Below, in pieces: positions 1 to 64,000 of a stretch of 64,000 nt of DNA. A program made the translations under genes and the position numbers. Where the stretch lies: NCBI GenBank assembly GCA_000182565.2, contig KQ257465.1, one strand, 5' to 3'. The stretch comes from Spizellomyces punctatus DAOM BR117 (lineage: Eukaryota). Under the pieces are notes generated by a model. That model ran no database searches. It saw nothing but the letters and a program-made list of their open reading frames with translations, and was not told the DNA's origin. Within the stretch, counting starts at the first letter, position 1, and the number at the start of each line of letters is the position of its first letter.

Positions 1-3000
1 ATATTGTGAGTTTGAAACTTTCTTTTTTTTAGATACACTACCGTTATTAAACATTATCGTCGTCGTTGCAGACGGAGCATTTGATGACCGTAGAAGAGGT
101 TCAGAAAAAATACAATGTCAGCTTTACGCCAGAGAAACCGGCTAGTTCGCAGGGCTTGTCTGCTGCCGAAGCCGCAAAGCGCCTCGAAGAGTACGGCCCC
201 AACCAACTGAGTCCGCCCAAAAAACGTCATCCGTTCCTAAAGTTTCTGGATCATTTGCTCGGGCTGTTCAATTTGATGCTGTTGGTCGCTGGTGTCGCAT
301 CCTACATTTTGCTAGCCATTGACTTTGAAGGCAACAAACCAAATGTACGTTCTGCTTTGGCAATGTTGACGCTACATCCTTCCAAAAAGAAAAATTCACG
401 TCCTATTTGCAGTTGTGGCTGGGTGCCATCTTGCTTGCCGTGGCCTTTTTGAACGCCTTTATTGAATTCTTTCAAGGTCAAAAGAGTGCTGCCATATTAG
501 AGTCGTTCCTGGTAAGCCAGAAAGCCGTTGCTTGCAACACCAAAATCGCCATTCTGGCGTCTTCTCACTCGTTTGGGCAATGTAGAACTTGATTCCTGCA
601 AAGTGTTATGTCGTTCGTGACGGCAAAGTCGCTCAAATCTCTGCCCTCGAACTCGTTCTGGGAGATATCGTGTACGCTCGAAGTGGAGACAAGCTGCCCG
701 CCGATCTCTACATTTTTTCAGCAAATGAGCTAAAGGTGGACAACTCGTCCTTGACCGGAGAAGCTGATCCCCAAGAGCGAGGCCCACGAAACAGGTACCA
801 GAATCCCTTGGAGGCGACCAATTTGGTTTTCAACGGTACACTGGTTGTGAATGGTATGTCTGCCCGAGCAAAATGGTCGATAACCATGAGCAACCTTTGT
901 CCTCATTACTTTTTGTAGGTGAAGGATATGGTGTTGTTGTCCGAACTGGCGACAATACCGTCATTGGGCAAATTGCCTCCTTGACCGCAAACGAAGAACG
1001 TGGAAAATCTCCCCTGACCACTGAAATTGACTTGTTTGTCAAACTCATTGCTTCCGTTGCTGCTGTTGTGGCCATCATCTTTTTTATCCTCGGTTTGACT
1101 GCCAAAGGATTGAATATCTCTCAAGCGCTCAACTTTGCGATTGGCACGTTTGTCAGTTTTGTTCCTGAAGGTTTACCTGCGACTGTAACGGTACGTTGTT
1201 TTTCCCTCGTTTGTTTCGCAAATCTCGCACATTTTTTTGACAGTGTCAAATTATTTTTTTTTGATTTCTCCCTCTCTCTCTAGATTCTCCTGACATTTGC
1301 CGCAAAACGTATGGCCTTGAGAAATGTTCTCGGTGGGNNNNNNNNNNNNNNNNNNNNNNNNNNNNNNNNNNNNNNNNNNNNNNNNNNNNNNNNNNNNNNN
1401 NNNNNNNNNNNNNNNNNNNNNNNNNNNNNNNNNNNNNTTCGTGCCGGTTCGAAACCACAGAGGGACCCGTTTCCGAGCGTCCTATCTTGGGTGATGCCAC
1501 CGAGTCGGGACTGCTTCGGAATGCTGCTGCAAAGATTAAAGATTTTGACGGGATTTACGACCGATATCCAAAAGTGCTTGAAATCCCCTTCAACTCAGAC
1601 AACAAGTGGGCCTTGACGGTGCACCGTAAACCTCACGACAAGGGCGACTTGATGCTCTACTTGAAGGGTGCCCCCGAACGTGTCCTCCGCCTCTGCTCCA
1701 CCTTCTTGCAAGGCAATGAAACTGTTCCGCTGACCGAGGAGCACAAGAAGCAATTTGAAGCTACCTATACCCTCATGGCTTCCAAGGGTCACCGTGTGCT
1801 GGCATTCGCGGCCTTGGCCCTCCCCCGCGAGCAATACCCCGCCGACTTTGTGTTCAACAAGGACCCTCCCAACTATCCTACCACTGGACTCACCTTTTAC
1901 GGTCTCGTTTCTTTGGAAGATCCACCCAAGCACGGTGTACGTGAAGCCATTGGTCACTGCCGAGAAGCCGGCATCAAGGTCATGATGGTGACGGGTGACC
2001 ACCCGTTGACAGCCGAAGCCATTGGTCGCAAAATCAACCTGATGCTCCAAGACACCAAGGAAAAGCTCGCCCAAAAGCGCAATGTACCTGTCGAAAGCAT
2101 CCCCGAAAGCGATGTGAACGCCATTGTTATCCACGGGGAGCAAATCGACCACCTGACCGAATCCGACTGGGAAAACATTTTCGACAAGGAGGAAATCATT
2201 TTCGCGCGTACGAGTCCCAAACATAAGCTGCAGATTGTCAAGAGGGCCCAATCCCGTGGCCACATTGTGGGTGTGACGGGAGACGGTGTCAATGATTCTC
2301 CCGCTTTGAAAAAGGCCGACCTGGGAATCGCCATGAACGTGTCTGGATCAGATGTGTCCAAGGAAGCCGCTGCCATGATTTTGATTGACGACAATTTTGC
2401 ATCGACTGTATCCGGTATCGAAGAAGGCCGACTCATTTTCCAAAACTTGAAAAAATCGGTTCGGTACACGGTCACCCACACGATGCCTCAAGTCTGGGCC
2501 AACCTCTTGTACATTATTGTGCCCCTCCCGCTTCCTCTCGGCGCCATGCTCATCCTTGTCACCGATCTCGGGTTTGAACTCTTTAATGCCCTCAGTTACG
2601 CGTGGGACCCCCCGGAAAGCAAAACGGGACTCATGAAACTGGCTCCTCGTAAACCCGTCACTGCAGCCTCTATTGAACGGTTACGCCGGCGGGAACGCGA
2701 AGCCGCCGCCGATCGACCTCCCCATGATCCCGAATCCGGTACACCCCCACCTCGGACCTTGTCTGCCAAAATCTCAAACGGCTGGCGCACTGTCAAATCC
2801 GTTTTTACCAGACGCTTTTGGCGAGACCATTTCGAGGAAACTGAAGAAGAAGTCCTAGTCGACCGTGAAATTCTCTGCTGGTCCTACCTCGAAGCCGGCA
2901 CGATCGAAACCATTGGTTGCCTCGCCACTTACTTTACGGCCATGTGGTACTACAAGCGTCTCACACCCTACGAAGCGCAACGCTACGCGGGCCAATGGGG

Positions 3001-3506
3001 CACCGACGGCCCGATTACACTGATGAACGGCAACATACTCTCCGTTGACGAGCAAAAAGAAGTCAACAATGTCGGACAATCCGGATACTACATGGCGATA
3101 TTTTTCCAACAATGCTTTAATCTCTTTATTTGTAAAGCCCGCCTTGGACTCCCAATCGGTTCATTCATGTTTTCGAACCGGTACAATTTCGTTGGTATTT
3201 TATTTGGGATGGCTTTGGTTTGTTTTGTGGTTTACGTTCCGCCGCTTAATGTTGCGTTTTCGACGAGTTGGCATTTGAGTCCTATCATGTGGCTGATTCC
3301 GATTGGGAATGGGTGTTTGTTGTTTGGGTATGCTATTGTGCGGACGATTATTATTCGGATGCGTGAGTTTTTCTTTGTGCTTTTTTTGCGGGTCGTGCGT
3401 TCGTTTCTAATTACCTTTTATTTATTTCATAGGGAATCCCATAAAGTACACTCGAGATGTGGTGGGTTTACAAATGTATCCTACCCGCTGGTCGACGCGT
3501 GGATAA
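1..3506 (+). CDS. P-type ATPase, type IIC (Na+/K+-ATPase-like, fungal ACU-type); 5' end lies upstream of the window
   Basis: Motifs YGPNQL, VDNSSLTGE, VPEGLPATVT, EIPFNS, KGAPERVL, EDPPK, MVTGDHPLTA, FARTSP, TGDGVNDSPALKKAD. Introns at 6-71, 345-412, 512-585, 854-918, 1191-1283 and 3363-3432 keep the frame. Stop TAA at 3504-3506 after ...LQMYPTRWSTRG. The DKTGT phosphorylation motif is not visible and is expected in the N-gap at 1338-1437. Confidence 0.93.
1338..1437. other. Assembly gap (100 N) inside the ATPase gene
   Basis: Run of N. Confidence 1.
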
Positions 3507-3746
3507 AGAAATATGCATTACAAGAGAGAGAGAGAGAGAAACGATTACTTTTTGTAATGTGTTTTTACATGTGGGGACATGGATCTGGACTGCTCATAAT
3601 AGACTTTTTTTTTTTTGTTTGTTTTTCACACACACACAAACACACACACATATATGTTTAGATATTTTTGTCTCAAAGAAATGCACATGTCCATTCTTAT
3701 AAATATTGGTCAAGAAGCACAAAAAAAAATAAAAAAAGAATTCTTG

Positions 3747-6700
3747 TCATTCATCGTGCTCTACACTCGTCCCTCCTTGAATCCACCCCTCCTCATCCCC
3801 TTCCTCCTCCTCATCATCAACAACCAACACAACCTCTTCTTCTTCTTCTTCTTCCTCCCCCTCCACTACTTGAACAACACTGGCCTCCATCCCAGTAACA
3901 ACCGAAACCGAATCAAACGACACAAAACTCTCTTCATCATCAGTCTCATCCTGAACCCGCCGCTCACCAACCCGTTCCGCCCAGCCCCGAAAATCAAACC
4001 CAAGTGGATCCTCAACATCCGTAAAACTCTCATCACAAAGCAACGCAGTAGCAGTCGGTCGTAAATCCGGATCAATCGTCCAACACTTTTGTATAAACAC
4101 CACAGCATCTTCAGAGAGTCCAGAGGGTAATGGCGGAGCATTACCCGTTCCCAATAAATAAATAACGTTACCACGGACTTTATGCCATGGTGTTGTGTTT
4201 GTAAGCATTTCGAGGACGAGGCAGCCTAGAGACCAGATATCGACTTTGGCGGAATATCCCTTGCCCCGAGCGACTTCGGGTGCCATCCAGGGGATGGAGC
4301 CTTGCATGGACATGCGAGTCACGCGGTGGTAGGCTTCGCGGTATTCGTTTTTTTTGGAGATGCCAAAGTCGGAGATTTTGATGATTCCGTCCGTGTCCAC
4401 CAAAACTAGTTTTACATGTTAGCAAAAAAAAAAACGCCAAAACACGACAAAAAAACGTACTATTGGCCCCCTTGATATCCCGATGAATAATACTCTGCTC
4501 ATGCAAATACTCCAACCCACTCAAAATCTGCGCAGTCATACACCGAACCAACTCGACCTCAAAAGCTCCATAGCGATTCAAACAACTCGAAATACTCCCA
4601 CCAGAAACATACTCTAAAAAGACATTAAAACTCGTTTCGGTGATTTCGGAACCAAGGTATCGAACAATATGGTCGTGTTCAAGGTCTTTTAAAAAGTCAA
4701 TTTCGCGGCGGAGGGCTTCTTCTCTTTTTTTTTTACCGGTTGGGTCGGTTGATTTCTTTTCAGAGAGGATGGCGCGTTCCACTTGTTTTACCGCCATGAG
4801 GTCTCCAGTGTCGAGGTTGAGGCCGATAAAGACTTTGCCGAATGCGCCTTGACCGATTAGGCGACCCAATTCGCATCGGATTTGAGGGGGTGGTGTGGGT
4901 GCTTTGGGTGTCGTGAGGGGGGGAGAAGGAGTAGCGGGCAGAGGTTTATCTGCGGATTCTTGTGTGGCGTCCTCTTTAGATGGTATGGGTGGTTGAGGGG
5001 AAGGAAGGTCCTCCATACCATCCAAAGAAGGTGACGAGACAGATGCCAAAGACGCCAAAGCCTCCCGGCCCCATGACGACCCCAAAAGCGATTCATCCTT
5101 GACATCAAGTTCAGAAACAGGTGGTTTGCGTACGGGTTCAGTACCCTCTTCTTCCGGAATGACTTGAACCGGTTTTTTTTTCGAAACCTGACTAAACTGA
5201 CTGGTTCGTCGTCCAGCCCCTTCGCTTCCACGTCGCGAATAAAACGCTGATCGCCGATTCGCGACTTTGGACATGCGCTTGTTGACCATCGCGGCATGGA
5301 CTTTACTCTTTATGGTATCCCGGTTCGGTTCCCGGCTGGCGTCCCGTCGGGGTGGAACGACAACAGGGACGCCGCTTTGTGTTTGTGGGGGGATCGTGTA
5401 GGGTGGTGTTGGAGCGGGTGCGGCTGCTCGACGTGCAATGCCGGGAAAGTATTGCTCGAGGTGGTCGACAATGAGTTCATCCGGTGGACGCTCGCCGAAA
5501 AAGTTTTGGAGTTTCTTTGAGCGTTGGGGTGGGGGTGTACTGGGTACGGGTATGTTGCTCGCCGATGGAGATGGCGTCGATGGCTGTGGAAACTGTTGTT
5601 GAAGATCGGAGCGTTTGAGTGTCCCTTGGCCTGAGGACGGCGCAGGAGGGGCCCGCTCACCGAAAAATCGTTGTAGTTTGGTGATTTGTCGGTCAACAGC
5701 GAGAGACTCTTGTGATCCGGTTCGTGAAAGGGTGGGGGTTCGGGATGGAAGAGTGTCGGCGCCTTTCAAGACAATGTTGCCGTCTTGAGTCAACATGTGG
5801 AGATGGATTTGCGCTTTGACCGGGTTATCGCGTGACTTGCAGATACGAAAGAGTTCTTCGTCGTCCAGTCGATACACTGAGCCAACACTTATTAGCGACA
5901 AAGAGGGAAAAACAGCAAAACCATACAAAAAGAAACTCACGCTCTTGATCATCCTCCAAGACCAAATCTGGAGCAAAAAGCGCATAGCGTTCACGATCCC
6001 GAGGATCCTTGATACCAAACTTGTTAAATATTCTAGTTTTAATGGCTCCTACGTCTGGCAAATCTGCCACGTCAATAATGTGGGACTGATTATCAATGTC
6101 GTTGACTCGGATGCATCTCTGCAAGAGTAGAGGGGTCATTGCTTGCGCACGGAAAATATGTAAATCATCCCCAAACACTCACTGCTAGAATTTGATCCAC
6201 ATTCATCAAATCCTTGTTTCCGCCCTACAAAAGACACCAGTTCATAACGAGATTCCAAAAGCCGGACGACAATATAAAAGTCTTTACCTTATCCCGTGAC
6301 AGACTATTATCACGCACATGTTTCTTTTCATCATCACCAGATGCAGGACCGGAGAATCCAAATTTGAACAACTCTGCAAAAGGAGATTGTGGTGATCCTT
6401 GCATCCCATCCTCTCTCCCAGAAGGTCGTTCCAATCCCGCACTTGCACTCCCATTATTCGCAGCAGAATTCGATTGTACGGGCCGGGATCGATCGAGTGT
6501 CGCGCTCTTGATCGACGATGAACGGGGAGTGATGATGAGTGGGGATGGACTTGCCCTGTCCACTGCCATGGCCGCTCCCGTCAGGGACCCTTTGCGTTTA
6601 GGGACTCGGCCGGCAATGTCGCCCAAAACATCTGGGAGCGAGAATCCAGGCTTGAGGGGTGTACGTTCGGGGTTGGGAGCGTAAATACGGGGGTCACTGC

Positions 6701-7340
6701 GTGGTACAGGCATCTCTTCTCCATCACGAGGGCCCAGCGGGGAGGCCATGCCTCGTTCTAAGCTTTTGGACAGGGTAGGATGTTGTGCGGTCGTTGAACT
6801 TATTGGCACCGACGGGGAGGGCGAGGGGGCTTTTCCAGGGACAGAGGTTGGGGTCCGGTCCCACATAAAGGATCGGCTAGGTGAAGAGGAGAGTGCTGGT
6901 GGTGCGGAAGCAGGGGAAGGTGAACGAAGCATGCCGGATGAACCCTGGGGCACGGATCGCGGTCCTCTCAACTGTTTTTTGATAGCTTGGAGTATTCTCG
7001 CCCGGTCGCCAACAGACATGACACCAATGTCCTTTAGTGTATCATAGTTGAGTTCGAGGAGTGCTTGTCCCGTAATGTGATTATCAGCAAATGCGGGACC
7101 AAACCGCTCGAATCCATTCTCAATCAACCAGAATCCGACCAACTTTTCGTCCCATTCTCTCACGACGGACGGGGACAATGACGAGAATGGTGAACTGGTC
7201 GGTGTAGGAGGGAGAGGGCCTGTAGGTGCGGGTGTAGGTGGAGCATCGAATGAACGACGGGGAGTCGGGGATGCGGACGCCGTCGCCGAGTCCGGGGCCC
7301 GGTGCAATTGGACGACTTGCGACTGGAGCGTCGGCGGCAT
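3747..7340 (-). CDS. MAP kinase kinase kinase (STE11/BCK1 family) with SAM and Ras-association-like domains
   Basis: SAM domain WDEKLVGFWL...GDRARILQAIK. RA-like segment RCIRVNDIDNQSHIIDV. Repeated KLQxFFGER motif. Kinase motifs GQGAFGKV, MAVKQV, HRDIKGAN|ILVD, DFGISKK, WMAPEV. Introns 6225-6287, 6119-6182, 5877-5940 and 4406-4460, with a 42-bp exon at 6183-6224. Confidence 0.93.
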
Positions 7341-8406
7341 CTATTACAATAAGTGAGGATGGAGCTGTCCGAGTTGCTTTCTTTTTTATTTTGTTGTTAT
7401 TTACACTGGGCAACTGGATCAGCGATGCTGTAAATAAAAAATCAATGTCCTTTTAGTATATTTTCCGTAGGCCGTCCAACCCTCCAAACTCAACAAACGA
7501 AAGCGGAGCGACGAGCAAAATCCACGTGGTTGAGAATCGTGGTCACGACTTGCTCTTCTACTTGATCCTACTGAGAGTGGAGAAGAAGAAGGAGAGCGTT
7601 GGTCGATTCACCCCCTCGCACGCACGCACGGCAACATTCAACAAGAAGGGATCCAACAAGAAGTAGAGAACTGGATGTCACATCAACGATCCTTGTTGCT
7701 TGCATGTGCTAGTTGATGATGATGTCCAAAACAAAACTATCCTCAAAAGTGCACGAGGTAAAAAGGGCAACTAGATATACGCTTTCCACTTGCAATTCTC
7801 CCTATTCATTTTCACGTAGAATCAAGTGATGGCTCAAAGGACAGCAACTTTCTAGCACAACACACACACACAAACAGCAATCTACTCTTATGGCTATAAA
7901 AACCGTTCAAATCCTGTGAGGGATCTAAAAAGGACGACAGATCTGGCCTAGTCGCTATGAATCTGCTCTGTTTACTGGCAATTCCATTCTTTTGCAAAAG
8001 CATACAAGCCTACACAATAAACAGCCCAGCTCGAACCCCGCCAACGGGCACAGTGGACAGTGCTCACAATCACGCAACACAGTGTGCACACATGCGCAAT
8101 CTAGCACTCCTGCACACAATGCACTCTCCAGTCTCCTTGACCTCCTCAAGACTCGCATGCGCACAAGCCGCCGTGCGCACGAAAATGCACCAAACACAAA
8201 CCCACCAAGCCCAGATCCAAAAATCGTTGCACACTGGCGGCGAGCACTAGTCATCACGTGCATATTGATTATCAAAGTCTTGCATAATCATCTCATTTCA
8301 TCTTTATATGGTTAACTCAAATGCTTAGCTATTTTTGTTTTTTACGAGTATCTGCAGTTTGAAAAGTGTGCTTGGCGGTTGTCGAAGCACGGAAAAAACA
8401 GAAAGC

Positions 8407-10954
8407 ATGGCACGACGAAAACGCACCCGTGTTCAACGCACGGAACCTCAGCAGGACGTAGACTATCGCAAAGGGGCTTCGGCAGACTTGCAGGACCTTG
8501 GTCTCGATTCAGAAGACGAGTTTCATGACCAGAGGGAAAAGATCACTCTTGACGAGAGCCTCTGGAGAGGACGTCGAGGAGAGGAGGACGAAGAAGGGGA
8601 TGAAGAAGTTTTTGGGTTAGATGTGGGTGACTCGGATGAGGAGGACGAGGAGGAAGAGGAGGACGAGGATGAGCAATTGTTGAAAAAAGTGCGTCAAAGC
8701 CTGCGAAAAGGGGCAGAAGACAGTGAGAGCGAGGGCGAAGAGGATGAGGAAGGGGTCAAAAACCGACGCACGCGAGGGGGGGATGATGGTAAGAACATTT
8801 GATGCACACAGAGCTCAGACCCGGCCCATTGTGACATGCGTTTGGGTTCTAGAATTTGATGATCGGGCGTGGGGAAAGTCGAGGAAAATGTACTATGACG
8901 CTGACGAGGCGAGCGATCAAGAAGATGGTATGCATTCTTTAGTCTGCCTTGTCATCTTTCCCTGACTCCCTCATACACTGTATTCACATCATCGTTCTAC
9001 AGCCAAGGAAGAAGAACAGGAAGCACTGCGCCTGCAGAAACTACGGGCCAGCCAAATCCGCGAGCAAGATTTTATTGACGACTTTGCAGATAGCTTCCTC
9101 AACCGCCTCTCCTCTGGTGCCGGCGAATCGTCAACCGCAGTGCACCTCGACAAGGATGAGCAAGATGATGACCTGGACCACCTCGCCATTTCCACTTCCC
9201 TCCCTCTTCACCTCCTCCCCTCAACACAAACAAAGGTGGAAGTCGTTTCGCGCGACGAGAGCAAGCTTTCCGTCGAGGAATTGGAAAGGATTGCAGAATC
9301 GAGTATACCTGATGTTGTGCAGCTTTTGGGGGAATTTACAGTTAGATGGGAAGAGTTGCGAGACGTTATTGGACCCGCGTTGAAATGGCATTGTCGGCCA
9401 GAGAATGCGATACGGACGGGACACAAGGGTGAAAGAGCCAGACAGTATCTGGAACTCAAATACCGTAGGTACCGTCTTTTATGTCCATGTGCTGTTCATG
9501 TATTAACACCTGGATGACCCTACGCCAGGCATTCTCGTCACGTATCTGACCAACATATCATTTTATCTCTCCCTCCGAGCCAACCCACCTCCAGGCTCAA
9601 ACATCAAGGCTCATCCCGTTGTAGAATCTCTGGTTCAAATGCAGGAATTCCTAAGTGTTCTCGAAACCAAAGTGGAGGGCCGTGTATCGGACGATGATAG
9701 CGAAGGGTCCGATGAGGAAGGCGTACGGAGAAAAAAGAGACGAAAGAGGCGCCAGCAGGTGCGGGGTCTGCCTGGACTGATGGCAGACGTGGAGAGCTTG
9801 CTTGCGAACGGGGTAGATGCTATTGCCGATGAAGAGCAGGATTTGAGTGCGGAGGATGATGCAATGGACATGGCCGAACCCGTCGATCCGGTCCCATCCA
9901 AACTCGGAAAAAAGAAAACCCAATCTGGTACTCAAACGAACGGCAGCATTGAAGCGACGGAACCACCATCCAAGAAGAAATTTAAAGCCATCTCCATCCC
10001 CGAGGTAGAGTTTGTTCCTCTCTCCAAACCAAAGAAATCCCGCGTCAAATCAATGAGCAACGATTTCGGAGAATCGAACGACATTGACCTAGTAGATTTG
10101 GAAGACAAGTTGGCGAGGAAGAAGAGTCTAAAGTTCCATGTTACCCGCGTCGATCAGGTATACATTGTTGACTTTGGATTCATACCCTCCTGGTTACTAA
10201 TTGTAGTACATGCGCGTAGGCCATTGCGTCCCGCCAAGCGCGCCTAGCACGGTCAGCAGGCGGAGACGAAGACATACCTTACCGTGACCGCAATGGCAAA
10301 GTCATCCAGCCTGCGTCTGAGCGACCAACTCAAGAAACCATTCCCGCGGATCTGGATGACGACCAAATGGGCGATATGGCTGGTGACTTTGGTTTCGGGT
10401 TGGATGATGATCTCTTGGACAACATTGGGGCGGAAGGCGAAGACGACGAATATGATTTAGGTCAAGACAAAACGCGCAAACGCCGCCATGCGTCTGACGA
10501 GGAATCAGACGCCGACGAAGAGGAAGACCCGCTGGCATACTACGAGCACGTCAAGCAAAGCAAGAAAGCTCGCAAAGAGCAGCGTGAAGCAGAAGTCATG
10601 CAAGCGAAATTGGATAACACGCTCGACGATAGGTATGGATGTCCCTTTATTTAGCTTTGGTGCAAAATACTCATGATCATCATTACCAGCCATCTCTACG
10701 ACGAAAATGACCTTGGCGAGGGCGCAAAACGTCCAGCATCCTACAAGATCATCACGAACAAGGGTCTCACCCCGTACCGCAAAAAGGAACGACGCAACCC
10801 ACGTGTCATGAAACGACTGCGGTACGAGAAGGCTGTCAAGCGGCTGGGAAGTTTCAAGAGAGTTGCCGTGGACAAGAGCAGTTTGGGAGCTTACGAGGGA
10901 GAAAAGACGGGTATCAAAGCAAATTTGGCGAGAAGTGTCAGATTTGCTGCATAG
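8407..10954 (+). CDS. SAS10: SSU processome subunit Sas10/Utp3
   Basis: Acidic N-terminus (DSEDEFH), central YLELKY...HPVVESLV segment, and C-terminal domain IITNKGLTPYRKKERRNPRV...YEGEKTGIKANLARSVRF. Multiple short introns. Confidence 0.92.
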
Positions 10955-12115
10955 AGTTTGTTATATTTTGGGATGCACTTTTTTCTTTTATTTATTAGGG
11001 TTAGGGTGGATAGATTTCAGCACGTTTTACATATCTCTGTGAATGGACGAGGTTTCCGGATGGTGAGCATCATCCCTTTATGCATGGTTTTAAGCATAAA
11101 TTGCAAACGTTGGCGCGTGCTCCAAGAGTTGCGCATGAGGCATGTACTTGATATATCAAGGTTCAGTCGTTTTGACCATTTACCAGGCATCTGGGCTACA
11201 TAATACGGAATGTCACTGACTTTTACATTTTGACTCGTTGTAATGACAGCTGAAGTGAATCATTTACAAGCTGATGAGTTAGATTGCCCATTTTCCGCCT
11301 GGATCTGTGGGGGTAAATCGAGCCGCTTTTGGTACATACATCTTGTAGCTGCTGATTTGAACCCGAGTCATTAAGCAAGATCAAAGTGGGGAAAACGGAG
11401 GAGGGTTTTTGTTAACCGTACGAGAGCGCATCATCATCATCAAGCATCAATGGCAATCTATTCTTGAACCTGATTGGTAAAAATGACAATCTAAACGAGG
11501 CCAACTGTAAGGACAACAACCAAAGAAATCTGTTCCAAAACCCCCAACCCCAAAAAAAAAAAGAGAAAACATTATCGGAAGCCGTCGTCCTCCGCTTTCC
11601 ACGGCTGTTCGCAAGCGCAGAGGGCGATTGCGCGCACCCAAATTTTTTACCAACGCTTCCCGACTCCAAACTAACCCCATTTTCTACAATCGCTTTTTGT
11701 TACGACTCCATTGATGGACTGGCAACTATGGTCGATTTATCTGTTTTGGTTGGGTTGGGGCGGTTTTTTTTTTTGTAAAGCAGATCAGCCGTCAAAGTGG
11801 TGGGGCCTTTTAAGCAAGGAGAACTGGCTCCGTTTTTTTTGCTTACTATGTTTGCGCCATATCTCCTCGTCGATTGCAAACATTCTTGGGCCAATAATGA
11901 TGGTTAAACAATCAAAAAATATCTTAAAAAAAAATTGTGGAGGACATGTTGCTTTTAGTTTGGACCTCCTGCTTAAAAGGAGCAGTTGTGCTAATGCATC
12001 CGCCAGATCTGAGCTTTGATTCCGGTCTTGACCGCCCATCGTCTGTGTAGTTTTTCCCGTGGACAGCGCACAGGATAAACCTGTACTTATTCACTGGATT
12101 TCCAAATAACAAAAA

Positions 12116-14950
12116 ATGTCCACAAATACGTTGGCGGATACGGAAATTGTGCGGGACGGGGAACTGACCAAAGAACTGCCACCTGACAATCTGAACGAGA
12201 AACCTCATAAACATGAAAGTGTTTTCGAGGGTGTCGAGGATTCACGTAGGTTGATAGGAAAACATTGGGTATTATGGTATGCTGATTTGTTGCTCGCGTT
12301 AGCGATCGAGGAGGTACGAGCTGCGGTTCCTCCGACAGACAACCCGGAGCTTCCAACAAACACCTTTCGAGCATGGTTTCTCGGCATCTTCTTCACTGTT
12401 ATATTATCGTTCACCAACCAGGTAAGGGCGTCGGCTTCGTATGTCAATTGAAATCTACTTGGCATTTGCTAACGCTGTTTCGTTATCGCAGTTCTTTTGG
12501 TTCCGAGACAATCCACTAACAATCAAAATCCTTGTTGCCCAACTCATCTCCTTCTTTTTCGGAAAATTCATGGCGAAAATCCTACCCGCCGTCACCATTC
12601 CCATCCCATTCACATCCAAAGGAATCAATCTCAACCCAGGGCCTTTCAATGTCAAAGAGCATGTTTTGATCACCGTTATGGCGAATACGGCAGCCACTAG
12701 TTTTGATGCCATTGACATTATTGTGATTCAAAAGTTGTACTATAATGTGGTAGGTGATCCTCTTATTTTGGACGGCCTAATTGAGGACCGTTGGATTGAA
12801 TCTTGCCATTTTTTATAGGATTGGGGATACTTGGGCGGGCTTCTTCTTGTACTGTCGTCGCAAACGATTGGATACGGCTTTGCTGGACTGTTGCAACGGT
12901 TCCTGGTTCGTCCGGCTACCATGGTATGGCCCGAAAACCTTGTCAACGCTAGCTTGTAAGTAGTCAGACGGTCCTGCATTTTAAGCGTCTCGCTGGAAAC
13001 CAACATTCCCTTTATCAACAGGTTCCACACCATGCATCGACAACGAGACGCAGAAAGCCGAGTGTCAAGCAGAGGACGAAGTCGAGGAAATTACTTTCTC
13101 CTCGTCTTTATGGTGTCCTTTATCTATTACTGGTTCCCGGGGTACATTGCCCCTATTTTGACCTCCATTTCATGGCTGTGCTGGGTAAAGAAGGACTCTA
13201 TTGTTGTTTCGCAGTTGGGAAGTGGGTTGAGCGGTTTAGGGTAAATTTGGGTTCTCCTTCGTTCTTGTCAATGGTATGCGTCTCATTAGTTTGTCGTAAC
13301 AGGTATGGAGCATTCACGCTGGATTGGTCTACCATGGGCGCATGGATGCCATCGCCATTGGCTGTACCGTGGTATATCATCGCCAATCTCTTTGCTGGAT
13401 TCCTCTTCTTCATCTGGATCCTGGTACCCGCTGTCTACTACACCGACGCCTTTGAGGCGAAAAAGTTTCCAATGTACAATACTCGCCAATATGACATCTA
13501 TGGGTCAAAGTTCAACCTCTCGAGGGTTATTGAGAACAATGTATTGAATTCAACTGCCTATGAGGTAGGGTTTGCGTCGAGCGGAATTGCGGTAGTTACT
13601 CTGATCATTCTGACATTGGTTTTAAATTCCACAGGAATATAGTCCGATTCGGATTACTGCGTTCTTTGCCATTTGCTATGGCCAAGGATTGGCGGCTCTG
13701 GGTGCCATCATTGCTCACACAGCATTGTATCACGGACAGGATATATACAAACGTCTTCGATCTGCCAAACAGGCTGATGACGGTAAGAGCGCTGGATTGC
13801 GCCATTTTTCATATAAGGCCTATTGCTAATATGTTCAAGACAGACATCCACGCTAAGCTAATGGACCGATACCCCGAAATTCCCGGCTTTTGGTACCTCA
13901 TCATCTTTGTCATCGCATTAATTCTCTCTATCGTTACGATTACCGCATACCCGAGCGACATGCCTTGGTGGACGCTCTTTATTGCGCTGATCCTTGCCGG
14001 GGCATGGATGATTCCAACGGGTATTTTGACGGCCATAACCGCGCAAGCACCGTCGATTTCAATGATCACCGAATGGGTGTTTGGGGTGATCAGACCGGGG
14101 CATCCGATTGGCAACATCATGTTCAAGACTTACGGCTACATTACCGTGAAGCAAGCGTTGCTGTTTTCCAAGGATATGAAGCTGGGGCATTACATGAAAA
14201 TGTGGGTTACCGTCCCTTTTAAACCTGACATGTAACGCCGTTCTCATCTTTTCCTTTCACAAAAGTCCACCCCGAGACATGTTCAACTTTCAGATCGTAG
14301 GCACAGTCATTGGGTGTCTCGTATCTCTCTCCACCACCCACTACCTCTTGAATAATATTGACAACATCTGTACGGACGAAGCCTACCCATGGACGTGCCC
14401 AAATGCTGGGCTTTTCGGAGCATCGAGTGTGGTATGGGGTGTCGTCGGCCCAAACCGGTTCTTTGAGCCAGGAACATTGTATAATCCAATCGCGTGGTTT
14501 TTCTTGGCCGGGTTCTTGTTGCCGCTGCCGGTTTGGTTGGCATACAAGCGGTGGCCAAACAGTTGGCTGAAATATGGTAAGTCGGTGAATTCTGTACGGT
14601 GCGTGAGTTGGAACATATAATAACGTATCAAAACAGTCAATGTCAGCGCAATGATGTTGGGTGCCGGACCCTACCCTCCCGCCCCGACCAATGTCCTCCC
14701 AACATGGACTGTTATCGGCTTCATATTCAACTTTTACATCAAGCGTCGACATAACCGGTGGTGGGTAAAGTACAATTATATCACCTCTGCTGCATTGGAT
14801 GCAGGTGTAGCGGTCTGTGCAGTGGTCATGTTCTTTGCGCTACAGAACAATGATGTCCACTTTCCGGCTTGGTGGGGGAATGATAAGGCGAGCATTGACC
14901 AATGTCCTTTGGCCAAAGTGAATTCCACTGGTATCAACGTATATGGATGA
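12116..14950 (+). CDS. OPT family oligopeptide transporter
   Basis: Spliced DS|PIEEVRAAVPPTDNP...TFRAWFLG, NPGPFNVKEHVLITVMAN, KLGHYMK.PPR and YITSAALDAG are OPT signature motifs. Many introns. Confidence 0.95.
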
Positions 14951-15691
14951 CCTTTACCATAGTTTTACGTAGATATTTAGATTTAGGTTGCTGTAGCTGG
15001 AAACCACTTGTACAAAAAAGAAGAATAAACAAAAGAATCCAAGGTAGATGGAAAACCCCCTCCAACGATCCTGCTGACTCCATCTCCGACAGCACGTGAC
15101 CCATTTGACGTTGAATGACTCCACCTCCCAAATTACTATAAATAGTAAAATTATAATGGCACAGTCACTCGCTAATTTTAGCCGGAAGGGGGAGGAAAGA
15201 GATGGTCGATGGGCGGGGGAGGCGAGGGAAAAGGTGTGAAAGGGCTTACGATAACACTCGGCTGTCGGCTGTTCGTCCTTTGGAAGTGTCGGCGACATTT
15301 GGGTTTAACTTTTCGCTTGCTGCTGCTTGCTAGCATCGCTTGTCTTAGCAAAGGAGTGTTCACGGCCGACCAACACCGATACGTGGACGATAAGAGATAT
15401 TGGGGACAACTAGGGTTGCATAGCACACTTTCTCCATCTCGGTTTCATTACTCTTTTCGTTTAACGAAACACACCGCTTGCAAACTGTCTTCACCGCACA
15501 AGCCCTCCCCGTGGGAAGCAAGGTTAAGGGAGCCAAAGCGCAGACCCATCAGTTCGCATTCTCCGTCATTCTCTCCTTCTCGGAGCAGGTTCCACAAAGG
15601 AGGTGAGTTTTGGTGGCGACTGCGGGACTCTGTTTTTTCGAACGTTGTCTGTTAAACTAGGTTATCTTGGGTGTTTGTAGATGAGAACAGA

Positions 15692-18600
15692 ATGGTAGAA
15701 CCCTCGTCATGTGCCTTTGGAAAGTCGGACACCGATTCCAACATCATGCCCTCACTCACGAACTCTCTTTCCTCGGCGTTTGTGCTAAAGCCGTTCCCGG
15801 CGGCGTCGAAAACCGTTCTCACTTATCAGCACTTTCGGGTGGAAATGCATTCTGACGATGCCAAGGATAAGGTCTTTCTTGCCATCGTTAAAGCACTTTT
15901 GCGACAGGGGAACAGGCCGTGTACGCCGAAGGAACTTAGCAATCTTATTTTACGCCACAAACTGACGACTTTGGGGTATAGATTGTTATTGGGAGTGGTT
16001 TTGCTAAAGTATCTCAATTAACCATTCCTTGTAAACTTGCAGTGGTGCAACACCATACGCAACCGTCTCCTCCCGAATATCGCAACATTTCAAAAGAGCA
16101 ACGGAGCTGTCTCGACCGCCTTTACTTGGGAGACGATCGCTGGATGAACGAAACTCTCGACGGCTTGTGTATTATGTCGACCAAGTCGGCGTCCCTGTCA
16201 AGCCGCTGGACGAACTAGCACACTCAGAGTCAGACGAATCGATGGATGTTGGGGATCATTTGAGTGATAGCTTTGTGTCGTCTCTTGCGTCGTCTCCTGT
16301 CTTAGCGCCCGGATCCATCGATATATTATCCGGCGCTCATGGGGATACGGGCATATCGAGTAGTCTCAAAGAAGGTGCCGGTGGAGGAGCGGACGGACCC
16401 GCGACGCCTTTGCGTGTATCAACAAGAGTGAAGCGCCGAAGAAGTCCATATTCACCACCAGATGACCAGCAGAGCAAACGCAGCCGGAGCGCTAGCTTGG
16501 CATCTGCTGTGACACCGATAGTGTCCCCTTCGTCAGGGACTGGGACGGACGATATGGATAAGCCTGTAATCCTGGTGGAGGACGTAGAATTGGTCGATCT
16601 GAGCACCCCTGCCGCCTCTAGACGATCATCCGTCGTAGATGCTTCTGTACCAGAGGTAGGTGCGAATATCGAGCCTGATTCAATAAAGAACGAAGATCCC
16701 ACGACCGACTCCGAGCAGGATTTTCACGAGGATATGATGAAGGTAGACGGAGAATACGGCTCAGGTCGCTCTTATCAGCCTGCACGCTTGATTCCATCGA
16801 CTCCTTCTACATATCGACAACGGGTATCGAGCGACGAGTTCCTCTTGAAGCCTATAACTTCCCCCCAAATACCCTCGTTTCAGTCCTCTCTTCCATCAAA
16901 ATTGTCCCCCTCTCGTCCACATTTGGGGTTTGAGCCAGCCGACCATACAATCCCATCACCCTTTTTCGATCCGGAGGTCGACCCACTAGGGGTTGAAGCA
17001 CATGAATCGAGAGCAGGACCTAAAGCCGAAAACTATTCTGATTTGCGTATGTTTGATGTGGGTATCCACGAAGAGTTGGACTATCACGAATTCCATCATC
17101 CGGAAGACATGAGCGTATCTGAGCTGGATTTGTTGTTGAGAGAGGATGAGGGCAGTTGGGGAGTACTTGGTGGGGTCACACCTGGGCAGTCGCCGAGAAA
17201 GCGTCCTGCGGAAAGCCTGGCACCAACACCAACGCGGATGAGAGACTCCGTGGTCACTCAGCGTCAGGACGCTGGTAGTGAATCGGTACAAGTCGCAAAA
17301 AAGAGGAAAGTACAGCCTGCATGCGAAGGGTCTGTGAACGACACTGGGTTGAAAAACGATAAGAGCGGAGAAGGAGATGGTGATGCATCAGGACAGTCAA
17401 CCAAGAGGCCACCTGTGACTGCAGAGTCACACGCCTCTACATCTGTATCTCAGCAGTCCGCATCAACCATCCCGGAAAACAAACAGGACTCTTCGCCTCG
17501 GCAAAATTCAACTGAGCAGTCTCGATCAGACAATGTGGAAGATGCAGCCACAGATCACCTAAGTACAACCATCTGCAACCAGGCGGTTAGCCATACACCT
17601 TCACCACCACGCACTCCTCGGAACGACACTCCGTCTGACCACAGCCTGCCAAGCCGATCTCATTCAGCGCTGTCTGTTGCATCCTACCGATGTAACGGCG
17701 ATACCCTAGAACTATACGAGAAAGCCCATGATCCCATTAGCACCCGGGTGAGCAAAATCAAATCAGCACCGCGAATGGAGCTAGTCCTACGAACTCTACA
17801 TGTTGACTCGTTGGGACGAGCAATTTTGAAACCTCCGAGTGACAATGAACCGGATCGAAAGGTTGGGATACGTATGAGGGGATATGTCCGAGCTAGGGAG
17901 TTATTTGAAGTCGCCCCTTCTCAGGATGTTTCAGTTCCAACTTCGCCAGAGGTCAAAGTCGAAGACGAGGATGGAGAAGATATTGACATGGAGGACGAGT
18001 CTGTGTGGGTTGCCTATACTGAAGAAGTGCGTCGGCGGGCCGTTGGGCCACGAACGGGGGATGAGAGTGCGGTTGTGAGGATTGTGGGTGAGAATGCGCC
18101 GGGGTCTGAGACTGGACATGTTCTCGTTGTCCTGAAAGGATCGGACGTCGAAGGGGATGGTTTGGTACCTGTGGAATGTGGAGGAGTATGGTAATGATTT
18201 TATTCACGCTGTATTGCTGTCAGAACGAAGGCGACTCACAGCTCTACTTACTTTACAGGATACCTACATCGGAGGCTCGGCGACTGGCTACTAAACTTGG
18301 CGTGTCAGCACAATTCAACGAACTGCTGGACATGGGAGACGAAAGCAATAATGGAGAAATCGAAGTTCTTCCATCATTCTCCACATTAACATCTCCAAAG
18401 CTCCCGCCTCTACCATCAACTCCTACGCGCCCATCTGCTCGAAGTCTCCCTTCTCCCGCGTCAACACCTATTCCTTCTGCACTATCTAGTAAAGTTCCCG
18501 ATGCAAGTCTTGGTCCGGCAATGTTAGAAGATGACATGGAAGTCGATGAAGGGCACGATTTTTTGGTGTTTGAAGGTGATGAAGAGTGGAGCCATGATGA

Positions 18601-21205
18601 GAGCAGCGCTGTGACTGGAAGCGAAGGGCCTGAATCTAATGTTGTCTCCAACGGCGCTATGGAGAAGCTACCAGTGACCATTGATCATTCAACGCTGGAG
18701 CTTATAGCGCCAGTCCAGCCTCCACCAAATTCAACGCTACCATTATACATGGCGACAATTGACGGAGTCTTAGTGTACATAACGTGGTTGACCAAGGGTT
18801 CCGACGGAAGTATCGCTCCTACTCCTGCAAGAGAGATATCGGATCCTTTGGAGAGCTCTCCCGCAGGGTCGGAGGAATCTGGTGCAGCGACGCCCCCATC
18901 AGCGCCCGCGGCGCCCACATCAGGGCCAACATCCACCCCACCACCAGTCCCCCCACCACCCGGTTCATCGTCTGCTGTTCCCTTGCTTCGTCGTGTGGAT
19001 AATAACATGGTCAACGCGACCCTCCTTTTACACGCCGGAGGTCTTGTCACCGATAAAGAGCGGAGCATAGTATTGTCACTAGAGCGAGGTCGAGCGCGAT
19101 GTCGTAAGAAGGGGAGTGGATTATATGGCACGTGGATTCCGCTCGCGCGGGCACGTCATCTCGCGAGAAGCTTTTGTCTCGAGAACCGATTGAGTTTGTT
19201 CTTGAGTGACGGATTTGGAAGAGTCGTCTTTGGCGTCGATGGTGTAAACGGTGCCAGAGGGAAGGCGAAATTGGCCAACGATGACGCGAGCGGGAGTGAG
19301 GGTACCCCCGTAGCGGCGGACGGCAGCGGTTCGTCAGTGGACGCAGGAAGTGAGGCTGGGGACTCATCATTTGTAGATGGGGCTGCGTCGAATTTGACCC
19401 CTGCAGCTGCCGCGTTGGCGGCTAGCAAAGCAGCAATGCTGGGCCTGACATCGTTACCCCCTAACGTAGTGTCTGGTTTAGCAAGCATAGGGGCCGGGGG
19501 AGGAGCGGCTGGGATAAGGGGATTGATGGCTAATAGAGGGAGAGCAAGAGGCAGGCCACCCTTGAAGCACCATCCTATTTCTGGTAGAGGTTTCATGAAT
19601 GTGGGGCGATTAGGAGCCACTCTGGGTAGCTCGCCATCTTACACTCCCAGCGGGACGGGAACCAATGTGTCTACGACCCCTACATCTTCGGCGATGGCGG
19701 CGACTCAAGCGGCGATTGCGGCGTTATCAAAGCTAGGGGGTAATGGACCTTTGACAGCAGCAACTCTTGCGAGTGCCTTGGCTGCATTGAATCAGGTCAA
19801 CCAGCAGAATATCACGGCTGGCAAAGTAACGACTCCGGGTTCCAGTCCATCAACTCCCACAAAACCGGCTTACGCCACTGGGACATCTCCAAGCCCCGCA
19901 ACAACAACAACTGCTACATCTAGTTCCACTGCACCAGCAGCATCCGGCATCCCCACACCTGCTAGCATTTTGGCAGCATTTACCAATATGCTAAAGAACG
20001 GGTTCCCTGGTGGATGGAAACCTGCAGGCGCGCCCTCGATAAATACATCCACAACGTCCACCACATCTGCACCACCGTCTTCTGCGAGCAGTTCCATCAC
20101 CTTCCCTTCGTCGTTGAAAGTTGATCCCAAACCTGGAGTTTCCTCTTCTCCTTTATCCACAACACCTGTAACTACTCAAGGCGTCGTGGCGAGAGCACTC
20201 GCCGCTGCTGGAGCAGGTCGTGGAGGAGGTTTATCTGGAACCGGATTATCCAATCCCGTATCGATCCAGACAAATGCGTTGGCAGGGCTGCCTAATTTGG
20301 GTAATCTTGGGGGAACCAGCTTTTCGCTCTTGCCGTTCACAATGCAAAACAGTGGAAATAACCTGTCGTTGGCCACATCTACGACGTCCACCTCGGCAAC
20401 ATCCTCTACTGGAATAAGTATTGGAGGCATCGACGGTCCAACTCCCGCTCTTCCTCTCTTGACCCCTCCCACTGTCCCCATCATTGCTATTGATGATATT
20501 GATGGCGGTGATGCAAACATGCCGATTGCAAGTCCTGCGGCATTGGCTGCGGCAGCTGCCGCTGCCGGTGTTACCTTACCAGTGGGTGTGGAGTATGTAG
20601 AGGAGGAAGAGGAGGAAGAAGATGAGGAGGAGGTTGAGGAGGTTACAGAGGAACAAGGCGAGGCGGAAGACGAAAACGAGGGAGAAACGGCGCAAGGGGG
20701 AGGAGGAAAAAGCCGACCTGGCGCGAAAGCAAACGGCACGACCAAAATCGAACAAGAAAACGAGTCAGATGAATCCGATGAACCCGACAATCAAGATAAC
20801 GATGCAGACGATGACGACGATGATAGTGATATTGAAATTGTTAAATCTAGCGGAGGCAAAAGCGCACCTTCTCGCTCTGGCGGCAAAATCCGACCCCGTG
20901 CCGCCGTTCCCCCTACGAGCCGTCGAGCCCCATCCACAAGTGGTAAATCCCGTGGTGGATCGACGGGCATGGCAACGCGCTCCACACGAAGCGCTAGTAC
21001 GCCCAACACAAAAGCACCACGGCGACCACCGCCAGCACCTAAAAAGGGGAGAGTAAAGAGTAAATCTAGAAGAGGGGCGACGACCATCATTAACCACTCA
21101 AATAAACACAGCACCGTTGTCAACAATGGGGATGTGGGTTCTGAGGAGGGAAGCGATTTTGAGATTGATGTGGTGGATGGAGATGGTGTGGATGACTTTC
21201 GGTGA
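15692..21205 (+). CDS. Large low-complexity nuclear protein with GDS1-type winged helix and KilA-N/APSES-like domain(s)
   Basis: DKVFLAIVKAL...NRPCTPKELSNLILRHKLTTLG|GATPYATVSSRISQHFKR resembles the GDS1 wHTH. LLRRVDNNMVNATLLLHAGG...GLYGTWIPLARARHLA is KilA-N/APSES-like. Introns 15976-16042 and 18191-18258. The start could instead be the ATG at 15746. Confidence 0.8.
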
Positions 21206-21429
21206 AAGAAAGAAGGGGGTCGCTCTGTTTTTCGTCTTGTTTATATTTGTCTTTTTTTTTGAAAGAGTGGAGAGTCGGGCTTTGTTGTAGTAGCGTCATC
21301 AGCTCCGTTCATTTTTTTTTTCTTGTGCAATATGATATATAATGTAAACTTCTGCTCTTTGGAAAAGCCCTATCCTATCATTTTACTACTTGTTTAACAT
21401 GAAAGATACTAGAATTTGCCTATACAACA

Positions 21430-24400
21430 CTACTTTCTGGCCTTTTTCAAAGCTTTTCTGATTTTATCCTTTTTCTTTTCCATCAGTCCTTTGGGGTCAA
21501 CTACACCTGTCTTGTCACCACGGACTTTGGCCGCCATTTCCGCCGCCACCGATGTTGCTGGGTCCAGTTTCCGTTTTTTGGAGGATGGGACGTTGACAAT
21601 TGTGGCTTTGGCATTTTTGGGGAGTGCGAGGTCGGTTGTTTCTGGGATGGCATACCTGTGCATAAAACTAGTCAGACGACAATGATCACAAGATGGGATT
21701 TAAACGAAAAAAAGGACATACTTGTCCATATCCAACGAGTCCAAAACTCTCCTCTGCTCCTCCTTTAATCTATCCATAACACTCTCTTCACCCTCCTCCA
21801 AGTCCTGTTGCAACGACACGGTAGTTGGATCCCATTCTTCGTCGTTGGTAATGTCTCTTTTTCCATTAGCCTGCTTTTCTTCGTGGTCCACGTCCATGTC
21901 ATTTGCATCCGTGGGCTGGGCCATTTCAGTGATGACAGTGTTTTCCACAGCAGATGTAAGAATTTGGTAGGATTTGCGGACCAGTTTGCCAAAGAGGGCC
22001 AACAACTGCGACGAAGGAAGGTCCAGCTCTTTCTCGAGGTCAGTGATGGATTTACGTTGTAGGCCTGTTGCGGCGAGGAGAGTTGCTTGGACGGGTGAGA
22101 GTTTGAGTCTTGTGTCGTCAGATGCCGCTGTTGAGGAGAGGAGACTGAGGAAGTAGGTTCGCGCGAGGGTGGGGAGGAGGTCCATGATAACGTGATAGTC
22201 GAGGAGGTTGTTCGTGTAGGATTCAAGACGCTTGAGGTCCCATGGTGAAAAATGGCGGTAAACTTCTTGGCTGTTGGTCAATGGAGGTGTGTATGGCGAT
22301 GTCGCTGATGCTCGGTCTTTGAATGCCCCCGCAGCTTCTAGGACGCTCAAAACGAGAGTCGAGGGGAAATCTCTGAACCCGAATCCAAGAAGCTCTACAA
22401 ACCGTCTACGGAAATCATATGCAAAGGCATCCAACCAGGCTTCATTGGAAATCTTGACGTCAGATCCTGATCTGTCCAACTTTTTGAGCATCACGCAAGT
22501 ATGCTCGCCAGTGAGGTCGTTTGGTGTTTGGCGGAGGTAGACAGGGGTAAATCCGGCTCGTTTCCAGAACTTGTGGAGGGGTGCCGTGATTCCATACGAC
22601 ACACCAAGCCAGTGAAGGTGTTCCCGCGGTGGGCGTTCGGACAGTTTGAGGAGAAGAGGGGGCATCGTCGCTGGATCGCGGACACGGATATCGTCCGTGG
22701 CTAGTGTATGGGATTCTAAATCATCGTCTGTAACCCGCGTGACGGACTCTGGAACTGCTGTATCGTCGCTTTCGGAGAGTGAAGCAACCTGGCCGTTGTA
22801 GTAGTCTTGCAGGAGGGCAGTGGCGCGCGCACCGTATCCCATCCCAATGTAGTCTGGATGAGTTGCAATGCGAACCACGCGGGCTCCCGAGAGGGTTGCA
22901 AAGTCGTCATCTTGGAATTGTTGTGTCACAACCCACGGGATGAGATCGCCAGAGGCGCGAACACCTTTGGCCAGCGATGAGAGCGCTGCCCCTTTGGCGA
23001 TAGAGCCTTCCAGACACACTTGAACAACGCAGAGCGGTTCTGGTAATGTGGTGGCACGGGCCTCGTCGACGGGTGGTAAGAGAACAAAAAGATGGTGCGC
23101 TGGGGCGTCGCTCATAAGCTGAAGATCGTTGGGCGTGTTTTTGTAGTGGCTCGCAACGTAGAGGGACATCATTTTCTGGAGGAAGGCTTCCGAAACGGGG
23201 TGGAAGCTGAACAATGTATCACGATTCACATAGTAGAGCTCGCACTTTGAGGGGTGCGGACAACCAGCGGGCATGCGAACTTGTTTGGTGTCGGGATTGC
23301 AACAGTCCAGGCACAATAAGCGGTTCAGCCAAGACTCTACAGGATCGCCGGCACCATACCGGATAGGCTCGTCGAGCTTGATTTCACGCAAAACTCGGTT
23401 GCCAATGACAGTAGGTGTGCTGGCTGCATTGCCAGTAGTTGACTTTCGTTCCTTTCCATCACGGCCCACGACCATACCGTTCCCAGAGGTATCACCCTTT
23501 GCTGAAGTAAACCCTCGGCTCTGCTCTCGAAGCTGGTTAAGGAGCTTGAGAGACAGGGACCGGCCAGTGCCTTCATATCCATTGATCGTCGATGCCATAA
23601 ACACCAAATAGGGGCCCAAAAGATTCTTTACTAGCGGTAGTGGAATGGCAGCCGCCTCATCAATTACCACCAACTCTGCTTGCGCTAGGACATGGTAATC
23701 CGAAGGTTGAATCCACTGAATGGTTTGCCGATGATCTCGGAAAATGTTTACCCTCACAACGGCTTTTTGGAACGCTGGGTTGGTCGATTGTACAATGTCG
23801 TAGTCCAAATGCTCTTCGTAACCCAGTGCGTCAAATCCTTTGAAGATGAATTCAAAAAGGGTTTTCAAGTTTTCGGGACTCGGGGATGTGATGAAAATGT
23901 TGGAATATCCGTACGCTACAGCTGCGGCCATCGACAGCCCCAACGCGGCAGATTTTCCGCGTCCTCGGGCAGCTGTTAGTGCAACCGTCGACCTCAAGGT
24001 TTTATCTGCTATAGCTTCTATAAAGGTTAACACAGCCTTTGCTTGGTCAACGGTCTTGGCACAGTTTACGAGAGATCCAACCGGTTGTGTGTCTTTAAGC
24101 GAGTCTTTAAGCTCTACGAGTTCTTTTTGCAAGGGGGTGAGGGTGGTTTCTTCGAGGCGGGGAAGAGGTTTCACGTTCTTGCCGGCACTGAGGGGGAGGA
24201 CATTAAGTTCATCATCTACCACCAAACAAGTTTCGCAGGCGCCGAGGGAAAGGATAAAGCGTTCGTTGAAACGAGCCACTGTGTCTTGATGTGATTCTGT
24301 ACGATATCGCGCGTGCACGTCCTAAAGTTCGGAATATCAAACATTAAGTACAAGTCATCGACACTCCCTGCCGCAGCAAATTTGAACCCACCATAGTCAT

Positions 24401-24964
24401 ACTGTACAATTGCTTCAAACTCTTCATCGTCTTCAACAATATCACAACAATACCTCCCCCTTCGACAGTCTCCACCGTTCGCGCAAGCAAATTTGGCGTC
24501 AACGCTTCAAAGTCTTGCAGCACACACATTCCATAAGTGTTTCCCAAAATCTTTTCGGTTTCTTTGTAATAGGTATACCGAATGGAAGTAGATGAAACAA
24601 ATAGCTCAAAAGGATCTTCCTCGTCCGCCTCTCGAATTCCTCTTGCAATCTGTCGTTTAATCTGGTTCATGCGCTTTTTGCGGTGGCTATAATCAAAGTA
24701 CGGCGTCATCAGCACTTTTCGCCGACTTTGTGAATTGGCATATCCAACCTACCTAGAAAAGCCCAATTCCTTTTTGTAGCACCATAATACACTCGGCCGA
24801 GCAGATACTCTCGCTTTGCTCAACAAAAAATGGAGCGTTACGACTTGATCTCGCCCTCGATCTCCAACCATAACAAAGAATGAGCGTTGGTTTCTTTGGA
24901 CATTATTTTGGATGAGAGTGGGAATACGAGAGTCTAATTTCTTTCGATGTGTATTCTGGACCAT
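21430..24964 (-). CDS. KRE33: RNA cytidine acetyltransferase Kre33/NAT10
   Basis: RKKLDSRIP, VLWCYKKELGFS, QDFEALTPNLLARTVETVEGGG, TAARGRGKSAALG, IDEAAAIP, STINGYEGTGRSL and the GNAT motif RIATHPDYIGMGYG. Three introns. Confidence 0.97.
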
Positions 24965-26389
24965 GTTCGAAATGGCGGTCCTTGTGGAAGCGATAAATGT
25001 AACAAATGCCAAAGCCCACCGTTGCAAACCGCGAACTTACATCCTGCTTCCCACAAAAAAGAATTCACGATTGCTTATGCAATGTAATCACGTGCTACTT
25101 TTCTGCCCAGAAATCAGTGTTGGCTCTCAGTGTAGGCGAAGGGCGATGTGGGAGGGCTGGCAAGTGGCCGTCGTTGCTTCATCCGAAAATGTTTACTGGA
25201 CTTGGAACGTATGCAACAAGACCATGCCATACATTCCACCAAGCTTGCTTCTTGGCAACAGCTAATGAACCGTACAGTTTGCCATGGTAGTCACACAATG
25301 TTGTCGGACATTTGAACATGTGCTTCAACCGCTGCTCAGGCAAGGGCTGCAGGGTGACAAAGCCCAGCTTCATTCCTAAGGAATAGAAACTGAAACCTCC
25401 CATCCTGATATTGGGATATGAAATGGATTTTGTTATCACTGCCCTATACTTGTTTTCGTGTGTCGTTTGCGGTGAGGCAATTTGAAAAAGATGCGCTTAT
25501 CCCGTCATTGCAAAATCCTCGCTGGTGACATCACTCCAAAGGTGCAAAATGCAAGCAATGCAAAAAACAACAACAACAAGAAGGAAGAAATGATAGAGTT
25601 TGGACATTCAAAATCGAGAGCAAAATTGTGAGTCATTTCACACTTTTGCGTTCAACGAGTGATGTCAGTTGGCGAGTTCATCTTTTGCCCTCGGCTTGAC
25701 GCTTTGTTGATCAACCCACGGGACATGAGGTCAAAGTGAACAAGAAATTGCTGCGTGTGTGTGTGTGCTGCTGTCGTACTTCTACTCGTTTTAATCGGTC
25801 ATGTCGTAGTTCTTTTTTTTCCTATAAATATCTCCATCACATAGTGATTGTCCTCCGCCTTTCATTTCCCCTTTTGCTGTTGTTGACAATCTCTCCTTTA
25901 AGCATCTTGTGCTGGTCGTTTCTCCAGCCTAGAAAGTTAAAGGGGGGCTAATTCATTGATTAGAGTCACTCTCGTGGTGATCTCCTTTTTCCGCGTCGTC
26001 ATCGCTCCATTTTCTTTATAAACAAACCCTCGCGGCCAACGTCCCCGCCTACGTTTTCTGTAAAGTACCTCATAGAAAGACAACAACCACAAAAACACAG
26101 CACGGGCTGGAGAGACAATCTCCGACGTTTCTTTTGCAACTTCAAAGGTAGGTTCTTGTCGTTCAGAACAGACGCGTCCTTGTGCGCAGCTGCTACCAGA
26201 GCAGCTTGTGTTGTGTTGTGGAGCTCAACCACAGCAGCAATGCAAGCTGTCATTGCTGGAATGGCCCGGCCCATCTTTGGAACTCACACGACCGTTCCGC
26301 CCTCCATTCTGCAGCCCTATAGTACGCGTTACATCTTTCGCTTTAGGACCCTCATCTCGAAAACGTCGCGTCCTTCCTCATAGTCGACC

Positions 26390-28082
26390 ATGACCACATT
26401 TCTTTTGCCGCGATCATCAACAAATCTGGACGCCTCCTGGATGTCTGCAGAAGAAGCATCCGTTTCCTTTGTGCCACTGGCTGATCCCCCGTCGCCGCCC
26501 ACGTCACCTGCACCTGTAGCGAGAACCATTGTCTGCGAAGGCAAGCTCTCTGTCCGAATACTCCCCGGTCCAACAGCTCGAGGTGATGACAGTGTACCAA
26601 AGCTTCGCAGAAGGAGTATAGACATTCTCCGCAATGCTTGGGCCTCTGTTTTGACAAGTGCTGGTGGCAATGGGAGGGACACGGTTGGTGGGGGTGCCGT
26701 GGGAAAAGTTGCAAGATTGGACAAATGGACCTCTGTTCACGCATGGCTGGACGATGCGGCTTTACTTCACATCGAGGGCTTCCCGTCTACCACAGGTGGT
26801 GGTGCTACGATTGTCAAGGTCGAAAGAGCAAAATGGAGAATGAGCCAGGATTGGGCCGTGGGAAGAAAAAGTGCCGATCATGCAGTGACTGTAAAAGTGA
26901 CTAGTGCGCAACCAAGGAAGAGTCTGGATGTGTGGAACAGAAGGAGTTGGAGTGTTGAAGCGGAAACTTGGAATTATGGTAAAGAAAGTCTAGGCAACGC
27001 GGCCGATGTTCAACGTATGAGGTTAACACGACGTTCTATTAGATGAAGCCAAATCCCGGCGACCCTCCCATCCCACCATCCTTTTTAACCCCATCACTGC
27101 AGCCCAGCAAAGCACTCCCCACACAACGTTCCGGGTCTTGTCCCTCGACAGAGATCCAAGCGGCACCATCCTTCTCTTGCATGTCGAACCATACGAAGAT
27201 ACTTCCGTCCCAAACATGGACAGTCCCGCGACCGGACAATTGACAACGCTCTATCTGCGCTTCAAATCGAGCGCAAAGCTAGATCGGTGGCGTGCAGCTT
27301 TCTCGCTCGCGCTGTGCGTCGCGCAGGCGCGCTCTGAGGCGGAAGCAGCTCAAGAAGTGGAAAGAAAGCTGGCGGAGGTGGATGAGGCGAGAAAGGCGGC
27401 TGAAATTGAAAAGCAGAAGGTTGAAAAAAAACTGAAAAAAGAAAAAAAGGAGTGGGAGAAGAAGGTTCGAGGCATGTTTTCTGCTGAGGAAGTGCAAGAT
27501 GTGTATCAGGTACTGTTATCATCATCGTAGGTGACCTTTTACAGAAAGCTGATATTGATATGGATATAACAGGAAACGGCAGACCAACTTTCCGAAGCAG
27601 AAGCAAAAATGGCAGAATTGGAAGCCAAACTCGTCCAGGAACAACGGGCCAAACAGGATCTTCGTCGTGAGCTCGACCAACTTCGCGCCGCGACAGAGGG
27701 TCCCGTTGGTGAATACAATACCCTCCTCTTGAGACATGAAGAACTCTGCCGGAAATATGAGGAACAAAAGCGCGAGAATGTACTCATACGGGCTTTGTAT
27801 GAGAAGGAACTCGCTGCTCATAAAGTATGTTGGCACTGTAATTTCGCTTTCGTATCTTCTTTTTCCTGATTTATTCATTCGAATGGTTTCTGCCTATAGC
27901 GTTTGGCAGCAATCCTACGAAAACAAGCCTCTGACAATGTCCAAGCTGCTGAAGATCTCGCGCAGGCTCAGCTTCAAGGGTTATTGTCACCTCCCATGTC
28001 ACCAACGCCGCTCTCACGATCCATATCACCTGTACCGCTGTCTCCTGCAGATACTGTTGTGAGCTTTTCTGGAAGACAGTGA
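26390..28082 (+). CDS. Hypothetical protein with split PH-like domain and C-terminal coiled coil
   Basis: Four exons joined in frame (first intron 26979-27042). VCEGKLSV...WTSVHAWLDD and LYLRFKSSAKLDRWRAAF resemble PH strands and the terminal helix. A long E/K-rich heptad region follows. Stop TGA at 28080-28082. Confidence 0.6.
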
Positions 28083-29170
28083 TGATGTTCCACACGGTAG
28101 CTTTCACGCACACGTTCTCTTCTTTGCTGGTTCCTGTGTCCTCTTTTTTTTTTTCTTTTGTCTTTTTGTGTATATACTGTAGTGTAAACATGGCTATGAT
28201 GGCGAGTACTGGCGGGTTGGATTTTTACATGTAAATTGCAAAACTTGACCTATGCATTTTGATAAACATTCAAATGTCTTTTGTGAATTGTCTGGGGGAG
28301 CATGTAAAGTACGGTGGACGGGATGTCAACCCCAACTTTACCCGATGGCATTGTGCCCGCGGGACATTAGTGGATATAGTCCCTGTTATTAAAAGTAAGG
28401 GTTAGGATCAACATGTACCTGCCAGTGGGATTGCCCTCTTTGCAATTATTAAACAAACATTCAGCTGCAGGTTGTTTCACCCCTTTCAAAGACTTGTCCG
28501 TAATTAAAGGACATGCCTGCAATGTAATATGCTTTCCCGTGTCAAGAGCGTATCCACCTCGTTATATCAACGTCATTATAATCTGCATGTGTGTGTTTGC
28601 TTGTATCCAATATGCGCATGTTAAGGGATATCCCCCTCTGCGACCGTTTGCCACAGCCCAATAATAACCCTTGCTCATCTTAATAAACGCATAATAAACG
28701 AACTCCTCTTCAACCACTCGTCCATCCTCCTTTGAAAATGCAGGTGACACTTGCCAGACATGTCCATAGTCAGCTTTGCACCTCTTAATGGCAAACCAAA
28801 CAAAAACAAAAGCTGGACCCCAAGACTAAAAATGTGAGACAAGCCAAAAGGGGGGGAGGCAACCCCCGTGTTTCATGTCATTTAAACCAACGGTTCGTTT
28901 TGCCAACCAATCAAATTTCTTTAATTATTAAAAAAAACTTGCTTTTAGATGTTAAAAGCCACCCCTCAAATCCCTTCCAATGGTTACACTCGAGCGGTTT
29001 GCGTTCAACAAGGGCAAAAAAAAGAGATGATGATAGCTATGGAAGGGAAAAGGGAGGGGATTTATAGATATTATATAAACATGTTGGAAGAAGGCATTTC
29101 CTTCCTGTTGCGTTTTATAGACGAGCATTTGACGATTGAATAGATACATACAAAAACAAGGTTCTGAACC

Positions 29171-29767
29171 ATGCACTCCCGTCTCGTCGCCCTCGTTGCC
29201 CTTTTGCCAGTCCTGGCTGTACAAGCTCACCCCCAATACGGGTACGGAGTGTACGCAAATTCCGCTGCCTTGTCGGACGAGTATAAAGTCCCTGCTGGAA
29301 CAGAGACGACTTCTCTCCCTACGGCAACAGAATCGAGTTCCCCCGCGTCTACAACAACCGCTGATATTGTTGTGTTGTCGCCTCCTTCTTCCACTGCAGC
29401 TGAGATGCCTCCTTATGCTACCCAGGCTGCTTCATCGTATCCTTCCTCTTCTAAGGAAGAAGAAGACTGTGAGGATGGAGAAGAAGAAGGTGCGGATGAC
29501 GAGTATGATTGTGAAGAAGAGGGTGCAAACACGGCGGGACCCATCCAAGTTGGAACAGGTTTGTGATGTTTGTCATTTTGCGAGTTGGACGGGTTTTTAA
29601 CATTCCTGTTCACCACCTCAGCTACCGTCTCGCCTGAGAAGCAATCCACCTCCACAGAATCGCCAGTACCTGAGAGCGGTATCTACTCTGGTGCCGAGAG
29701 CAAGGGAACTGGCATGGCCATCTCAGTTGGTGCAAGTTTGGTGGGATTGTGGGTAGTTTTGGCCTAG
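29171..29767 (+). CDS. Small secreted Ser/Thr-rich, probably GPI-anchored protein
   Basis: Signal peptide MHSRLVALVALLPVLAVQA, S/T/P-rich and acidic body, one intron (~29559-29620), and a C-terminal SGA followed by the hydrophobic tail MAISVGASLVGLWVVLA. Confidence 0.75.
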
Positions 29768-30010
29768 AATCTTGGGCTTCAGAGCCTCCCTTGCATAGAT
29801 AGACTGTAGTATTTTCTTTGTAAACATTTCTAGATTGGATCAGGTTGATGTACTTTGTCAAATAATAAAAAAAAAGTAATTATTTAGTTGCATAAAAGGA
29901 CGTAGCTCAAAGATAATGAATGATCAACGACAATTACATCAACTCATGATTCCGCTGAAAGCAGAAAATGTCTCATCGAAATTACTGTACAAGTTTTTGT
30001 CCATCCACGT

Positions 30011-32620
30011 TCATCCTTGGTATCTACCGCCACTGCCTCCTCCCCCGGACGCTCCCAAGCTCCCAAACACAACATCCTCTCGTTCCCTCCGGCTACGTCT
30101 CGTGCCTATACTACTTCCCTCCGCTGTGCCTGTAATCTCCATTGGCGCAGACAGAGTATCGCTTCCCGCTCCAAAATTGGCTAACGCCGTTTTAACCCGA
30201 TCTTTAACATCCATATTCGAGTCATCCATCATCGATGCTAATCGGGTCTCAAAGCCCAATTCGCGAAGACGGATGACCCTCTCTTGCGCTCCAGGGTCAT
30301 CAGTCCACGTTAGATTAATGACGCACCATATGGTCGCAACACGGATGAGGGATTTTGTGTGTGACTATCAAGCATCAAGTTAGCACGGTTGCACCCAGGT
30401 TGCTCCACCTCACTACTGTAAATACCATGAATCCCAAAATGGCTTCTATTATTGTCTCGCGGTTCATGATCGCAGCCTTATGTCGGTCATTTCCGGTAGA
30501 TACATTGACGATTACATATAACGCTTGCAGGATAATGTCATCCGATTGCGTCGGTTTTGTCAGCTTGGTCTCGAGTATATCCATAACTTTGTCTTCACCA
30601 AGACCCTTGAAAACTTGTTCAATATCGCTTTCTTTACCACACGCGAGATTGCGAAGGAGGTTGAGAGCTTGCTCTTGAATTCCGGTTTCATTATCGTTGA
30701 TGAGACTGCGCAACAAGCGTAAACACTCTGCCCTCGCCTTTGTCCTGTTTGAAATCTGATCTTACCTCAACAAGCCATCCCATCCCAGTTCCTTCATCAC
30801 CCGCTCCTTTATTTCGCTATCTGCTTGAAATAGCAAATTTTTCAAAGCCCACACTGCGTTCAATCTCAATCGGTCATCCATGCTCTTTGCTAAATCCACT
30901 AATCGTTCAACACCCCCATTCTCCAGGACCGTCTTCTTCATCGGCGAAAAGTCGAGCACAATATTGCATAGCGTCGCGGAGGCTGTAGTCTGCACTTCCA
31001 CGCTCTCGTCCGAAAGCAGCTGGAAAAGAGGAATTCCGACTCCAGCATCCACTAGTGATGTGCGGAGATTCTTGACAGATCGGGATAGGGAACGAGTGCA
31101 TTCACATGCAGCGATGCGAATGCGTCGGTTTGGATGCGACATTGCTGAGACAATATGCGGAAGCAACTTTGCGTCAATTACCTGGGTAGATGTCCAAGGG
31201 TCAGGATTTTGCTACTAAATAAAGGCAATAGACGCACCCATACCTGTTTGCGACATTCTTCCCTTAACGAACACACAGCAGCCACAGCTCGAAACGCGCT
31301 TTCCTTTACACGCTCCGCATGCCCACAGGTTGCTCCAGGTTGTGCAGGAGGCGCCGTCTTGGTCGGAGACTTTTTTGCATCTTTCCTATTTTTCACTTTG
31401 GGTTCCACTACTTCAGGTGGCTCGCCTCCCTCACCAATGATGACTACCGCCAGCCTGGAAATCGCATCTGCTTCCAACGCCGCTTTTTGCAAATCTTCGC
31501 TTGGCTCCACCATATCCGCAAAAACTTTTGGTGCCTTCTCCTGTACAGTGGCCCATCCCGAGCCGTAAAGAGAGCTTATTGGTGCGGTCTCAGTAAAGAG
31601 CTTGATGAGAGTGGGTAATACTGTTAGAATCGTGTCTTGCTGATATTCCAATGGTAAGGAGCCGGTGCGGTATATGTTTGTCAAGCATGTTGCGGCAAGA
31701 AGTCGCATGACAGGTCGCCGGTCGCGAACCAGTCTTAGAATTAAGGGAACAGATCTGTCAAAGTTATGAGAAGCCTTACAGGAAACAATCATCTGAGCGG
31801 TCGTTGGGTTTTCTCGAGATAGGTTTGCAAGGGCGTCCAGCGCGGCTTCCTGAAGTTTTGGGTATGCGCTCCATCGAACATCTAATAATGCCACTAAGAG
31901 AGGTATCGCGCCTGCTCTTGCAACATGCATCTGCTCTTCATGGGCAAGGGACACTTTGGCCAGTATTCCGGCAGCCACTTCGGAAATGCGAACAGGAACA
32001 GTGCGCTGTGATGATGCAGGCTTGTCGAGTGTGAAGTCGTTGGGTGTAAGGAGACTTATTAAATCTTGCACATAATTGTTCTGCGACCATGAATGAACAC
32101 ATCCTTAGGGGGAACCGCCCTTTTGCAGCAGCCAGACAAACTCGACCTACCTTGACCACATCTCCTCTTGGTGCGTGCGCACTTTGATACACTGCCTTTA
32201 GTGCTCTTGCCCCCGCCTCGACAAGCTTCAACTCTTTCGATGATAAAGTTGCCAACAATGGCGTGATAGCACCGGCTTCCACCAGCATCTGTATATTTTG
32301 ATCATTCCCGTATGCAAAGCTTCCGAGTACTACAGAGACTTGAACTCGCAGGTCGAGATCGCTGGTAGGATCCGATAGGAACTTGACGAGTCTGTGACAC
32401 AGGATAGTTTTGAGAGGTTAATATCGCTTGTCCTTAGTCGCAGGCCAGTAAGGCTTCTCTGCCATACAAACCTTTCCGTCACACCCATTTTCATGTATAA
32501 CTCTTTCTTCGTTCTATTTCCGATGACACTATTTTTGATAAATCGCACAGCGCGGGTTCGCTCCTGCTGATCTGACGATCTGAGAGCGGCAACGGCCGCC
32601 TCGTGCTTCGTGACGACCAT
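30011..32620 (-). CDS. ARMC8: Armadillo-repeat protein ARMC8/Gid5 (GID/CTLH E3 complex)
   Basis: [75 protein letters not shown] and WCVINLTW. Several introns. Confidence 0.9.
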
Positions 32621-33277
32621 ATCACGCCCTTGTGTTGGCGTATGCTGCGAGGATATTTATTTGCTAGTAGATGGATTTGTCTTGCAATGCTCACTCGCTC
32701 GAGGAGGGAAGGGCTTGTAAGGATGAATTGGCTCCTACTTATCGACATGTTAGTCCGCTGGGTCGTTCTGGAATCGCATCACGTGAACAGAGACGCGAAT
32801 GGTGAAGGACCATTGCGACGTTTTCCCGACAGGCCTTCCTTTTGTCGAAATTGCATTTACATCTTTCGGGGTGAAATGAGAGATGCTTTTCAAGCATGAG
32901 TTCTTCTTTGCAAAAGCATGTTTGGGAGCCTGCTTCGAATTAGAGATGTTGATCACTCTAGTATGATCCAGTGCACTATTAGAATTCCATAATGACATCG
33001 GTGACAGCAGCACTGACAGGAACAACCATGGAAAATCGGGAGTGACAAGGCAGTTTCCTTGTCGGGTGAGATGCACAAGGGGATGCTAGGCTCTGCAATA
33101 GTTGACATGCTGTGTTAGAATTGAACAAACGTGCGCAGCTTGACGCGTTGGACGCGTTTGGTCATCACCCTTTCCAACTTGTGTTATCCATATCTCCTTT
33201 CATACCCGCCATCTTTGACTTTTGTGTCTTATTCTCCAACGTTAATATCGTACTTGTATGAAAGTTTACCACAACAA

Positions 33278-34155
33278 ATGGCTGACCGCATAACATTAGC
33301 ATACACAAGCCTCTTCATCGCTCTGGTAAGATACAATGTCTTCCTCAACGCCCTGCTGTCGAGAATTGACAGACTTGCTTGCGGATTGTGATATAAATGA
33401 ACAGGTCTTTCTGACATTTTCTATTCTCGGCGGTCTAACGGTGCCGTTTCTCCGGTAGGTTAGAGGTCCCACAATCGCAAGGTTCAAGCACAATCCACTA
33501 ATGTCACAGTTTTTTACCTAGTTCGATGCCCTGGGCTAAATCCGCTGATGCACTGGTAGCCATCTGGGGTTACTGTCCCCGAATTTCAGAAGACGTGCCC
33601 AGTCCAGCGAGATTCTGCCATCCTCTGCAACGACCGTGCGCGGCAGATGAACATCAATTGGCGGGTAAACTTGAGCTCGAATACTTGTGATGTTCAACTC
33701 GACAGTGTCTTGGCAAGCAAGGTCACATCTTAACACCAAATTTCATTACAGAGGACCGCTCAACGATGCTCGCCCAATTACTGATGCATATCTTTGCATG
33801 GTTTTTCACATGTCTCGCACTAGTCTGTGCAATTCTTAAGCGACCATTTCGAGTTCCGGCCAATCTGAGTTTTCTGGCCTCTGTACTTGCAATGTAGGTT
33901 CATGCTGCTATTCTGCTCGCAATCATGCATTTCACCACCGTTATTCACAGAATTGGCCTCGCAATTGGAGCTTCATTCACTGTCACCACCATCGAGAGGA
34001 TTTCCAACGCAGGAGATCCTACCGCCCGATACGGTGCGGCGGTTTTCCTAAGTGGCTTTGCCGTTTTATTTCTATTGATCGGATCCGCTATGTACCTCTG
34101 CGAATTCCAATTTGCAAAGAAGGTGGTACATGAAAAAATAGTCGTCAAAAAATGA
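33278..34155 (+). CDS. Small tetraspan membrane protein, SUR7/PalI (claudin-like) type
   Basis: Five exons splice in frame: MADRITLAYTSLFIAL|VFLTFSILGGLTVPFLR|SMPWA...VAIWGYCP...|EDRSTMLAQLLMHIFAWFFTCLALVCAIL...|IGLAIGASFT...YGAAVFLSGFAVLFLLIGS. Four hydrophobic helices and a WGYC loop motif. Confidence 0.6.
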
Positions 34156-34886
34156 ATTGTGGGGAAGGAGCAGTAGCGGGATGTCTTTCAGACACTTGAA
34201 GACAATAGTGGATGGGCGTGCGTGTGTCATGCGGAACTAGTAATGGGACCTTGTCAATTTCCTGGCTCTATCGTTGGAAAGTGGAAATTAGGCGGTGTTT
34301 GGTGCCGAAGGACAGCGGAAATGTAGCAGTACAAGACTGTAAAGACCTTATTTTAGTAATTGCTCGAGTATTTCAAGCTTTTGCTTTTTCTTTGGCGGCA
34401 TGATGATATCTGTATCTGTGGGGGAAAAAGATGAAAGCCTGGGAAAATGGGCACGACAACTTATATAGGATCTTTTGGATCAAATCATAGTTCATGAGTC
34501 TAAATCGAGTAAAATTATGATTAAATTGGTTGGAATCTATGTACTAGTGCCAATACCCATTGGCTCATTCATAGTGTGAAGGCGATTGAAAATGGCACTA
34601 GGACTCATTATTATCCGGATTAATCCGGTTAATCATATCGCATAATCAGAACCCCCCTCTATCGCTCAGATTGGTGTGGCATGCAGCGGTGTGGCATGCA
34701 TGTAATGTTTTTTTTTTTTAAACTGCGGTGAGGCGCATGCCAAAGGTCTATAAAAGGGGGACCTGCTCCCTCTTCCCTCTTTCCTCTTTACCCATCCTCG
34801 ACTCACAAGCATCTGCGCAACGCTCATTGCGACCCACATTGCAACCTCATAGTGACCCACACAACCTCATCGCGACTCGGTCAACC

Positions 34887-35223
34887 ATGAGAATGCTGAT
34901 ATGGTGGTGTCGAGGACCTCGACCGCCCGACAGCAACAGGAATCAGAACCAGCTGCAACTAATCGGATCCGTTGACAAAGCTGCTATTATGCTGCCACAT
35001 TTGTTGAGCTTGGTTGGTATGTATTGATGGCATCTTTGCATTTCTTGTCATCGGGTCATCTTATGACATGCATTTTTTTGTAGTCTCCAAGCACTTGTCA
35101 CTGAACATCCTCCAGCTTGTGAGTCTCCCCAATGTTGCGAAGACTCTGGCTTCAATGCCATCAAGAGTTCTGGATCAAGGCCTAGTAGGGACCGCGTGTG
35201 GTGGTGGGCAATTATCCGGTTAG
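34887..35223 (+). CDS. Possible two-exon small hypothetical protein
   Basis: TATAAAA near 34749, an ACCATG start, and a GTATGT...TTTTTTGTAG intron (35017-35083) joining two ORFs in frame. No recognisable motif. Confidence 0.25.
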
Positions 35224-35618
35224 AACCAACCGTTACGTATTGCGTGTATAATTGCCTAGTAGTAGTTAGTTAGCTGTTCCGAACCGGTTGTCGCCGGTTT
35301 ATTCCCTGTTGTTGCAGCTAGTGCCAGTTTCTGTCACCTCTACACTATCGGCAATTGCATTGCTGTTGACCTCACAACGCAAGAATCGTAGAAAACCCAA
35401 TTTTTGGATGGTGAATCCAGTTTCTATTAGAACTACAGTGTATCGTAACCTATTATCGTGTAACAGAAGAAAGTAAAATGCATACAAGAAAACAAATGCC
35501 CAAAACGTTGCTTATGCGAAACTCCAGCCTATCGATCAACAAATGTCAACAGACGTCGTCTTCCAGCTCATAAATTCTCAGATTTCTGATTCCATCCATA
35601 TTATCCCTAAGTACCAAT

Positions 35619-37093
35619 TCATCTTCCACACACTCCTTCGCGCCTCCGGTCAGGTGCAAAACGAACGCGAACACAAACGCCTTCATCCGCATCACTCTCC
35701 ATTCCTGCAGAAGCTCCTGATGACGCATCAGATTCCTCGCAACTACTTCCAAGTGCGGAATCCGCGATCGACCAGTCTGACGACGAGTTCGATGGACTAG
35801 GAGGGTGGACAGACTGGCCACTGTCCCCACGTAAACCCGAAGATAGTTGAGGTTTACTGACTGTAACCCGTTTAGGTGCATTTGCTGACACTGAGAGTTT
35901 CACGGACGTTGACGTCTTTATCGCCCGAGGGGATGTGGACGTCTCAGGGGTGGCTAGAGCTTTTGCCCGCGCCTTCTTCTTCATTTCAATCTCGTAGTCC
36001 GTACCCATCCAGACATCCCAGAATGTGAAGAAAGGCTAGTAGCGCCAAAATCATCATCAGCACAACATTCACATCATTTTGCCTGGCTATGAAGTCTGCC
36101 TAGTATAGCCGGCATTACAACACTCACCTGGCTGAAATTGTACATTCTACCCTTCCCCCAATGATGAATATCGTGATAAACTGCATTGTTCCGAAAGAAT
36201 CTCTGAAAGGGATCCCACGGCAAGGCATAGCCACAGTGATCATCCACAGTCTTCAGCGTGGCCAGCGAAAAGAAGATTGTGCTGGTCCACGGATGCATAT
36301 CGAGGATGAGAGAAGGTACCCCACTTCCAACAGTATCCATGATGAATCCTTCAAGCGGGTGATTGTAGAGTGCTCCATAAGCGTAAAGGACCGTTAACTC
36401 ATGATGAACGGAATGGAAGTGGCGATACAGGAAGCGATTTGTATGCATCCAGCGGTGCATCCAATACTACGGAAACGAAAACACTTTGGTTTAGAAACGA
36501 ATCCGGAGCTGAGCGCAATTGTGTTATGTCATTGGTCATAAACCTACCTGGTAACTGTCCAACAGCACGGCCGCGACACATATCTTTGCCACAAGCAACA
36601 ATGGGTGCTCTATTGGCCTTGTGGCCATGTCTGCAGGTCTTGTTCCCACTGCCAGTGCATACGCTACAATACATTGAATGATGTGTTGAATAGCCACTTT
36701 TTGAATTACGTGTCTCACAGTGATTCGATTGGGTGGGCGCATCTTTTGATCCGTTGGAATACGGTGGAGTTCAACGGAGGTGATTTGGAGCCATGAGAGA
36801 ACGTAAAGGAGCGTGGAGTAGATCCAATAACAGGCTACTGGAACAAAGATCATACAGAGCTCAGATGTTTCGAGATGTGGCAGGGAGGAGAGTGTTGAAA
36901 CCATTGATTCAGGGAGGTATGTCGAAGCTATGCGAGACATTGCAGTCAAGCTACTGTGGAAAAATGTAGCAGATGCTGGAACGTTGGTATATGCTGACAG
37001 GGTTGATGTCAATCCATTCATCCAATTTGTCCACAGTGTGACTAGTCCAATCGGAACATGAGTGAAAAGATCAAAGTCATCCGAGGGAGCCAT
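35619..37093 (-). CDS. SUR2: Sphinganine C4-hydroxylase (fatty acid hydroxylase superfamily)
   Basis: His boxes HRWMH, HSVHH and YHDIHH. Also YAYGALYNHPLEG, KTVDDHCGYALPWDP and NFSQ|PFFTFWD. Two introns. Confidence 0.9.
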
Positions 37094-37659
37094 ATGGAGA
37101 AGTCTGAATTTTGCTTATTCCAAAGAATTTCAGGTGGGACTACAGAGTAGAAAACAGCCGTCAGCTCAGCATGCAAATGCCTCGGCCACGTCACAAAAGC
37201 CAAACATAAGTCAACCGTCTTACCTGTCCTCGTTGTTCAAATTCTAAGGAACGTCCTTCGCAGCGTGCAAAAACGCCTGCGAAAGTATGCTTGCGATTGT
37301 ATGCAGATCAAATACGAAGGTGATGGGGCAAGCAAGCGTTATGACACGAGGCCAGTTTCCGATATTGTGCTTTCCAGGGACGTTGCCACCAATGCGCGTG
37401 TGAGACCCTTGTTCTGATATGAATGAAAAGGAGAATAGGAACGAGACGGGCTGTCCCTCTAGCGTTGTTGGTGAGTAACAGTCTTTAGGATTTTGGAATC
37501 GAATCGCAGAAAGCAAGCGACCTCAGGGACAGACAGTGCCGCGTTGAGTATGACTAATGGCCAGATGTGGGAAAGACAAGCCGAGCGGAGTTTTCATTCA
37601 ATGAATCCGCGTGATTAAAAATGACTCGTATTGAATTTCCCGCGGTTTTCGCCGTCTCG

Positions 37660-37710
37660 CCGTCGTCGTCGTCCGTCGTCGTCGTCCGTCGTCGTCGTCG
37701 TTGTCGTCCG
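37660..37710. repeat. Imperfect (CGT)n microsatellite
   Basis: cgtcgtcgtcgtccgtcgtcgtcgtccgtcgtcgtcgtcgttgtcgtccg in intergenic DNA. Confidence 0.85.
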
Positions 37711-38128
37711 GGGACTGAATCCGTTCGTTGTCAACCAAAAGCGGGTTAGAATACGATAAAAAAACGGAAAAAAAAATAAAGACAAGATGGAAGAAAGCGG
37801 TTGCATTCCCAGATGACAAATTCACCGTTGTTGTAGCCATACGGGTTTTTTATTTGACAGCGCCTTTTTTTTTTTCTTTTGGTCGCTGTCGATAACCACG
37901 GCGGATTTTGCACAGTGGGCATTGGTGTTTATCGCTTTGACTTGTCAATGATGTTGGGTGAAGGGTTTTATTAACGGGATGTATTATGGGTCATTTTGGA
38001 ATGGCATTGACTAGGAAGGCTCCATCAAGCATTCATACTAGTAATTTCAGATAGGTTTATTTATTGTAAAGTGACTGATGTAGATGAGATAAATGAATAA
38101 ATGGAGGAATGCAAGTCTATTCTCTTGG

Positions 38129-41100
38129 TTATGCTGCATGTTCCACATCCAAGTGCGGATTAGCAGGCGGGTATAAAGTTGCGCTTTTCTTGATGTTACT
38201 GGGAACCTGCAGACTTCCTGGGTCGCCTGTGCTTACTTGGACCTGGGAAGCCCTCAAATTGCGGCTGGAGCGTTGATTGATCTGACCCGCAATAGAGTCA
38301 AAACTCTTGACAATAATGTCAACAGCTTCCATCACGCCTTCTTTGGGGGCACCTCGCAACTTGAGCATTCGGCGCCACGGAAGCTTGAGTGGCACGAGGA
38401 CAACGGGGATCGCAAGGAATGCACTTGCCACTCCGTCGGAAATGGAAGAATGCACCATCCCGCCTTGTGTAAATATCGCGCGGGCGAGATTCAAGCTGGC
38501 AAGTGCTACGAGAGAAATGTAGGTAACAATGCGCACCGCGTTATCGACGACGGTTTCCGCCGGTTGAACAAAGATGCTGTGGGTTCCCGAGCTATAAGCA
38601 AGCGATCTGAACAAAGTAGTTGGAACGGAAAGTACTTACAAGATGAGGAGATAAACGTAAGCCATAAAGAGCACACTCAACGTACGACCGTAAGCTGCCA
38701 GTATTGAAAAAGGATTCGATATTGGCTCATGTACAAACCCACATATAAAAATACATTGGTAAACACTTACCAGCTTGACCAAGAAGAGTCGCCACAGAGT
38801 AAATGATGGCACGCATCACCGTGTCCAACGGCAGCCAGAACCACAGATGGGGTTTAAACTCAGCGTATAGGATCAAATCGGCAACACTTCCTAGATCCTC
38901 GGCCTGCTTCGTACTATCAACATGCTTTCCCGGCTTAGGCTTCAAGGGTCTTGGCTCGTGATGGTGTGCATGTGGGTAAAACATCCGATGACTGCGCTTC
39001 AGATACCGAAGATGTCGTAATAAGACCCATGGTACACCACATAGGAGAAACAGAGCAATCAAGATGGAAAACACGGCGAGGGTGATGTGATCCTTACCCT
39101 CCCAGCACTATGGTAGAAACTCGGATTGGTAAAGGCGGCTTCATTCATCAACGCATCTGTTACATTCTTACCATGATCCCTGGATTGGTCCGCATAAACC
39201 ACCCCTGTCCTTCGACTTTTATGCAATCCAGAAAAGAAATACCTAACCATAAAAGGTTGTCAACCTTACCTCCAACAAAACGACACGATACGCAACGGCC
39301 ACTTACAGGTCTCGAAGAGCGGACCGTAACAGAATAATCCGATGCAGTAGGCGGTCGCGTGTAAGTTTTGCCTTAGTGGCAAGTTTTGTATCTTACTCCA
39401 TAATTTTGCGGCACGAGAATTCCCAAATATCTTTTTGCACACGACGCAAGCGCCGGCAAGCAAAATGAACCATCCCAACATGATAAGTGGGGTGAACACT
39501 GCTCGCGCCTCTTTTGCGATCGGAGTCAGAGGGGCCACGCAAGGATGGGATAACAAATGGATATCAAAGCGAAGTTCCATAAAGTTGACAACCGATTCGG
39601 CTGCACTATCTTGTTGTTCCAAAACGAAGCCAGATAATTGGTAGAAGAAAACCTGAGATGCAGGGCGGTGGGTAAGACAAGATCATCCATTTTACCGGAC
39701 ATTGAGACTGCAACTCACCAAATCCTCAAAGAAACCACTTGCTTGTTTGGGCAGGATGAAGAAAGCAACAACAACTGCTCCATAAGCCAACAGCAGTAGA
39801 ATCAGAGGTCCCGGACTATAATTATCGCACGATACACATTTGCCACTCCACGAGTAAAGGCCTGGCTGACATTGACCACAAAGAGGCCCCGTGAAGTGGT
39901 CGATGCATTGTGCTTCAGATGCACAACCGGAGGAAGACTGACAGCCTATATCACCAAGTCAATGTCAGCAGGTGGCCTTTAATGGACTAAAATTACAGGC
40001 GTTCACGTACACGATCCGCCGAAAGGACACTGATAGAAGGCTCGTTCGATAATGGTTTCGTTTGGATTTCGCCAGTAATTTTGACGAGTAAGAACGCTTA
40101 TTCCATCCTTGCAAACAGCACCTACTCATATTGTCAGTCTGAATGAACTGATGGGGTCACCGATGCGGGACCGTTGTAACTGACCGACTGGACAAGCTTT
40201 GCAGGTGGAGTTGGTGTGCATGTTGTACGTTCCGTCGGGGCATGGGGTGCAAACCAGTTGGTCCCCACGACGTCGTGCTTCTTCTCCTTTTGCGCATACA
40301 ATGTATTCGGGCTTGTCCGGAGGAATCTTGTTGCCCCTATTAAAATTGGTTCATAAACCGCGATTCGCAAGTTGAACTTACATAGTCGCTTTTGTCATAA
40401 TTCCAGAACGGCGTGTCGGTCAAACTGAACTCACCGTCCACGGTGACTTCAGCCAGTAATTGGCCGCCTTCTTCGTAATCGTTCCCATCTTGAGCCCATA
40501 CTTCAAACTTTTTCTAGCAGAGACCAGTACTTGCATAAGTACTTGTCTGCCGCGTAATTGACCATCCCTGTTACCTACCACTAAAGCTCCGGCGTCGTCA
40601 AGAACAATCTTGCCAAGTGCTCCAACCCACCCGGTCTTTTGAAATAGAGTTAAATTCATGTACTTGTTCAAGCGGCCGGCAGCCAAATCGGCAGTAGTTC
40701 CCAGATTCTGGGTCAAAAGGTTGTTGAATCCCATAGCAAGTGTCCGGACAATATCATAGGCCGCTCTTTATAGACATATAAGCGAACGTTAGGGTATATG
40801 ATGGCCCACAAATCCCGATCTGCTGAAATTGCACACCTTGAGGTATAATATGGACCATCGGAGGCTCTAAAAGTGACAATGGTATCAGTTCGCCGCTTAG
40901 TAGGACAATCTGTGTTTGCAACTTACATTGGATAATAACTTTCGTTGCTACTTGCAAGCTCCTCCCAGCGGGTTCTCCAAGCCCTTCCCGAGGCGGAGCT
41001 CGCTCCGTTTACAGGCCAAGCTATGTCGGGAGTTGAGAATCATCACTTCCACCGTTCAATTGGATTTCATGGGCTTACCAGCAATAAAGCCTTGGGTTCG

Positions 41101-42548
41101 GAGGATTGCTTCCGGCCCAAAGCGGTCTAATAAGGCTTCCCCTGGAAACGCCCATTCAGTATCCACGGCAAGTATTGCAATGAATTTGAGAGCAAACTTA
41201 CCAGAGTCTTCAATGCCTGCTGCTCCCAGCCAAACGTACTCCCTTCCGACCAATCCGGCGTCACTGTAGCAACCCAAGATCAATTGTGGAGTCCAACATG
41301 CTAACTTGAACAAGTAATTAACCAGCTTACAATGCAGCAAAGTAAATGTCCGCTGTATTCTGGGGATTGGCACACACGATTATGATATGCGCCTCAGCCT
41401 GTTCTAGATTCTTGACAGCTATTTGAAGGGTCGCTGGATCGGTTTCACCACCTTGATAAAAACCTTGATTAAGTAGAATCGTGATTCCGTATAAGTTTAA
41501 TCTGGCGTGCACGTAAAATTGTTGAGCTTGAGATCTCAGTATGATGCATAAGGAGTGGTTACCCGAACCTTTCAATGACCTTGTCGGCAACTGACGAAAA
41601 AAACCTTGTTAGCTACGGCGAGGCAAACGAGGACGGCATGTAACAGGAACTTACCAGAAGCGCCGAAAGTGTCGGTAGTCTTCACAACGGCGACATTGCG
41701 CCAACCCATTGCATAGACGTAGTCGACTATTGTTACTGCCGGCCTCTCCTGATCATGTGTCATTCTGTACAGGTACTAAACATGGGAAACAAGTCTGTAC
41801 TGGTAAGCTTGATGTATGTAAATACGTTTTGCTGTGGGACCATTACCGGGTATCTATCGCGGTTGCTCAATGCTGGACTCGACGTTTGTGGCCCAAATTG
41901 AGGAATCTATGACCAGAATCCATAAATGGGATTCAAACTCTACACTTCGATATCTTGTGAACTCACTTGATGGTAGCTCGTAAGCAGGGCTTCATATTCA
42001 GTCGTTGGACTGAACATATCACCAATCACAGCGATAACCTTGTCGTCATTGATCAGTTCTGCAGTCACGGCCCTTGTATCGGTGAGGGGTTAATAGACTT
42101 GCTTAGTTCCAAATGACGAAGATAAAACTTACAGTGCCTGAGAAGCTGAGTCTACGAGTGTTGTATTTTCATACTCGCGGGTCCAAGAATCCTTGACAAT
42201 CACTTGCAAGTCAGTACCTACAAAAAGCAATGCCGAAGTGAGGGCGTGAAGCGCATCAAAGTGTCCCAACTAGGTTTTATCCACGGAATACACCTCAGTG
42301 GGGCAAATGGGGTACAGGCGCCCTTGCCGCCCGATCTTACCATTGAGGAGCGTAGTGTTTTTGACGTCATTAATGGCGAGCTCAACGGCTGGGAGGATAG
42401 CGCTAATTTCCTTTGCTTTGCTTCTGACTTTTAAGGAGTATGGCATAACAACGCCAATTTTGATTATGTCTTGTGCGACAGCGAGGGAGCATAGTGAAAG
42501 ACAGAGAATCTCCAAAGAGAGCAGCGCCTTCCAGTTGAATCCCCGCAT
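38129..42548 (-). CDS. Membrane receptor-like protein: signal peptide, Venus-flytrap (ANF/PBP1) domain, Cys-rich region and multi-pass TM domain
   Basis: MRGFNWKALL...AVAQDIIKIGVVMPY...AVELAINDV, VIAVIGDMFS, YVYAMGWRNVAVV and GLVGREYVWLG are PBP type 1 ligand-binding motifs. Then CLPCPDG..CKACP, QNYWR, YQCP, FTGPLCGQCQPG..GKCVSC, followed by several hydrophobic helices. Many introns, not all resolved. Confidence 0.75.
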
Positions 42549-42933
42549 AGCGGAACCCGACGATGATTCGATCAGATCAACACACAGGGAGCGGAAGGGA
42601 GACGAGAATGTGGAGGGCGGGGGCAAGGGGGCTCAAAGGGTTTATATGGTCTTCGATCCCACCATGGAAACCTTGTTTGCTTGGGATTTTGGCTGCAGCA
42701 CCCATCCGCACCATGCTGCCCTAAACTATTGATTACCAAATATGATAATCGCAATTTCTAGGGCCTTTTCATGTATTGTTTGGACGACACCTGTTTCCCA
42801 GAAAGCCTACCAAAACCATAAGCGGAGATTGCTTACCTAACCGTCACGTGTGGGACGGTCCTGTTGCAAAGTCAGAACTCAGGCCAGCAACAAACAGAGC
42901 ATTCCAGCGTATCCCCCAGGTGAAACAGGAGCC

Positions 42934-44478
42934 ATGAGTAGACAGGTAGGAAGCTCAATTGGAGCCTTGTGGGTACTAGCATGTGTGGATATAGCTTAAA
43001 CGTACTATCGGATCCATGCGCAGGCTACCCTCCTTATCCGGGGGTTTTTGTTTGCAACTGTGTTTTTGGCAGGGTTCTTCTATCTGCTCCCTCAGGCACC
43101 CATTGTCCATTCCCCCGAACCGCCCCACAGTTTACATGTACCACAGCAGGAGGCTGCCCCGCGAAAGCCAGTGTTGCCTGTGAAACCACCGATACTGCCT
43201 GCGCCGACATCCGTTAGTAAGGAAGTTGTTCCGTCAGAATATTCGCGCGATAGACCCGAAAACATCAGGGCCCTCTTCAGAGACGAAAAAGATAGTCTGG
43301 ATGTTACCCCGGTGATTCGGAAATTGCATTTAGGTATATTTGTGTAGCCTGTTGAGTATAGCTCTGCGGTATCCGTTGACGCACCACTACAGGTCGACGG
43401 CTACGCATTTCCAAGGAAATCAACTTGTATCCCCTTTTTGGTGATGCACGAGGATCTTCTCTTGACATAACATATATGTACCGCGGCCTCAATGCCTCGT
43501 TATCAGCGACGGTCATCACAAAAGGGGAAGGGTTGATGTTTCTCCAATCAGATGTAGTTATCCCGGATACATTAGTGGAAGAGGATATGCCTGAGCGCTA
43601 TCAGGGATCCGCCATTGTATTGGAGAAGCTGACAGGGAAGAGTGGATTGGAAATCGGCGGCGTATCAGATCCATTTCGAAACGTGGTGCCAATCTACAAT
43701 GTCATTGAATCGCTGGATAATTCGAACTTTGCAGCAACCACCCTTTGGGAAACCTCTTTGCAGGACGGTCAAAAGACCTTCAAATGGAATCCAGCGAAAG
43801 ATCCTGGAATTCAGTAAGGAATCTGTCTAAATTCGAGTCTGTTAGGTCATTCGCATTAATTCTCGTAGATATGTGATGGATGTCACCGATATGTCCAAAC
43901 TACGTGACGCTGGAAAGTTTTACGACTTTGTAGCGGCATGCCACATGTTAGAGCACATAGCAAATCCACTGCGCGCTGTCAAAGAGATGGTCTCTGTTTT
44001 GAAACCCGATGGGTGAGGTGCTAAGAAGTTTGAACGTCTGGAGACCGGTATTAAATCTTCTTGACGTCCTCAAGGTATTTGTTCCTTCTTGTACCATACA
44101 AAAAGGCGTGTTTCGACCATTTTCGCGACTACACCCCAATGTCGGACTTGCTTTCCCATTGGGATCGCCACACAAGAGAAGAGGACCTCAGTGAACATTT
44201 CGAAGAGATCATGCTACTACACGACCTGTCCATGGATCCTCCTGCCGGGAGCTTGGCCCATTTCAGATCACGCAGCTTGAGAAATAAGGTACTGACTCTG
44301 CAAACCTCGTCTACTTCACAGATCGGCTGCTGATCTTTCTTAGGACGTGCGTGGGCTGCATCAACATGTATTTAGCTACGAACTGCTTGAACAGGTCTGT
44401 CAATGGGCTGGTTTGAAAACGGTCACACAAGACCGTACAGGCTTGCACATGTTTGCTTTGTGTCAGAAAAGTAGCTGA
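42934..44478 (+). CDS. Type II membrane-anchored class I SAM-dependent methyltransferase
   Basis: MSRQ|ATLLIRGFLFATVFLAGFFYLL forms an N-terminal TM followed by a Pro-rich stem. Motif I GLEIGG, then YDFVAACHMLEHIANPLRAVKEMVSVLKPDG|YLFLLVP and LHQHVF. Five GT-AG introns preserve the frame. Confidence 0.85.
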
Positions 44479-44786
44479 GTTTGTAGGTCACTAGTATTTG
44501 CATTCAATGGACCTAGCAATTATTGGATAAATAGAGTTAGGATTAACCAAACATTTGGCATCAACTGTTGTGAAGGGAATGCATCCGATGGAGTAACTAA
44601 ATATAGGGAAGGGGGGCATTCATTTTCAATTATCCCCCAACACGCGCCCGAGGACGTGTCTTCTTTCCAGAAAAGCTCTTAGGGTTGCAGGCAACAGGGC
44701 AGGAGGTGAGTTCTCGTCTTTCAAAAAGGGTTGGGCGACTCGCAAAGATAGGAAAGAGTGTCGTTGGTAACGGGCGCTCTTTCGAC

Positions 44787-47063
44787 ATGAATTCCCGCAC
44801 CGGCATCAGTGTCATCTTTTGGTATTCATGCACCGTCATCTCAACAATATACTCTAAACGGTATCTAGCAGCCTCTGGTGATCCATATTCACTTTCCCTG
44901 CTATCAGTGGGCATTGGAGCCCTTGGCTCCTTGCTCTATCGACCACGCAAAGATGTATCTATCGACAGGGGAAAGCTTTACCCACTTGCAATGCTCCACT
45001 TGGCAACTACCCTTCTGACCAACATTAGTTTGGGGAAGGCGTCAGTTGCCTTCACCTACATGGTGAAGGTAGGTACCTGCATATCCGACTTTCTGCATAT
45101 ATGAGCGGCAGTTAATATCTCGCCCATAGGCTGCAGAGCCAATCTTTGCTGCCGTCCTGTGTCGTCTCGTCCTAAATGACAGGTGGCCTTTTCACATATA
45201 CCTCTCTCTACTGCCCATATTTTTTGGAGTTAGCCTCACAGCTGGGGCAGAAATGAACTTCTCTTTAATCGGTCTGTTTTCAGCACTGGCCTCGAACCTT
45301 GCTTCCAGCTCGCGTAACGTATTCTTCAAATCGACTCTAAAGGAGCTGTCTGTGAACTGGATCTCTGCCTATTTTGAAGTCTGTCGTGGCGCATTTACAT
45401 TACTGGCTCCATTATACGGCCTCGGGGTGGTTGCAGGAAAGTGGAGCAAAAATGTGGAGGTGAAGACTCTTGGTAAGCATGTGGAATCAAGTATTGCTTT
45501 GGCGGCTTTTAACTGTTACTGATTCCAGATTCGACGATCACAAACGACGCATCGACATACCTTGTCCTTGGAGCTTCGCTACACTTCGCATACAACCTAT
45601 TTAGCTTTGCGGTCCTTGATAAGCTGTCCCCGGTGACCCACGCCGTTACAAATGTGATGAAGGTGACTTTCTGCCTTCGCAACAACTTTCTCATTCGTCT
45701 GTTCTCATCCTTACTTTCAAGCGTGTCATGACCATTATATCTTCGCTTTTATATTTCGGTACCCCCTTCAACCTAGCCCAATTCTTTGGCTTTATCCTTG
45801 CAAATACTGGGGTCGGATGGTATTCCTATGCAAAAATGAAGTTTAAGGAAACCCCGAACGGCTGGGAAGGCGTCTCTGCGTCCCGGTTAGAATGGAGAAA
45901 ATCTGCATGCATTAAGGCCGTTGGGGTGATAGTGCTGATGACGATAGCAACAGACTTCTTGGGGGTCTTCCATAGTGTTTATGCACATCGGAGTAGAGGT
46001 GTACGGGAGCTCAACCGCCGGGAATGTTTGCGCAAGATCAAGAGTCAGACGCTCAATGCTATGGGACCCCTTCTACCGGAGGACGCCAGATATGTCATCA
46101 TAGACTTGGCCACACACACCAATCTTGGGGATAATTTCCTCTCGTAAGCTGGTGAATTAGTTCGAAAGTCTTTCGTCCGGAAGATGACTGACCGTTCCTA
46201 TTCGTCACAGGCTCGGTGAACAGAAGCTGATTCATGGTTTGGACCGAAAGCTGGTGGGCGTGTGTACTCTCAGCACCAAAAGAAGCTGCTCCTTTGATCG
46301 AGTGGGAGAATATGCAAGAGACAACGTCACACTGCTTATACACGCAGGCGGGAACTTTGGCACTCTATGGGGCTACATACATGCATACCGCATGAAAGTT
46401 TTTTCGAACTTCAGGACTGCACGAATGCTATCTCTGCCGCAATCTGTTTATTATGATAAAGAACCGAAGAACGATGCGAAAATAATGGCAGATTGTCCGA
46501 ACTTGACGCTGACCTGGAGATCAAGAGATTCTCTCCAATATGCTCAGGAGAACTTTCCACAAACGCCCTCATTTTTCGTTCCTGACATGGCGTTTATGAT
46601 AGGTGATGTAATACCCGACGCGGAGCCAGTCGTAGATATCGTCTTCCTAGTCCGAAGCGATCGGGAGAGTGTGCATAAATCCGCTAGCTGGAAGGAGGCG
46701 CAGCGCCTGCTTTCGGAGCATGGTATCAGCTACGAACACGTTGACTGGAAGCTCACAAAAGACCAGGAAACCTTCCCGGGATTTGACGTTGGTGACCTGC
46801 TACTTAAGCGTTTACACATTGCCAACCGCCTGCTCTCGCGGGGAAAACTAATCGTTGCGGACCGACTACATGCAATTATACTGTCAACACTGATGGGGAA
46901 GCCGCATATCTATTTGGATAATAGTTACAAGAAAATAACGCAAGTGCGGAAAGCTGCTTTTGCTGATAAGCCCGAGTGCAGCGATGAAAACCTACAGGCA
47001 GAATATGCAGACAATCCACTGGTGGCTGCTGAAATGGCAATTAAAAGATTACACAAACTTTAG
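44787..47063 (+). CDS. Fusion protein: TPT/SLC35E-family transporter (candidate PEP transporter) plus polysaccharide pyruvyltransferase
   Basis: N-half: VAFTYMVK|AAEPIFAAVL, YLSLLPIFFGV, SALASNLASSSRNVFFK and LSPVTHAVTNVMK|RV (TPT family). C-half: HTNLGDNFLS|LGE, HAGGNFGTLWG, LPQSVYY, PDMAFMIG and VADRLHAIILSTLMGKPHIYLDNSYKKI (pyruvyltransferase, Pvg1/EpsO-like). The domain junction lies within one exon (45722-46143). Confidence 0.9.
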
Positions 47064-47099
47064 TTTATAATTGTATTTATTTCTGCTTCACTGTTGGCA

Positions 47100-50000
47100 T
47101 CTCCAGACTTGTAATCTAACTTGTAAATAATATACACTACTACAAAGAAAGCTAGTGATGCATTTGTAGTGATGAAGATGTCTACATGCATTGCAAGCTA
47201 GTCAGATGAGGGTACATGGAGGATGGTTTCATTTAGCAAACTTGCAAATTTGAGTACAGCAACCAAGAATTTTGCTTTAGTACTAGTAGTGATATGCCAA
47301 GATTTGGTGATGGATTGTGTGACCCATAAGGGACTGGACTGTCACCCAATTGGAAAAGAACAGTACTGCCACCAACAAATCAGTTGTAGTGCTGATGCAG
47401 TTATTAGCATAGAGATTTAGCTGAGATTCCTGTATATATAAGAATAAATCTTGCAGAGCAAGTCATGAGGCAGAAGCTGGTAGCAACAGTACAACCCCAT
47501 AAACTAGCTTCTCAACTCCAATCCTAGGTTTACAGGAACCCAACAGAGGATTTCATTGGACTAATCACCTGCATGGAAGCCTCCAAATCCTGCTCAGTTC
47601 ACACTAACCAAATCCTGCTCAGTTCATACTAACCAAATCCCCAATTGCCTCTTGTCCCCAACACAGCTACCAAAACCCTCAAAAAGGATTCACAGACCAT
47701 TTACACCAGTACAGCCCTCCAATGACCTGCTAGGGAAGTTCCTGTCTCAAATCCATTACACATTGACAACATAGTCAACAGCCATTACTGTATATTACTA
47801 TTATTATCTGAACCTATATTTAAGTAAACATAGTAGTTTAACAGGTCTCAGTTCTAACTGTGTATGATCAAAATATGTGACCTTTCTATATAAAAGACTA
47901 CCTATAACTGTGTATTGGTGGTAACTATTGTGTAAAGATGAAGGAACCTCTACCTACAATCCAGGTGAATAAAAAACAAATTTGGAGGTATATTTAAGGT
48001 TAATTTATATATAGTAGGGTCAGGCCTGCCCTACAATTCTATTATTACCTATAACTTCCCAAAGATTTAGTATTAATACCTGCTAGCAGTATATAGTATA
48101 CTAGCACTTTTGGTATTTCTGCAGACTTAGATGCATCCATTTATCCCTAAGGACTGTTGCCTTAATCCTTCTAAAATTGGGTGCTAATGTACACCAGAAC
48201 TCACTACCACTTCTCCAAACACTTCCAAGAAATACTGCATAGTTAGCTGGGCTTGAATTGGACATGGTTCACTCCATTTGTATTGGCCTGTGAGGAAACT
48301 AGTAAGTAGCTGTCCTACAATAAACAGCCAGTATATTAATATAAATATCAGGATCTTGGACAAGTATTTATGGAAGAACTATGCAAATACATCCTGTTAA
48401 ATTATTATATATATTTTATTTATGGAGGAGGAAGCAGTTGCCCAATAATGTAGAAAGAGGAAGAGGTACAGAGTTGGGAGACCAGCAGTACAGACATGCA
48501 GCTTTTTATCTGCCAAGATCACAGAGATGGTGCAGGTTAACAATTATTGAAATCTACACAAACTGATAAACTTTGATGAGAGAAAAATAAGAATTGTAGT
48601 ATTGATATATTACTATGGTGTAACTAAAAAATATCTATAGCTCTTTGAGAAAAACAATCTCCATTGAGGTCTTTTGGAATGCAACCAGTCTACAAAATAT
48701 GTCAAACAATTGGAAGTTCCAGCATATTTATAGAGTATAAATGTAAAAGTCTATGCATGTGGAGCCCTTGGCAGGTATGTATTTTAAAAATGACACATGA
48801 ATACAGAGGCCCACCCCTCCTTTCAATATAACTTTGTTAAGCATGAGCACCAGACAGAAATGGACCTCAGCACAATTGCAGAACAAACACACATCAAGCA
48901 GGCATCAGTAGGGAGCAACCAACATGGTACAATTGACTGGAGCAAGTGATGCTGGAAATACAGGCAATGATGACCTGCTACCACTGTGCTTGCCAAGTAA
49001 AAACTGGAAGGTCTGTCACTCCAGGAGCACAGTTCTATTTGAAACAGGCAGCCATCCAATCTGTACACAAACTTAATTACCCATATTTCTCCTGGTAGAA
49101 ATGGCATGAAAAATTGAAAAGCAAATCTTGCTGTTCAACAGGTGCAGACTATTTGTCTCAAGATGCAGTCTGTTTTTAAGCTTTAGCCAAGTCTCACAAT
49201 CCAGACCCATCTAATCTCTTATTAGAAGCATTGAGCAAAATTGAAAGCTGACCTTGACATTTCCATGCATACTTCCACCAATTTTATTAAGCAGTACAAT
49301 CCCAATGCAATTCTGCTTTTATATTAACAAAAATTAGTACCATATCTGATAGCAAGAGTGGATCAAGATCTAATAACATTTCCATTATGTAGAAACAGCT
49401 TATGTTGTCAGATACTTCAAATTTCACCAATTTATAATTGGTCTGCACCCTCATTTTTTTCTCTTAGCATCTTACAAAGAAAAATGAAAGTCTTCAGCCA
49501 CCTGAAAATGCAAAGACATGTGGGGCTGTATACCACTGACTGAAACTAATTGCAGACTATTTAGTATAGTAACAGGGTTTGCTAGGACTGTCCTCAAGAC
49601 AAACTGATCTGGGGCACCTTTCAGTCTCTTATCACCCTGGTAATATAAAAGTACTGTCCAAGATACTAAATATGGTAACCAATTGTGGGCTTCTCAACTC
49701 ATTCTCCAATGGTAATCAACTCCCACTCATAACACATACTTGAAAGCCAACTACTAATTCTCCACTTACTGCCAGGGGTTTGCCACCTAGGCAGTTTTCA
49801 GAGTGGCAAATACATACTGGCATTGGGGTCTAGAAATCCTGACAGGCAGTTGAATTGGTGAGCCTGAGAAAGGAAATGATGGCATGGTAGATACCTAGGA
49901 TAGGTGTACTTTAATGGATGACTAGTATTATGGGAGGTCATACTGAGATATTGTTCAGACAGTCCTCATCTGATTTCTGGTTGATATCAGACATGATAGA

Positions 50001-50114
50001 ATTGGAATTTGACTGAATAGAGCCATCGCTGTGCATGTGAGTCAATTTACAGATCCAAATCAAGCTATAAGCAATGTGGGAGTTTTGGAATATGTTCCAG
50101 ATGCAAAACTCAAT
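47100..50114. other. AT-rich, CpG-free degenerate sequence, probably a decayed repeat or transposon relic
   Basis: By eye there is no CG dinucleotide from ~46985 to 50026. No long ORF. Abuts the copia element. Confidence 0.55.
47583..47640 (+). repeat. 25-bp tandem repeat (2.3 copies)
   Basis: ccaaatcctgctcagttcacactaa / ccaaatcctgctcagttcatactaa / ccaaatcc. Confidence 0.9.
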
Positions 50115-53100
50115 GCAATGGCTGTAATTGCTCTGTCACTGAGTGATGCCCAACTCATGCATGTCCAGATGGCTGGGACTGCAAGGGAGGCCTGGTTAAA
50201 GCTCAGTGACATCCACCAAAGGAAAGGAATTGCCAGTAGGCTCTATCTAAGGAGGAAATTTCTCACTCTGAAGATGGAAGACGGCGCTGGGGGCATGTTG
50301 GGACACATAAACACAGTCAGGACAATGGCTCAGCAGTTGGAGGCCATTGGGGCGCCAGTCAGTGAAGAAGACCAAGTCATCACCCTACTCTACAGCCTAC
50401 CAGAGAGTTATGAACAGCTGGTGGTGTCTTTGGAGGCCAGGAGTGATTCTCTGATGCTGGAATTCCTCACATCATGGCTTTTGCATGAAGAAACATGCAG
50501 GAAGGAAGCTGGGAGTGAAGGAGATAGCAAAGGGAAGGCCTTTTTCAGCAGGGATGGCAGGCAGAAGGTTGGCAAGCATGGTGGGACCAAGAAGACAGCA
50601 GGGAAGTGCTTCTACTGCAACAAGAAGGGTCACTTCAAGAAGGACTGCAGGAAGGTTCTGGTGGACACCAAAGAGCAGGCCAATCAAGCCAGTACCAGTC
50701 AGGCAACTCAGAATGAGTTCCTATTCTTTGCTCAGTTGGGAGATGACACCAAAAACTCTCAGGGAGCAGTCTGGTGGAATGTGGACTTGGGTGCTTCACA
50801 GCACATGTCACACAGAAGGGATTGGATGACCAATTACAAGGAGATGTCACCAATTCAAGTCCATCTGGCAGACAACAGAACAGTTCAGGCAATAGGGAAG
50901 GGCCAGATCACACTTGAGACAGACAGAAACCGATTCTGTACCCTCAAAGATGTGTGGTTTGTTCCCAAGCTTGAAAAGAACTTGTTTTCAGTAAGAAGAG
51001 CCACTGAAAACGGTGCCAAAGTGGAATTTGGCAACAAGGGATGCTGAATCAAGACTTCAGACAGTCAGGAAGCAATCCAGGGAACTCTAGGCAGTGGTCT
51101 ATACATGTTTCATGCAAGAGAACATGCAAACATAGCCTCTGGAATGAGTTTGGACCTCTGGCATCGCAGGTTAGGACACCTGAACGTCAACAGCATCAAA
51201 ATCTTGGCTAGGAACCAGCTGGGAAGCAGTCTGGAGGTCAAGAATCACACAGAAACATCACCATGTGAAGCCTGTGCCATTGGAAAGATTACCAGGTGTC
51301 CCTTTCCAAAGGGAGAAGCAGCTAGAGCAGCTCTACTGCTGGGGGTGGTTCACAGTGATGTGTGTGGGCCCATGAAGACACCAAGTCATGGTGGGGCAAA
51401 GTACTTTGTCACATTCATTGATGACAAGTCAAGGATGATGGCAGTTTATCTTCTGAAGGAGAAGAGTGAGGTTCTCAGCAAATTCAAGGAGTTTGAGGCC
51501 TGGGCAACCAACTTCACGGGGCAGAAGATCAAAACTCTCAGATCAGACAATGGGGGAGAGTATGTGGGCGAAGAATTCAAGAAATTCTGCAAACAGAAGG
51601 GAATTCAGCAGCAATTCAGCACCCCCTACACACCAGAGCAGAATGGTGTTGCTGAGAGGATGAACAGGATGCTGGTGGAAATGGGAAGGTGCATGCTGCA
51701 CCACAGTGGACTCAGCTACAAGTTCTGGGGCGAGGCAATCATGACAGCGGCCTATCTCAGGAACAGGAGCCCCACTGCAGCACTCAGCAACCAATCAACA
51801 CAATTTCAAGAGTTTACAGGCGGTAAACCAGCTCTCCAGCACCTCAGAGTGTTTGGCTGCATGGCCTACACTCATATTTCAAAAGAAAAGCGGTCAAAAC
51901 TTGATGAGAAGGCCAAGAAGGCAGTCATGGTCGGCTACAGTACTCAGAGTAAGGCCTACAGACTGTGGGTACCTGAAATGAACCAAGTTGTCATGTCAAG
52001 GGACGTCATCTTTGATGAAAACTTGATGTGGAGCACTCAGCAGCGACTGCAGAGTGTACCACAGCAAGACCAAGAGCTACAGATGCCTCTGGGAGGGGAG
52101 CCTTCGTTCTTGGATGACCAAGAAGGGCTAGGGACGGTTCAAGAGACTCAGAGACCATCTAGCATCACTCCAGACAACTCTTCAGCATCAGAAGATGATG
52201 GGGACGACTTCCAGGATGCTGAGGAAGTGCCAGAACTCAGCAGGAAGAGTGCCAGATTTCACAAACCACTGGGAGAGTGGTGGATTGCAAAGCCAACTCA
52301 GTCAAACCTGGCTTTTGCCTTCACCATTGGGGAAGTTCCACAGGAAGAACCCAGCACTCTGGCTGAAGCTAGGACCAGACATGATGCCAAACAGTGGGAG
52401 GCGGCTGTCAAAGCAGAATATGACTCTCTGATGGAGAATCAGACATGGGACTTAGTCAAACTACCACCAGGAAGATCCACAGTTGGCTGCAAGTGGGTTT
52501 TCAAGCTGAAACTCAAGTCAGATGGCTCTGTAGAGCGCTACAAGGCCAGACTGGTAGCCAAAGGATACTCCCAAGTTGAAGGACTGGACTACAAGGAGAC
52601 ATTTGCCCCAGTAGTCAAGTTTGCAACCATCAGGATGGTCCTGACACTAGCAGCCATGAAGGACATGGAGATTCACCAAATGGATGTCAAAACAGCATTC
52701 TTGAATGGGACCATTGAGGAGGACATCTACATGGACCAACCAGAAGGCTTCACCACGGCAAATGGGCTTGTCTGCAAGCTGAAGAAGAGTTTGTACGGGC
52801 TAAAGCAAGCTCCAAGAGCCTGGAACAAAGTCATTGACGGGCAACTCAAAGAACTTGGCTTTGAAAGGTGTGAATCAGACCACGGGCTGTACATCAACAA
52901 GAAGATGGGCATCCACCTTATCCTGTATGTGGATGACCTTATTCTGGCATCAAAGGACGACCAGGAGTTGTTAAAACTCAAAGAAGAACTCAAGAAGCAG
53001 TTCAAGATGGCTGATATGGGCCAGTTAGAGCATTTTCTCGGCATTCAAGTGGTCAGGGACAGAGCCAACAGGTCAATCTGGCTCTCCCAACAGCGGTACC

Positions 53101-53939
53101 TCGGTCAAACATTGAAGAAATTCAACATGAGTAACAGCAAACCAGTTGCCACACCACTAGAGAATGGCCACAAGCTCACCAAGGCCATGTCACCACAAAC
53201 TGAGGCAGAACAGCAAGAAATGAATGGGGTTCCTTTCAGAAGTGCTGTTGGAAGTCTCATTTATGCAATGCTGGGCACCAGACCAGACATAGCAGCGGCA
53301 GTTGGATCAGTCAGCCAGTACCTTTCCAACCCCGGACATCAGCACTGGATAGCAGTCAAACGGATCATGCGGTACCTGAATGGCACCACAGACCTAGGAC
53401 TTCAACTGGGCGGCATTCAGAGCGAGTGGGAGCTATCTGCATACTCTGATGCAGATTGGGGCGGTGATTTGGACTTCAGGAAGTCTACCACTGGCTTCTT
53501 AGTCAAGATTGGCAGCAGCACAGTCAGCTGGCAAAGCAAGAGGCAACCTACAGTCGCCCTATCATCAACAGAGTCAGAGTACATGGCTCTTTGTCAAGCT
53601 ACCAAGGAAGTTATCTGGTTCAGAACACTTCTAGGCGAGCTAGGACATCAGCAAAGTGGTCCTACAACATTGTATGGTGACAATCAGGGTGCCATAGCAC
53701 TTGCCAACAACCCAACACATCATGCAAGGACCAAACACATTGATGTGTGGCACCACTTCATCAGACAAGCAGTAGAAGACAAGAAAATCAGCCTCAAGTA
53801 CTGTCAGACAGAAGAAATGACGGCTGACATTCTCACCAAGGCCTTACCCAAGACAAAACACCTTAAACTTTGTGGTAAAATGGGTCTCTGTCGGAAATCA
53901 GATGATTCACTGAGTGGGAGTGTTGAGATTCAGGCTTAA
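50115..53939 (+). pseudogene. copia gag-pol polyprotein, disrupted
   Basis: Lacks the Gag N-terminus present in copy 2. TGA at 51045-51047 interrupts an otherwise continuous frame. The protease active-site DSG motif reads DLG. Confidence 0.9.
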
Positions 53940-54422
53940 ACCACGCTGTATGATCTATAAATCATGTGAGATCATGCTGGGATGTCATTAGACAGTTCAC
54001 ATCTGATCTGGCTAAGTTACAACGTGGGGAATTGGACTTAGAGTAATCAGAATGATCACAGACGCGCGTGGGAATGATTTAAAGGGGTAAATCATCATGT
54101 AAGCACTCTTAGAAGGTCTGGAAGGTTTGTGACGATCTAGATCTTCAGGTAATGTTTGCCAAGGCATGGCTGAAATTGCTGAGCACGGCTGAGCATGTAA
54201 ACAAGTGGGCTGAAGCATGTAAACAGTAAACAAAGGCGGAGGGAGGCTGGAGAATGTACTGGGTTATATAAAGGGGACTTTTGCACGTCTCTGAATTAAT
54301 GCAAGCATGTTATCCCACAAGTTACTGCACCCAGAAGTCTTACTAGTGGCCACAGGCATTACTAGACCTTTCAGAAGTGATTTCTACATGGGAAATCAGA
54401 GTTCCAAGGGCTAAGTTCAATA
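53921..54422 (+). repeat. LTR (~502 bp) shared between copy 1 (as 3' LTR) and copy 2 (as 5' LTR)
   Basis: Begins TGTTGAG immediately after the PPT, ends TTCAATA immediately before the PBS, and contains TATATAAA near 54264. Confidence 0.85.
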
Positions 54423-54434
54423 GGTCATGAGCCC
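54423..54434 (+). promoter_or_regulatory. copia primer-binding site
   Basis: GGTCATGAGCCC differs by one base from GGTTATGAGCCC, the internal tRNA-iMet (half-tRNA) priming site of copia/Ty5-type elements. Confidence 0.75.
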
Positions 54435-55397
54435 TGATTGCTATCACTGATATTTTCCTGCTTCAAATCTCTTTCCTGATGGCCACACCACCTTCCTGAC
54501 GGACCGGACCTATCCTCTTCCCAGGATCATGTTTGGACCACTTACCACACCAGGATGATTTCACCTCTTCCCCAATGGCAAATCCATTCACCAAATCAGC
54601 TCAGACATGTCAAACACGGACTTGGACACCAAACTCATGCTGGAAAAGTTCAATGGTGAGAACTACCACCTCTGGAAGTTCAAAATGATGATGTTGCTAA
54701 AGGAAAAGTGGCTGTGGGGTGTGATTGAGGGGGATCAGAGCATGGAGGGAACCTCTGAGAAGGATTGGAGGAGAAAGGATGAGCAGGCAATGGCTGTAAT
54801 TGCTCTGTCACTGAGTGATGCCCAACTCATGCATGTCCAGATGGCTGGGACTGCAAGGGAGGCCTGGTTAAAGCTCAGTGACATCCACCAAAGGAAAGGA
54901 ATTGCCAGTAGGCTCTATCTAAGGAGGAAATTTCTCACTCTGAAGATGGAAGACGGCGCTGGGGGCATGTTGGGACACATAAACACAGTCAGGACAATGG
55001 CTCAGCAGTTGGAGGCCATTGGGGCGCCAGTCAGTGAAGAAGACCAAGTCATCACCCTACTCTACAGCCTACCAGAGAGTTATGAACAGCTGGTGGTGTC
55101 TTTGGAGGCCAGGAGTGATTCTCTGATGCTGGAATTCCTCACATCATGGCTTTTGCATGAAGAAACATGCAGGAAGGAAGCTGGGAGTGAAGGAGATAGC
55201 AAAGGGAAGGCCACTGGGAGAGTGGTGGATTGCAAAGCCAACTCAGTCAAACCTGGCTTTTGCCTTCACCATTGGGGAAGTTCCACAGGAAGAACCCAGC
55301 ACTCTGGCTGAAGCTAGGACCAGACATGATGCCAAACAGTGGGAGGCAGCTGTCAAAGCAGAGTATGACTCCCTGATGGAGAATCAGATGTGGGACT
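54423..55397 (+). mobile_element. copia copy 2, internally deleted
   Basis: Gag ATG at 54607 (EKFNGENYHLWKFKM). 54787-55212 matches 50115-50540, then jumps to sequence matching 52266-~52453, then to an LTR. Confidence 0.92.
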
Positions 55398-55770
55398 TGT
55401 TGAGATTCAGGCTTAAACCACGCTGTATGATCTATAAATCATGTGAGATCATGCTGAAATACCACTAGACAGTTCACATCTGATTTGGCTAAGTTACAAT
55501 GTGGGAAATGGACTTAGAGTGTGTGGGAGTGATTTAAAGGGGTAAACCATCATGTAAGCAGTCTTAGAAGGTCTGGAAGGTTTGTGATGGTCTAGATCTT
55601 CAGGTAATGTTTGCCAAGGCATGGCTGAAGCTGCTGAGCATTGCTGAGCATGGCTGAGCATGTAAACAAGTGGGCTGAAGCATGTAAACAGTAAACAAAG
55701 GTGGAGGGAGGCTGAAGGATGTACTGGGTTATATAAAGGGGACTTTTGAACATCTCTGGAATAATACATA
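55398..55770 (+). repeat. Second LTR-related copy (5' ~370 bp only)
   Basis: Starts TGTTGAGATTCAGGCTTAAACC as at 53921. Similarity is lost shortly after the TATA box. Confidence 0.85.
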
Positions 55771-55986
55771 AGTTACACATTGCAATACTTGCAGAGTGGC
55801 TATAGTAACAGTCCACAGCCAATAATGTAACTGGATAAATGCAGTTTGTAGCAAGGCTGTGCCATGTCTCATTACAGTTAGGTTCCTTTGAGTCAGGCCC
55901 CATAAGGGTGAGCTAATCTGTAGTATAGTATAAGTCTATTCTGTGTAGGACACTAAGGGAATATACTAGCTAGCAGCACAAAAGTA

Positions 55987-56086
55987 NNNNNNNNNNNNNN
56001 NNNNNNNNNNNNNNNNNNNNNNNNNNNNNNNNNNNNNNNNNNNNNNNNNNNNNNNNNNNNNNNNNNNNNNNNNNNNNNNNNNNNNN
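55987..56086. other. Assembly gap (100 N)
   Basis: Run of N. Confidence 1.
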
Positions 56087-56662
56087 TTAAACCACGCTGT
56101 ATGATCTATAAATCATGTGAGATCATGCTGAAATATCACTAGACAGTTCACATCTGATTTGGCTAAGTTACAATGTGGGAAATGGACTTAGAGTGTGTGG
56201 GAGTGATTTAAAGGGGTAAACCATCATGTAAGCAGTCTTAGAAGGTCTGGAAGGTTTGTGATGGTCTAGATCTTCAGGTAATGTTTGCCAAGGCATGGCT
56301 GAAGCTGCTGAGCATTGCTGAGCATGGCTGAGCATGTAAACAAGTGGGCTGAAGCATGTAAACAGTAAACAAAGGTGGAGGGAGGCTGAAGGATGTACTG
56401 GGTTATATAAAGGGGACTTTTGAACATCTCTGGAATAATACATAAGTTACACATTGCAATACTTGCAGAGTGGCTATAGTAACAGTCCACAGCCAATAAT
56501 GTAACTGGATAAATGCAGTTTGTAGCAAGGCTGTGCCATGTCTCATTACAGTTAGGTTCCTTTGAGTCAGGCCCCATAAGGGTGAGCTAATCTGTAGTAT
56601 AGTATAAGTCTATTCTGTGTAAGAACCACTAAGGGAATATACTAGCTAGCAGCACAAAAGTA
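56087..56662 (+). repeat. Near-identical direct duplicate of 55413-55986 (LTR part plus flank)
   Basis: Identical ORF translations on both sides of the gap, with only a few base differences near the contig ends. Confidence 0.9.
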
Positions 56663-57219
56663 ATGTGTATGCCAATGGTGCTATCAGTTACCTCTATAAC
56701 CAATATTGTAACCCTATGCTGGCTTCCCTTTTATAGGAACCTAAGCAGAAGTATCTCCAGACTGATTACCTACATATATACCACCAAATCCTACTCAGTT
56801 AACCCAAGATAATTAATTTGCTTCTTGCTCTGATTATGAAAACTTTTTGAGATTGGCCCAGCTCATATGGCAATGTTACTCCTGCTAAGTATAAGCCTTA
56901 AATTTGTTATATCAGCTACCTTGAAATCAGCCTTCTTAATTGGTCAATGCCATGAGGAAGGTTATAGTCAGCTCTATCACTATACATTTGCAATATATAT
57001 TGATTATATAGTCCTCTATTATTTTTATACACTAGTAATCTTATCCAGGTTTGCTAGGCCTGTGGTGGCAGTAGGGCACCAGTCAAACCCACCCAGTTAA
57101 TGCATTTGTGCACTAAGCTTGTCCAGGACAATAAGGAAAGCTTCCAGATTCAATAATTGGGAGGTTTACCCTTACAACAGGAACTACCATGAAAGTTTAG
57201 TGAGATTCTCCAAATTATA

Positions 57220-58512
57220 TCAATGGTGACTGTGTCCACGGTAAAAGTTGAATATCTGGTCCCAGGCTTCATAAAGGTTGGTGGATATAGTTGTTAGTTG
57301 ACCAAAGGACACCATCCATCCAGTTGCCATTCAACAAACCTTCTTGAGGGGACTCCGCATATGAAAACAGTTTCAAATCTCCCTCCGAGATGACGCCCTG
57401 TAGCATACTCATTTTTAGCAAACAGCACGACGGCGTTGTTATGAAGAAAAGTATTGAGGTCTGGTCCTTACATCTTCCAGCATGTTGTGGAAATTGACCA
57501 TCCTATCCCACCATGCTTTGCAAAACAAAATGACGGGAATTCGGGCCATTTTCTTGGTTTGAATCAGTGTGAGGGCTTCAAACAGTTCATCCATCGTGCC
57601 CCATCCACCTATCAACCGTTATGTGAGTTGTGTGGTAGTAGAATCCTTTCTTGCGCCACATAGATGTACCTGGGAAGGCCACCAATGCTCGCGCGCGACC
57701 GAGGAAATGCATTTTGCGCATTGCTGTTTACAGCAGAAACATTAGACGGATGATGGTTTTGGACTCCTGGATGATCGGAATGTAGGCTTACAAAAGTAAT
57801 GGAAGTTGAAGCAGAGCTAAAGGAGAAAAACGGGGAACCATCGGGAGTAAGTACTCTGTGCCGGGGCATGACGATTGAAAAGCGTTTCCACACCTCCGGA
57901 GTGATGTACGGATTCGGTCGCTGCTCGAAGGGCAGAACAATATTCAGCCCCACCGAGCGACCTCCCGGAACTTGAGTTGCGCCTCTGTTGGCTGCCTCCA
58001 TGATGCCAGGACCACCACCAGTTATGACGACCCTGTATGGAGCAGATGTCAGCAAGATATTTTACACACATGGCAGATACGCACAATTTGTTTCCGTCGG
58101 AATTCTTAGTTACAATTTCGCCAAATTCTTGAGCGGCTTCATAATATTTGACGCTCTCCAGCATCTTTTTGGCTATCCTCAGGCTTTCCCTCGCCTCGGT
58201 ATCGTTGGGTCCCTTTTGCTTCACAAGCTCTTCTGCAACTCTCAAATGTTCTTGAGCCTGGTCGCGATCCCTAATTCTGGCACTACCAAACACAACAATA
58301 GTACTATCGATTCCCGCTTCCGCAAGGATCTTTTCAGGTTTAGTGTACTCGAGCTGGAGACGAAGGGGTCGCAGGTCATCACGAAGCAAGAACGGTTCGT
58401 CGGCCCAAGCCAAGCGGTACGCTGGAGACGTAGTTTGTGCTGTGCGCGGGTCCGAGGCGGCAGACTTGAGAGCACCAGGAGCCTTTTGGGGAAAGGGATG
58501 ATAGTGATGCAT
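57220..58512 (-). CDS. LOG family (TIGR00730/lysine-decarboxylase-like) nucleotide phosphoribohydrolase
   Basis: [99 protein letters not shown], ending ...[20 protein letters not shown] (TGA 57220-57222). At least six introns. A possible extra 5' exon starts at 58666. Confidence 0.9.
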
Positions 58513-58857
58513 GAGGTTGGGTACAAGGGAAAAAACTGGCTGTGGGTTAACAGAAGACTCGGTTATGTCCTATAAGGTCGGGGTCCAGAAACGTACCAGT
58601 CTTGGCACTCAAATGGCGAGCACCCTTTTGGTTGGAGTCCTTGTTCGTATCGTCGCCGTGCTGCATTGTGGATGTCGTGGAGGGAGATCACTTCCTGCCA
58701 ACGCGTTTTCAGATGCTGGCCAATCTGTTGGTTGCTGACGTAAGGATCACGCTAAAGACGGAAAGACCAGTTTACATGGCATAAAATAGATAATCATGTT
58801 TCTTGTTACATTAACAAATCAGTGATCTCTGATAGACATTACGCTATATGCATATAT

Positions 58858-60515
58858 TCATTGCGATGGTGTTTCAATTCCTGCGCAAATAACCCTTTCG
58901 GAAACTTCGACACCACAATTTGCCTGCGATTTCGCCTTCACATATACCAGGGTTTCACTACTGGCAGTTTCGATTGTTTTAACCACAGTTGAAACTAGCC
59001 TGTCTAACCCTCTCACCCGCATCAGAAAGTTTTTCTCATCATTAATAGACGCAGTCATCAAGACCGAATCGTCGTCATAGTCCCATCGGAGCATTCCCAA
59101 AGTGGTCATGATTCGGTTCCACCCACATGGATGGTGATCTGCCTTTTCTCTGAAGGGCGGTTCCGTATGCACGTAATCAAAGTCCAGAGGTCCTGTCGTG
59201 TAGACTATTTCGTATTGATCTGTATTTGCTTGGTCTTTGAACGATCGCATAATTGCAACGTGCGGACGATACACGGTTCCGCAACATTTCACTCCTTGGT
59301 GTGTTCGAGCAAACCCAACAAAGTACTCGCTGTCTCGCCACTGCAGCCACGGCGTCCCGCCTCCCAGCTTCCCGAACGTCGTGTCCTTCTGGCCACCGAT
59401 CGTTGAGCAGTGCCCATCATGTGCAATATCACAAGCCATAATATGCAGAGGCTGGACACTGAAACGATCATTCAGCTAAATTTGAAACATAGCACCGTCA
59501 TGTTATCCCCTCACCTATAGACCACTCGAAACTCATTTTTATGAAAGAAAGGTGTCCAATTTTTTTCCCAGTTTTGAGGCGCAAAATCAGGGCGAAGAGC
59601 AGACTGATGTCGTGATGTGGTATTGAAAGTCCATTGCTTGCGCTTTCCGTCCATATCTCCCATGTGGAACAAAAGGATAATGTTCCCGTGAGGATCGGCG
59701 ATGGCTCGCGGATCCTCTTGGCCTGTATAAAAAGCCTGATCTGGCGTATAGCTGGAGATGTATGAGGTGACTTAGCGTATCCGCAAAAAGTCAGGCTGCC
59801 ACGAACTTACATTTCCATGACGTCTGGAAATTTTACCAAGTCATCGCCAACACGTCGCTTGAGTGGTACGGGTCTTAGATCTGAATCGTAAGATTGTGCA
59901 AACAAAAAACTCCGCTTCCCCCCAGCACACGGAGGTCTGCATGATGGATCTTTGTATTGCATTCGTGTGAAATATACGTAGTGCCGGACATCTTGGAGCC
60001 ATACCGCCGTACCGCTGAATGCGTCCCAGTGGGCAGGGGTGTTCGGCTCTTGCGCTACTCTTTGCCTGTAATTCGCAGAGAACCAGGCAACATTTACCGT
60101 CATATCTTTGATACGGTCAACATACAGCACTTTTTCGAAGGCTAATGGGTCCCAGCACCCATCAGGCATCATGGCAACTTTTATGTCCTTCGGTATGACT
60201 TTTTCCGGAAGGACTTTATCCCAGCTACCCGTAGACGATGGTGCAAGTATTGGAGAGGAGTCTGCTGGTTCTGAGACTAGTGTGGAATATGGAGCCAGGG
60301 TAGAAGTTGCTTCAGAAGGCTGTTCCGCTGACGCAGCACGCTTTGTTCGGCTTAACACCTTAGACACACGACCTTATTAGCCATATAGATTGTGCGAAAA
60401 ATATATCATGGAAATGACGAACCTCTGATATTCTCCATTTGGTGACCAGAGAATGGAAAGCTACCAATTGCAGTAGTAGAATCACAATTACAATATCCCT
60501 CCGCCGCCTCTTCAT
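58858..60515 (-). CDS. Type II membrane glycosyltransferase resembling beta-1,2-mannosyltransferase (GT91/BMT, DUF3589)
   Basis: MKRRRR, a TM and an S/T/P stem. Motifs in order: WDAFSGTAVWL, SFLFAQSYD, GQEDPR, EKNWTPFF, GGTP and GFARTH..KCCGTVYRPH, matching the BMT pattern as I recall it. Three introns. Confidence 0.75.
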
Positions 60516-61277
60516 GAAGGTGCTCGCTATCCGTATTGCCGCATGCCGCATCGCGTTTCTCGTTGAACTGAGCAGCATTGCAACTGCACGTTCGTAAATA
60601 CGCGAGCAAGCTATGAAGGTCAAACTTATCTTGCTGCTATCCAGGAAGCTTGGCTCCGTCGGGGCCAGATTTACGTAAGCCAGATCAATGCATCAGCTCT
60701 ATGTAGCTGAGCCTTTGGATTTCCGGAGCCATTATTATTTGGCAGCTACGCTTGACCTTTTCAAACTCTCGCACTCGTATTATTCTTCCTTAAATAACAG
60801 GATACCACCCAGGGTAGAATCGATGTTTCAAAGCCTCGTCATCGTCATTGCAATATGGGTCCTTTTGACCCTTATATTAGTGCACAAACTCTTGAGCATC
60901 TTCAGGCACCGGTTATAGGTGTACTTATGTTTCTTTTATTTGCCTCTTCCTGCGAGAGCTCAAGGAAACAAGCCAGCCTGAAAGGAGGTTTTTGGGCGAG
61001 GAAAATACTTCTTGAACGACGCATTCTTATTGGCTGCGCGCATGTGAGATTGCAAATGTTTACCGGCTGCTTAGTTGTTTGCCTTCAACAATACGAGAAT
61101 ATGGATGATGGCCTTTGAATCCGGTCCGCTCGCCACTATTGGCAGCAACAAACACGTGCTTACGTACGCAGACCATGTCCAACTCCGCTCGGGAATACCA
61201 ACCTATGTTTTCCCCTCTGTTGAGACCTTTCAAGCATCAGACTACCTACCTGGAAGTCTTTGGGTACTCTCGTACCA

Positions 61278-62646
<1,369 letters not shown>

Positions 62647-64000
62647 GAACTCCTTGTTCTGGCATCGAAACCACCACAACTGCTCGACTACTTGCGCTAT
62701 GAACGTCTGCTACTGTTTTGTATTTACCTATGAGGACGCCATATATATATATATACATATGAATATCCTTGAAGCGGTTAATTCTCCCCAGGACGATGGA
62801 AGTATGAGCACAGTCGTGTGGATCTCTAAGTGCGAGCGCAGACCATCATGATCACAAGTTCAAAGGTTCTCCCGACCAGTGTAAGTAGTGGATCAAGGGA
62901 TCTAAAAGCTCTATAGCAAAATCCACGGTGGATATCCTCCAGAGTACCTCAATATTACATTCCACAATCTCCTTTGTATTTCTCTGTAACACACGTTGGT
63001 CAAATAACGGATAACCCTGCAGCGCTGACCTGACAATCAGATTCTTTTCTATCCATTCTCCGCTGAGCTTTTGCAACGGTACCGACAAGCGTATCGAACC
63101 TCAGCTGGTCGATAACATGCTGGGTCAAAAACGCCGTAAAGATAGAGTGGGGAGAATAAATTCCTCAGGGACGGAACATCAGCCGCATCACTGTGTGAAG
63201 GTATGAGCCTGTATCAAGCTTTGGCATGTTTTTCCTAAAGGATTTAATGTCCACGTCATCCCTGGTATGTTCCCAGTCCAAGTTAAGCACTGCTGCTTCC
63301 TAGACACATGTGTTATGTCTTCGGTGAGTTGCGGACTAACAAAAGGTCCCACTCTTTGATGTCCACACATATGAGAGTTTGCTAGTTTATCCTGAGTACC
63401 GTGCCATGAAGGTTGCCTTAGACTCTCACGGCTGAATAGAGCGGTATTGCAAGCCATTCTTCGCTATTGACTAGTTAATCGAAGTTTCCGACTCATAGCT
63501 CCCAGTAGCTCATAACAATCTTGGGTTGGATGCTGCTTTGAGACACCTGACGTCAAGCTAAACCGATATTGATGCCTTTCGAGAAAGTCAGAAATGGTCC
63601 ACCGGTTCTAGGGGCTCGATGACAAAGTAGTAATTTCCGGTTGCGGTGTTTCCTGTCCCCTTTAGGTACTGGATCGAAACGAACTTTATTTGCCAGCCCA
63701 GCAGGGTGAGTGGCATCTAAAAGTCGGAGGGTGGCCCATTCCACCTATACCGGTTAGCGTAAGTTGAATACAAAAGTGTATTCAACTGGAGTACCAATTT
63801 TGTTGAGGGGGTTAAGTTTAATTATGCAGTTGCTTCCAAAACCGTACCGTTTCCGTTACTTATCACGAAAATGCCGATCTTCACAGAGGTGACTTCAGCC
63901 TCGCAGCTTTGGAATCACGATCAATGACAAACTACCTGTAGAACAATATTGCTTACCTTACCGCAAGTAAGCAGGGACGGAAATGCGCAAGTATACACGT

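What the first reader, a model, noticed from the sequence alone, without database searches (positions are those of the whole stretch)
44787..47063. Transporter-pyruvyltransferase fusion: a possible self-supplying Golgi pyruvylation enzyme
Seen: one spliced reading frame carries a complete TPT/SLC35E-type transporter, then an extra hydrophobic helix (AVGVIVLMTIATDFLGVF), then a full polysaccharide pyruvyltransferase domain. The junction is inside a single exon (45722-46143) with no stop, so it does not depend on my splice model. Known: fission yeast pyruvylates galactose using a Golgi-lumenal enzyme (Pvg1) and separate TPT-family PEP transporters (Pet proteins). Inference: donor import and transfer are combined here in one polypeptide, and the extra helix places the catalytic domain in the lumen. 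This would allow PEP channelling and implies pyruvylated, anionic surface glycans in this fungus. I do not know of a characterised protein with this architecture, but could not search for one.
Basis: partly seen in the sequence, partly recalled or inferred. Interest (0 to 1): 0.88.

Follow-up and report, generated by a model that had tools for sequence, protein, structure and literature searches.

The report
Phosphate-translocator fused to Golgi-type pyruvyltransferase
A soil chytrid gene joins a membrane transporter, probably for phosphoenolpyruvate, to the enzyme that uses that compound to add acidic pyruvate groups to sugars, and the same joined gene occurs in other chytrids and in molluscs but has not been studied.

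Summary
Five exons (44787-47063, + strand, four GT..AG introns of 56-67 nt) translate exactly to a public 677-aa protein, SPPG_09475 of Spizellomyces punctatus.

- **Architecture.** Residues 5-288 are a TPT-family 10-helix transporter (Pfam E 3.7e-55). Residues 306-332 form an eleventh helix. Residues 344-676 are a Pvg1-like pyruvyltransferase (Pfam E 1.1e-19). The junction lies wholly in exon 4.
- **Transporter half.** Its best solved relative is the plastid-type triose-phosphate/phosphate translocator (E 3.4e-25), far ahead of nucleotide-sugar-type carriers (E 0.4). It keeps all four phosphate-binding residues of that translocator.
- **Enzyme half.** It keeps all three proposed catalytic residues of Pvg1p.
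- **Topology.** The charge bias of the loops and a co-varying cysteine pair, placed about where Pvg1p has a disulfide, put the enzyme in the lumen.
- **Recurrence.** The fusion is not unique. At least 22 of 164 retrieved relatives have it, from chytrids, a sea slug and unnamed eukaryotes, and an Atlas cluster of 60 is mostly molluscan.
- **Literature.** No paper in the library describes the fusion.

PEP specificity, Golgi location and channelling are inferred. The RNA data could not test the junction. Verdict: a real, unstudied covalent variant of the known Pvg1/Pet system.

The parts
44787..45068 (+). Exon 1, residues 1-94: start codon, TM1-TM3 and the start of TM4 of the transporter. It ends with K94, the equivalent of GsTPT2 Lys204.
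   Evidence: (TPT profile 2-98, E 4.2e-10). There is no in-frame ATG upstream within the open frame from 44607.
45130..45472 (+). Exon 2, residues 95-208: TM4-TM7. It holds S153 at the position of GsTPT2 Phe263.
   Evidence: (TPT profile 99-195, E 1.7e-20).
45529..45662 (+). Exon 3, residues 209-253: TM8 and TM9. It holds Y230 (Tyr339 equivalent) and ends with K253 (Lys362 equivalent) at 45660-45662.
   Evidence: (TPT profile 218-256).
45722..46143 (+). Exon 4, residues 254-393, the junction exon. It holds R254 (Arg363 equivalent, 45722-45724), TM10 with the TPT domain ending near 45826, the basic linker, the 11th helix, Cys355 (46025-46027) and D390 of the GD motif (46130-46132).
   Evidence: The frame is open throughout.
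45878..45958 (+). Eleventh transmembrane helix, residues 306-332 (hydrophobic core 314-341). I read it as the signal anchor of the pyruvyltransferase.
   Evidence: AlphaFold helix H306-332. Strongest hydropathy peak of the protein. A hydrophobic segment lies at this place in 16 of 17 aligned fusions.
46211..47063 (+). Exon 5, residues 394-677 plus the stop codon (47061-47063): the body of the pyruvyltransferase. It holds R497 (46518-46520), R612 of the DRLH motif (46863-46865) and Cys650 (46977-46979).
   Evidence: PS_pyruv_trans 63-280, E 4.7e-19; 100% identity to P0001.
47064..47150 (+). 3' UTR up to the poly(A) site.
   Evidence: In RNA run X10, 27 reads have loose poly(A) ends behind 47150. 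Depth is 117-192 over 46824-47126, almost all with the first mate on +.

Best explanation
The gene encodes one polypeptide that combines the two activities fission yeast keeps on separate proteins. The N-terminal 10-helix TPT-family domain is a phosphate-translocator-type antiporter with both ends in the cytosol. I infer that it imports phosphoenolpyruvate (PEP) into a secretory compartment, most likely the Golgi, in exchange for inorganic phosphate. The eleventh helix, the transferase's own type II anchor, crosses the membrane once more and places the Pvg1-like ketal pyruvyltransferase in the lumen. There the enzyme transfers the pyruvyl group of PEP to a sugar, probably galactose, of a glycoprotein, glycolipid or wall glycan. 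The reaction releases phosphate, which is the counter-substrate the antiporter needs. The fusion would therefore be a stoichiometrically closed module: one PEP in, one ketal made, one phosphate out. Shown: the architecture, the folds, the conserved phosphate-binding and catalytic residues, the recurrence of the fusion, and mRNA 3'-end expression. Inferred: PEP as cargo, the compartment, the acceptor, the antiport coupling and any channelling.
For: 1. Gene and frame: the spliced translation equals P0001 exactly, and the junction lies within one exon.
2. Domains: TPT at 5-288 (E 3.7e-55) and PS_pyruv_trans at 387-633 (E 1.1e-19).
3. Solved relatives by sequence: Pvg1p 5ax7, E 1.6e-29 over residues 378-638; GsTPT2 5y78, E 3.4e-25 over residues 5-295. 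The next transporter, SLC35B1, is only at E 0.41.
4. Model and fold: AlphaFold on 17 fusions gives mean pLDDT 83.5, ten helices in 3-294, helix 306-332, then an alpha/beta domain. Foldseek against PDB gives 5ax7 (TM-score on target 0.81) and 5y78 (0.84, rmsd 2.7, 28% identity). Nucleotide-sugar-type carriers have 13-16% identity.
5. Phosphate site: GsTPT2 binds phosphate through Lys204, Tyr339, Lys362 and Arg363 (bioRxiv 10.1101/169169, passages). By the alignment these are K94, Y230, K253 and R254. Across the 17 aligned fusions the counts are K 15 of 15 with a residue, Y 15 of 17 (2 F), K 17 of 17 and R 17 of 17.
6. Catalytic site: the proposed Pvg1p catalytic residues D106, R217 and R337 (PMC4872226 figure legend) align to D390, R497 and R612. 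Each is invariant in 17 of 17.
7. Topology, charge bias: K+R counts in the loops favour the side that carries the N-terminus and the TM10-TM11 linker in 13 of 17 fusions, with 2 ties and 2 reversed.
8. Topology, cysteines: Cys355 and Cys650 lie within about 3 residues of where the Pvg1p C68-C373 disulfide maps. They co-occur, with both present in 10, neither in 7 and one alone in 0 of 17.
9. [quoted passage not shown]
10. Conservation of the fusion: 9 of 12 long hits and 8 of 31 further long representatives have both domains. So do 19 of 164 stored proteins by my own HMMs. Three more, P0160-P0162, are fragments that end in the start of the transferase.
11. Taxa: named sources are Spizellomyces, Phlyctochytrium, Quaeritorhiza and the sea slug Elysia. 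An Atlas cluster of 60 members (PS_pyruv_trans 97%, TPT 93%) is all eukaryotic and mostly Mollusca.
12. Known precedent for the pair: Pvg1p relies on the Golgi PEP transporters Pet1p and Pet2p (PMC4872226 and PMC6801904 passages).
13. Hints for PEP: the nearest named stand-alone relative found is a plant plastid-type translocator, P0163 (33% identity). It carries Asn at the Phe263 position, as reported for the PEP translocator AtPPT1. The window protein has a small Ser there, and Thr in place of His185.
Against: - No transport or enzyme assay exists, and the cargo is inferred from conserved phosphate-binding residues. Those residues would equally fit triose phosphate, 3-PGA or another phospho-compound.
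- SLC35B1, a nucleotide carrier, also shows a basic pair at the KR position in the alignment.
- The residue said to discriminate PEP (Phe263 position) is not consistently small across fusions: F 6, L 3, Y 2, S 2, and A, T, V, M one each, of 17. That argument holds only for the chytrid clade.
- I could not retrieve the S. pombe Pet1p/Pet2p sequences, so similarity to the only known Golgi PEP transporters is untested.
- The RNA data do not test the junction. Run X10 is 3'-biased, body depth is 0-6, and no spliced joints were listed. An internal start at Met292, just before helix 11, cannot be excluded, although P0002 has no Met there.
- One of 17 fusions (P0024) lacks a detectable eleventh hydrophobic segment.
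- Golgi location is by analogy only.
- The model tool gives no coordinates, so I could not measure the distance between the two cysteines or between the transporter mouth and the active site.
Confidence: 0.65

Rival explanations
1. The architecture is as described, but the transporter half carries something other than PEP. It could be a nucleotide sugar that builds the acceptor, or another phosphorylated metabolite, with PEP reaching the lumen by a separate carrier.
For: TPT-family membership alone does not fix the substrate, since the Pfam family also holds nucleotide-sugar transporters (weak UAA and EamA hits). The PEP-versus-triose-phosphate discriminating position is variable among fusions. 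His185 of GsTPT2 is not kept: T, A or M in 14 of 14 with a residue. Atlas look-alikes of residues 1-300 include clusters named as nucleotide-sugar or SLC35D-type (feature similarity only).
Against: All four phosphate-binding residues of GsTPT2 are kept and nearly invariant. Sequence and fold similarity to GsTPT2 far exceeds that to any solved nucleotide-sugar-type carrier. A fusion conserved across phyla is most simply explained if the carrier supplies the fused enzyme's own donor.
Confidence: 0.17
2. The single long protein is not the main product. An internal promoter or start (Met292, nt 45836-45838) yields a free type II pyruvyltransferase, with or without a separate transporter product.
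For: Met292 is followed by a short basic tail and then the hydrophobic helix, a typical type II N-terminus. The RNA reads are concentrated at the 3' end and give no joints or coverage across 45300-46000.
Against: The frame is open and uninterrupted from TM10 through the linker into the transferase within one exon. The orthologue P0002 has no Met at that place but keeps the fusion and a similar linker. The fusion is kept in at least 22 proteins from distant eukaryotes. The 3' bias of run X10 is also seen on the neighbouring gene, so it is a property of the library.
Confidence: 0.1
3. The transporter half is a decayed membrane anchor that no longer transports. The protein is simply a polytopically anchored pyruvyltransferase.
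For: Other relatives of the transferase are fused to unrelated polytopic regions with no recognisable family (P0040, P0064, P0082, P0004, P0005, P0013). A membrane anchor alone may therefore be selected for.
Against: The residues lining the phosphate site (K94, Y230, K253, R254) are invariant or nearly so across fusions that share only 24-36% identity (P0002: 56%). That conservation argues for a working binding site. The full 10-helix fold is predicted with good confidence.
Confidence: 0.05

Closest known systems
S. pombe Pvg1p pyruvyltransferase with the Golgi PEP transporters Pet1p/Pet2p
   Same: The C-half matches Pvg1p in family and fold (E 1.6e-29, TM-score 0.81). Catalytic D/R/R are kept, cysteines lie near the Pvg1p disulfide positions, and one membrane anchor sits directly upstream. 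Both activities (PEP supply and pyruvyl transfer) are needed in the same compartment.
   Different: Here both activities are on one chain. Identity to Pvg1p is low (23-24% in Foldseek). The H168 position, which was subjected to mutation analysis in Pvg1p (PMC4872226 legend), is Ile here and variable among fusions, so the acceptor may differ. Similarity of the N-half to Pet1p/Pet2p could not be tested because their sequences were not retrieved.
Plastidic phosphate translocators (GsTPT2, PDB 5y78; plant PPT/TPT)
   Same: 10-helix DMT fold, 28% identity, and all four phosphate-binding residues kept. A strict 1:1 exchange with phosphate is reported for this family.
   Different: There is no transit peptide, as TM1 starts at residue 3. 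His185 is replaced by Thr and Phe263 by Ser. The domain is fused to a lumenal enzyme. A non-photosynthetic fungus has no plastid, so the membrane must be another one.
Golgi/ER nucleotide-sugar-type carriers (SLC35B1, Vrg4, CMP-sialic acid transporter)
   Same: The same superfamily fold (TM-score on target 0.6-0.78). The logic is the same: import the donor and export the by-product of the lumenal transferase.
   Different: Only 13-16% identity, and no significant sequence match (E 0.41 or worse).
Other fusions of the pyruvyltransferase domain seen among the hits
   Same: The same PS_pyruv_trans domain at the C-terminus of a longer protein.
   Different: The partners are GT25 (P0075, P0090), galactosyltransferase plus FkbM methyltransferase plus GT2 (P0063), a Polysacc_synt flippase-type domain (P0144), or unclassified polytopic regions. 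None of these is a TPT domain.

Membership tests
PS_pyruv_trans (PF04230), Pvg1-type ketal pyruvyltransferase | Profile match above the curated cut-off over the whole domain | tested here: met
   71.8 bits against a cut-off of 25.3, profile positions 1-280, residues 387-633.
PS_pyruv_trans (PF04230), Pvg1-type ketal pyruvyltransferase | [quoted passage not shown] | tested here: met
   They align to D390, R497 and R612 and are invariant in 17 of 17 fusions. Residue names come from the PMC4872226 figure legend.
PS_pyruv_trans (PF04230), Pvg1-type ketal pyruvyltransferase | Two-lobed alpha/beta/alpha fold of Pvg1p | tested here: met
   AlphaFold model with pLDDT mostly 80-95 in 350-677. Foldseek hit 5ax7_A: E 2.4e-12, TM-score on target 0.81.
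PS_pyruv_trans (PF04230), Pvg1-type ketal pyruvyltransferase | PEP-dependent pyruvyl transfer to a sugar acceptor | not testable with these tools
   Needs an enzyme assay.
PS_pyruv_trans (PF04230), Pvg1-type ketal pyruvyltransferase | Type II topology with a lumenal catalytic domain | tested here: inconclusive
   One TM helix lies directly upstream. The K+R bias puts the linker on the cytosolic side in 13 of 17. There is a co-varying Cys pair. All of this is indirect.
TPT family (PF03151), phosphate-translocator type | Profile match above the cut-off over the whole domain, and a 10-helix fold | tested here: met
   187.8 bits against a cut-off of 30, profile positions 3-291. Ten helices in 3-294. 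5y78_A: TM-score on target 0.84.
TPT family (PF03151), phosphate-translocator type | Phosphate-binding Lys204, Tyr339, Lys362 and Arg363 of GsTPT2 | tested here: met
   K94, Y230, K253 and R254.
TPT family (PF03151), phosphate-translocator type | Plastid targeting (N-terminal transit peptide) | tested here: not met
   TM1 begins at residue 3 and there is no in-frame ATG upstream. It is therefore not a plastidic translocator in the strict sense, though it may work like one.
TPT family (PF03151), phosphate-translocator type | 1:1 exchange of a phosphorylated C3 compound against phosphate | not testable with these tools
   Needs a liposome assay.
Golgi PEP transporters Pet1p/Pet2p of S. pombe | Closer sequence kinship to Pet1p/Pet2p than to other TPT-family members | not tested
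   Their sequences did not appear in my three word-index searches, and the paper that describes them is not held.
Nucleotide-sugar transporters (SLC35-type) | Significant sequence similarity to a characterised nucleotide-sugar carrier | tested here: not met
   The best is SLC35B1 at E 0.41 over 59 residues, with 13-16% identity in structural alignments.

The most novel reading that the evidence does not exclude
The fusion is an obligately coupled machine. The lumenal pyruvyltransferase sits over the exit of its own PEP/phosphate antiporter. It takes PEP as it emerges and hands back the released phosphate as counter-substrate, so pyruvylation runs without a free lumenal PEP pool. This module would be an ancient opisthokont invention kept in chytrids and molluscs. 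It would mark still unseen pyruvylated glycans in chytrid walls or zoospore coats, and it would be the missing enzyme for the pyruvylated galactose of sea-hare glycolipids. It would be the first natural covalent fusion of a Golgi donor transporter with the transferase it feeds; I know of no other, from recall, and made no systematic search.
Probability: 0.3. Interest if true: 0.78.

Novelty: new variant of a known kind. Interest (0 to 1): 0.6.

Why it matters
- **Support for the two-component model.** Eukaryotic pyruvylation is understood in one organism only. The two reviews I searched list pyruvylated glycans in a sea hare, sponges and algae and name no eukaryotic pyruvyltransferase other than fission-yeast Pvg1p in the passages I saw (PMC6801904 and PMC6994554 passages). 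A conserved fusion of a phosphate-translocator-type carrier with a Pvg1-like enzyme is 'Rosetta stone' evidence that donor import and transfer belong together. It independently backs the Pet/Pvg1 model.
- **Testable predictions.** It predicts anionic, pyruvylated surface glycans in chytrids. It also gives concrete candidate genes for the molluscan pyruvylated glycolipids.
- **An experimental system.** It offers a natural case for asking whether fusing a Golgi transporter to its client enzyme gives channelling or only co-localisation. That is also of interest for glyco-engineering of sialic-acid-like charge.
- **Limit.** The claim is an architecture with a strong functional inference, not a demonstrated activity. 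The gene is already deposited under automatic names.

Tried and rejected
- **RNA test of the junction.** One RNA run of the same species label (X10, raw reads) and three contig runs were laid. X10 is 3'-biased (60-nt reads, poly(A) ends), gave depth 0-6 over the gene body and listed no joints, so it says nothing about one versus two mRNAs. Contigs of X4 and X6 run unspliced through introns 1 and 4, so they are DNA. X1 ('RNA?' is only a guess) gave two 151-nt pieces inside exon 4 (45764-45914 and 45931-46081). Neither spans both domains.
- **Own-genome search for paralogues.** No genome is held. A tblastn of P0001 on the window found only the five exons.
- **Third protein search.** Run with the alignment, it returned only 4 proteins and no new taxa.
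- **Search with residues 1-301.** It gave 5 hits at E <= 1e-10. Three of these proved to be N-terminal fragments of fusions, so they are not stand-alone relatives. My cut-off may have hidden weaker named hits such as S. pombe proteins.
- **Single or multiple origin of the fusion.** On a FastTree of 155 transferase domains the 19 fusions need 14 changes, with at least 10 forced by starred branches. I reject this as evidence for repeated origin. Many 'non-fusion' rows are N-terminally cut fragments: 26 with a truncated domain and 32 with under 25 residues upstream. The method was also the least careful one.
- **Phe263-to-small-residue as a family-wide PEP signature.** Rejected, because the position is F in 6 of 17 fusions.
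- **Is the polytopic N-region of P0040 a hidden TPT domain?** hhalign of the fusion alignment against P0040 aligned only the transferase part, and Pfam at E <= 1 gave nothing.
- **Papers not held.** Yoritsune 2014 on Pet1p/Pet2p and Knappe 2003. My memory that plant TPT-family nucleotide-sugar carriers replace the Arg of the KR pair (the KT, KD and KV/A/G groups) is therefore recall only and carries no weight here.
- **Supplements.** Supplementary files of papers were not consulted.
Full report
**What is there.** On the + strand between 44787 and 47063 lies a five-exon gene.
- Exons: 44787-45068, 45130-45472, 45529-45662, 45722-46143 and 46211-47063.
- Introns: 61, 56, 59 and 67 nt, all GT..AG. 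Each gives an in-frame stop if retained.
- The spliced frame is 2034 nt with one terminal stop.
- Its translation is letter for letter the public 677-aa protein P0001, named by NCBI 'uncharacterized protein SPPG_09475 [Spizellomyces punctatus DAOM BR117]'.
- A tblastn of P0001 on the window finds only these five pieces, so there is no paralogue within the 64 kb.

**Domains and junction.**
- Pfam places TPT (PF03151) at residues 5-288 (E 3.7e-55) and PS_pyruv_trans (PF04230) at 387-633 (E 1.1e-19).
- The exon pieces hit the TPT profile collinearly: positions 2-98, 99-195, 218-256 and 257-291.
- Exon 4 encodes residues 254-393. That covers the end of TM9, TM10, a basic linker, the extra helix and the first part of the transferase up to its GD motif.
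- An AlphaFold model built on an alignment of 17 fusion proteins has mean pLDDT 83.5 and pTM 0.59. It shows ten helices in 3-294, a further helix at 306-332 and then an alpha/beta domain.
- The low-confidence stretches are loops at 200-213, 297-303 and 336-343.
- Foldseek against the PDB returns two top hits: yeast Pvg1p (5ax7, E 2.4e-12, TM-score on target 0.81) and the triose-phosphate/phosphate translocator GsTPT2 (5y78, E 2.4e-12, 0.84, rmsd 2.7, 28% identity).

**What kind of transporter.**
- By sequence, the N-half matches GsTPT2 at E 3.4e-25. The next solved carrier, human SLC35B1, reaches only E 0.41 (7 distinct sequences listed at E <= 10).
- Structurally, SLC35B1, Vrg4 and the CMP-sialic acid transporter share the fold but only 13-16% identity.
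- The GsTPT2 preprint (10.1101/169169, passages read) reports that phosphate is held by Lys204, Lys362 and Arg363 with Tyr339. It says these four are strictly conserved in higher-plant plastidic translocators and that mutating them greatly reduces exchange. It also explains the family's strict 1:1 exchange with phosphate.
- I counted chain positions in the alignment (chain index plus 89 gives residue number). The equivalents are K94, K253, R254 and Y230.
- In the 17-fusion alignment the counts are K 15 of 15 with a residue, K 17 of 17, R 17 of 17 and Y 15 of 17 with 2 F. The overall identity of these sequences to P0001 is only 24-56%.
- The binding site for a phosphorylated cargo is therefore under selection.

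**Is the cargo PEP?** This is inference.
- The same preprint models that Phe263 (Phe262 in AtTPT) clashes with the methylene of PEP, and that the PEP translocator AtPPT1 has Asn there.
- The window protein has Ser153 at that position, and Thr75 in place of His185.
- The only named stand-alone relative my word-index search found is a plant protein with an N-terminal extension (P0163, 33% identity over 299 residues). It has Asn at both positions.
- Against this, the Phe263 position varies across the 17 fusions: F 6, L 3, Y 2, S 2, and A, T, V, M one each. The signature is not family-wide.
- The stronger argument is contextual: the fused enzyme's donor is PEP.
- I could not compare with S. pombe Pet1p/Pet2p. 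They did not appear in my three searches, and the paper describing them is not held.

**The enzyme half.**
- Residues 378-638 align to Pvg1p at E 1.6e-29.
- The Pvg1p structure paper (PMC4872226, passages and a figure legend read) marks D106, R217 and R337 as proposed catalytic residues. [quoted passage not shown]
- With chain index plus 53, the catalytic residues align to D390 (GD motif), R497 and R612 (DRLH motif). Each is invariant in 17 of 17 fusions.
- The H168 position is Ile and variable, so the acceptor may differ.
- Cys355 and Cys650 fall within about 3 residues of where C68 and C373 would map; the HMMER alignment does not reach them, so I extrapolated. They co-occur strictly, with both in 10, neither in 7 and one alone in 0 of 17.
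- A second pair, Cys412 and Cys420, is present in most of the fusions.
- Paired cysteines fit an oxidising, lumenal location.

**Topology.**
- A hydrophobic segment lies between the transporter and the transferase in 16 of 17 fusions; P0024 lacks one. In P0001 it is the strongest hydropathy peak of the whole protein.
- I counted K+R in the loops, using helix cores from the model mapped through the alignment and skipping loops over 60 residues.
- The side that carries the N-terminus and the TM10-TM11 linker is the more basic in 13 of 17, equal in 2 and less basic in 2 (P0009 and P0010, a near-identical pair).
- By the positive-inside rule, both ends of the 10-helix domain are cytosolic and the eleventh helix carries the transferase to the other side.
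- The helix need not be an 'addition'. Among stand-alone relatives with a complete domain and 25-160 residues upstream, 19 have one hydrophobic segment there and 46 have none; I presume the latter are mostly bacterial cytoplasmic enzymes, but I did not check this.
- A carrier with a cytosolic C-terminus and a type II enzyme with a cytosolic N-terminus can be fused head to tail with no change of topology. I think that is what happened.

**The fusion is conserved, not an annotation accident.**
- With exon 5 as query, 12 long proteins were found among 1420 candidates, and 9 of them carry both domains in the same order.
- The full HMMER scan gave 3689 relatives at E <= 0.001 (1471 at <= 1e-10, 42 at <= 1e-30). 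Of the 150 listed, I scanned the 31 of 465 aa or more that had not been scanned before. Eight of these have both domains.
- My own HMMs, run over all 164 stored proteins, find both domains in 19.
- Three further 'TPT-only' hits (P0160-P0162) run through the eleventh helix into the GD motif and then stop at a contig end. They are fragments of fusions (by eye for all three; by BLASTP for P0162).
- Named sources are Spizellomyces, Phlyctochytrium arcticum (56% identity overall, 679 aa), Quaeritorhiza haematococci and the sea slug Elysia crispata.
- The ESM Atlas holds a cluster of 60 members (PS_pyruv_trans 97%, TPT 93%). It is all eukaryotic, with Mollusca the commonest phylum.
- Whether the fusion arose once is open. 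On a quick tree the fusions are scattered, but fragment rows confound the count.

**Expression.**
- RNA run X10 (same species label, raw 60-nt reads, 1671 laid) shows depth 117-192 at 46824-47126. Twenty-seven reads have poly(A) tails behind 47150. The gene is therefore transcribed on the + strand and polyadenylated about 87 nt after the stop.
- The library is 3'-biased: the upstream gene shows the same pattern, with poly(A) at 44551.
- Depth over the body is 0-6 and no joints were listed. The decisive question, one mRNA or two, did not complete.

**Mechanism proposed.**
- PEP enters through the antiporter half.
- The lumenal half transfers its pyruvyl group to a sugar and releases phosphate.
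- The phosphate leaves through the same antiporter.
- This mirrors the nucleotide-sugar/NMP logic of the Golgi.
- Steps shown: architecture, folds, conserved sites, recurrence and 3'-end expression.
- Steps inferred: cargo, compartment, acceptor, coupling and channelling.

**Literature.**
- Passages in PMC4872226 and PMC6801904 state that Pvg1p is localised to the Golgi membrane and depends on Pet1p and Pet2p for PEP.
- PMC6801904 and PMC6994554 (passages) list eukaryotic pyruvylated glycans in Aplysia glycolipids, S. pombe, red and green algae and sponges.
- In PMC6801904 the words 'fusion', 'chytrid' and 'mollus' do not occur.
- Searches that found no description of the fusion:
  - pyruvyltransferase + phosphoenolpyruvate transporter + Golgi: 4 papers, none on a fusion.
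  - 'pyruvyl transferase' + 'triose-phosphate transporter' + fusion: none of the 20 listed (of 44) holds both 'pyruvyl transferase' and 'triose-phosphate transporter'.
  - pyruvyltransferase + Pvg1 + homolog + eukaryot: 8 papers.
  - PF04230 + PF03151: 0 papers.
  - chytrid + pyruvyl: 2 papers; by their abstracts, on glyphosate sensitivity and on biopesticides.
  - pyruvyltransferase + mollus: 3 papers; by their titles and abstracts none identifies a molluscan enzyme.
- The library lacks most subscription journals, and supplements were closed, so 'not in print' is limited to these searches.

**Surroundings.**
- Upstream on the same strand is a well-expressed gene with a class I methyltransferase domain (Methyltransf_11, E 3.5e-08, at 43846-44016), polyadenylated at 44551.
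- Downstream, 50013-53939 holds a Ty1/copia-type retroelement with gag, integrase and reverse transcriptase.
- I see no glycan-gene cluster.

**Verdict.**
- The transporter is of phosphate-translocator type.
- The extra helix is probably the enzyme's own anchor.
- The fusion recurs and is already deposited under automatic names.

It is a new, unstudied covalent variant of a known two-component system.

Noticed in passing
window 43846-44551 (+): The upstream neighbour carries a class I SAM methyltransferase domain (Methyltransf_11, E 3.5e-08, on the ORF piece 43846-44016). In RNA run X10 it is strongly covered (depth 162 at 44400-44500), with poly(A) ends behind 44551.
   Followed up: partly
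window 50013-53939 (+): A Ty1/copia-type LTR retroelement. The ORF at 50013-51047 has copia-type gag, a zinc knuckle and a Pol beta-barrel. The ORF at 51048-53939 has integrase, an SH3-like domain and RVT_2 (E 8e-80). The two long ORFs are separated by a single stop. LTRs were not looked for.
   Followed up: no
window 45660-45724: Intron 3 (45663-45721) falls exactly between the codons of K253 and R254, the two adjacent phosphate-binding residues of the transporter.
   Followed up: no
proteins P0040, P0064, P0082 and P0004, P0005, P0013 (hits): Other relatives of the transferase carry a 270-360-residue N-terminal region with 5-7 strong hydrophobic peaks. This region matches no Pfam family at E <= 1, apart from a weak TauE hit in P0005. 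In P0040 it does not align to the TPT part of the fusion profile. These may be fusions of the same enzyme to a different, unclassified membrane domain.
   Followed up: partly
proteins P0063, P0075, P0090, P0144, P0077: The pyruvyltransferase domain is also found fused to other partners: a galactosyltransferase plus FkbM methyltransferase plus GT2 (P0063, 1592 aa), GT25 (P0075, P0090), and a Polysacc_synt flippase-type domain with about 11 hydrophobic peaks (P0144; P0077 is similar in hydropathy).
   Followed up: no
proteins P0160-P0162: Three apparent stand-alone TPT proteins from short contigs of AT-rich organisms (sequences rich in N, K and I) are really N-terminal fragments of the fusion. 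They end just after the GD motif of the transferase.
   Followed up: yes
window 45836-45838: Met292 sits just before a basic stretch and the eleventh helix. Initiation there would give a free type II pyruvyltransferase. The Phlyctochytrium orthologue has no Met at this place.
   Followed up: partly
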